A DNA stretch of 64,000 bases from the human T2T-CHM13v2.0 reference genome, Homo sapiens. Positions 1 through 64,000 of this stretch are shown piece after piece (position 1 is the first letter of the stretch; the number at the start of each line of letters is the position of its first letter). A model generated the notes under the pieces. That model made no database searches. It was not told the origin of the DNA and saw only the letters and a list, made by a program, of their open reading frames with translations. Location of the stretch: assembly GCF_009914755.1 (NCBI RefSeq), contig NC_060948.1. One strand, 5' to 3'. Made by a program: the position numbers and the translations under genes.

Positions 1-41
1 ATGAATTTTCCCCAATATCAAGGTCTAGATGAACCTTCTCA

Positions 42-212
<171 letters not shown>

Positions 213-545
213 CTAGAGAGAAAAAAATATATAGAATCAGAAATTGAGTCATATTTGTAATAAGTGATTCCTTCATTTACAACTCTAGCAAATAAAGCTG
301 TAGTTCTTTCTAAATTACACAGGTCCACTCCTCTTGTTCTTTGGATAGAGCACATATCCTGACAATTTTCGTGCCTCTGCTTATGAATGAGCATCACAGA
401 ATATGAAAGAACATGGTCTTTGGACTGTATTGATATCAATCTGGGTTTTTACTCTTATTCTCTGTGTGCTTTCAGCAAACATACTGAACTTCTCTCTTTG
501 TGCTTCAATTTCCTGGATGAAAAACAAGTAATAAAAATACTCAAT

Positions 546-729
546 CTGGGTGTGGTGGCTTAAGCCTATAATTCCAGAACTTTGGGAGGTCGAGGCAGGT
601 GGATCATGGGGTCAAGAGATCAAGACCATTCTGGCCAAATGGTGAAACCCTGTCTCGGTAAAATACAAAAGTTAGTAGAGCCTGGGTGACAGAGTGAGAC
701 TGTCTCAAAAAACAAAACAAAACAAAAAT
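546..729 (+). mobile_element. AluS with most of the right arm deleted
   Basis: Left arm jumps to GCCTGGGTGACAGAGTGAGACT plus A tail; TSD-like aaaatact(c/g)aatct. Confidence 0.9.
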
Positions 730-836
730 ACTGAATCTTTAGAATTATGTACGCTAAGTGAAACATGTTTATAAACATAAATACACAGTTTTTATAAAAT
801 ATTTTAAAGTTTTACGGATAATAAAACCTAAAAACT

Positions 837-1110
837 GGCCAGTCGTGGTGGCTCATGCCTGTAATCCCAACACTTTGGAAGGCTGAGTCAGGTAGATCAC
901 GAGGTCAAAGGATCGAGACTATCCTGGCCAACATGGTGAAACCCCATCTCTACGAAAAATACAAAAATGAGTGGGCATAGTCACGCGCCTGTAGCCCCAG
1001 CTACTCAGGAGGCTGAGGCAGGAGAATCACTTCAATCCAGGAGGTGGAGGCCGCCTGGCCAGAGTGATAAGCTGCCTCAAAAACAAAACAAACAAACAAA
1101 CAAACAAAAA
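837..1110 (+). mobile_element. AluS (Sc-like) with small right-arm deletion
   Basis: Alu consensus, (AAAC)n tail. Confidence 0.92.
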
Positions 1111-1251
1111 CAATTAACTTATTATGTAAAATTACCCTGCTAAATCAGTTTCCACACCCTGAGTTAAACCCAAGTCACACCAAGCTTTTAACCTAAACTA
1201 TCTTCAAGTGAACCAGCCTCATGAAAGCTTAGGAACACCATTATCTTTTTC

Positions 1252-1563
<312 letters not shown>

Positions 1564-1867
1564 TTAAAATAGGAAATGGTTTCCTCTAACTTCTAGTTTA
1601 AGATCTTCTCCATAAAAAGATCTTAGTAAACATCAACCTCATAAGATAGAAAGGTTACTCTAGTTCTTACTTATGTATAGCAGGAATAAAACTATGCCAC
1701 ATAAAGAGGCTGCAAAGTATTTTCTAGGGCCAATTCCTGGAACATCTTCACTCTAGAGATTTAGAATCTATAGACCCTGACTACTCAAGAGAAAAGTCCA
1801 ATCCAAAGAAAAAATACAAAAGAAAACAAAATCACATCAGGCCACAAACCAGTTTAAGGGCCCTCAC

Positions 1868-2038
1868 CACATGGTTGGCTCCAGACTGAAACATTTCATA
1901 GGGGTAAATAATGCGTTCGTAATGTGATCGTAGCAGGGAGCCAATGTTTTTGCCTGGTGGGTAGTGGAGACGCTGGGCAACTCGAGCCCACCGACGATCC
2001 TTGCAGATGGCTTCATAGCCACCTTCCTCAATCACAAT
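1868..2038 (-). CDS. KDM5D: KDM5D coding exon 4 (ARID domain, C-terminal part)
   Basis: 171 nt, [57 protein letters not shown]; acceptor ctttcag, donor GTGAGG. Confidence 0.97.
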
Positions 2039-2173
2039 CTGAAAGTATAAGAAACAATATGGATGAACTGTGAACAGACTGGAAAGGGCTACCAACACAA
2101 CAATGAGACTTGAATATGGGGGGCTGTGCCCTTCCCCCAACACCAATCATTGCAAGACTCAAAGATTACGTCA

Positions 2174-2455
<282 letters not shown>

Positions 2456-3094
2456 TCATCGAGTATGCAGTAAATGAACAAGTATTATTCTATGCTATCT
2501 ACACTTCTCCACCAACGTGCCGGAGCCCCAGCTTCACTGTCTTATCTCACCAGCGGGGTCCACAAAAAGCTCAAATAAGCTGAGTCTTTAATCTATAAAG
2601 AGCTAAGAATGTGCCGTCTTAGGATCAACATCATGTCTAAATTTAAGGAATTATTCTTGGACTTAAAGGTGGCTTGACCAAAAATATGTAGGCTCCAACA
2701 GTATTTAGACTCAATATCATCAAGACACTCATTTAGAATGTACTGATATATAATTCAAAGAATTAAAATATTTTTCTAGTTCATGTAAAAGAGCTGGACA
2801 CAAAACCAGTTTCTGAATCACTGCTTTCTTACTCTAACTCATACACAGCTTCTAGCTACTGATCATAGTCAAAATCCTAAGAGTAAAAGAAAATGACAAA
2901 TCATTCATATACTTTCTATATTGAATACTAAACTGTGAAGACTGAGTTGACTGCTTTAAAGAGCAAGTTTGCCTCTGACATTTTATTAAAGCAGAACATA
3001 TGTAATACCATCACTCTGTTGCTGGATATTTAAAAGATCCTATTTCTTGTCTGAACTCTGCTTCTGTTAAAGAACTAAAAAAAATTTAGTCACA

Positions 3095-3460
<366 letters not shown>

Positions 3461-3711
3461 CTATTGAACAGCGAAACAATGCATCATTCTTCCTCAGATA
3501 TTTAAAGCCTTTGTGTTCTACCATTTTTGTGGACATAAATTATGTATTTTATAGAAGACTTTCTCCAAAATCAGTATTCTGGAAAATGGTGGAGTTCGGG
3601 TTCAAATTCAATACATTAGATTTCAAAACTTAAGTTCTACATTATTATGAAACTACAACGGCAAGATTAAAGATCAGATTCCTTTAAAAAAAGTGTGCCT
3701 CCCAATCTTAC

Positions 3712-3789
3712 CTCCAGTTCATTTAGCCTTTGGACGCGAGGAGTAAATCTGAAATTGTCAACTTCTACTGCAAAAGGAGGCTGCCAATC
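3712..3789 (-). CDS. KDM5D: KDM5D coding exon 2
   Basis: 78 nt, [26 protein letters not shown]; acceptor ttcttctag, donor GTAAGA. Confidence 0.97.
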
Positions 3790-4925
3790 CTAGAAGAAAG
3801 TGTAAGGACCTGGTAACTATGGCACAGTAAAGGATGAAGATAGTGAAAACCACAATCATTTGTTCCCACTCTTTTAAAGTCTTCTGGTAACCATTTTTGT
3901 ACACAAGGGCCTCAAATGATTCCTTCTTCATAATCAAGATTAACTGCAAAAAAAAAAAAAAAAGGAAAAACCCTGCAAATCCAAAACTCTCCTTGATATG
4001 TGTCCTTCGTAACAGACGAAAAAAAAAAAAAAAACCTCTATAATCCCAAGGCTAGAAAGCGACTCGACTTCCAAGGAATGACGCACATCTGAACAAACAC
4101 TATGCTATTTGGGTTATGAGTCCTTACTAAAATGAAGATAAATGTAATGCAGATAAAAAATTGTTTCACTTTTTAAAACCTAAGCCATTATCTCTTCCCA
4201 CTCCCAGCAGTACGAAAAAGTTTAATTGCAAATGCTGAGAAGTGCGAACATCCACATAAAAATAACGTTGCAGCCTGGTTCAATATATGAGAAAAAAGCT
4301 GTATGCTCTGCGAAAACTTTTTGACTTCTCTGAATATTGTGTTAGTTGTTCACGACGACAGCCCAGGCTTATTTCAGTTTACATTCTTAATTCAGTCAAA
4401 CTTCTACGAGGTTCATTTAGTAGTTTTCAGTATAGCAACCCAAAATGGTCTACGTTTAATAATAAATTTAATTGATGGCAAAGGATGCCACATCACTCCC
4501 ATTATTTGCTATATTTGCTACATACATCTAAGGTCATATCAAAGAAAGAAAACACCAGTCCAAGTGGTTAACACACAAGCTTATATAACTTGCTTCTGTC
4601 ATAGATCAAGTACTTCTGAGTAAGCTATTTTTTTGCGGTTAAATGTAATAAAAGCTTGTGTATGCCTAAACTATATTTAATAACAGCAGAACGTAGAAAT
4701 ATTTGAATCTTATATTTTTGTCCCTACAGCAGTCAGATGTTTAGAACCCCGTGGAATGTGGCGATCTGATACTAATATTCTGATGCCAGCTTGTTCGGGT
4801 CAGAAAAGTTAAATGAGAAATTTGGTGCTAAGGGTTTCTGGTCATGAGTGTAAATAACGCCTCGCCAAGTGGTAAACTGCCCCAACGTTCAAACCAAAGG
4901 CTACCCATTCCCAAATTTTGTTTCA

Positions 4926-5117
<192 letters not shown>

Positions 5118-5220
5118 TCACATTGTCTTTAATGACGCGCTGGTTCCTCCTACTAAAAGGCCTATGAAAATTTCATTTTCTTGAGAATTTCAAGGTTACT
5201 TTAATCCCGTAGCTGCTTAC

Positions 5221-5430
5221 CAATCGTCAGGGATCCTAGTTTTACAGCCACCATCTTGACCTCCGGGCCCTGCAGTGTGGTACGAGCCGTCTCACTCCGC
5301 GGATCGATTTTTCCGGCGCTATTTCCAAACCTGTGAGACCTTCCGCACCTGAGATAAACGCTGAGGACGCAAGAGCGATTTTACCAGAGGAAAACAGTCA
5401 CAGAGCCGTCGCTGGACTCATATTAAACAG
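5221..5430 (-). other. KDM5D: KDM5D non-coding exon 1 (5' UTR); upstream limit (TSS) approximate
   Basis: Donor TTG|GTAAGC at 5221/5220; 117-nt intron to acceptor at 5104; lies inside the CpG-rich region. Confidence 0.8.
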
Positions 5431-6639
5431 TACTGCGACAGAACGAAAAAGCAAGATAAAAATAGTATGGCCGGATCTTTTTTAAAATGGGACCACTGCG
5501 CAAGTTACGCCTGCGTATTGCAGGGAAGGACCGTAAAAGGCTGTGGTGCTGATCAACGAAGGATTTCTCGGAGAAAATTCCTCCTTTGCGGAAATGTCCG
5601 TAGAAACGCACCTTTTTTTTTTCCTGCCAGGACAAACCGCCGGCGATATCCGTTCATGTGAAAGTGTTTACTAACATTCTCTGAAGACTCACTGGGTTCT
5701 CAGCTCGAGAACGTTCCTGTCACAAGACGTTTAGGAGGCAGGATGCCGGTACAATGTATTTATGTTCTTGTAAACTGTTGCATTAACAGTGCACTTCAAG
5801 TGGGCACATTTGTCGTTGGATTTTTTACCAACTCGAGCTTGGACTTTAGGACGGGGAAAAGAAGTGCTAAATGTTTTTGAATAAAACCTTTACTGCACAT
5901 GATAAACATCCCTTAAAAATTACCTAGGAGCACCCTAAATTTTAAAATGATCACAAAGACCTGGACAGATTACAGTAAACCTTCAACATCGCTAAACACA
6001 CGTACCATAAATCAAAAGAAACACACTGCTAATGATCCGTTTTTTGATGTGGAAATATCATGCTGTTTTTAAGGGAAATTATACTTTATTGCGATGTTTT
6101 ATTTCAAAACAAGATGTTACACTTTATTTCCTATAATTTTATTTACAATATTTTACACCCGTTAAGCAAAAATCCCCCTACATTGCTATTCTGTTTTTTT
6201 TTAATCAGTTCACTACTGTAGTATCTTTTTGTTCTCCATATATTTTTGAAAAATACGCAAAAGGTAAGTTTTAAAAATCAAATGGTAGATTTTATTTGGA
6301 AGGGCACTGCCAGAAGTGCCTTAAAGTTTGATAGTTTGACAATTGTTTCGTATTGTACGATTCTTGGCATTTCCGTTTTTTTTTTTAACAATTTATCCAT
6401 TTCATCTAGATTATCGGCTTCATGAGTTTATTATACTACATTACATATATATTCCTGTTTCAAAAGTTGTTACTTAATTTTCTGCTTTCTTTTTCCTAGT
6501 TTTATCTACATACTTTTTCTGTTTCATAAAGTTAGAGTTATAGAGTTCTATTTCATAAAATTAGTTATAGAGCCTGTATTATTTCAAATGATGAGATCTT
6601 TTTTCTCTGTTCAAGATAATTCATTATAATACAGCTTTA

Positions 6640-8105
6640 TATTTTATGAATTCATTAGTAAATAGATATTTCAATTTCTACTTTTAGCTATTATAATGTT
6701 GCTATTAGCATTTGTGTACCGGTTTTTGTGTGCATGCTTAGTGTCATTTCTCGTGTGTATACACCTACAAGTAGAATTAGTGGGTTATATGGGAACTTTA
6801 GGTTTAAACTTTTCTTTTCCAAAGCATCTTCATCATTTAATTTCCATCTAAAGTGGAATACCGTTCTAGTTTCTTCATGTCCTCACCAATACTATAATTA
6901 CATGACTTACTGATTTGACCATTACAATGTGTATGAGATCTCATAGAGTTTTGAGTTGGACTTCTTGAATTACTAATGATACAGTAGTGTTGAGCATCTT
7001 TTCGTAAGGTTGTTGGCTTGTTCATATGCTTTATATACCTTCTCTGGAGAAATGTCTATTCAAAATTTTTGGCTCTTTTCACATTGGTTTGTCTTTTTTT
7101 GTTTAGTTGTAATCTTATCTGATTCTTTTATCAAATATTTGATTTTTATAAAAAATAATTCTGTAAGCTGGCTTTTCTCTTTCCTAATAGTAAACTTTGA
7201 ACAGAAAGATTTTTAATTTGATCTTTATCCAGTTTGCTTTTTTCTATTGTCACTTGTACTTTCAGTGTTGCCTCTGAGGGGATTTTGTCTAACCCAAAAT
7301 CACAAGGATGTACTCTTCTCCTCTATTCTAGGACCTTTATAGTATTAGCTTCTACATTAAAGTCTTTGATACATTTTGAGTTAACTTGTGTAAACACTGT
7401 GAAGTAATGATCCAACTCAATATTTTTGCGTGTTGCCATCTAGTTGTCCCAGAATTTGTTGGAAACATTATTATTGCTTCATTAATTGTTCTTGGCACTC
7501 TTGATAACATTCCGTTGGCCATAAATGTATGGGTTTATTCTTGGACTCTCAATTTCGTTCCATATTTATATGTATGTATATATTCTAATGCCATATTGTT
7601 TTTATTGCTGTAGTTTGTGGAAGGTTTGAATTGGGAAAAGTGAGTAATCCCAACTTTCTTCTTGTTTTTTTCGAGACTGTTTGGCTATTATTTGTTTCTT
7701 GTATTTTTATTACCTTGCCTGTTTCTACAGAGAAACAAGCTGGGGTTTCAACAGACAAGCAAGCTGGGACTGAGACAGAAATGTTGAATCTACAGACAAA
7801 TTTAGGAAATATTTCCATCTAAGTTTCCTATACATGGACAAAGCATGTATTTCAATTTATTTAGGTCTTCTTTGGTTTCCTGCAACAAAGTTTTATAGTT
7901 TTTGGTATTTTTTGTATATTAGTATTTAGTATGTATTATATATATTTGAAATTAATTTACTTCAGATTATCTTATTCTATTTCTGCTACTATGAATCAAA
8001 TTTTTAAAAGATTTCCCCTATTAAGGGTTTGTTAGTGATACACAGAAATATGATTAATTTTTGTATGTTGATCTTGTGTTCTGGCACCTTGCTAACTTCA
8101 TTTAT
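6640..8105 (-). mobile_element. Old L1M (L1MB-like) ORF2/3' fragment
   Basis: Diverged antisense L1 motifs (ggagaaatgtctattcaaa, ttgtccc..., gggtttattcttggactctc). Confidence 0.75.
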
Positions 8106-8117
8106 TGTAATACATAT

Positions 8118-11100
8118 ATTTTTTAACTTTTAAGTTCAGAGGTTCATGTGCACTATATGATGGTTTGTTTTATAAGTAAGCCTGTGTGATAGGGTTCGTT
8201 GTACAGATTATTTCATCACCCAGGTATTAAGCCTAATATCCATTAGTTATATTTCTTGCTTCTCTCCCTCCTCCTGTGCTCCACTCACCCACTTATAAAT
8301 GAGAACATGCAGTATTTGGTTTTCGGTTCTGGCGTTTGTTTGCTAAGGATAATGGTCTCCAGCTGTGTTACTGCAAAGACATGATCTTGTCTTTTTTTAT
8401 GGCTGCATAGAAATCTATGGTGTATATTTACCACATTTTCTTTATCCAGTCTATCACTGACGAGCATTTGGGCTGATTCCATTGTCTTTGCTTTCGTGAA
8501 TAGCTGCAGTGAATGTACATATGCTGTTGTGAATACCTGCAGTGAACATACATGTGCATGTATCTTTATAACAGAATGATTTATAATCCTTTGGGATATA
8601 CCCAGTAATGGGATTGGTGGGGTTGAATGATAATTCTATCTTTAGGTCTTTGAGGAATTGCCACACTGTCTTCCATAATGCTGAACTAATTTACATTCCC
8701 ACCAGCAGTGTAAAAGCATTTCTATTTCTCCAGAACCTCACCTGAATCTGTTATTTTTTGACTTTATAATAATAGGTATTCTGACAGGTTTGGGATACTA
8801 TCTCATTGTGGTTTTGATGCGCATTTCTATAAGGATCAGTGATGTTGAGCTTTTTAAGATGTTTGTTGTCTACATGTGTATGTCTTGAGAATTGTCTGTT
8901 CATGTCCTTTGCCCACTTTTTAATGAGGTTCTTTGTTTTTTCCTTGTAAATTTGTATAAGTTCTTTGTGTATGCTAGATATTAGACCTTTGTCAGATGCA
9001 TAGTTTACAATTTTTTCCCATTCTGTACTTTGTCTATTTAATTTGTTGATGGTTTATTTGCTAGTGCAGAAGCTCTTTAGTTTAATTAGATGTCATTTGT
9101 TAATTTTTTCTTTTGTCACAATTGCTTTTGACATCTTCTTCAAGAAGTCTTTACTCCTGCCTATGTTCTGAATGGTTTTGCCTAGATTTGCTTCTAGGGT
9201 TTTTATAGTTTTGGGTTTTACATTTAAGTCTTTAATCCATCTTGAGTTAATTTTTGTATATGGAGTAATAAAAAGGTCCAGTTTCAATTTTCTCTATATG
9301 GCTAGCCAGTTTCTCACAGCACCATTTATTAAATAGAGAGTCTTTTCACCATTGCTTTTGTAAATTTTCTTGAAAATCAGATACTTGTAAGCATGTAGTC
9401 ATATTTCTGGGTTTTCCATTCTATTCCTTTGGTCTATGTGTCTGTTCTTTTATCAGTACCATGCTGTTTGGGTTACGGTACTTCTGTAGTGTAGTTTGAA
9501 GTTGGGAAGCATGATGAATTTAGTTTTGATTATGTTGCTTAAAATTGCCTTGGCTGTACAGTCTCTTTTTTGGTTTCACATGAATTTTAAAATAGATTTT
9601 TCTAGTTCTGTGAAGAATGTTAATGGTAATTTAATGGGTATAGCATTGGATCTATAAATTGCTTTGGGCAGAGTGGCCATTTAGTGATATTGATTCCGCC
9701 TATCTGTGAGCATGGAATACTTTCCATTTGTTTATGTCATCTCTTAGTTATTTGAGTAGTGATTTGTATTAATAGTTCTTCCTGTACAGGTCTTTCACTT
9801 CCCTGGTTAGCTGTACTTTAGGTGTTTTATTCTTTTTGTGGCTATGGTGAATGAGAGTTTGTTCATGACTTGGCTCTTGGCTTTACTATTGATGGTGTAT
9901 AAGAACGCTAATGATTTTTGCACATTGATTTTGTATTGTGAGATTTTGCTCAAGTTGTTTATCAGCTTAAAAAGCTTTGGGGCTGAGATGATGGATTTGT
10001 GTGCATATAGAATCATATTGGTTGCAAACAGGGATAATTTGATTTCCTCTCTTCCTATTTCAATATCTTTTATTCCTTTCTCTGGCCTGATTGCCCAGAA
10101 CTTTCAATACTATATTGGATACAAGTAGTGTCAGAGGACATCTTTGTCTTGTGCCAGTTTTCAAGGAAAATGATTCCAGCTTTTGCCTTTTCAGTATGAT
10201 GTTTGCAGTGGGTTTTTCATACATGACTTTCATTACATTATTTTGAGGTATGTTCCAGATATGGCCCCGATAAGTGGAGTAGCACTAGGATCCTTATTCT
10301 TGCACTGAATTGAATAAAATGACACGGACACACGTGAGTGGTTTTAAGGAGTGGAAACTTTAATAAGAAAGAAGCAAGGAAGAAGCAAACAGGTACCCTT
10401 ACAGATATGGAGTTGGGGAAGAGGGATTCTAACAAAGAGAAAATCCTGTGTGCAGAGAAAAGTTGCTGCTTATATGGGAAAGCTGGTGGAGGTGGTGTCT
10501 GATTTGCTTAGGGTTCAGGAGATTGGTTTGACCAGGCTTGCCATTTACATAGCCCAGAAAAAGTCTGGCCCTTCCACCCTAGCCTTTTAATATGCAAATG
10601 TAGGGCACCATGATGTTCTACACACATAGGGTATGTGGGGGTGGTCATTTTGCCAGGCACATGTAGGGGCAAGGAAGAAAAGGGCAGGAATTGTTATGTT
10701 TGGGTGGACCCAGTTTCTGATGGGCAGCATTTTCATATCATAGCTTGCTGCCCGGCTCTCTGAGCAGGGGCTATTCAGGTAGACAAGAAACATTTCTGGA
10801 GCTGCTTTCAAAGAAAAAAACTTCTGAAGGACCCCTTTCCCTCCCATCTGCTTATAGTAATTTTTTAATAAATCCTACAACATTCCTTCCGTAACTGGTT
10901 TATTGAGAGTTTTTAACATGAAGTGATATTGAATTTTATCAAAAGTCTTTTCTGCATCTATTGAGATAATCATGTAGTTTTAATCTTTAGTTCTGTTTAT
11001 GCAATGAAACACATTTATTGATTGCCATATGTTTAACCAACCTTGCATTCTGGGCCTGAACCCTACTTGATTGTGGTGGATATGTTTTTTGCCATGCTGC

Positions 11101-11348
11101 TGGATTTGGTTTCTCAGTATCTTGTTTGGGATTTTTGTATCGGTGTTCATCAAAGATACAGGCCTGAGGTGGTGGTGGTGGTGGTGGTTGTGTCTCTGCC
11201 TGATTTTGGTATCAGGGTGATGCTAACTTTGTAGAATGAGTTAGGGAAGGGATCCTTTTTTCCAGTTTTTAAAAATAGCTTCAGTAGAAATGGCACCAGC
11301 TCTTCTTGGTACCTCTGATAGAATTCAGCTATTAATCCACCTGGTCCT
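8118..11348 (-). mobile_element. Older L1PA (~PA10-13) 3' half, interrupted by an LTR
   Basis: L1 3' end at ~8120; ORF2 peptides ([27 protein letters not shown]; YKINVQKS). Confidence 0.9.
10257..10882 (-). mobile_element. Solo ERV1 LTR (MER4 group, MER84/MER61-like)
   Basis: Interrupts L1 text gtatgttcc|ttc with 4-bp TSD TTCC; ends in CA at 10882; contains ATGCAAAT. Confidence 0.75.
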
Positions 11349-11401
11349 GAGATTTTTTTCTCTCTATTTTTCTTCTCTCTATTTTTTTCTCTCTATTCTC
11401 A

Positions 11402-14660
<3,259 letters not shown>

Positions 14661-14695
14661 GACTGAATAGGAACATTTGGCCTGACCTCAAAAGA

Positions 14696-16262
14696 ATTTT
14701 TGGTTATTTCTTGTCTTCTGCTAACTTTTGGGTTCATTCACTGTCGGTTATCTAGTTCCTTTAGTTATGAAGTTAGGGTGTTAACCTGACAACCTTCTTT
14801 TTTTTTTTTTTAAAGTGGGCATTTATGCTATAAATTTCCCTGTTAATACTGCCTTTGCTGCATCCGAAAGATTCTGGCACATTGTAGGTTTGTTGTCATG
14901 AGTTTCAAATAATTTTTTGATTTCTGCCTTAATTTCATTATTTACCCAAAAGTCATGCAGAAGCAGGCCATCCAATGTCTATGCAAATTGTATGGCTTTG
15001 AGTGAATTTTTTAGTCTTGAGTTCTAATTTGATTGTGCTGTGGTCTAACAGACTGTTTATTTCCAGTTGTTTTGAATTTGCTAACGAGTGTTTTATTTCT
15101 AATTATTTTATCAATTTTAGATGAAGTGCTATGTGACAATGAGAAGAATGTATATTCTGTTGTGTTTTGATGCAGAGTTCTGCAGAACTTATCAGGTTGG
15201 ACTCTGTGAAGCCTGCAGGCCAGAATTGCTAAGGTGACAAAAAAGCAAAAAAAAAGTCAACTTCTCCTCTCTCTAGGAAGTCTGTCCCAGGAAGTTTTCA
15301 AACCTCTCTTGGCCAGAGAACATCAGTGGGAGTGATTGGAGGCCCTGGATGGGAAGTCCCGCCAAGTAAGGAGGAACACATAGGAACTTGCTTAAAGAAT
15401 AATTCTGCCCATGCTTTCATAGAGATAATGTGCTGTACTAGGGTACTGTCTGCCCCTGCATGGTTTGGACTTTGCTAAGACAACAGGCTGGAATGGCTGA
15501 GTTTTCCAAACAGCAAAGACCATGGCCCACCCCTCCCCTAGGCACTCCATCCAGGGAGAAATTAAAACTGCTGGAGAATATAGGTGGGGGTGGCTAGAGG
15601 CCCCAGTTGGGAGGCCCCTCCCCAGAGATAAGAAGCAGATTGATGTCCCACTTAAAGAAGCAGTCTAGCCACATTTTGGTAGAGCAGCTGTGGTGTGCCA
15701 GGGAGTCCCTTTCATCCCCTGGTCAGTTTTGTTTGCGCTCTCCTAAACCTGCAGGCTGGAACAGCTGAGCCATCCAAACAGCAAGGATGACAACCTTCCC
15801 TTTCTCCTAAGAACTCTGCCCCATTCAAGCTTGGCCCAACACTGTTGCCAGGGGCTGGCTGGAATTCCAAGCTGGTGAGTCTTATCCTATGAGGTGCCAT
15901 GAAAGTGGGGCCCACAGAAGGATGCTGCTCAGCTTCCTGGATTCAGCTCTCTTCCTAAGGTTATGTACAAAAATCTTATCTCTCACTTTGCCTGAGTTGC
16001 AGCTACCTTTGCTGGTGATCCTGGACCCAAAGTGTGCCAGCCTCTCCTGATACTCTGTGTGTACCTGAGCAGCTATTCTGCCAAGACTTCACACAGCTCT
16101 GTGCATGAAACCCAAGGCCTTAGTGAAGTGGGATCATGAGGGGATCTCCTAACTGGAGTGTTAAAAGATCCTTAGGAGAAACATTGAGTATTATTTCCCA
16201 GGGTGTACATTCGCTCACCACTTCCCTGTGTTAGGGGAGGTTCACTTGGCCACTTGTTACTC
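14696..16262 (-). mobile_element. 5' remainder of the older L1: ORF2 piece joined directly to a 5'UTR with two ~270-bp tandem units
   Basis: ORF2 antisense text to ~15197, then 5'UTR-type sequence; similar blocks at ~15300-15545 and ~15570-15815. Confidence 0.75.
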
Positions 16263-16269
16263 ATGTTGT

Positions 16270-17190
16270 TGTTATTGTTTAAGTATTTATTTAGATGATC
16301 CATTAGATGATCCATTAAATGCCCAAAGTGGGGTTTTGAAGTCGACAATTATTATTGTGTTGGGGTCTATCTCTCTCGTTAGCTTAATAATCTTTTCTTT
16401 GTAAATCTTGATTCTCCAGCATTGGGTGCATGTAAATTTAAAATTGTTATATCTTTTTGCTGAATTGATCCCCTTATCATCATTTAATGGCCTCATTTTT
16501 GTCTCGAAATCTATTTTACCTGATATAAGTATAGCTACTGCTCCTCTATTTTGGTTTCCGTTGGCACATATTTGTGTCCTTATAAGGTGAGGTAAATTCT
16601 CTTGTAGACAGCATGTAGTTGTCTTCCCTTTTCATTTATTCACCTACTCTACATCTTTTGGTTAAAAAATTTAGTTTATTTACATTCATTATTATAGATG
16701 AGCAGGGACTTACTACTGACGTTTATTTGTATTTTTTTATTAGTCATTTTTTTCTTCATGTCGTTTTATACAAGTGACTTTTTTTTCTGCTTCTAGGGTT
16801 TAATTTCTTTATTTTTATATATTGTGTATCAATTATAGGTTTTGTATATGTGCTTACTAGTTTGCTTACATATAACATGTTATAACCAATTATTTTAAAT
16901 AAAAACAACTATAATCAAAATTTTAAAACATAGAAAAGTAAAAATCTCTACACTTTATATTCTCCTCTGTTTTATGTCTTTTGGTTGTCTTGTCTTTGTA
17001 TATTATCTGTCTCTTAAATGATGTAATTATCAGTTTTAACATATTGCTTCTTTAGTCTTTCTACTAAAGATATGAGTGGTTTGGACAACACGATTGTAAC
17101 ATTACAGTATTTTCTACTTGTGTATTTACTAGTAACATTGAGTTTTATAACTTCAGATGACTTGTTGCTCATTTCTGTTTTTTACTTTTC
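16270..17190 (-). mobile_element. Old L1M ORF2 5' fragment
   Basis: Antisense EN motifs (DPNTIIIVDFKTPL). Confidence 0.65.
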
Positions 17191-18057
17191 AGATTTCAAA
17201 CATTTAGGTTCAAGGGATGCAGATGCAGGTTTGTTACATGGATAAACTGCAAGTTGTGTAGATTTGGTGCACAGATTATCTTGTTACCCAAATAATGAGC
17301 ACAGTATGCTGTAAGCAGTTTTCTTTGCTCAGCCTCTTCTGGCCCTCCACCCTGAAGTAGATCCTGTGTCCATTATTGTCTTATTTCCATGTGTACTCAG
17401 TTTTAAGCTTATACATGTAAGTGAGAACATGCTATTTGGTTCTCTCTTCCTGTGTTAATTTGCTTAGGATAATGCCTTCCAGCTGCATCCATGTTGCTGC
17501 AAAGGACATAATTTTATTCTTTTTTTATGCTGTCTGGTATTCCATTGTGCATATATTTATTTTTATGTATGTACTTTTTAAATTCAGCTTACTGTTAATG
17601 GACACCTGGGTTAATTTCATGTCTTTGCTAGTACAAATAGTGCAGTAATGAACATATGTGTATATGTATTTCTATCATAGAATAATTTCCATTTCTTTGA
17701 GTATATGCTGAGCAGTGGGATTGCTGGGTCAAAGTTAGTTTTGTTCTAAGTTACTTGGGAAATCGTCAAACAAATTTCCACAATGCCTAAAGTAATTTAC
17801 ATAATCAGTAGCGGTGTATAAATGTTCCTTTTTCTCCACAACCTTGCCAGTATCTGTTATTTCTTGGTATTTTAGTAATAGCCATTCTGACTTGTGTGAG
17901 ATTACCTCTCGTTGTGTTTTGATTTGTAATTCTCTAATAACTAATGATGTTGAACATTTTTATATGCTGGTTGGCTGCATGTATGTATTATTTATAGAAG
18001 TGTCTGTATATGTCCTTTGCCCATTTTTAATGGGATTGTTTTCTGTGAGTTAATTTC

Positions 18058-18396
<339 letters not shown>

Positions 18397-18803
18397 TAAA
18401 CCTTTGTCAGATGCATTGTTTGCAAATATGCTGTCACCTTGGGTGGGTTGTCTGTTTACTCTGTTTACAGTTTCTTTTGCTATACAGAAGCTTTTCAGTT
18501 AAATTAGGTCTGACTTATCAATTTTTGTGTTTGTTGCAATTTTTTTTTGGAATCTTTGTCATAAAGTATTTTCCAGGGCCTATGTACAGAATGATACTCT
18601 CTAGGTTTTCTACTAGGGTTTTTAAATTTTTAGGCTTATAGTGAAATCTTCAATATATGTTTAGATTATTTTTGTATATGATAAAAGCAAGGGGTTCAAT
18701 TCAATTTTCTGCATATAAGTAGCCAGTTATCCTAGCACTATTTATTGAGTATAGAGGTTTTTCCTTATTGCTTGTTCTTGTTGACTTTGTCAAGGATCAC
18801 ATC

Positions 18804-19639
18804 TGAGCTGGAGCCATGGCAGAGGAACATAAATTGTGAAGATTTCATGGCCATTTATCATTTCCGAAATAATACTTTTATAATTTATTATGCCTCTCTT
18901 TAATCTCTTAATCCTGTTACCTTTGTGAGCTGAGGCTGTACGTCACCTCAGGACCACTGTGATAATTGTGTTAACTGTACAAATTGATTGTAAAACGTGT
19001 TTGAACAATATGAAATCAGTGACCCTTAAAAAGAACAGAATAACAATTTTTAGGGAACAAGGGAAGACAACCTTAAGATCTGACTGCTTGTGGGGTTGGG
19101 CAAAAAGAGTCATATTTTTCTTCTTGCAGAGAGCCTATAAATGGACGTACAAGTAGGAGAGATATCACTAAATCCTTTTCCTTGCAGAGAATATTAATAT
19201 TAATACCCTGGGAAAGGAATGCATTCCTGGGGGGAGGCCTATAAACGACTGCTCTGGGAATGTCTGTCCTATGCGGTTGAGATAAGGATGGAGATACCCC
19301 CTGGTATCCTGCAGTACCCCCGGGCTTACTAGGGTGGGGGAAAAAACTCTGCCCTGGTAAATTTGTAGTCAGACAGTTTCTCTGCTCTGGAACCCTGTTT
19401 TCCGTTGTTTAAGATGTTTATCAAGACAATATGTGCACTGCTGAACATAGACCCTTATCAGTAGTTCTGTTTTTGCCCTTTGCCTTGTGATCTTTGTTGG
19501 ACCCTTATCAGTAGTTCTGCTTTTTGCACTTTGAAGCATGTGATCTTTGTACCTACTCTCTGTTCTTACACCCTCTCCCCTTTTGAAAGCCTTAATAAAA
19601 ATTTGCTGGTTTTGAGGCTAAGGCAGGCATCACGGGCCT
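18804..19639 (+). mobile_element. MER11-like LTR (HERV-K group), both termini missing
   Basis: GCCATGGCAGAGGAACATAAATTGTGAAGATTTCATGG; ACCCTTATCAGTAGTTCTG twice; AATAAA near end. Confidence 0.85.
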
Positions 19640-20349
19640 ATGTGTGTGCATAGAGTTTTTTGTAATATTCTTTGATGGTTGTTAGTATTTCTGTGGTGTT
19701 AGTGGTAACATGCATTTTGTTGTTTTTGTCTTTATTTGGATCTTCTCTTTTTTCTTTATTAGTCAACTGGTAGTTTATCTTATTAATTTCTCAAAAGAAA
19801 ACAACTCCTGAATTCATCGATTACTGATTTTGGTTATTTTTTGTCTTCTTTACGTTTAGTGTTGGTTTCCTCTTGTTTCTGTAGTTTCATTAGTTGTGAT
19901 GTTAGGTTGTGAAATAGAGATCATTCTAACTTTTTGATGTGGATTTAGTGCTATGAATTTCCCCCTTAACACTGCCCTGCCATATCTCATAATTGGTATT
20001 ATGTTGTATATGTTCTTAAAATAACTTTTTAATTTCTGCCTTAATATAATTACCTACCTGTCATTCAGAAACTTGTTGTTTAATTTTCATGTAATTGCAT
20101 GATTTTGAATGAGTTTTTTTGTATTCTTCTATTAATTGAACTGTGGCCTTGGTGTATGTTGGATATGATTTTGGTTCTTTTGTATTTGCTGATTGTTTTA
20201 TATCCAAATATGTGGTTGACTCTAGAGTAGATGGTGATGAGAAAAATGTGTATTCTGTTGCTTCAGATTGAAGAGTTTTTGGGGAAGTCAATCAGATCCT
20301 TGTGGCTCCATGTTGCGTTCAGGTCCTGAATAACTTTGTTAATTTTTTA

Positions 20350-20767
<418 letters not shown>

Positions 20768-21959
20768 GAATTTAGGTGCTCCTGTCTTAGTATGTATTTA
20801 CAATACCTACCATTATATAATGCCCTTCTTTATCTTTTTTTTTTTAAATTTTTGTTGGTTTAACGTCTGTTTTGTTTGAAGTTAGGATTGGGCTCTTTTT
20901 CGGTTCTCCATTTCGTTTGTAGATTTGTTTCCATCTCTTTAGTTGAGCCTGTGGATATCTTTGCAGGTGCAATGTATCTCTTGAACAGAGCACAAAATGG
21001 GGTCTTACTTCTTTATCTAGATTACCACCCTGTGCCTTTTCATTGGGATATTTAGCCTATTTTCATTCAAGGTTAGTATTGATATTTGTGGATTTGATCC
21101 TGTCGTCATGTTGTTGGTTTCTCATTATGCAGTCTTGTTTATGTTATTGCTTTATCATGTCATTGGTTTGTGTATGCCAAGAGTTTTTGTTGTTGTTGTT
21201 GTTATTGTTGTTGTTTTTTCAGTGGCTGATAATGGTCTTTGCTTTCTGTACTTAGTGCTTTTTTAGGAGATCTTATACAGCAGGTCTAGTACTAATGAAT
21301 TCTCTCAAGATTTGCTTCTCTGAAAAAGATCTTATTTTTCACCTGTGAAGCTTAATTTGCCTTTATAGAATATATAAAATATAGCATATGTAAAATTCTT
21401 GGTTGAAATTTTTTTAAGAGTATTGAATATAAGCCCTCAATATTTTCTGGCTTGTGGAGTTTCTGCTGAGAAGTATTCTGTTAGTCTAATGGGCTCCCCT
21501 TTGTAGGTGACCTCACCTGCCTCTCTAGCTACCTTTAATATTTTTTGTTCCATTTTGTCCTTAAAGAATCTGATGATTATGTGTCTTGGGAATGATCTTT
21601 CTGTGAAATGTCTTGTTGAAGTTCTTTATGTTTCCTGAATTTAAATTTTGGCCTCTCCAGCTACATGGGGGAATTTCTTATAGATAATATTTTGAAGTAT
21701 GTTTTTCAGGTTGTTTCCATTCTTCTCATTTCTTTCAAGAATGCTAGTGAGTCATAGATTTGGTCTCTTTACATAAGCACATATTTTACAGAGATTTTGT
21801 TCATTCTTTTTATTCTTTATTGTTGTCTTATTTTGGAAAGCCGGTATTTGACCTCTTAGTCTTTTTTTATCAGCTTAGTCTGTTCTGCTTTGATATTTGC
21901 AAGTGCATTATGAAATTTTTATAGTGTGTCATTCAGCTCTATCAGGTTGATTATGTCCA

Positions 21960-22396
<437 letters not shown>

Positions 22397-22487
22397 TAAA
22401 GGTTCCTTGTTGGAGAGGTAGTGCAGCCATTTGCGGGGGAATAAAAGGCACTCTAGATTTTTCAGTTGTCAGAGTTTGTGTACTGAT

Positions 22488-22888
<401 letters not shown>

Positions 22889-25389
22889 TAGTGGGTTGGT
22901 TTGTAGCAACAGTGAATTCAATCAACTGGCTTTATTTCTAGAATATTTTAAAGATATTTTATCTCAGGATTTCTGGATGGTGTTCTGTAACTCTAGGGAC
23001 TGGGAATGAGCTTTGGCTTTGTTCCTTTACACCCTGAGGTTAGAAATCTGCTGCACTGGAGGGACCAAGATGCTCTCAGAGAAATGGTCACAACACTCTA
23101 ATGATTGGTAGTAGCCAATGTGCTTCATATGCGGGTGGTAGCAGGATTCATCTTCGTACTCACATGCCACCAGCATCAGCAGTGGCAGCATGATGGGGTG
23201 CACATTCATCAGTTGTGCCAGGGTGTCAGTGGGTGCTGGGTTTCCAGTCTCCATGAAAGCATATGCAGCACTGACAGTGGCAGCACACTATGGGAGGTTA
23301 TGTGGAGGGCAGTTGGTGATTGTGTGCATATTTGTAGTGTTGGTGGGTGTTAGCATGGGGGCAGCTTTCTTTTGGATGCAGGACTGTGTGTGCCCTCTCT
23401 GTGCATTTGTGGGGGCAGTGGTGATCACTCAGATGTGGTAGGTTGCACTGTTTTCTGTGCCTACTTTTATGCTGGCAGCAGTGTTGTTTCAGGTTTGGAG
23501 CACTGGCAGGGGCAGGACTGGTGGACTTCATTCCCTCCAACACTCTGATGACAGTGGCAGTCCAGTGGAGGGTGTGAGATGCACTAACACCAACAGCAGT
23601 GGCACAGCAGGTTGCACACACATGCATGCTGGTAGGCAACCAAAAGCAAGATCTGTTCACGCATACATACACCAGCAAATGGGGGTGGCCATTTACTTTC
23701 AGTCTTAAGAAGAAAGTTTGTCATTTGAAATATGCAATTTAGTGTATTTTAAATATGCTGGGAGATTAGCATATTTTAAAATATTTTACGTAAAAATGAA
23801 GAAAATGACATAGAACAAAGTGAGCACAAGGGTCACATTGAGAGGTTTTAACTATAATTAAATTTTCATCTAATAAATATGATAATTATAAAGAAAACCA
23901 GCTGGTTTTTGGAAGACATCAAAGTGTTCTGTATCAAGCAATAATCTCCATTAACCTATTCTGAAAGGCAGGAGCAGGATGGACTGCATATTCTGAACTT
24001 TGGGAGGTAAATCTGTGTTGGAGCTGCTCACTGTCCATGGAGGAGTGGAGCACAAAGTATCTGGGGGTGAAGGTCATGGCACCATTTTTCAGCAGGGGGA
24101 GGAATAATTTTTGGTTTGAAATATTCAAAAAAAAATTTGAAAAAATTAAACTGGGTATGTGTGTATTTGACCATAGTAAAAAAATTTTAACAGACCTTTT
24201 TTTGATTATCATTACATAATACAAATAAAATTTACTGATAATTCAAAAATTTGAACAACAAAAAGCCTTGTCCTAAACTGACATATATTGAACCTGAGCT
24301 TTGTGTTATGTTTTTCAGTACATATGGGTCAATTATTTCCTCTCAAAAATTTTAACAAATTATGACATTTTATATAACAAATTATAACCTTTTAATTATA
24401 GAATATAGCCTCACTACCCAATAAGTAATAATATTTTTGAAATGCTGTATTAAATTTCTTAAATAGTAAAAATTGAAACTGGGACACTTGTAATGAATAA
24501 TTACTTTGTTTGTAAATCACAATAGAGATTCTCCATATCAAAGCTGTGAACTGTATTCTATAGTATTTAGGCAAATAAGATAGCTACAAATTTAAGTACT
24601 GTAATAATAGATGCCTGACAATATGTGCTATAGGTAAATCTTTGAAATTTATTAAATGAAGTATAGATTGAATACAAGTAATATGTAATAATACATTATA
24701 ATTTAATAACATTTAGAATAATTACATTTTATACAAAAATAAAATTAAGATAAAATTCACATAGTGCAATGGTGAGTAAGATGTGAAAAGACAATAAGAA
24801 TAAACAGCATTAAAATTATTGATAGAGTTTGTAAAACCCCTAGAGATTAAGGAAAACAAACATAGGAATAAATTAGAAAACTAGAGACAATAATAATTTC
24901 TGTAAATTATAGGCTACCAAAACCAGAATAAGAATAAACAAGGACTCAAAAAACAAATTTTAAATATTTGGAAGTATTAATCAAAAGTTCTCATTACTTT
25001 AAATGATTCTTTTTCCATTTTTAAGGTCTAGGTATTCCTTATTCAAAGCAGTTTTACTAATCAGGAAAATGGGAAAAGCCATGGAAATATTTTATATGGC
25101 TATTACACTCAAAACATGCAAGATTTAAAACTAGGCCAATATAAATTATGGACTTGGATATACAACTAGTATCTAAGTATACAAATAATAACAAATGGTT
25201 TATTTCAGAATTATACGATATACCAGTAAGAGGATCAAATCATATCATCAAATACATTACAAATTAAATGAGACAAGTACATTCACTGAGGAAATCATTT
25301 TATACCCTTATACATTGTTTCTAAGCAATTTAACTTAGAAAAAAATTAACAGAGAACATTTCAACTCTTCATGATGGCAACACATCAGG

Positions 25390-26200
25390 ATATGGAAATA
25401 ACCAATGAAAATGCCCAAGAAACCCATAAAGTCATGTTCAACGTCCTTATTGATTAGGAAAATACAAATAAAAACCACAATGAGATATCACTTCATAGCT
25501 AGTAGTATAGGTACAGTTAGGAAGATAGATAAATGTGCGTGAGGATGTGGAGATAAGTAGAGACTAATACAATGCTGGTGAAATGGTGAAATGATGCAGC
25601 CATTTGGGAACACTTTGACAAGTCCTCCAAAGGTAACCATAGAGTTACCATATAATCCAGAAATTCCACTCCAAAGGATACGCCCAGTACAAACAAAAAC
25701 ATACAGCCACACAAAAACTTGTACATAAATGCCCACAGAAACATTATTTATTATAGCCAAAAGTGCAAACAATCCACAATGACAATCAGTGGAGGAATAG
25801 ATAAACAAATGTGATACATTCATACAATGGAATAGTATTTAGGTATAAAAAGGAATGAAGTACCAATATGAGCTACGACATGGATGGAGATTGAAAACAT
25901 GCTCAATGAAACAAGCAACACATAAAAGGCCAGGTACTTTATGAATCCATTTGTATAAAATACCCAGAGCAGGCAAATTCATAGAAACAGAAAATAAATT
26001 AATTTTTTGCCAGCTTGGGGAATGAGAGTAGGAAGGGACAGCTTAATTTGTATGGCTTTTATTTTGGGGGTGATTATACTGTTCTGGAGTTACCTCATAT
26101 TAACAATTGTGAATACATCAAGAAACACTAAGTTGTAAATTTTAACATGATCAACATTTTTGTTATATGATTTTAATATCAATAAAATGAATTTTTAAAA
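25390..26200 (+). mobile_element. L1MB-like 3' end
   Basis: aaaaccacaatgagatatcacttca; aattccactcc; terminal aataaa. Confidence 0.8.
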
Positions 26201-27114
26201 ATAAACAAGATAATTGTTGCCAAAATGCAGACCATCTTTCCAGCTGCAAATGTAAGTGTAGAAAACACACACACACACTCACAGAGAAACATTAAATGAA
26301 CAGAATGAAAAGGTAAAATGAGCAAAGCCGAGTCATCAAGGTTGTATTGGTGTTTTGGGGTAACCTAGGAAAGCCAAAAATAGACACACTCAGGCTTCAG
26401 CCATGTATTTAGTGCAACTCTGTCATAGAAATATACCTGGTCTTGGTAGATGAATCAACTAGGTATATCTGTGTAATGTAAAATATGCTTAAAAATAATT
26501 TTTAAAAAAATGTCATGAGACTCAGAACATATGGTAAAATAATATTTAACTAATGAAGGACCAACAGATATGATAATCTTTTTTTTTTAAAAAAAGCACT
26601 ATCAGCCAGAAGAGTATTATTCATGAATATCTAAGTGAATGTAAAAATGCAGGGAAAACTCATTTCATTATAGGGTGAAAGGAGAGACGATTGGACAAGA
26701 CACCATGCTCATCTGACAGTGACCTAAAACTTAACAAAGGTCTGTAAAAGCACTCAATGGCATTGCAGGCTAGAATCATATAACCTGGATTGGTGTCATT
26801 TAGACAGGCTCAGGCTTACCATTGAAGAACACATTTCTACTATAAAAAGTCAAGTGGAAAAGTTACAGTTTTCTCAAGAACAGGGTACCATCATTAAGGT
26901 GACCAGGTTTTTATCATGGGAACTTCTAGTCCCAGATCTGATCATGGCTAAATGAATACCAATGGCATCCCAATGTCTAGGGTGTCACAAAGGCTGATCC
27001 CTAACCAGTGAGGGGCTGGCCCAGAGGTACACAGTGGGTGAGACTGAGCACTGCTGTCTTGAGACTCCAAGGCCACGTGGAGAGTCAAGTTGGGTCAACT
27101 GGAGCAAAGCTCAC

Positions 27115-27863
27115 TTAGTCCTTTTCATGATGCTGTAACAGAAGCTGAGACTAAAAAAATTATTAAGGAAGGAGGTTTATTTAGTCCATGGATCTACAGC
27201 CTAAGAATTACAAGATTGGCTGGGCACAGTGGCTCATGCCCGTAATACCAGCACATTGGGAGGCCAAGGAAGGCAGATCACCTGAGGTTGAGAGTTCAAG
27301 ACCAGCCTGTCCAATGTGGAGAAATCCCATCTCTACTAAAAATACAAAATTAGCCAAGCATGGTGGTGCATAATTCCAGCTACTCAGGAGGTGGAGGCAG
27401 GAGAATCGCTTGAACCTGGGAGACAGAGGTTGTGGTGAGCCGATGTCACAGCATTGTACTCCAGCCCGGGCAACAAGAGTTAAACTCTGACTCAAAAAAA
27501 TAATAATAATAAATAAGATGTACAACCCTGGCACCTGCTTAACTTGTGGAGGGCCTTATACTACTTATGCTGCTTCCACTCAAGTTGAAAAGTGGAAGGA
27601 AATCAGGTGTGTGCAAAGAGAACACATGGCAAGAGGGGAAGAAAGAGAGAGAGAGAAACCAAGGAATCTACACTCTTTAACAACCCATTCTTGCAGAAAA
27701 TGAGAGCAAGAAATTACAATGCAGGAATACATCAATCTCTTTATGTGGAATCCACACCCATGACCCCAAATCTCAAATAGATCCTACCTTACAATACTGT
27801 CCCATGGAGAATTGAATTTCAAAATGAGTTTTGTTGTAGACAGTCTACATCAAAATCATAGCA
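27115..27863 (-). mobile_element. MaLR solo LTR (MST/MLT1-like) with an Alu inside
   Basis: ttagtcc...gctgtaacagaa...ggtttatttag and terminal atcatagca; possible 5-bp TSD ctcac/ttcac. Confidence 0.75.
27218..27516 (+). mobile_element. AluS (Sp/Sq-like)
   Basis: Full Alu with (AAT)n tail. Confidence 0.93.
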
Positions 27864-27882
27864 TTCACAAAACCACAGAACT

Positions 27883-28112
27883 ACGAAAAAGAAATGTTGG
27901 AGCTCTCAAAGACATAGGAAGTAGGCCTGCCCCCTCTCAGCATGAGCAGAACTACAGTTCCCATAAGCCCTGTGGACACCTCCTGTGGGAGATCAGCTGT
28001 GCCCAGTGCCTGAGCTCATCCACACCTGTTCTTCTTGCTGCAACTTTGCACCTGATGGGCAACACCTTGGAGCTGATGGGCAATGAAGCCCACAATAACA
28101 GAAAGTGCTGTA
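27883..28112 (+). pseudogene. Short histone H2A variant (H2A.L-like) pseudogene
   Basis: Stitched translation TKKKCWSSQRHRK*ACPLSA*AELQFP/ISPVD/HLLWEISCAQCLSSSTPVLLAATLHLMGNTLELMGNEAHNNRK matches the H2A.L histone fold as I recall it; two stops and two 1-nt frameshifts. Confidence 0.8.
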
Positions 28113-28244
28113 ATATTGTAATAATATATATATATATAGTATTGTAATAAAATATATATATAAAAATATAACGTATATGTAATAAAATATATATTGTAGA
28201 TGTATAATTACATGTTATATATTAAAGTATACATATACATTATA

Positions 28245-28287
<43 letters not shown>
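28113..28287. repeat. TA-rich low complexity ending in (TG)9(TA)12
   Basis: Read directly. Confidence 0.9.
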
Positions 28288-28288
<1 letters not shown>

Positions 28289-28734
28289 CTTGTCCCAGAC
28301 ACGTGTTCCATTTGTTAGTAATTAAATATTTATGATTGGGATTATTTATAAGTATATTTTCTTAGAAACACAATTTTATCCATCTCATAGATGAAACACC
28401 ATCTACCTAATGATCACATTTTTTATAGAGCTACATAGAGTTATCAGTGGCTAAACAAGTCTTAGAAAATATTTTCTGCATAAATGCTGTCCCAAGTGAT
28501 AGTCTCAAAACATATGTAAGTCTTATGAATATTTTCATGGGCTGCATTAAATTAAAAAATGTTATCTTATCAAGTTGTGTAGTTATCTAACCCCTTTACC
28601 TTCAGCACCAAATTTTGAGATTTGTACCTCTGTATCAAAGGCTCAAATGCCACCCTCTTATGCCTCTGGCCTTTACAAAGACAGCTGGTAAGAGGCTGCC
28701 CAGCTCATCTGAAGTACAGGATAAGATTGTCTGA

Positions 28735-28835
28735 CTTGGAGATACCATTTTCCACTTAGCAGCCATGTAATCTTTCATATTCATTTTTTCTAAGTGGCAC
28801 TTTTCTCAGATGTAAAATGGGGATAATGAGTTTAT
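28735..28835 (+). mobile_element. Possible MIR fragment
   Basis: ttttctcagatgtaaaatggggataat resembles the MIR core. Confidence 0.55.
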
Positions 28836-30589
28836 TCATCTTTGAGTTGCTCCCAAGCAGAAGTCAACTTGAGACTATAAACTTGTGCTCACTGCAGTGC
28901 TTGAAACCGAGTTTGTACTTAATAAATAGCTGCATACATCTTTTTCTATACATGTCAGATGCTTAATTGTGTTTCCCGAAGATGTTGCCAAGCCGGGTCC
29001 TCACATAACTCCTGATCCCTTGGGTCACAGGGTGTGAAAACCACACTCTGCTGAACTTTGTAGAGTGACTATGAGAGGAGGAAGACAGTTATATCAGTGA
29101 ACTACAGCACATGCTGGCTCCTCTCCATTCTCCAGTCCCTGGTGACTCACACACTCTCTGCCTCTCTACCACCAGTCAAAGCAGAAGGACCTGGCTTGAC
29201 TTTTGCCGACTTTGCTAGGATGACCTAAGAATAAAATAAATGCTATAGGAGTTGTGCTTAGAATTCATTGAATATGTACTTTATCATACAAGAACCATTA
29301 TTACCATATAATGCCAATTAAAACTCTTATGTTCATATGTCACCCAAACAAATTTGTCATTTAGTATACAGAGTCATGAATGACTCTTAACATAGCCCAA
29401 TTCATTCTATGATTAACTCCTTCTGTGGAAAAATAGACCATGGTGGTTAACATTTGTCTAGTCAGGGGTTGTCATAGGATTGCACCATCTCCTTGGCAAG
29501 GGCATAGGGACACAAGAGTCCAGAACGGGCTAGCATGGGGGAGAGGGCTTGGGTCATCGTTTTTTTCTGTCAGGTCTGTGCTGCCTTCTCTCCTTTGTAC
29601 ATCCAGCATTTTGAGAGTACGCAGGATCAAGAACTTAGTTCATTCTGCCTGCTTGGAAGCACTCTAGACCCTATAGTCTTCAGCGTCTACAACTCCTGTG
29701 CATCCCAGGGGACTACACAGGGTGCTTAATTGGGCACATGTATCAAATAGAACTGTAAATGTTTGCATTATTCCCCTCTGTCAAATACCCATTTAAATTT
29801 AGTTTAATCTTTAAGGTTAACAAAGTTAGATACAGAGGGAGGGAGATATTAAGGAGTGCTGAGAAAGTGGGCACCTCTATGCGGGTAAACAAGGCATATT
29901 TCCAACCACATCAACTACCACAGCTTTAGATTCACCAAAGACTCAGGGTCAGCTTTGGAGACTCCTTTATCTTTTTCCTAGCAGGAGAAAAATAAACAAT
30001 AACAAAAGCACTCGGGTTCCTTGTTTCAATCCCACCTCACATACACATAAGCATCATTAACAGTACAGCGTGGGGCTCTTTATCCCATCTTGTGCACCGC
30101 TTGCCTGAGAGAATTTGCTACTGGTCCTGGGGAGCCCTGTCATATTCCCTTAGCAGGCCTGCAAAGATCTGTGTCCATTTCTTTTCCAAAAAGTCATTTT
30201 TCTCTCAACATCCCAATCTCATTTCCAAAACTGTCAATAAATATCAAGTTTCTTAGATTTTACTCATTTCTTAAGCCAACGTATTAACCTTCTAATTTCA
30301 TGAATGCTAATAGAAAGCATGAGACACCTATGCATCATATAAAAGTGTTTTTTATTCGTTGCATAAGTGGGAGTAAAGCTCAATGTTTGTATTCCTTTTT
30401 CTTGTCAACCCCTGGTACTTCAGGGAATGCAAAAAGGCTCCAGTGGACACTGCAAATTCAGTACATTTTTGTCAGCTGGGGACTCTCACGGTTAAGAAAA
30501 CCCTATTATTAAAGCGGCCAAGAATATCAGAATTCAATCATGTATTAAAATTAAAATTTTCAGAATACGATGAAGTATTACAAGCAGAA

Positions 30590-31130
30590 TTCACCAATCT
30601 GAGAAAGAATCTCAGAACGTAAAAATCTGATCTATGAAGTAACTCAGAAAAAATAAAGCCTAAAGAAAAATAAAACCTTTGAGAAATAAGCGATTATGTA
30701 AGGAGACCAAATCTATGCCTCATTGACATTCCTGAAAAACAGGGAGAGACAGCAACAACTTAGATAATATATTTCATTATAACAAGATGAAATTTTTTTT
30801 TGAACCCACTAGTTAGGTCAAAATTCAAATTCAGGAAATGCAAAAAAAAACCCCAGTAAAATACACGAGACCATTCCCAAGACACAAAGTTATCAGAACC
30901 TGCAAGTTTCAAACGAAAAAAAAAATGCTAAAGGCAGCTAGACAGAAGTGGAAAGTAACGTTACCTACAAAAGAAACTCCTTCGGGTTAACGGTAGACCT
31001 TTCAGTAGAAACTCGGTGAGCCAGTAAAGAAGGGAACTTCTATTCAAAATTTTAAAGAAAAAAATTTCCAATAAAAAATTATCTAGTCAAATTAAGCTAC
31101 ATAAATAAAGAAGTAATATTATTTTCAGCA
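30590..31130 (+). mobile_element. L1 ORF1 fragment
   Basis: gagaccaaatct, attcaaattcaggaaatgc, aaggcagctaga motifs. Confidence 0.8.
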
Positions 31131-31134
31131 TGAG

Positions 31135-32265
<1,131 letters not shown>

Positions 32266-33231
32266 TCCAAATACAAAAACCAGACCTTTTTTTAATACCA
32301 GGTAGCTCCTACAGCTTCAGGCTCCTGGCTGGTAACAAGGCACTGAAACTCAATCTTCTCCTAGTTCCAAGCTAGAAACCATAGCTATAAAAATCAGGCC
32401 TTTCAATTAAACGAGGTCTCCACACATGTCACAGCATTAGGTGGAATCCCAGCAGTCCTGAAAAACAGATTTTCCTTATCACAAGACTAAAGAAGAAAAG
32501 AAGCTTGTGGAAGTCATGGAACAGCATAAAAAAGACAAATACTTGAGTTATAGATGCTTTAAAAAGGAGAATAAAAGGATTGAAAGTTTACTTAAATAAT
32601 AGCTGAAAACTTTCCAAATATAAACATACTTATAAAAAGGAATAAATATCCAGATATAGAAAATAAAATGTCTTTAGACTGCACCCTAACAAGGCCATTC
32701 CAAGACATATTATAATAAAACTGTCAAAGACAAAGGATGCTTAAAGCGGGAAGAATTAAAAAGAGAGTTGCAATAATTCTAGCAACAGACTTCTCAGCAG
32801 AGACCCCACAAAGAAAGAGATATAATATACAGGGATAGCTTGTTTCATTGTGGTTTGCTTTATCAGACATTTAAGATACTGCGTTTTTTTTTGCAATTTG
32901 AATGTTTGAGGAAACCTGAGTGAAACAAATGTTTTGGGCCCATTTTCCTAACAGCATGTGCTCATTTATCTGTGTCACAATTTGATTATTCTTGTAACAT
33001 TTCAAACATTATTTTTATTATATTTGGGTATAATAATCTAATCTGTGATCCTTGATGTCTTTATTGTTCATATTTTTGGGTGCCACAAAATGTTCTCACA
33101 TAAGATGGCAAACAAAATTAACAAATTATTTGTGTTTTCCGACATCTCCATGGTTCAGCCATTCCCCCATCTATCTTTTTTCTGGTCTGCTTATTTCCTG
33201 AGACACAACAATATTAAAATTAGTCCAATTA

Positions 33232-33470
33232 CATAGGAAGAGGGACATCACACACCGGGGCCTGTTGTGGGGTTGGGGGACGGGGGAGGGATAGCATTGG
33301 GAGATATACCTAATGTAAATGACGAGTTAATGGGTGCAGCACACCAACATGGCACATGTATACATATGTAACAAACCTGCACATTGTGCACATGTACCCT
33401 AAAACTTAAAGTATAATAAAAAATATATATAAAAAAATAAAAATTAAAAAATTAAAAAATTAAATAAAAT
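33232..33470 (+). mobile_element. Young L1PA 3' end (5'-truncated insertion)
   Basis: Near-consensus 3'UTR ...CCCTAAAACTTAAAGTATAATAAA; TSD aaaatt(a/t)gtccaatta. Confidence 0.92.
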
Positions 33471-33641
33471 TTGTCCAATTAACAAGACTACAGTGACCTT
33501 CAGTGTTAAGGAAAATAGTTCCATGTCTCTCACTTTAATTCAAAACTTACAAGCTTAGTAAGCTTAGTAAGAAAAACATGTTGAAAGCCAAAATAAGCAA
33601 AGAGCTGGGCCTCATATGACAAATGAATAGCCAAGTTGTGA

Positions 33642-33965
33642 ATTTTTTTTTTTTTTTTTGAGACATAGTTTCACTCTTTTTGACCAAGCTGGAGTGCAGT
33701 GGCATGATCTCGGCTCACTGCAACCACTGCCTTTCCACTTCAAGTGATTCTCCTGCCTCAGGAATTTTTTAATTAAAAAATTAAAAAATTAAATAAAATT
33801 CTCATGAATAGCTGGGATCACAGGCACCACACCCAGCTAATTTTTGTATTTTTAGTAGAGACAGGGTTTCACCTGGGTTGGTCTTGAACTCCTGACCTCA
33901 GATGATCCACCGGCATTGGCCTCACAAATTGCTGGGGATACAGGAGTGAGCCACTGTCCCCAGCC
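33642..33965 (-). mobile_element. AluS with a 39-nt insertion
   Basis: Antisense Alu broken at cctcag|...|ctcatgaatagctggg. Confidence 0.9.
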
Positions 33966-34199
33966 AATAATAATTTTTAAAATCCCAGCTTAAAACAAAC
34001 AAACAAACAACAACAACAACAAAAATTAAAGGTGTTACTCCAGTCAAAATATGACTAATAAGACAGTAAAGCAGATTTATTGCTGAAGTAATATTTTAGT
34101 GATCTGGGTAGAAGATAAAACCATCTACAAAATCCCTAAAGTCAAAGACCTAAACCAGAGCAACTCTCCTATCTTTAATTCTACAAAAACCGAGAGGTG

Positions 34200-36448
34200 A
34201 GAAATCTGAGAAGAATGAGAAGAGAGGTGAACTTGAGAAGCAGCTGCCTACTATGATGAAAACCCCTGCAAACTTACTAAGGAGCTGTGATCATCTAGTA
34301 GAAAATGGGCTCCCCACAGACGACAGGAAGCACCAGAAATTAGGGACAGGGTTCAAGATAGCTTGCCCAGCTAGGAACAAACTGAGAGTTGGGAGAGTCT
34401 CCCAGACACAGAAAAACAGAGAGCACTCCTTAGAGCTCCAAAATAGGCTTTCACATCTTGGCTACAGGAAAAATCTTCAATCCATTATGGCATTCTGTAT
34501 CATAGATGCAGCTACCTAAAAATGGCACTGAGATCTTTCTCCAGTAAGTGAACTCACACATAATTCCACAGGCATCTGAGCCCGTAGCAGCCTCAGCTGC
34601 CATTTTGATGGCAACCTAGATACTGGGGTTCTACAGACACAACTGCAGCCACTGTACTGCTCCAAGGACACAGAACAGGTATACACACACACCCATGGAG
34701 GGGTATTTGCCACATTGCTATGAGCTGCTGTTGAGACTGAGAATTGGCCAGACCATGCTCTTCACAGCTTCTTGCTCCTGCTCCTTGCCTAGGTTCTCCC
34801 CCACCTTCTCTGGTCTTGAACCCAATATGCCATTTTAGAGAGTTTGATGTTGGATAGTACCCCACCCTTGGCCTGAGTTCAGGTTGATGCAGTTGCAGTC
34901 GCTGCCCATCCAAGAAGAGACAAAAACACTAGGCTATCCTCTTCATACTTAGAATAATATCCACTGCTCTGCAACAAGACGCTGTGAAACTGAAATAAAA
35001 CTGGACTCCCCTTCTCACAGCTACTTGCCCATGCCACTCAACTGAGAGGGGTCCCACTCTTTCCAGTAACAAGTGTTTTGTCAGTACCATTTTGAAAGTT
35101 TAGAGACATTGTTTAGTTACCTGGCAGTGGTAGTCACTAGAGGCATTTTGGTCTCAGGCCAGATATTGGAGCACTTGCTCTGGGAGGAAGGGATTCCACA
35201 TCCAGAAATGAGTAGTGAATGTGAAGAGTGAGCCCAGAAGTAGGTACTGGAATTAGGCTCTCTTCCTTCACAGGGGTGAAGCACGAGGAGCGTTACAGAA
35301 AGAGGTTTTTCCTGGGCAGCAAGATTTGCATTCAGAATAGCTTTGTGACCTGGAAACAGTCTGCATGTGTCATTGCTGGTTGCCCTTGTGTGCTCCCTTG
35401 GTAAATAAAAGACCCACCAGCTCCTAGGGACAGGAGGAAAATGGATGCCAGCCTCTCTGGTGCTGTAACCATCAGTAAAGTCGACCTCTAAGGGAAAGGA
35501 AAGTACAGCTTGTCAAAGTCCCCCCTGGGTCAAAGTACACATCAGTAGAGTAACAGTTGCTGAAGGCAGCACCAGCAAAGCATGGGAAGAGATTTGGAAA
35601 GGGAAGCACCTCTTTTCTACCCGTGACATTCGCAGTGCATGGTTGCAGACTTGGCCAAGTCTCTTTAAAATTAAATCCTGGAGAACACAGCCTCAATGAA
35701 ACCACCTTTCACTCATTTCCAGTGGCTCTATCCCCCACTGAAGGTGACTGCCTGCTAGGGGGGCACTTTTCATGTTCTTACATTACCTTTATCTCTACAT
35801 TTACCTGCTCGCTCTCACTATTAAATGACAACTACTGGACTTTAGCCTGAGTGAAACCATCAAACAAAATTAAATGGCTACAAGGAGTAATTTCTGAAAA
35901 AGCCACTGCACAAACCTATCTGCAACCAAGGAACTCATACAAAGCTTTGGCATTCTGCAAGCACCCAGAAGTGAAGCCAACACATTATACAAAATTTTCA
36001 TCACAATTGTACCCTTGAGAGAAAAAAGAACACAAAATTAAGAAGCCTCAACTAAAATAGATTTTATAAAAAAGGAAAAAAGAGGAGCATTATGTTCCTC
36101 AGATAAGAAGAAACTAAGCGCATGAACTTTGGCAATAAAATGTGTTTACCAGAGAGTTTTTTCACCTCCAAAGGTCCAACTAACTCTTAAGCAGTTGTTC
36201 TAAGCAGGATAAAAAATCTGGAATTACAGTTATAGAATTTATAATAGATGGCAAAACTCAATGAGATCCCCCCTAAAAAAACTTACAGAAAAAAACTAAA
36301 AATATAATCCAGAATTTGAAAGATAATATAATTATATAAACAATGAACCAAGCAGAACTTCTGGAATTTAAAATTTTACTACAATAATTTGAAAATACAT
36401 GTAAAAACCTCAGTGACAGATTAGTCCAAGCAGAAAATAAGAATTTCA
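34200..36448 (+). mobile_element. Old L1 5'UTR and ORF1 start (L1PB/L1M-like)
   Basis: GC-richer 5'UTR-like sequence followed by A-rich ORF1 text (agcagaacttctggaa, aagaatttcaga). Confidence 0.55.
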
Positions 36449-38265
36449 GAGGAGTATGTGGCCAAGATGACTGACTAGGAGCAGCTACAGCATGTGTTTC
36501 TTATAGAGAGAAACAAAAAGTGTGAGAAACTATGGCATTTTCAATTGAAATATCCAGCTGTGCACTTTGGGACTGAGCAGAGAAAAAGCTTGACACATGG
36601 AGAACAGAGAAATGCAGTGCAGGGCAAGGGCCCACCCAGAAGCAACACAGTCAATGGAGCCTCCTTCACCCAGGAAACTGCAAACTGAATGCATGATCCT
36701 AGGATCCTCTCCCATGGATCTTTGCAACTTTCAGGTCAGGAGATCCAGTCAGGGACCCATTCCACTAGGGCCTTCAGTTAGAAACACAGAGCTCATGGAG
36801 TCTTATCAGAGTAGCTGTTAAGGCATGCATAGGGACCCAGGAGCTTTATACACCCTGACCGTAAAGTCCCCAGCAAATATGACTGAAATTCAAGCAAGGT
36901 GGAACACTAACCTTTGCACATACACTTGGGAAGGGAGTGGAAATCAAGATGCCAAGCAGCATTGGTCTGTGAACCCCACTTTCACAACATTTCACAAGCT
37001 AAAAGCCCACTGGCTTGGATTTCCAGTCAGCTGCCAGCAATAGTGTTGCACCTTCTTGGGATCAAATGGAGTTCCTGAGGATAAGGAAAGACTACCATAT
37101 TAGTGCTGGATGGCTTAGCCTTTCCAACCTGTAGGCTTAGGAGAGTCCAGACTTACTAGGGATGTAAGGGATCCTCTTACACAAAACAGGTGCACTACCA
37201 AAATGTGGCCAGAGTGCTTTAAACAGGACCTTGACCCATTTCTCATCTCTGGGAAGGACCTCACAACTGGGGCCTTCAAACACACCCACCCTCATTGTCT
37301 GGCTGACAAAGTTTTTACTTATTGCTGAAAAATAGTGCCCTGAGGGAAAGGCAGGCTCCCATCACTGATGCTTTAATGACTCATCTGTTCTAGTCTCCAG
37401 GTTACAGAAAGCCCAGGCTGACTGGGGATGAAAGTAGTACCCCAGATTAACCAAATGAAGAAAAGAATTTCAAGGCATGAAAACTGTCTTTCTGAAATAA
37501 GACAGGCATACAAAGCCAGACCAAAAAATAAAAAGATAGAAAAGAAATGAACAAAACCAAAACTGGGATTATGTTAACAGACCAAAACTATGACTGATCG
37601 GTGTACTCAAGAGACAGGGAGAACAGAATCAAGTTGAAAAACACTTCAGGATATCATCCAGGAGAATGTCCGTAACATAGCAAGACAGACCAACATTCAA
37701 ATGCAGGAATTCCAGAGATCGTCATTAAGATACTCCACAAGAAGATCATATCCAAGACACATAGTCATCAGATTCACTGAGGTCAAAATGAAAGGAAAAA
37801 ATGATAAGGGCAGACAGAGAGAAAAGCCAGGTTGCCTGCAAAAAGAAGCCCCTCAGTAAAACAGCAGATCTCTCAACCAAATCCCTACAAACCAGAAGGA
37901 ACTGGAGGCCAATATTTTACATTCTCAAATAAAATAATTTTTAATTTAGAATTTTATATCAGACCAAACTAAGTTTCATGAGAAAAATAAAAATAAGGTC
38001 ATTTTCAGATAAATGTTGAGGATATTTGTAACCACCAGATATGCCTTATAAAGGCTTCTGAAGGAAGCACTAAAAATGGAAAAGGAAAACAATTACTTGC
38101 CACTCCAAAAACACACTGAAGTACACAGACCAGTGACACTATAAAGCAAACACATTAAAAAAGTCTGCCAAATAATCAGCTAGCATCATGACGACAGAAT
38201 TAAATCCACACATAACAATTTTAACTTTAAATGTAAATGGGCTAAATGCACAAAGTAAAAGATCC

Positions 38266-38641
<376 letters not shown>

Positions 38642-38697
38642 TTACATGCAATGACACTCATAGGCTCAAAATAAAGGGATGAAGGTAAACATGGTAA

Positions 38698-38700
<3 letters not shown>

Positions 38701-38742
<42 letters not shown>
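38701..38742. repeat. (TA)21 microsatellite
   Basis: Read directly. Confidence 0.95.
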
Positions 38743-38746
<4 letters not shown>

Positions 38747-40224
38747 AGCAAATATATACATACATATATATGTGTGTGTGTATATATTATGTAACAGAAA
38801 AAAGCAGAATGACAGTCCTAGTTCCTTATAAAGCAGACTTCATACCAACAAAGATCAAAAAAGGAAAGGACATTTCATAATGTCAAAGGGATCAGTTCAA
38901 CAAGAAGAGCTAACTCTCCTAAATATATATGCACCCAACACAGGAACACCCATATCTATAAAGCAAGATCTTAGAGACCTTCAAAGAGACTTTGACTCCC
39001 AAAGAGTAATAATGGGAGTCTTTAACAACCCACTGACAATGTTAGACAGATCATCAAAAAAAAAAAAAAAAAGTTAACAAACATATTTAAGACTTGAGCT
39101 CCACTTTGGATTAAATAGACCTGATATATATCTACAGAACTATTCACCCAAGAGCAACAGAATATACACTCTTCTTTGTGCCACATGGCACTCACTCTAT
39201 AATTGATCATATAATCAAAAGTAAAACACTCCTTAGCCAATGCAAAACAACGAAATCACAACAACAATTCTCTTTGACCACAGCAGAATCAAATTAGAAC
39301 TCAAGACTAAGAAATTTACTCAAATCTATACAATTATATGGAAATTGAATGATCAGCTTCTCCATGACTTTTGCATAAATAATGGAATTATGTCAGAAAT
39401 CAAGAAATTCTTTGAAACTGAGAACAAAGATACAATGAACCAGAATCTCTGTAACGCAGCTAATACAGTGTTAAGAGGGAAATCTGTAGCATTAAATGCC
39501 CACGTCCAAAAGCTAGCAAGATCCCAAGTTAGCAATCTAAAATCACAACTAAAAGAACTAGAGAAACGTGAGCAAAGAAATCCCAAGTCTTGTAGAACAC
39601 AAGAAATACTCAAAATCAGAGCTGAACTGAGGGAGATATAGACAAAAAAAAACTCAAAAAATCAACAAATACAGAAGCTTCTTTTTTGAAAAGCTAAAGT
39701 AGATGGACTGTTGGCTAAACTGATAAGGAAAAAAAGAACATTCAAAACAACACAATAAGATATGATAAGGGGAGTATTACCACTGACCTCACAGAAATAC
39801 GACCAACCATCAGATGATTTTATATAAAAACCTCTAGACACATAAATTAGAAAATCTAGAATAAAAAGATCCATTCCTGGACACTTACACGCTCCCAAAA
39901 CTGAATTAGGAAGAAATTGAATCTGTGAACAGACCACGAATGAGCTCTGAATTTGAGGCAGAATTAAATAGCCTACCAACCAAAAAAACTCAGGACAGGA
40001 TGCATTTACAGGTGAATTCTATCAGATGTACAAAGAATCACTGGCACCATTTCTACAGAAACTATTTTTAAGAATTGAAAAGGATGAGTTTTTTTTTAAC
40101 TTATCATTTAATTTTAAGAATATTACAAGTTTAAAACTTTAATTTTTAAAATAGAAAACAATGACTTTTTCCTACCTCTGTGAGTCCAGAATCATCCTAA
40201 TAATTTTCATTAAAAAGAATTTCA

Positions 40225-44240
<4,016 letters not shown>

Positions 44241-45607
44241 TCCTTATACTGTCTTCAAGGAATTCATCTCACATGTAATGATTCCTACAGTCTCAAAATG
44301 AAAAGATGGAGAGAGATTTATCACATAAATAGCAAACCAAAGAGAGAGAGACAGAGGGAAAAGAGAGAGAGTTGCTATATTTGTATTAGATGAAAGAGGC
44401 TTTAAGTCAACAACAGTAAAAAAAAGTCATTAAATGATAATAAACAGTTTAATTCAGCAAGAAGAATTAACCACTATAAATATACATACAAGCAAAATTG
44501 AAATACCTAGATTTATAAAATGATTGCTTCTCAATGTAAGAAAAGGTCTTCACAATACTAATGAGAAACTTCAACACCATACTGAAATCTCTAGACAGAT
44601 TATTGTGAAATAAACTAAGAAATTCTGAACTTAAATTGAATACTAGACCAATTCGGCCTAACAGACATGTACAAAATACTACAACAAACAACCATAAAAT
44701 ATGCATTCTTCTCAACCACACAAGAAACATTCTTGAAAATTGACCTTATTTTATTTTAAAGTCTCAATAAATTTTATAAATTTAAAATTATACTAACCAA
44801 CTTCTTGGTCTACAATGAAATAAATATAAAAGCCAATGCCAAGAAAAATCTCAAAAACACACAAATACATGAAAACTAAACCACTTACTCTGCATAACAT
44901 TTGAATACACAACAAAATTAAGGTAGAAATCAAAATATTATTTGAAACAAATAAATGTAGAAAAAATACCAAAACCTCTGAAATGTGGTAAAAGCAGTGT
45001 TAAGGGGAAGTTTATGAATATTAAATGTCTACACGAAGAAGATACATCTGAAATTTCCAACATTACCTTGCATGTAAAGAACCTAGAAAATCAAGAAAAA
45101 AAAAAACTATACCCAAAGCTGCAGGAAAAAAAAAAAAAAAAGAATCAGAGCATAATTAAATGAAATTGAAACCCCTGGAAGCCATAAATGGGATAAATAA
45201 GATCAATAGACCACTAACTAGACTATCAACATAAAAGAGAGGCTGGACCCAATAAGCACAGGCAGAAATGACAAATCTGACACCAAAACTGCTCCCACAA
45301 AAGTACAAAAGAGCCTCAGAAGCTACTATAAACCTTTCCAGGCATACAAACTAGGAAATTTAAAGGAAATTAATAAATTCCTAAAATCACAGAATCTTCA
45401 AATAATGAACAAAGAAGAACAAAAATCATAAACAGACTAATAAAGGGTAATAAAATTGAATCAGTAATAAAAAATCATTAGCCCCCCAAAAAAGTCCTGT
45501 ACCAAAAAGCTTCACAGCCATTTTTTTTCAGAGATACTAAAAAGCTGGTAGAAATACTACTGAAACTATTCAAAAATAAAAAATAAAATAAAAAGGAAAG
45601 AATAATA

Positions 45608-45918
45608 ATTTTTTTTTTTTTTTTGAGACAGATTCTGGCTCTGTAGCCTAGACTGGCTCTGTAGCCCAGACTGGCTCTGTAGTCCAGACAATGGCACGAC
45701 CTCTGCTCACTGCAACCTCCGCCTCCCAGTTCAAGCAATTCTCCTGTCTCAGCCTCCCAATTAGTTGGGAATACAAGTGCCCGCCACTACACCCAGCTAA
45801 TTTTTGTGTTTTTAGTAGAGACAGGGTTTCACCATGTTGGGCAGGATGGTCTTGAAATTCTGACTTCATGATTTGCTCACTTCAGCCTCCCAAAGTGCTG
45901 AAATTACAGGTGTGACTC
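45608..45918 (-). mobile_element. AluS with internal 18-bp tandem triplication
   Basis: ctggctctgtag(c/t)c(c/t)aga units at ~45635-45688. Confidence 0.9.
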
Positions 45919-46649
45919 CTAATTTATTCTATGTAATAACTATTATCCTGATACTCAAATCTGGCAAAGGCACAACAAAATAGAAAACCACAGACAAGTA
46001 ACCTCAATGATTGTAGATAGAAAAATTATCAACAAAATATTAGCAACCCAAATCCAGAATTACATCAAAAAGTTTATGCACTATTATCTAGATGGCTTTA
46101 TTCATGGAATTTCAAGATAATTTAATATAGGTAAATCAATAAATGTAATTAAACAAAAAAACTGAAATCATATAATTATCTCAATAATGCAAAACATGCT
46201 TTTGATAAGATTCAATATGTCATAATAAAATCACTAAATACGCTAGGCATCAAAAGAACATCACTCAAAATAATAAGAGCCATCTTTGACAAACACACAG
46301 CCAATATCATGCTGAATGAGAAAATTGATAGCATTCTCCCTACAAGCTTAACAAGATAAGAATGTCCATTCTTATCTATCTTACTCAGCTTGGTATTGCA
46401 AGTCCTAAACACAGCAATCAGACAAGGGAAAGAAATAGAAGACACACAATTAAGAAAAAGAAGAGGTAAAAATATCTCTTTGCAGACAGTATGATTCTAT
46501 ACGTAGAAAATCCTAAATATTTTACAAAAAGGCTCTTTCAGAAGAACAAATTCAGCGAGTGTCATGATATAAAATCAGTGTGCAAAAATAAGTAACTTTT
46601 TTACACACTGATAATTTTCAGGCTGAGATCCAAATAAAGAATGCAATTT

Positions 46650-46922
46650 GGCCAGGCATGTGTGTCATATCTGTAATCCCATAACTTTGGGAGGCCAAGC
46701 TGGGTGTATCCTTTGACACAAGCCTGGGCAACATGGAGAAACCTTGCCGCTACAAAAAATACCAAAATTAGCTGGGTGTGATGGTGCATGCCTGTAGTCC
46801 CAGCTAATCAGGAGGGCATGAAAATCTCTTCGACCTGGGAGGTGGTGGTTATATATAGTTAGCAGAGGTTGTGCAACTGCACTCTAACCTAAGACACAGG
46901 GTGAGGTCCTATAATAAAAAAA
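46650..46922 (+). mobile_element. AluJ-like, internally deleted
   Basis: agcctgggcaacatggagaaacc; diverged. Confidence 0.8.
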
Positions 46923-47427
46923 GTGAAATTTCACTTACAGTAGCCATAAAAATGGGAATATAGCTAACCAGGAAGGTGAAAAATCTCTGCAAGGGGAATC
47001 AAAAACATTGCTAAAAGAACTCATAGATAACACAAACAAATAACAAAGCATTTAATGGAAATTAGCTGAAAAAATTAATATTGTTGAACTGTCATCTGCT
47101 TAAAGAAATCTAGAGATTCAGTGCTATTCTGAACAAATCACTAACATTATTTTTCACAGAAATTACATGAAAATTTCTGAAGTTTATCTGGAATCAAAAA
47201 ATTGCCTGAATAACAAAAGTGATCCCCCCAAACCAGACAAAGGACAGGGGCTTTATATTACTCAACTTCAAATCAAACAATAAGGTTACAATAACAAAAA
47301 TAGCATCATATTGATACAAAAAAATAGATACATAGTTTAATGGAAAATAATAGAGAGTCCAGAAATGTAGTTGTACATCTACTACCAATTAATCGTCAAC
47401 CAAAGTTGACATAAAAATAAACAATAG

Positions 47428-48760
47428 GGTTTTGATTTGCATTTCTCTAATGACCAGTGATGATGAGCTATTTTTCATATGTTTGTTGGCTGCATAAATG
47501 TCTTCTTTTGAGAAGTGTCTGTTCATATCCTTTGCCTCTTTTTTTAATGGGGTTGTTTTTTTCTTGTAAAGTTGTTTTAGTTCCTTGTGGATTCTGCTTA
47601 TTAGCCCTTTGTCAGATGGATAGATTGCAAAAATATTCTTTCATTCTATAGGTTGCCCGTCCAGTCTATTGATAGTTTCTTTTGCTGTGCAGAAGCTCTT
47701 TGGTTTAATTAGATCTCATTTGTCTATTTTTGCTTTTGCTGCCATTGGTTTTGGTCTTTTATTCCTGAAGTCTTTGCCCTTGCCTATGTTCTGAATGGTA
47801 TTGCCTATGCTTTATTCTAGTATTTATGTAATTTTAAGTTTTACATTTAAGTCTTTAATCCATCTTGAATTAATTTTTGTGTAAGGTGTAAGGAAGGGGT
47901 CCAGTTGCAGTTTTCTGCATATGGTTAGCCAGTTTCCCCAGCACCATTTATTAAATAGATAATCCTTTTCCCATTGCTTGTTTTGGTCAGGTTTTTTGAA
48001 GATCAGATAGTTGTAGATGTAATTCTGAGGTCTCTGTTCTGTTCCATTCATCTATATGTCTGTTTTGGTATCAGTACACATCAGTTAGAAGGGTGATCAT
48101 TAACAAGTCAGGAAACAACAGATGCTGGAGAGGATGTGGAGAAATAGGAATGCTTTTACACTTTTGGTAGGAGTGTAAACTAGTTCAACCATTGTGGAAG
48201 GCAATGTGGCGATTGAAGTATCTAGAACAAGAAATACCATTTGACTCAGCAATCCCATTACTGGGTATATACCTAAAGGATTATAAATTATTCTTTGATA
48301 AAAACACATGCTCATGTATGTTTACTGTGGCACTGTTCACAATAGCCAAGACTTGGAACCAACCCAAATGCCTATCAGTGATAGATGGATAAAGAAAATG
48401 TGACACACACACACCATGAAATACTACGCAGCCACAAAAAAAGGATGAGTTCATATCCTTTTCAGGGAGGTGGATGAGGCTGGAAACCATCATTCTCAGC
48501 AAACTAACACAGGAACAGAAAGTCAAACACCCTATGTTCTCACTCATAAGTGGGAGCTGAACAATGAGAACACATGGACACAGGGAGGGGAACATTACAC
48601 ACCAGGGTCTGTTGTTGGGTGGTGGGCTAGAGGAGCATTAGGAGAAATACCTAATGTAGATGACGGGTTGATGGGTGCAGCAAACCACCATGGCATGTGT
48701 ATACCTATGTAACAAACCTACTCATTCTGTACATAAACCTTGGAACTTAAGGTATAATAA
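47428..48760. mobile_element. L1PA7/8-like 3' end with 5' inversion (47428-48076 minus, 48077-48760 plus)
   Basis: Antisense ORF2 end joined to sense ORF2 end and 3'UTR; AT-rich tail. Confidence 0.9.
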
Positions 48761-48799
48761 TAATAATTATTATTATTATTAATAAGTAGTTCTGGAAAA

Positions 48800-49445
48800 T
48801 TACAAATAATAAAATATTTTCCTAAAACTTGTTTCTGTACAATAAATGGGTGAAAAGAGAATTTAAAAAATCAAAAAATACCTTGAGATTACAAAAATGG
48901 AAATAAATTATCACAAACTTATGGAATACAGCAAAGTAGTGTTACAGGGTAAGTTTATAGCAGTAAGCACAAAAAAGAGAAATATTTCATATAAGCACTT
49001 TAATGTTATACCTCAAGATACAGGGAAATAGGCACAAAGTTTAAAGAGGTTAGAAAAAATAAAGATTAACATAAATAAACAAAATAGACACAAGAAAAAT
49101 AATTGAATATCCAAAGCAGAGTAAGAGTTGGTGTTTGAAAAATATAGAAAATGTTGGCAAACCTTTATTTAAATTAATTAAGAAAGATAAAGACTAAAGT
49201 AAATAATATTATAAATAAAAGAGCAGCTATTACATGTGATAACACAAAATCCAGGATTATAAAACAATCTTGCTAACAATTGTATGCTAAAAAATAACTG
49301 GAATACATGAAATAAATGAATAAAATTTTAGACACATAAAACCTACAAAAAGTCAGTCATAAAAATAGTAAATCTATAAAGACAAATATTGAATAAAATA
49401 TTAAGTTAAAAATAAAATTTATCTGATGAATTAAAAGCATAAGAA
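48800..49445 (+). mobile_element. L1M ORF2 fragment
   Basis: aaacttatggaatacagcaaag, gggtaagtttatagcagt. Confidence 0.7.
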
Positions 49446-49539
49446 TTACAATATTAGCAAGATGGCACAATAGGACAGTGAAGACCAGGGTTACAAATTT
49501 TCAAGTAAAAATTTGGAATTCAGTACTGAAGCCAAGCTC

Positions 49540-51531
49540 ATCTTTCATATGGCTTAGGTAAGTGCTTGGCTTGATTGTGTCTATGCCCTAGGGCTTTCTG
49601 GAATGCTGAATTTAGGAATATGAGTTATTTTTCAGAAGAAATTTCTAAGCAACAAAGCATTCAAGATGTAGTGTGGCTGCTTGTAACCACCTATGATTAG
49701 ATATGAGAACAAAGAAGTGACTTAAGATTGAAACATAATTAAAAGTGAAGCAGAGCAAATGAAATATTTACAGCTTGGCCATGTGTTAGAAAAAGAAAGG
49801 ATTTTCAGGAGAGGAATCCAGGTAGAGCTGTGAAACAACCACTTGCTAGGGAGATTAAACATAAGAAAACCAGGTGCTAATATTCAGAATAATGAATACA
49901 CTAAAGGTATTCCAGAAACCTTCCAAGTTGCATCTTCCATCACAGCATCAGGGACGTAAGAGAACAAACTTGTTTTGAGAGTTGTGTCAAGCACACTGCT
50001 TTTCTGTGCCACCTCAAGATGCAGCTCCCACATCATGGTCAATCTGTCTCCAACTGGAGCCTTAAGAGCCTCAGGTACAGCTCAGTCTACCACTCAGAAT
50101 AGTGCAAGCCATAAGACTGCATGCTTTAGATGAAGAATTAGATCATAGTGGTGAAGCCTTTGAAGCTTTCACCTAGATTTCAAAAAAATATGCTAAAAAG
50201 CCTAGGTGGTAATGCATAAGCCTCTGGGAGCAGGAGAGTTCCAACATAGAGACTCAACAAAAGCAGTGAAAAAGGGAAATGTGTGGTTGGAGACTTCAAA
50301 CACAGTATGCGTAGTGGAAATGTGGAAATGGTGCTGCCACCCTACAGACTTCAGAATTGTAGAGCCACTGGCAGATTTATCTTCAGCCTGGAAGAACAAC
50401 AGTCATTTAACTCCACCCTTTGAGAGCAGCCATGGTGACAAGTGTGTATACATTGTATACATTGCCTAGACATCAAGTCAAAAGATATCATTTTGAAGTT
50501 TTCAAATTTTTGCTTTGTTTGGTTTGAGAAGGAATCTCACTCTGTCACCCAGGCTGGAATCTGGTGGCACGATCATAGCTCACAGCAACCTCCACCTCCC
50601 TGGTTCAAGTGATTCTTCTGTCTCAGCATTGCAAGTAACTGGGATTACAGGCACTTGCCACCATGCCCAGCTAATATTTGTATATTAGTAGTGATGGTTT
50701 TCACCATGTTGGCCAGGTTGTTCTTGCACTCCTGGACTCAAGTTACCAACCCACCTCAGCGTCTCAAACTGCTAGGATTACAGGCATGAGACACCACACC
50801 TGGCCTGAAGCTTTCAAGTTTAATGTCTGCCGTCTGGATTTTGAAATTTGTGGAGACTTTTATCTACATTTTTGGCTGGTTTTTCCCTTTTGGGATGAGA
50901 ACGTTTATGCAAACCTATACCATCACTGTATCTTGACAGTAAATAATTTTTTAATTATTATTATATCTTATATGGAAATAACTTTCTTAGAGTCTAAGAT
51001 AAGAATTTGGACTTTGGACTCTTGAGTTGATACTAAAATGAATTAAGACTCCGGGGATGAGAGGATTGTATTTTGTAATGACAAAGACAGAGTATTTGGG
51101 TGCCAGAAGTAAAAAAATATACTTTGCATGATTGTGACCTATAAATCTTATGTTGAAATTTGATCCCCAATGTTGGGGATGGGGCCTAGTGTGACGTATT
51201 TGGATCATGGTGGCAGATCACTCATGAGTGACTGTGTGCTGTCATTGTGGGAATAAATGAGTTTTAACTCTATTAGTTCCCTTGAGACTTGATTGTTCAA
51301 ATAAGCCTGATATCTCTCTTTGTTTTCTCTTGCTCCGTTTTTGACCATGTGTCATACCTCTCTTCCCTTCGCCATATTCCATAATTAGAAACTTCCTAAC
51401 GTTCTTATCAAAAGCAGATGCAGGTATTATTCTTAAACATCATGCAGACCTATGAGCCAAGTTAAACTGCTTTTTAAATAAATTGCCCAGCCTCAGGTGT
51501 TCTTTTATATCAACACAAAACAGACTAACAC
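49540..51531 (+). mobile_element. MaLR internal region plus 3' LTR (MST-like; LTR ~51118-51531)
   Basis: gaagaaatttctaagcaacaaagcattcaaga; LTR atgttgaaatttgatccccaatgttgg...cagactaacaca. Confidence 0.85.
50510..50805 (-). mobile_element. AluS
   Basis: Antisense Alu. Confidence 0.9.
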
Positions 51532-51819
51532 AGTCATATTGAATAAGAATAGATACATTTTTACAGTTAAAAAACACAGTGTGGCTGAATGCATTAAAAA
51601 ACAAGACCCAAATATATTCTGCCTTCCAGAGGCTCACATCACCTGTAAGGACATAGTAGACTGCAAGTAAAATAATGGAAGAGAAATTTTTCATGCAAAT
51701 GAAAACCATGAAAGATCAGTTTATGTAAGATAAAGTTTAAGACAAAAACTGTGCAAAACCAAAAAGATTATTATACAATGACAAGGAGTCAACTTAGCAT
51801 GAGAATGTAACAATTATAA

Positions 51820-51995
51820 GTATATATACACACACATATATGTGTCATAAATATATATTTTTACATCTATGTATATAAATTTATATGTATAAATATATAT
51901 TTATATATAAATATATGTATATATGTATATGTATATATATATAAATATATGTATATATGTATATGTATATACATATAAAAATATATATGTGTATG
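51820..51995. repeat. (TATATG/TA)n low complexity inside an L1 EN fragment
   Basis: Read directly. Confidence 0.85.
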
Positions 51996-52198
51996 CCCCA
52001 AGCATTGGAACAGCTAAATACATAAAGCAAATATTATAGGCCTAAGGATGAAATTACCTGCAATAAAAGAACATCAAAAAACTTCCACATCTTACTTATA
52101 TCCATGGACAAAACATCAAATAGGAAATCAGCAAATAATCACCAGAGTTATATTGCTTTCAAAACAAATAACTCTAACAGACATTTACAGACCATTAC

Positions 52199-52478
52199 CT
52201 TTTTTTTTTTTTTTAGTTGAAGTTTTGCTCTTGTTGCCCAGGATGAAGTTTTGCTCAAGTTGCAATGGCATAATGTTGGCTCACTGAAACATCTGCCTCC
52301 AGATTCAAGCAAATCTCCTGCCTCAGCCTCCCAAGTAGCTGGGATTACAGGTGCCTACCACCACATGGGGGTATTTTTTTGTATTTTTACTAGAGATTGG
52401 GTATAGCCATGTTCACCAGGTTGGTCTCCAACTCCTGGCCATGTGCTGGGATTACAGGCATGAGCCACTGCACCTGGC
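52199..52478 (-). mobile_element. AluS with internal deletion and 13-nt duplication
   Basis: Antisense Alu; tgaagttttgctc twice. Confidence 0.88.
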
Positions 52479-52916
52479 CAGAACATTACCTTTAACATAT
52501 ATATAATCTAGCTATTTGTAAAAGTAGAAAAAAAACATATATGTTAGGCTTCTGAGAAAAGTGAACACTTATACACTGTTGGTCAAAATGTAAATTACTT
52601 AAACCAGTCTAAAAACTAGCTTAGAGATTTTGCAAAGAATGAAAAATGGAACTACCATTTGCTCCACTGCTAAGAAGTAATCTTAGCACTAGACATATAA
52701 CCAAAACTATATCTTGTTCTAACAAAAAGACACATGCACTTATGTGTCTGTTGCAGCACTCTATTCATTACAGCTAAGACACAGAATAAACCCAGGTGCA
52801 TATCAATAGTGAATTGGATAAAGAAAATGTGGTACATGTATACCATAAACTACGATACACTCATAAACAGAACAACATCCTGTTCTTCACAGCAATATGG
52901 ATACAGCTGGGGAGTT

Positions 52917-55900
52917 CTTTTTTTTTACTTTAAGAATATACTTTTATTGTTTTTTTAAATTATACTTTAAGTTCTAGGGTACATGTGCACAAGGTGCAGG
53001 TTTGTTACATAGGTGTACATATGCCATGTTGGTTTGCTGGACCCATCAACTCGTCATTTACATTAGATAATTCTCCTAATCCTATCCCTCCCCCAACCCC
53101 TCAACCCCTGACTGACCCCAGTGTGTGATGTTCCGCCACACTGTGTCCTTGTGTTTTCGTTGTTCAGCTCCCCACTATGAGTGAGAGCATGTGGTGTTTG
53201 GTTTTCTGTCCTTCTGATAGTTTGCTTGGAATGATGGTTTCCAGCTTCATACATGTCCCTGAATCTTTTTTATGGTTGCATAGTATTCCGTGATGTACAT
53301 GTGCCACAATTTCTTAATCCAGTCTATCACTCATGGACATTTGAGTTGGTTCCAAGTCTTTGCTATTGTGAATAATGCTGCAAGAAACATATGTGTGCAT
53401 GTGTCTTTATCATAGAATGATTTATAATCCTTTGGGTATATGCCCAGTAATGGGATTGTTGTGTTGAATGGTATTTCTAGATTTAGATCCTAGAGGAATT
53501 GCCACACTGTCTTCCACAATGGTCGAACTAATTTACACTCCTACCAACAGTGTAAAAGTATTCCTATTTCTCCATATCATCTTCAACAGCTGTTGTTTCC
53601 TGATTTTTTAATGATTGCCATTCTACTGGCATGAGATGGTATCTCACAGTGGCTTTAATTTGCATTTCTCTGATGACCAGGGAGCATTTTTGAAAATGTC
53701 TCTTGGCTGCATAAATGTCTTCTTTTGAGAAGTGTTCATATACTTTGCCCACTTTTTGATGGGATTTTTTGTATTTTTCTTGTAAATCTGTCTAAGTTAT
53801 TTGTAGATTCTGGATGTTAGCCCTTTGTCAGATGGGCAGATTGCAAAACATTTCTCCCATTCTGTAGGTTGCCTGTTCACTCCAATGATAGTTTCTTTTG
53901 CTATGCAGAAGATCTTTAGTTTAATTAGATCCCATTTGTCAATTTTGGCTTTTGTTGCCATTGTTTTTGGAGTTTTAGTCATGAAGTCCTTGCCCATGCC
54001 TATGTCCTGAAGGGTATTACCTAGGTTTTCTTCTAGGATTTTTATGGTGTTACATTTTACATTTAAGTCTTTAATCCATTCTGAGTTAATTTTTGTATAA
54101 GGTGTAAGGAAGGGATCCAGTTTCAGCTTTCTACGTATGGCTATCCACTTTTCCCAGTACCATTTATTAAATAGGGAATCCTTTACCCATTTCTTTTTTT
54201 TTTGTCAGGTTTGTGAAAGATCAGATGGTTGTAGATGTGTGGTGTTATTTCTGAAGCCTCTGTTCCATTCCATTGGTCTATATTTCTGTTTTGGTGCCAG
54301 TGTCATGCTGTATTCGTTACTGTAGCCTTATAGTATAGTTTAAAGTCAGGTAGCATGATGTCTTCAGCTTTGTTTTTTTTGCTTAGAATTGTCTTAGCGA
54401 TGAGGGCTCTTTTTTGGTTCCATATAAACTTTAAGATAACTTTTCCAATTCTGTGAAGAAAGACAGAGGTAGCTTGATAGGGATGGCATTGACTCTATAA
54501 ATTACTTTGGGCAATATGGCCACTTTCGTGATATTAATTCTTCCTATCCATGAGCAGGGAATGTTCTTCCATTTGTTTGTGTCCTCTTTTATTTCCTTGA
54601 ACAGTGGTTTGTAGTTCCCCTTGAAGAGGTGCTTCACATCCCTTGTAGGTTGGATTCCTAGGAATTTCATTCTTTGTAGTAATTGTGAATGGGAGTTCAC
54701 TGATGATTTCTCTCTGTGATTGTCTATTATTGGCATATAAGAATGCTTATGATTTTTGCACGCTGATTTTGTATCCTGAGACTTTGCTGAAGTTGCTTAT
54801 CAGCTTAAGGAGATTTTGGGCTGAGATGATGGGTTTTTCTAAATATACAATTATGTGACTTGCAAACAGATACAATTTGACTTCCTCTTTTCATAATTGA
54901 ATAATCTTTATTTCTATCTCTTGCTTGATTTCCCTGGCCAGAACTTCCAACAGTATGTTAAATAGGAGTAATGTGGGAGGGCATCCTTGTCTTGTGCCAG
55001 TTTTCAAAGAGAATGCTTCCAGCTTTTGCCCATTCTGTATGGTATTGGTTGTAGGTTTGTCATAAATAGCTGTTATTATTTTGAGATATGTTCCACCAAT
55101 ACCTCGTTTATTTAGAGTTTTTAGCATGAACTGCTGTTGAACTTTGTCGAAGGCCTTTTCTGCATGTAGTGAGATAATCCTGTGGTTTTTGTCGTTTGTT
55201 CTGCTTATGTGATGAATTACATTACTGATTTTCATATGTTGAACCAGCCTTGCATCCCAGGGATGAAGCCAACTTGATCATGTTGGATAAGCTTTCTGAT
55301 GTGCTGCTCGATTCGGTTTGCCAGGATTTTATTGAAGATTTTTGCATCGATGTTCATCAGGGATATTGACCTAAAATTCTCTTTTTTTGTTGTGTCTCTG
55401 CCAGGCTTTTGTATCAGGATGATGCTAGCCTTGTAAAATGAGTTATGGAGGATTCTCTCTTTTTCTATTCATTGGAATAGTTTCAGAAGGAAACAGACCA
55501 GCTCCTCTTTGTACCTCTGGTAGAATGCAACTGTGAATCTGTCTGGTTCTGCACTTTTTTTGGTTGGTAGACTATTAATTATTGTCTTAATTTCAGAACA
55601 TGTTGTTGCTCTATTCAGAGATTTAACTTCTTCCTGGTTTGGTTTTGTGAGGGTGTATGTGTCCAGAAATTTATGCATTTCTTCTGGATTTTCTAGCTTA
55701 TTTGCATGGAGGTGTTTACAGTATTCTCTGATGGTAGTTTGTATTTCTGTGGGATAAGTGGTGATATTCTCTTTATCATTTTTTATTCTGTCTGTTTGAT
55801 TGTCTCCTCTTTTCTTCTTTATTAGTCTTGCTAACTGTGTATCTATTTTGTTGATATTTTCAGAAAACCAGCTCCTGGGTTCATTGATTTTTTGAAGGGT

Positions 55901-58187
55901 TTTTTGTGACTCTATCTCCTTCAGTTCTGCTCTGATCTTAGTTATTTATTGTCCTCTGCTAGCTTTTGAATTTGTTTGCTCTTGCTTCTCTAATTCTTTT
56001 AATTGTTAGGGTGTTGAATTTAGGTCTTCCCTGCTTTCTTGTGTGGGCATTTAGTGCTATAAATTTTCCTTTACACACTTCTTTAAATGTGTCCAAGAGA
56101 TGCTGGTATGTTGCATGTTTTTTCTCATTGGTTTCAAAGAACATCTTTCTTTCTGCCTTCATTTGAATGACTACTATTTACCCAGTAGTTATTCAGGAGC
56201 AGGTTGTTCAGTTTCCATGTAGTTGGCCATTATTGAGGGAGTTTCTTAATCCTGAGCACTAATTTGATTGTAGTGTGGTCTGAGAGACAGTTTGTTGTGA
56301 TTTCTATTCTTTTACATTTGCTGAGTACTGTTTTACTACCAATTATGTGGTTAATTCTCAAATAAGTATAATGTGGTGCTGAGAGGAATGTTTATTCTAT
56401 TGCCTTGAGGTGTAGAGTTCTTAGATGTCTATTAGGTCTGGTTGGTGCAGAACTGAGTTCAAGTCCTCAATATCCTTATTAATATTCTGTCTCATCGATC
56501 TGTCTAATATTGACAGTGAAGTGTTAAAGTCTCCCGTTATTATTGTGTGGGAGTCTAAGTCTCTTTCTAGGTCTCTAAGGATTTTCTTTATGACCCTGAG
56601 TGACCCTGTATTGGATGCATATATATTTAGGATAGTTAGCTCTTCTTGTTGAATTGATCCTTTAACCATTATGTAATGGCCTTCATTTTCTCTTTTGATC
56701 TTTGTTGGTTTAAAGTCTGTTTTATCAGTTAGTAGGATTACACCCCCTGCTTTTTCTTGCTTTCCATTTTCTTGGTAGATATTCCTCCATCCCTTTATTT
56801 TGAGCCTGTGGTTGTCTCTGCACCTGAGATGGGTCTCCTGAATACAGCATACTGATGGGTCTTGACTCTTTATCCAAATTCCCAGTCTGTGTCTTTTAAT
56901 TGTGGCATTTAGCCCATTTACATATAAGGTTAATAATGTTGTGTGTGAATTTGATCCTGTCATTATGATGCTAGCTGGTTATTTTGCCCATTAATTGAAA
57001 CAGTTACTTCATAGCATTGATGGTTTTTACAATTTGTCATGTTTTTGCAGTGGCTGATACCAGTTGTTCCTTTCTATATTTAGTACGTTCTTTAGGAGCT
57101 CTTTTAAGGCAGGCCTGCTGGTGGCAAAATCTCTCAGCATTTGCTTGTCTGTAAAGTATTTTATTTCTCCCTCAGTTTTGAAGCACAGTTTGCCTGGATA
57201 TGCTATTCTGGGTTGAAAATTCATTGCTTTAAGAATGTTGAATATTGGCCCCCACTCTCTTCTCATTTGTGGCATTTCTGCTGAGAGATCCTTTGTTAGT
57301 CTGATGGGCTTCCCCTTGTAAGTAACCCAAACATTCTCTGGCTGCTCTTAACATTTTTTCCTTCATTTCAACCTTGGTGAATCTGACAATTATGTGTCTT
57401 GGGGTTGCTCTTCTCAGGAGGTATCTTTGCAGTGTTCTCTGCATTTACTAAATTTGAAGGTTGGCCAGCCTTGTTTGTTGGGGAAGTTCTCCTGGATAAT
57501 ATCCTGAAGAGTGTTTTCCATCTTAGTTCCCTTCTCCCCATCCCTTTCAGGTACAACAGTCAAACATAGATTTGGATTTTTCACACAGTCCTATATTTCT
57601 TCAAGGCTTTGTTCATTTCTTCTTACTCCTTTTTCTCTAAACTTGTCTCCTCACTTTATTTCATTAATTTGATCTTCAATCAATGATATCCTTTCTTCCA
57701 CTTGATTCAATTGGCTATTAAAGCTTGTGCATGCATCATGAAGTTCTCATGTTTTCATCTGTTTTCATCTCCAGCAGGTCATTTATGGTGTTCTCTACAC
57801 TGCTTATCCTAGTTAGCCATTCATCTAACTTTTTTTTCAAGGTTTTCAGCTTCCTTGCTATTGGGTAGACTATGCTCCTTTAGCTTGGAGAAGTTTGTTA
57901 TTAACAACCTTCTGAAGCCTACTTCTGTCAACTTGTCAAACTCATTCTCTGTCCAGCTTTGTTCCCTTGCTGGTGAGGAGCTGTGATCCTTTGGAGGATA
58001 AGAGGTGCTCTTGTTTTTAGAATTCTCAGCTTTTCTGCTCTGGTTTCTCCGCATGTTTGTGGTTTTATCTACCTTTGGTATTTGATGTTGGTGACCTACA
58101 GATGGGGTTTTGGTGTGGGTTTCCTTTTTGTTGATGTTGATGCTTTTCATTTCTGTTTGTTTGTTTTTCTTCTACCAGTGAGACCAC
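52917..58187 (-). mobile_element. Near full-length L1PA7/8-like element (3'UTR, ORF2, ORF1, part of 5'UTR), disrupted
   Basis: ORF2 start MTGSNSH at 56963; ORF1 peptides; inserted in an L1PB-type 3'UTR (cagctgggga|...|ggggtcattttt). Confidence 0.95.
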
Positions 58188-58499
58188 TGGGGGGTCATTT
58201 TTCTAAATGAATTTCACACACACCCACACCACAACCAACTACCACAAAAAATATGTACTCACTTGTAAGTGGGAGCCAATTCTTAGATATGCATACACAT
58301 CATATGTAAACAAGAGACATTAGAGATTCCAAAATGAGGGAGTAAAGCAGAAGTAGAAAAGCTAAATAAAACTTCCCCATTTAGTGTTATGTTCTTCGTC
58401 TGTGTGACAGGATTAATAAAATTCCAAACCTCTGCATGACATAATATATTCTTGTAATAAATCTGAAATTGTAGGCTGATAATTTAAAATAATAAGTAA

Positions 58500-61400
58500 A
58501 ATTCTAAAAAGATCAATACATTATACATAAAAATACACATTATTGTCAACTGCATATGGAACATTCACCAGGAGAGATTATATTAGGTAAACAAGCAAGT
58601 CTCAATAAACTTAAGAAAGTTAAAATCATATCTCCTGACCTGACCACATGGTATACAATTAGGAATCAATATCAGGCAGATATTTGAAAACTTTAGAAAT
58701 ACATGAAATTTAAACATACCCCTGAACAGCAAATACTTGAATAAAAATATTGAAAAAATGCAAAAATGTTTTGAGAAAAATAAAAATGAATATGCAATTT
58801 ACCAAAATCTATGGCATAAATAAAAAGAGCTTTTTTAAGTTAACAGCAATTTCTTTTTACTGAAGAACATCTCAAATAAAGATTCTAATAATGCACCTCA
58901 AGGAAATAAAAAGACATACAGAAAAAACTATCCCCAAGGGTAGTACAAAGAAAGAGATAATAAGTATAAGAAAAACATTTTAAAAAGTGAGTTAAAACAA
59001 TAAAAATTAATAATGTAAATTGTTTTGGAATGATAGATAGAAGCAAAAGACCTTTACCTAAACTCAGTAAAAAGAGAGAAAACCCAAATAAATAAAATAA
59101 GAAATAAAGAATACATCCCAACTCATGCCACAGAGAATTATATAATATTATTATTAACATTTATTAGTTAACACCTTTTAAATCCTAGAGAAATAGGTAT
59201 ACTTCTGGACACATAAAACCTACTAAAATAAAATGTAAAGAAATAAAAAAATTGAAAAGAACAACAACGAATAAGGAGATTAAATAAGAAATAAACAATA
59301 TTAAAAAAATCTCAGGATATTATGACATTATTGGTCAATGCTAAAGAAATTTAAGAAGGGGACTACTGTGAATTTTTCTCATACTCTTCCAAAAACTTCA
59401 GAAGGTAGTACTTCAAAACTCCATTTTACAATGCCAGCATTAATATGATAGAATTATCAGACAGCAGCACAACAACAACGTCAAAACTACAGACCAATAT
59501 TTCTGACAAATGTACATGCCAAAAATCCTCTAAAAAATACTAGCAAATCAAATTCAATACCACAATTAAGAAATCATTTATTACACTCAAATGGAATTCA
59601 TCCCAGGGGTGAAAGAATACTTTAATATTTACAATTTAATACACATGATACTTTATAGTAACAATAATAGATAGAATTATATAATTATTTAAATAGATGC
59701 AGAAGGATTTGACAAAATTCAACATTCTTTTATGATATAATTTTCAAATATTTGATGTAAAAGAAATATATCCAACACAATAAAAGCCACATTTGACTAA
59801 CCCACAGGTAACACTATACTGAATGCTTGAAAGCACAAACCTTTTACTCTAAGACATGGAAAAAGACAAGAATGTCCACTTTCACCACTTTTATTCAACA
59901 TAGTATTAAAATGTGTAGCTAGATCTATTATATTAACAAAAAATGGAAAACATCAAAGTTGAAAGAAAAAAGTCAAACTGTCCCATTTTACAGTTGACAG
60001 GATATTATATATATGTAAATTTGAACAAGCCACCAAAAAATCCTGTTAGAATTAACAAATAAAAATAAAATGAGTAGAGTTGGAAATAAAAAATCAACAT
60101 GTGAAAATCAGGAGAGTTTCTACACATGTATAGTAAAATGAGAAAAATTTTCAAGAATCTCATTTACAATAACTATAAAAACAGATAAAAATTAATTTAA
60201 TTAAGAATTATACACTAAAAGCTGTAAAAGATTGACAACAAATTGAATAAAGTGTAAATAAATTGAAGGATATTTACTTTTAGAGATTGGAAATATTAAT
60301 ATCATTAAAATATCTATAAAACCCAAAGTAATATATCAATTTAATCCACTATCAAAATATGAGGGACATTCTTTACACAAACAGAAAAAAAAAAAACCTC
60401 TTAAGCTTTGTGTTGACTCAAAGACTCCAGAAAGCCAAAGCAATACTGAACAAAATAACAAAACTGGAGGCATGATGTTACATACTTCTAAATATAATGT
60501 GATACAACAGTAAACAAAACAGTGAAATAGCATGGTATTGATAAAGATAGATTAATAAAACCAAACAGAAAGCCTCAAAATATTTACTATCAACTAATTT
60601 TTGGCAAAGAAACCAGGAAAACATAAGATGGAAAAAAAGTGTCTTCATTATAGTGAAAAAAATGGAATATGCTCCTACAAATAATAAAATCAGATGTTTA
60701 TCTCACATGATTACAAAAATAAACTTTAAATAAATCAGAGACTTAAATACAACCCTGACTTTAAAAAATTACTAGAAAGAAAGCTACTGAAGTTACTTTC
60801 AGACACTGAGTTTGGCAATAACTTTCTGAATGAGATCTCAAAAAGCAGGCAACAAAAACAAAAATAGGCAATCAGATGCATCAAGCCAAAGAGCCTCTGC
60901 ATAGCAAAATATGCATTTGATAAAATAAAAAGACAACCTACAGAATAAAAAAGATATTGGTAAATTCTGCATCTGATAAGATATTCAAATCTAAAAAATG
61001 TAAGGAATTCAAAACATAATAGCAAGAAAAACAAAATCACTAACAACCCAATTTTTATAGACAAAATATTTTAATAGATATTTTTCTAAAAAAGACATAT
61101 AAATGGTAAAATGTATATAAAAATGCTCTGCATGACTAAGCATAAGAAAATGGTAAATAAAAACCACAATTAGATTTTTCCTCAGTTCATTTAGAATGCA
61201 TGTTATCAAAGAATAAAAGATAAGAAGTGCTGGTAAGAATGTGGGAAGAAAAAACACATGTTATTGGTAGGTAAATTAGTACAACGATTTTGGAAAATAA
61301 TACAAACATATCCAAAAAGTTAAAAACAGAAATAGTTAACAAACCTGCAGTTACTCTACTTGCTATATATCCAAAACTAAAATAAAACTAGTGCAACCAA

Positions 61401-62000
61401 GAAATATCAGCACTGACAAGTTTATTGAAGCACTATTCACCATAACCAAGATATTAACTCAACCTAAATGTATATTAGAAGATGAATGAAGAAAATATAC
61501 TACATACAGTGAACCTAATATTATTCACCCATAAAAATAATAAAATTATGTCATTTGTGAGACACGAATAAACCTGAAAAATACTTTGCTGAATAAAATA
61601 ACCCAGGAATAGAAAGAGCAATACCATATAATCTCACTCATATGTGGAGTGTAAAAAAGGTGATTTCATAAATAGAATAAAATAGTAAATAAGTGAGGCT
61701 AACATTAATGGAGGAAGAAGGCAGTAAAAAGAGGCTGGCCAAAGAGTACACAATTACATTTAATCAGGTATGATAAATTTAAGAATTATATTATATAGGA
61801 CTGTGACTGCAGCTAATAATGACATACTATACTCTTCAAAAGTAGGGAATAATTCTTAAGAGCTATCATTAGAAAACTAATAATTATGTAAGGTTATTCA
61901 TTAATAAGCTAAAAGTAATCACTCCATAGTACATATGTACCAAAAAAATCATGATGTGCATGATAAATACATACAATAGTATCTGTCAAACTTAAAAATT
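58500..62000 (+). mobile_element. L1MA-like ORF2 and 3' end
   Basis: Diverged A-rich ORF2 text; 3'UTR atctcactcatatgtgga. Confidence 0.8.
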
Positions 62001-62170
62001 TCATACCAAGAAGATACAGAATTGTTCATTACCTGATGACTTTCCTACTGAATTCTATAAAATAGTTAAAGAATGAATATTAATTCTTCTAAAACGTTTA
62101 TAAATAACTAAGAGAAAGAAACATTGTTCAGACTTCCTTAGCAAGATCTGCTTTAAAAATGTAAGAAATT

Positions 62171-64000
62171 GGAAGAGGTTCCAAGATGGGTGAATAGGAA
62201 GAGCTCCAGTCAACAGCTCCCAGTGTGAGCAATGCAGAAGATGAGTGATTTCTGCATTTCCAACTGAGGTACCAGGTTCATCTCACTGGGGCTTGTTGGA
62301 CAGTGGGTGCAGCCCATGGAGTATGAGATGAAGCATGGTGGGGCATCACCTCACCTAGGAAGTGCAAGGGGTTGGGGAATTCCCTTTCCTAGCCAAGGGA
62401 AGCCATGACACATGGTACCTGGAAAATTGGTAAACTCTGACTCTAATACTGCACTTTCCCAATAGTCTTAGCAAATGGTACACCAGGAGATTATATTCTG
62501 TGCCTGACTTGGAGGGTCCCACGCCCATGGAGCCTCACTCACTGCTTGCTTGGCAGTCTGAGATCAAACTTCAAGCTGGCAGCGAGACTGGGGGAGGGGC
62601 GTCTGCCATTGCTGAGGATTGAGTAGGTAAACAAAGTGGCCAGGAAGCTCGAACTGGGTGGAGCCCACCACAGCTCAAGGAGGCCTGCCTGCTCCTGTAG
62701 ACTCCACCTCTGGGGGCAGGGCATAGCTGAAAAAAAGAGAGCAGAAACTTCTGCAGACCTAAACCTCCCCGTCTGACAGCTTTGAAGAGAGTAGTGGTTC
62801 TCACAGCACAGAGTTTGAGATCTGAGAATGGACAGACTGCCTCCTCAAATGGGTCCCTAAACCTTGAGTAGCCTAACTGGCAGACACCTCCCACTGTGGC
62901 CAACTTACACCTCATAGAGCCTGGTGCCCCTCTAGATGAAGCTTCCAGAGGAAGGATCAGGCAGCAATATCTGCTGTTCTGCAGCCTCCGCTGGTGATAC
63001 CCAGGCAAAAAGGGTCTGGAGTGGACCTCCAGCAAACTCCAACAAACATGCAGCTGAGGGTCCTTTTAGATGGAAAACTAACAAACAGAAAGGACATCCA
63101 CACCAAAACCCCATCTGTAGGTCACCATCATCAAAGACCGAAGGTAGATAAAACCACAAAGATGGGGAGAAACCAGAGCAGAAAAGGTGAAAATTCTAAA
63201 AATCAGAGTGCCTCTTCTCCTCCAAAGGAATGCAGCTCCTCACCAGCAATGGAACAAAGCTGGACAAAGAATGACTTTGACAAGTTGAGAGAAGGCTTCA
63301 CGTGATCAGTAATAACAAATTTCTCTGAGCTAAAGGAGGATGTTTGAACCCATCACAAAGAAGCTAAAAACCGTGAAAAAAGATGAATGGCTATCTAGAA
63401 TAAATAGTGCAGAGAAGACCTTAAATGACCTGATGGAGCTGAAAACCATGGCATGAGAACTATGTGACACATGCAAAAGCTTCAGTAGCTGATTTGATCA
63501 AGTGAAAGAAATGGCATCAGTGATTCAAGATAAAATGAATGAAATGAAGTGAGAAGAGAAGTTTAGAGAAAAAAGAGTAAAAAAAAGTGAATAAAACCTC
63601 CAAGAAGTATGGGACTATGTGAAAAGACCAAATCTATGTCTGATTGGTGTACCTGAAAGTGACGAGGAGAATGGAACCAAGTTGGAAAACACTCTGCAGA
63701 ATATTATGCAGGAGCAATTCCCCCACCTAGCAAGGCAGGCCAACATTCAAATTCAGGAAATACAGAGAATGCCACAAAGATATTCCTTGAGAAGAGCAAC
63801 TCCAAGATGAATAATTGTCAGATTCACCAAAGTTGAAATAAAGGAAAAAATTTTAAGAGCAGCCACAGAGAAAGGTCAGATTACCCACAAAGGGAAGCAT
63901 TTCAGACTAACAGCAGATCTCTTGGCAGAAACTCTACATACCAGAAGAGAGTGGGGGCCAATATTCAACATTCTTAAAGAAAAGAATTTTAAACCCAGAA
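62171..64000 (+). mobile_element. L1PA5/6-like 5'UTR and disrupted ORF1, runs off the window
   Basis: CCAAGATGGGTGAATAGGAAGAGCTCC; ORF1 ATG at 63162 (MGRNQSRK), premature TGA at 63303. Confidence 0.95.

What the first reader, a model, noticed from the sequence alone, without database searches (positions are those of the whole stretch)
27883..28310. Decayed short-H2A (H2A.L-like) histone gene on the Y, 22 kb upstream of KDM5D
Seen: joining three frames gives a basic tail (KKKCWSSQRHRK*) followed by SA*AELQFP/ISPVD/HLLWE..AQCLSSSTPVLLAATL.HLMGNTLELMGNEAHNNRK. Several lesions look like CpG decay (TGA, TGG, TGT, TGC where Arg is expected). After a ~175-nt TA-rich stretch, gtcccaga-cacgtg (~28292-28305) may be the PEHV motif; this part is tentative. 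Known: H2A.L proteins read roughly RAELQFPVSRVDRxLREG..RLSSSxPVFLxxVLEYLTxNILELAGxxAH, and the short H2A variants (B, L, P, Q) are testis-expressed and ancestrally X-linked. Inference: this is a dead Y gametolog or transposed copy. I do not recall an annotation here but cannot check.
Basis: partly seen in the sequence, partly recalled or inferred. Interest (0 to 1): 0.82.

Follow-up and report, generated by a model that had tools for sequence, protein, structure and literature searches.

The report
Dead short-H2A histone pseudogene on Y
This stretch of the human Y chromosome is a real but long-dead fragment of a testis-type "short" histone H2A gene, and it belongs to an old family of broken copies that also sit on chromosomes 16, 19 and 8.

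Summary
Window 27877-28111 (+) is a decayed short-H2A coding remnant covering codons 1-81 (N-tail to alpha2/L2). A human X-linked H2A.L protein hits only this spot in the 64-kb window (tblastn E 4e-7). The frame-corrected reading is 50% identical over 74 residues to elephant H2A.L.3.

It is not an isolated Y relic. It lies in a ~6.8-kb block (23689-30518) that is collinear with chr16 (88% identical), chr8 and three chr19p12 loci (~70-75%), and in part with the flanks of the X-linked H2A.L, H2A.P and H2A.Q loci.

Family copies share killing lesions:
- a 1-nt deletion (7 of 7 copies);
- loss of the C-terminal third, replaced by a TA-rich array (6 of 6 that reach it);
- an old repeat inserted in the 5' UTR (4 of 6).

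The gene was therefore dead before the Y/chr16 split. The Y then added two stops, two 3-nt deletions and an Alu.

The family forms its own deep branch outside the human H2A.L loci. A copy carried in a duplicated DNA segment is favoured over an in-place X-Y gametolog. The "PEHV" guess fails, and the CpG-decay claim is only partly right. I found no sign of function. Interest is low to moderate.

The parts
23689..30518 (+). ~6.8-kb duplicated block ('duplicon') that carries the pseudogene. It is collinear with chr16:38.28 Mb and, at lower identity, with chr8:43.48 Mb and three chr19p12 loci.
   Evidence: blastn: Y 23689-27215 / 27516-28180 / 28178-30518 against chr16 at 84.5-85.6% with gaps counted. 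Three-way MAFFT gives 88.3% identity, K80 0.128, n=6374. chr8 matches Y 23885-30324 at 67-75%. chr19 copies match Y 25439-28903. No LTRs or terminal inverted repeats. No retroelement Pfam domain in any of the 97 open frames of 40 aa or more in 23000-31500; the one L1 hit lies outside the block.
25689..27108 (+). 5' flank (putative former promoter region), homologous to the 5' flanks of the X-linked H2A.L.1, H2A.L.2ps, H2A.L.3, H2A.P and H2A.Q loci.
   Evidence: blastn: Y 25689-26046 and 26717-27108 against X:36.32 Mb, E 6e-35 each. Y 26712-27064 against X:37.10. Y 26895-27108 against X:37.40. A second match upstream of H2AP, and X:136.87. tblastn of the upstream in-frame extension of the X:37.40 ORF hits 26962-27126, E 5e-11.
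27114..27215 (.). Left part of an old interspersed repeat inserted between the 5' flank and the coding remnant (split by the Alu).
   Evidence: In one search, query positions about 1015-1116 hit 32 of the 42 listed loci, on many chromosomes, at 73-79%. No counterpart in the X loci, where the 5' flank and the aligned CDS are only 82 bp apart. Repeat family not identified (no repeat library available).
27216..27515 (+). Alu insertion, specific to the Y copy relative to chr16.
   Evidence: chr16 is continuous across the site (subject 437 then 439). The stretch matches many Alu-like copies in every locus fetched. A-rich tail at about 27495-27520. The name 'Alu' and the orientation rest on my recognition of the sequence, not on a repeat library.
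27516..27864 (.). Right part of the same old interspersed repeat, ending about 13 nt before the start-codon equivalent.
   Evidence: 188 candidate loci genome-wide, 40 scored, typically 66-80%. Present at the same place in chr16, chr8:43.48 and chr19:20.11. In the other two chr19 copies Alus occupy that interval.
27877..28111 (+). Short-H2A (H2A.L-like) coding remnant, codons 1-81: N-terminal basic tail, alpha1, L1, alpha2 and the start of L2.
   Evidence: Codon map against the X H2A.L.1 ORF. tblastn E 4e-7. The corrected translation is 50% identical over 74 aa to elephant H2A.L.3 (P0027), E 3e-18 in a 125-sequence database.
27877..27879 (+). Lost start codon: AGA in Y, ACG in chr16, GTG in chr8:43.48. 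ATG is kept only in chr8:34.37.
27922..27924 (+). Premature TAG (codon 16), Y-specific. chr16 has CAG here and its own TAG one codon earlier.
27943..27945 (+). Premature TGA (codon 23), Y-specific. Derived from AGA, so not a CpG change.
27959..27960 (+). 1-nt deletion (codon 28), shared with chr16 only.
27977..27978 (+). 1-nt deletion (codon 35) shared by all 7 family copies and absent from the X-linked H2A.L, P, Q and B loci and from two canonical H2A genes.
   Evidence: alignments; codon map
28047..28048 (+). 3-nt deletion (codons 58-59), Y-specific.
28097..28098 (+). 3-nt deletion (codons 76-77), Y-specific.
28112..28290 (.). TA-rich microsatellite that stands where the rest of the gene (ITPEH..., alpha3, alphaC) and about 700-800 bp of 3' flank should be. 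It is expanded in Y.
   Evidence: TRF. Present but shorter in chr16, chr19 x3 and chr8:43.48. From codon 81 to the first shared 3'-flank block is about 900-960 bp in 3 of 3 X loci and about 120-230 bp in family copies. No C-terminal match.
28316..30518 (+). 3' flank of the duplicon. Parts are also found downstream of the X H2A.L.2ps, H2A.P and H2A.Q loci, and as remnants without a detected coding part on chr18, chr12 and chr19q.

Best explanation
Window 27877-28111 is a non-functional, non-processed pseudogene fragment of a eutherian short histone H2A, most similar to H2A.L. It did not decay in place from a working Y gene. It is one copy of an old family of already-dead copies.

Inferred history:
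1. An early DNA-level duplicate of an X-type short-H2A locus was made, with promoter flank and 3' flank included.
2. That duplicate suffered three lesions: a repeat insertion in the 5' UTR, a 1-nt frameshift in alpha1, and a deletion of the C-terminal third plus 3' flank, now marked by a TA-rich array.
3. The dead ~6.8-kb unit was then copied to several places, now mostly pericentromeric: chr8p11, chr19p12 and chr16, with partial copies on chr12, chr18 and chr19q.
4. One of these copying events links the Y locus and the chr16 locus.

Dating is my inference from recalled primate neutral divergences:
- K80 0.128 puts the Y/chr16 split at about 45-60 million years ago.
- K80 0.33-0.34 puts the family's dispersal at about 80-100 million years ago.

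After the Y/chr16 split the Y copy gained two stop codons, two 3-nt deletions, an Alu insertion and an expansion of the TA array.

Shown: homology, the extent of the block, shared versus private lesions, and tree topology within the human genome.
Inferred: the dates, the direction of transfer between Y and chr16, and the absence of function.
For: 1. Real histone homology.
2. DNA-level duplication, not retroposition: collinear 5' and 3' flank homology to chr16, chr8, chr19 and to the X loci.
3. The nearest relative is autosomal. Y+chr16 is supported 100/100; identity is 88.3% over 6374 sites.
4. Lesions shared across the family:
   - the 1-nt deletion in 7 of 7 copies;
   - the C-terminal loss with TA-rich array in 6 of the 6 copies that reach that point;
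   - the 5' UTR repeat in 4 of 6.
5. The family is monophyletic (96/93) and lies outside the human H2A.L.1/.2/.3 loci. Joining it with the H2A.L.2 pseudogene is rejected (p-AU 0.0015).
6. Y-private lesions are listed.
7. Per-branch change since the split is nearly equal: 300 Y-specific against 253 chr16-specific changes.
8. The hub's RefSeq table lists no gene or transcript over the remnant.
Against: - The direction of the Y/chr16 event is unresolved. Both flanks of the Y block are common L1/Alu repeats (17486 and 13075 first-look candidates). One attempt to find an uninterrupted L1 elsewhere gave nothing usable.
- The block ends at nearly the same points in chr16 (Y 23689-30518) and chr8 (Y 23885-30324). 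That is odd for independent segmental duplications, and I cannot explain it.
- Only the human genome could be searched at DNA level. Orthologous Y, chr16, chr8 and chr19 loci in other primates or mammals were not examined, so the dates rest on recalled substitution rates.
- The family's deep position, outside the X H2A.L cluster, is also what an old Y gametolog would show if the X copies later homogenised each other.
- Pfam's histone model does not hit the raw frame.
- Absence of function rests on lesions and annotation only. No expression data were available.
Confidence: 0.75

Rival explanations
1. True X-Y gametolog. A short-H2A gene sat on the proto-sex chromosomes before X-Y recombination stopped. 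The Y copy died early, and the chr16, chr8 and chr19 copies are all ancient Y-to-autosome copies of that dead gene.
For: - The locus lies in single-copy Y sequence 22.6 kb upstream of KDM5D (hub table). By recall, this is an X-degenerate region, and the X-linked H2A.L/P cluster lies in an old X stratum that also holds partners of Y genes.
- The family branches outside all human X H2A.L loci. That fits an old X-Y split followed by the concerted evolution among X copies reported by Molaro et al. 2018 (PMC5880237, passages read).
Against: - The Y copy is nested in the family as sister of chr16, not basal to it.
- All killing lesions are shared with autosomal copies.
- It needs several Y-to-autosome transfers of a dead segment at about the same early time.
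- No X-Y homology was found outside the unit in the 10-kb X loci examined.
- No second Y copy was found.
Confidence: 0.15
2. Processed (retrotransposed) pseudogene of an X-linked H2A.L mRNA that landed on the Y.
For: Short H2A genes are intronless (PMC5880237), so lack of introns cannot exclude it. An old repeat and an Alu lie next to the remnant.
Against: - Homology to the X loci includes at least 1.4 kb of 5' flank and parts of the 3' flank.
- There is no poly(A) tract at the end of the coding remnant; a TA array stands there.
- The whole 6.8-kb unit is shared with chr16 and chr8.
Confidence: 0.02
3. Chance resemblance or a repeat-derived open frame with no histone ancestry.
For: No Pfam histone hit on the raw 127-aa frame, and a spurious CDC24_OB3 match at E 0.0077. 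PDB E-values are only 0.01-0.2.
Against: - tblastn E 4e-7, the only hit with E below 1 in 64 kb.
- Nucleotide homology to X short-H2A loci in both the coding part and the flanks.
- 50% identity over 74 aa to elephant H2A.L.3 after frame correction.
- Own-genome searches with the remnant (266 bp and its 62-aa frame) return about ten short-H2A-related places (6 by DNA; five more by protein at E<=3, the other eight protein rows being weaker, E 0.39-5.9, and not checked as H2A), not thousands.
Confidence: 0.01
4. The remnant or its block has been reused, for example as a non-coding RNA or a regulatory element for KDM5D or KDM5D-DT.
For: Nothing direct. It lies 7.3 kb beyond the annotated end of KDM5D-DT (20543, hub table).
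Against: - Per-branch change since the split is similar on Y and chr16, 300 against 253, though this comparison cannot by itself show an absence of constraint.
- The block carries an Alu insertion, an old repeat insertion and a microsatellite expansion.
- The hub table lists no RefSeq functional element or transcript over it.
Confidence: 0.03

Closest known systems
H2A.L short histone H2A variants: human X-linked H2A.L.1 (X:36.32 Mb, intact ORF), H2A.L.3 (X:37.40 Mb, intact ORF), H2A.L.2 pseudogene (X:37.10 Mb), and H2A.L of other mammals such as elephant H2A.L.3
   Same: - Intronless.
- Same order of N-terminal basic tail, the AELQFP stretch, alpha1, LSSSTPVFLA and LEL.GNEAHN.
- Homologous 5' and 3' flanks.
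- Best protein scores among the 125 database sequences that gave a hit.
- By my own count and the supplement passages, the family reading matches elephant H2A.L.3 at about 39 of 57 positions and horse H2A.Q at about 31 of 55.
   Different: - Not X-linked.
- ORF destroyed, and the C-terminal third deleted.
- Not nested among the human H2A.L loci in trees.
- Placement in the mammal-wide protein tree is unresolved and prone to long-branch and CpG-decay convergence.
Human H2A.Q pseudogene (locus at X:136.87 Mb; HGNC lists H2AQ1P)
   Same: - Also a decayed short H2A with the same flank homology.
- Shares LLW and LELMGN..H.N-type readings.
- It is the family's sister in the best nucleotide tree.
   Different: - Support for that pairing is weak: 56/42 and 70/72.
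- A bona fide H2A.Q protein (P0126) scores much lower against the family than H2A.L proteins do: 46.6 bits against about 70 bits for the chr16 copy.
- The family lacks the loop1/alpha2 deletion seen in the X:136.87 locus.
Mouse Y-linked H2al2b/H2al2c and autosomal H2al2a
   Same: Short H2A copies that left the X. Molaro et al. 2018 describe rodents as the only exception to X-linkage in eutherians (PMC5880237, passage read).
   Different: By the papers' account, the mouse genes are intact, recent, rodent-specific and (for the chr2 copy) essential. The human Y copy is an ancient dead fragment with no demonstrated relation to them. I did not compare mouse sequences.
Pericentromeric and interchromosomal segmental duplications of primate genomes
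   Same: A multi-kb DNA unit with gene fragment and flanks, found near centromeres of chr8, 12, 16, 18 and 19. That these positions are pericentromeric is my reading of T2T coordinates from recall.
   Different: Divergence among most copies (K80 about 0.33) is far greater than I recall for classic primate pericentromeric duplicons. The unit ends are nearly the same in the Y, chr16 and chr8 copies.

Membership tests
Short histone H2A (H2A.L/P/Q/B group) | Significant sequence homology to the H2A histone fold (alpha1-L1-alpha2) | tested here: met
   tblastn E 4e-7. All 60 PDB rows shown of 177 are H2A. Corrected translation gives E about 1e-17 to 1e-18 against H2A.L proteins. Pfam PF00125 did not hit the raw frame.
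Short histone H2A (H2A.L/P/Q/B group) | Branches inside the eutherian short-H2A clade rather than with canonical H2A or H2A.X | tested here: met
   Rooted on canonical H2A and H2A.X, the family lies inside the L/P/Q group (98/96 and 97/98), above H2A.B.
Short histone H2A (H2A.L/P/Q/B group) | Shortened C-terminus lacking the docking domain and C-terminal tail | not testable with these tools
   Everything after codon 81 is deleted in all copies that reach that point, so the feature cannot be read.
H2A.L clade specifically | Phylogenetic placement within H2A.L | tested here: inconclusive
   Best similarity is to H2A.L. Against that: the family plus the three human H2A.L loci as one clade gives p-AU 0.03, and with the H2A.L.2 pseudogene 0.0015. 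Mammal-wide protein trees are unresolved, and the AU tests on the protein tree did not finish. Molaro et al. also report that H2A.L is not a well-supported clade.
H2A.L clade specifically | Location at one of the ancestral syntenic X-linked loci | tested here: not met
   The window is chrY (hub). Relatives are on chr16, chr19 and chr8.
Functional short H2A gene | Intact intronless ORF with a start codon | tested here: not met
   No ATG, two in-frame stops, two 1-nt deletions and loss of the C-terminal third.
Functional short H2A gene | Testis-specific expression | not testable with these tools
   No expression data were available. The hub table lists no transcript.
X-Y gametolog pair | The Y copy's closest relative is a single X-linked partner | tested here: not met
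   The closest relative is chr16 (100/100; 88% identity).
X-Y gametolog pair | X-Y homology extends into the surrounding sequence beyond the gene unit | tested here: inconclusive
   None was found outside 23689-30518 in the X loci fetched. The Y flanks are young repeats, and only 10 kb per X locus was examined.
Processed pseudogene (retrocopy) | Homology limited to the mRNA, with a poly(A) tail and target-site duplications | tested here: not met
   5' and 3' flank homology with the parent-type loci. No poly(A).
Duplicated (non-processed) pseudogene within a segmental duplicon | Collinear multi-kb homology, including non-coding flanks, at several loci | tested here: met

The most novel reading that the evidence does not exclude
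The Y, chr16, chr8 and chr19 copies are the remains of a fifth, unrecognised eutherian short-H2A lineage. It split from the H2A.L/P/Q stem about as early as those clades split from each other. It left the X, or was the Y-side partner of the ancestral X gene, roughly 90-100 million years ago. The copy next to KDM5D would then be the last trace of a Y-linked short H2A in the primate lineage, and X-linkage of short H2As would not have been universal outside rodents. The donkey predicted protein P0128 carries similar residues with an intact C-terminus and could be a surviving relative.
Probability: 0.12. Interest if true: 0.55.

Novelty: new member of a known kind. Interest (0 to 1): 0.3.

Why it matters
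Short H2A variants (H2A.B, L, P, Q) are fast-evolving testis histones. Their near-exclusive X-linkage has been used to argue for sex-chromosome conflict. Molaro et al. 2018 state that rodents are the only eutherian exception to X-linkage (PMC5880237, passage read).

This locus and its sisters show that the human genome holds at least seven non-X short-H2A remnants: one on Y, one on chr16, three on chr19 and two on chr8. They form their own old branch, so copies did leave the X early. As far as the human copies show, they left as dead DNA.

That is a small correction to the family's history and a useful annotation for T2T-Y. It does not add a gene or a mechanism.

I found no description of these copies in the following places:
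- three full-text searches;
- the passages of the two key papers read;
- the four readable supplement files of Molaro et al..

Molaro's Supplemental Tables S1-S5 and Figure S2 could not be read and may list such hits. GENCODE pseudogene tracks could not be consulted.

Tried and rejected
- Pfam on the raw frames: no histone hit, and one spurious CDC24_OB3 match.
- The idea that the 6.8-kb unit is a transposon or ERV that captured a histone:
  - no LTRs or terminal inverted repeats;
  - no retroelement domains in any of the 97 open frames of 40 aa or more in 23000-31500, apart from an L1 ORF1 piece outside the block.
- Flank tests for an empty insertion site: both flanks are dominated by L1/Alu. 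One L1 copy on chr6 ends at the same point as the Y left-flank repeat, but nothing beyond it matches the Y right flank.
- A weak protein hit at X:50.41 Mb (E 3), considered as a possible X partner. At nucleotide level it is about 40% identical to every H2A, which I take to be chance level, so I dropped it. The two short matches there to Y 25446-25850 probably reflect an old common repeat, which also matches chr1, chr18 and X:136.87.
- Word-based protein search with the human H2A.Q ORF: no candidates. The exhaustive search gave 11 hits, including one clear H2A.Q (P0126) and a primate ortholog (P0121).
- AU tests on the 46-row protein tree did not finish in the time limit, and I did not rerun them.
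- I did not feed sequences printed in the Molaro supplement into any tool. The comparison with them is by eye only.
Full report
**1. What is there**

One frame holds a basic stretch ending in TAG. A second holds the AELQFP stretch between a TGA and a TAA. A third holds ISPVD. The longest frame (27764-28147) holds HLLWE..AQCLSSSTPVLLAATL.HLMGNTLELMGNEAHNNRK.

- Pfam does not recognise the raw frame.
- phmmer against PDB lists 177 sequences at E<=10. All 60 shown are H2A, best H2A.Bbd at E 0.012.

**2. Is it more than chance?**

The window's own genome is held. I read intact X-linked short-H2A ORFs from it and used them as queries.

| Locus | Identity |
|---|---|
| X:36.32 Mb | matches the start of Molaro's 'Human_H2A.L.1.longORF' |
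| X:37.40 Mb | presumably H2A.L.3 |
| X:153.6 Mb | H2A.B |

- tblastn of these ORFs against the whole 64-kb window gives a single hit with E below 1 in the coding part. It lies at 27968-28111 with E 4e-7, 8e-5 and 9e-5.
- A codon-by-codon map against H2A.L.1 covers codons 1-81, at window 27877-28111.
- After frame correction (X at stops and broken codons), the Y reading is 50% identical over 74 residues to P0027, E 3e-18 in a 125-sequence database.
- P0027 is an elephant protein whose histone-fold part equals the 'Elephant_H2A.L.3' row of Molaro's supplement.

**3. It is not alone, and the homology is not confined to the gene**

Own-genome searches with the 266-bp remnant and its translation found these relatives:

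| Place | Identity to the Y remnant |
|---|---|
| chr16:38.286 Mb | 87% |
| three loci in chr19 (20.11, 20.72, 20.90 Mb) | 74-75% |
| chr8:43.48 Mb | 54% (protein, 48 aa) |
| chr8:34.37 Mb | 44% (protein, 44 aa) |
| X:37.10 Mb (an H2A.L pseudogene with in-frame TAGs) | 75% |

Comparing 10-30 kb around each locus shows one collinear block:

- Y 23689-30518 against chr16;
- Y 23885-30324 against chr8:43.48;
- Y 25439-28903 against the chr19 copies.

Parts of the same block flank the X genes:

- The 5' flank (Y 25689-27108) matches the 5' flanks of H2A.L.1, L.2ps, L.3, H2A.P and the X:136.87 locus.
- Pieces of the 3' flank (Y 28316-29314) match downstream of L.2ps, H2A.P and X:136.87.

This excludes a retrocopy. 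It shows a DNA-level duplicate that once carried its own promoter region.

The block has no LTRs or terminal inverted repeats. None of the 97 open frames scanned in 23000-31500 carries a retroelement domain, apart from an L1 ORF1 piece outside the block.

**4. Shared versus private damage**

Alignments and the codon map separate three layers.

*Family-wide lesions*
- A 1-nt deletion in alpha1 (after Y 27977) is present in 7 of 7 copies. It is absent from the X-linked H2A.L, P, Q and B loci and from two canonical H2A genes.
- The coding homology stops at codon 81 and a TA-rich array follows, in 6 of the 6 copies that reach that point.
- From codon 81 to the first shared 3'-flank block is 120-230 bp in the family and 900-960 bp in three X loci. 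So about 700-800 bp, including the ITPEH..alpha3..alphaC coding part, were deleted.
- An old interspersed repeat (at least 188 candidate loci genome-wide) sits between the 5' flank and the start codon in Y, chr16, chr8:43.48 and chr19:20.11. The other two chr19 copies have Alus there.

*Lesions shared by Y and chr16 only*
- A second 1-nt deletion, after 27959.

*Y-only lesions*
- TAG at 27922-27924 and TGA at 27943-27945.
- 3-nt deletions after 28047 and after 28097.
- An Alu at 27216-27515 (chr16 is continuous across the site).
- A longer TA array.

The gene was therefore already dead when the Y and chr16 lineages separated, and most likely when the family dispersed.

**5.

*The 'PEHV' motif at 28292-28305.*
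- The sister copies read differently at the aligned bases, so the resemblance arises from Y-specific changes.
- tblastn with eight H2A.L C-termini finds nothing significant in the Y block or in the chr16, chr19 and chr8 loci. The best hit is E 0.028, at an unrelated site.
- The same queries hit the X:37.10 and X:136.87 pseudogenes at the expected place with E 1e-5 to 1e-10.
- The claim is not supported.

*CpG decay.*
- TGG at codon 38 and TGC at codon 45 stand where H2A.B has CGG/CGC and where other mammals' H2A.L have Arg. This is consistent with CpG transitions, but they are family-wide and old.
- The TGA at codon 23 derives from AGA, as chr16, chr19 and X show there. It is not a CpG change.

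**6. Which short H2A?**

Other X loci identified along the way:

- H2AP lies at X:37.394 Mb, 3.6 kb upstream of H2A.L.3.
- The X:136.87 Mb locus has a 6-7-codon gap in loop1/alpha2. This fits Molaro's description of simian H2A.Q.

Nucleotide trees of the coding part alone, and with the 5' flank added, rooted on canonical H2A and H2A.X, give these results:

| Result | Support |
|---|---|
| H2A.B is basal | |
| the seven non-X copies form one clade | 96/93 |
| Y + chr16 | 100/100 |
| chr19 trio | 100/100 |

The family sits beside (H2A.P + H2A.L) and H2A.Q in an unresolved three-way split.

| Grouping tested | Result |
|---|---|
| family + H2A.L.2 pseudogene | rejected, p-AU 0.0015 |
| family + all three human H2A.L loci | p-AU 0.03 |
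| family + H2A.Q | best tree, but unsupported (56/42) |

Against 95 mammalian H2A.L-type proteins and a bona fide H2A.Q (P0126), the family scores clearly better with H2A.L. For the chr16 copy this is about 70 bits against 47 bits.

The mammal-wide protein trees (81 columns) are unresolved. They pull all decayed sequences together. I suspect convergent CpG decay (Arg to Trp or Cys) and long branches.

My reading is H2A.L-like by similarity: an early offshoot of the L/P/Q stem by the human-only trees, with the exact clade open.

**7. Timing and direction (inference)**

| Pair | K80 distance | Sites |
|---|---|---|
| Y - chr16 | 0.128 | 6374 |
| Y - chr8 | 0.34 | 5578-5728 |
| chr16 - chr8 | 0.33 | 5578-5728 |

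- Excluding CpG-like sites changes little.
- With chr8 as outgroup, Y has 300 private changes and chr16 has 253 (chi-square 3.99).
- Using recalled primate neutral divergences, I place the Y/chr16 split at roughly 45-60 million years ago and the family's dispersal at roughly 80-100 million years ago.
- The direction of the Y/chr16 event could not be settled. Both Y flanks are L1/Alu, and the one test of an uninterrupted L1 gave nothing.
- The near-identical unit ends in chr16 and chr8 remain unexplained.

**8. Verdict on mechanism**

This is a silent relic: a duplicated, non-processed pseudogene fragment carried in a 6.8-kb duplicon.

- A strict in-place X-Y gametolog is disfavoured, because the nearest relative is autosomal and the killing lesions are shared.
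- It is not excluded. An old Y partner that later seeded the autosomal copies would also branch outside a homogenised X cluster. I give it 0.15.
- Retrocopy and chance are effectively excluded.

**9. Known or new?**

- Molaro et al. [quoted passage not shown] They mention non-syntenic paralogs only in a supplementary figure I could not read.
- The HGNC histone paper lists only H2AL1Q, H2AL3, H2AL1MP and H2AQ1P for human H2A.L and H2A.Q (passages). It has no mention of the Y chromosome.
- The readable Molaro supplements contain no chrY, chr16, chr19 or chr8 labels.
- Three full-text searches gave no report of such copies.
- The hub's RefSeq table lists nothing at the site.
- GENCODE could not be checked.

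I rate it a new, dead member of a known kind. It has modest value as a correction to the 'X-only' picture and as an annotation for T2T-Y.

Noticed in passing
L035:1410-1784 (chrX:37.394 Mb) and L035 about 4920-5530 (chrX:37.398 Mb): The H2AP (HYPM-type) ORF lies about 3.6 kb upstream of the H2A.L ORF at X:37.40 Mb, on the same strand. Each is preceded and followed by copies of the same flank sequences, so they look like tandem duplicates of one unit.
   Followed up: partly
L037:3409-3729 (chrX:136.87 Mb): A 106-codon open frame is a decayed short H2A with a 6-7-codon gap in loop1/alpha2. This matches Molaro's description of simian H2A.Q. It shares 5' and 3' flank homology with the Y block. An exhaustive protein search with it found only 11 hits at E<=0.001.
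   Followed up: partly
chr18:14.15 Mb (L036), chr19:30.36 Mb (L038), chr12:38.06 Mb (L039), chr12:34.12 Mb: Further copies of only the 3' half of the duplicon (matches within Y 28321-30514 at 65-70%), with no coding remnant detected. Together with the chr8p11, chr16 and chr19p12 copies, nearly all autosomal members lie close to centromeres by my reading of the coordinates.
   Followed up: partly
window 23689 / 23885 and 30518 / 30324: The duplicon ends at almost the same points in the chr16 and chr8 copies, although those copies are very diverged from each other. The left end abuts the terminus of a repeat, and one chr6 copy of that repeat ends at the same position. Unexplained.
   Followed up: partly
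window 30817-30987 (+): L1 ORF1 fragment (Pfam Transposase_22, E 1.3e-9) just outside the right end of the duplicon.
   Followed up: no
protein P0128 (UniRef: Histone H2A, Equus asinus): A donkey predicted H2A shares the family's unusual residues (HVDHLLW, ARCLSSS, FLAATF) but keeps an IPEHVEK C-terminal part. It groups next to the family (84/93) in the 46-row protein tree. It could be a related lineage in another order, or it could reflect convergent CpG decay.
   Followed up: partly
window 25409-25550: A short stretch inside the duplicon's 5' part also matches unrelated loci (chr1, chr18, X:50.41, X:136.87 on the other strand). It is probably an old common repeat embedded in the unit.
   Followed up: no
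L026/L042 (chr16:38.29-38.30 Mb) against window 11415-13596 and 40960-44235: L1-like repeats near the chr16 copy are 91-93% identical to repeats in the window. I take these to be members of a younger L1 family, unrelated to the duplicon.
   Followed up: no
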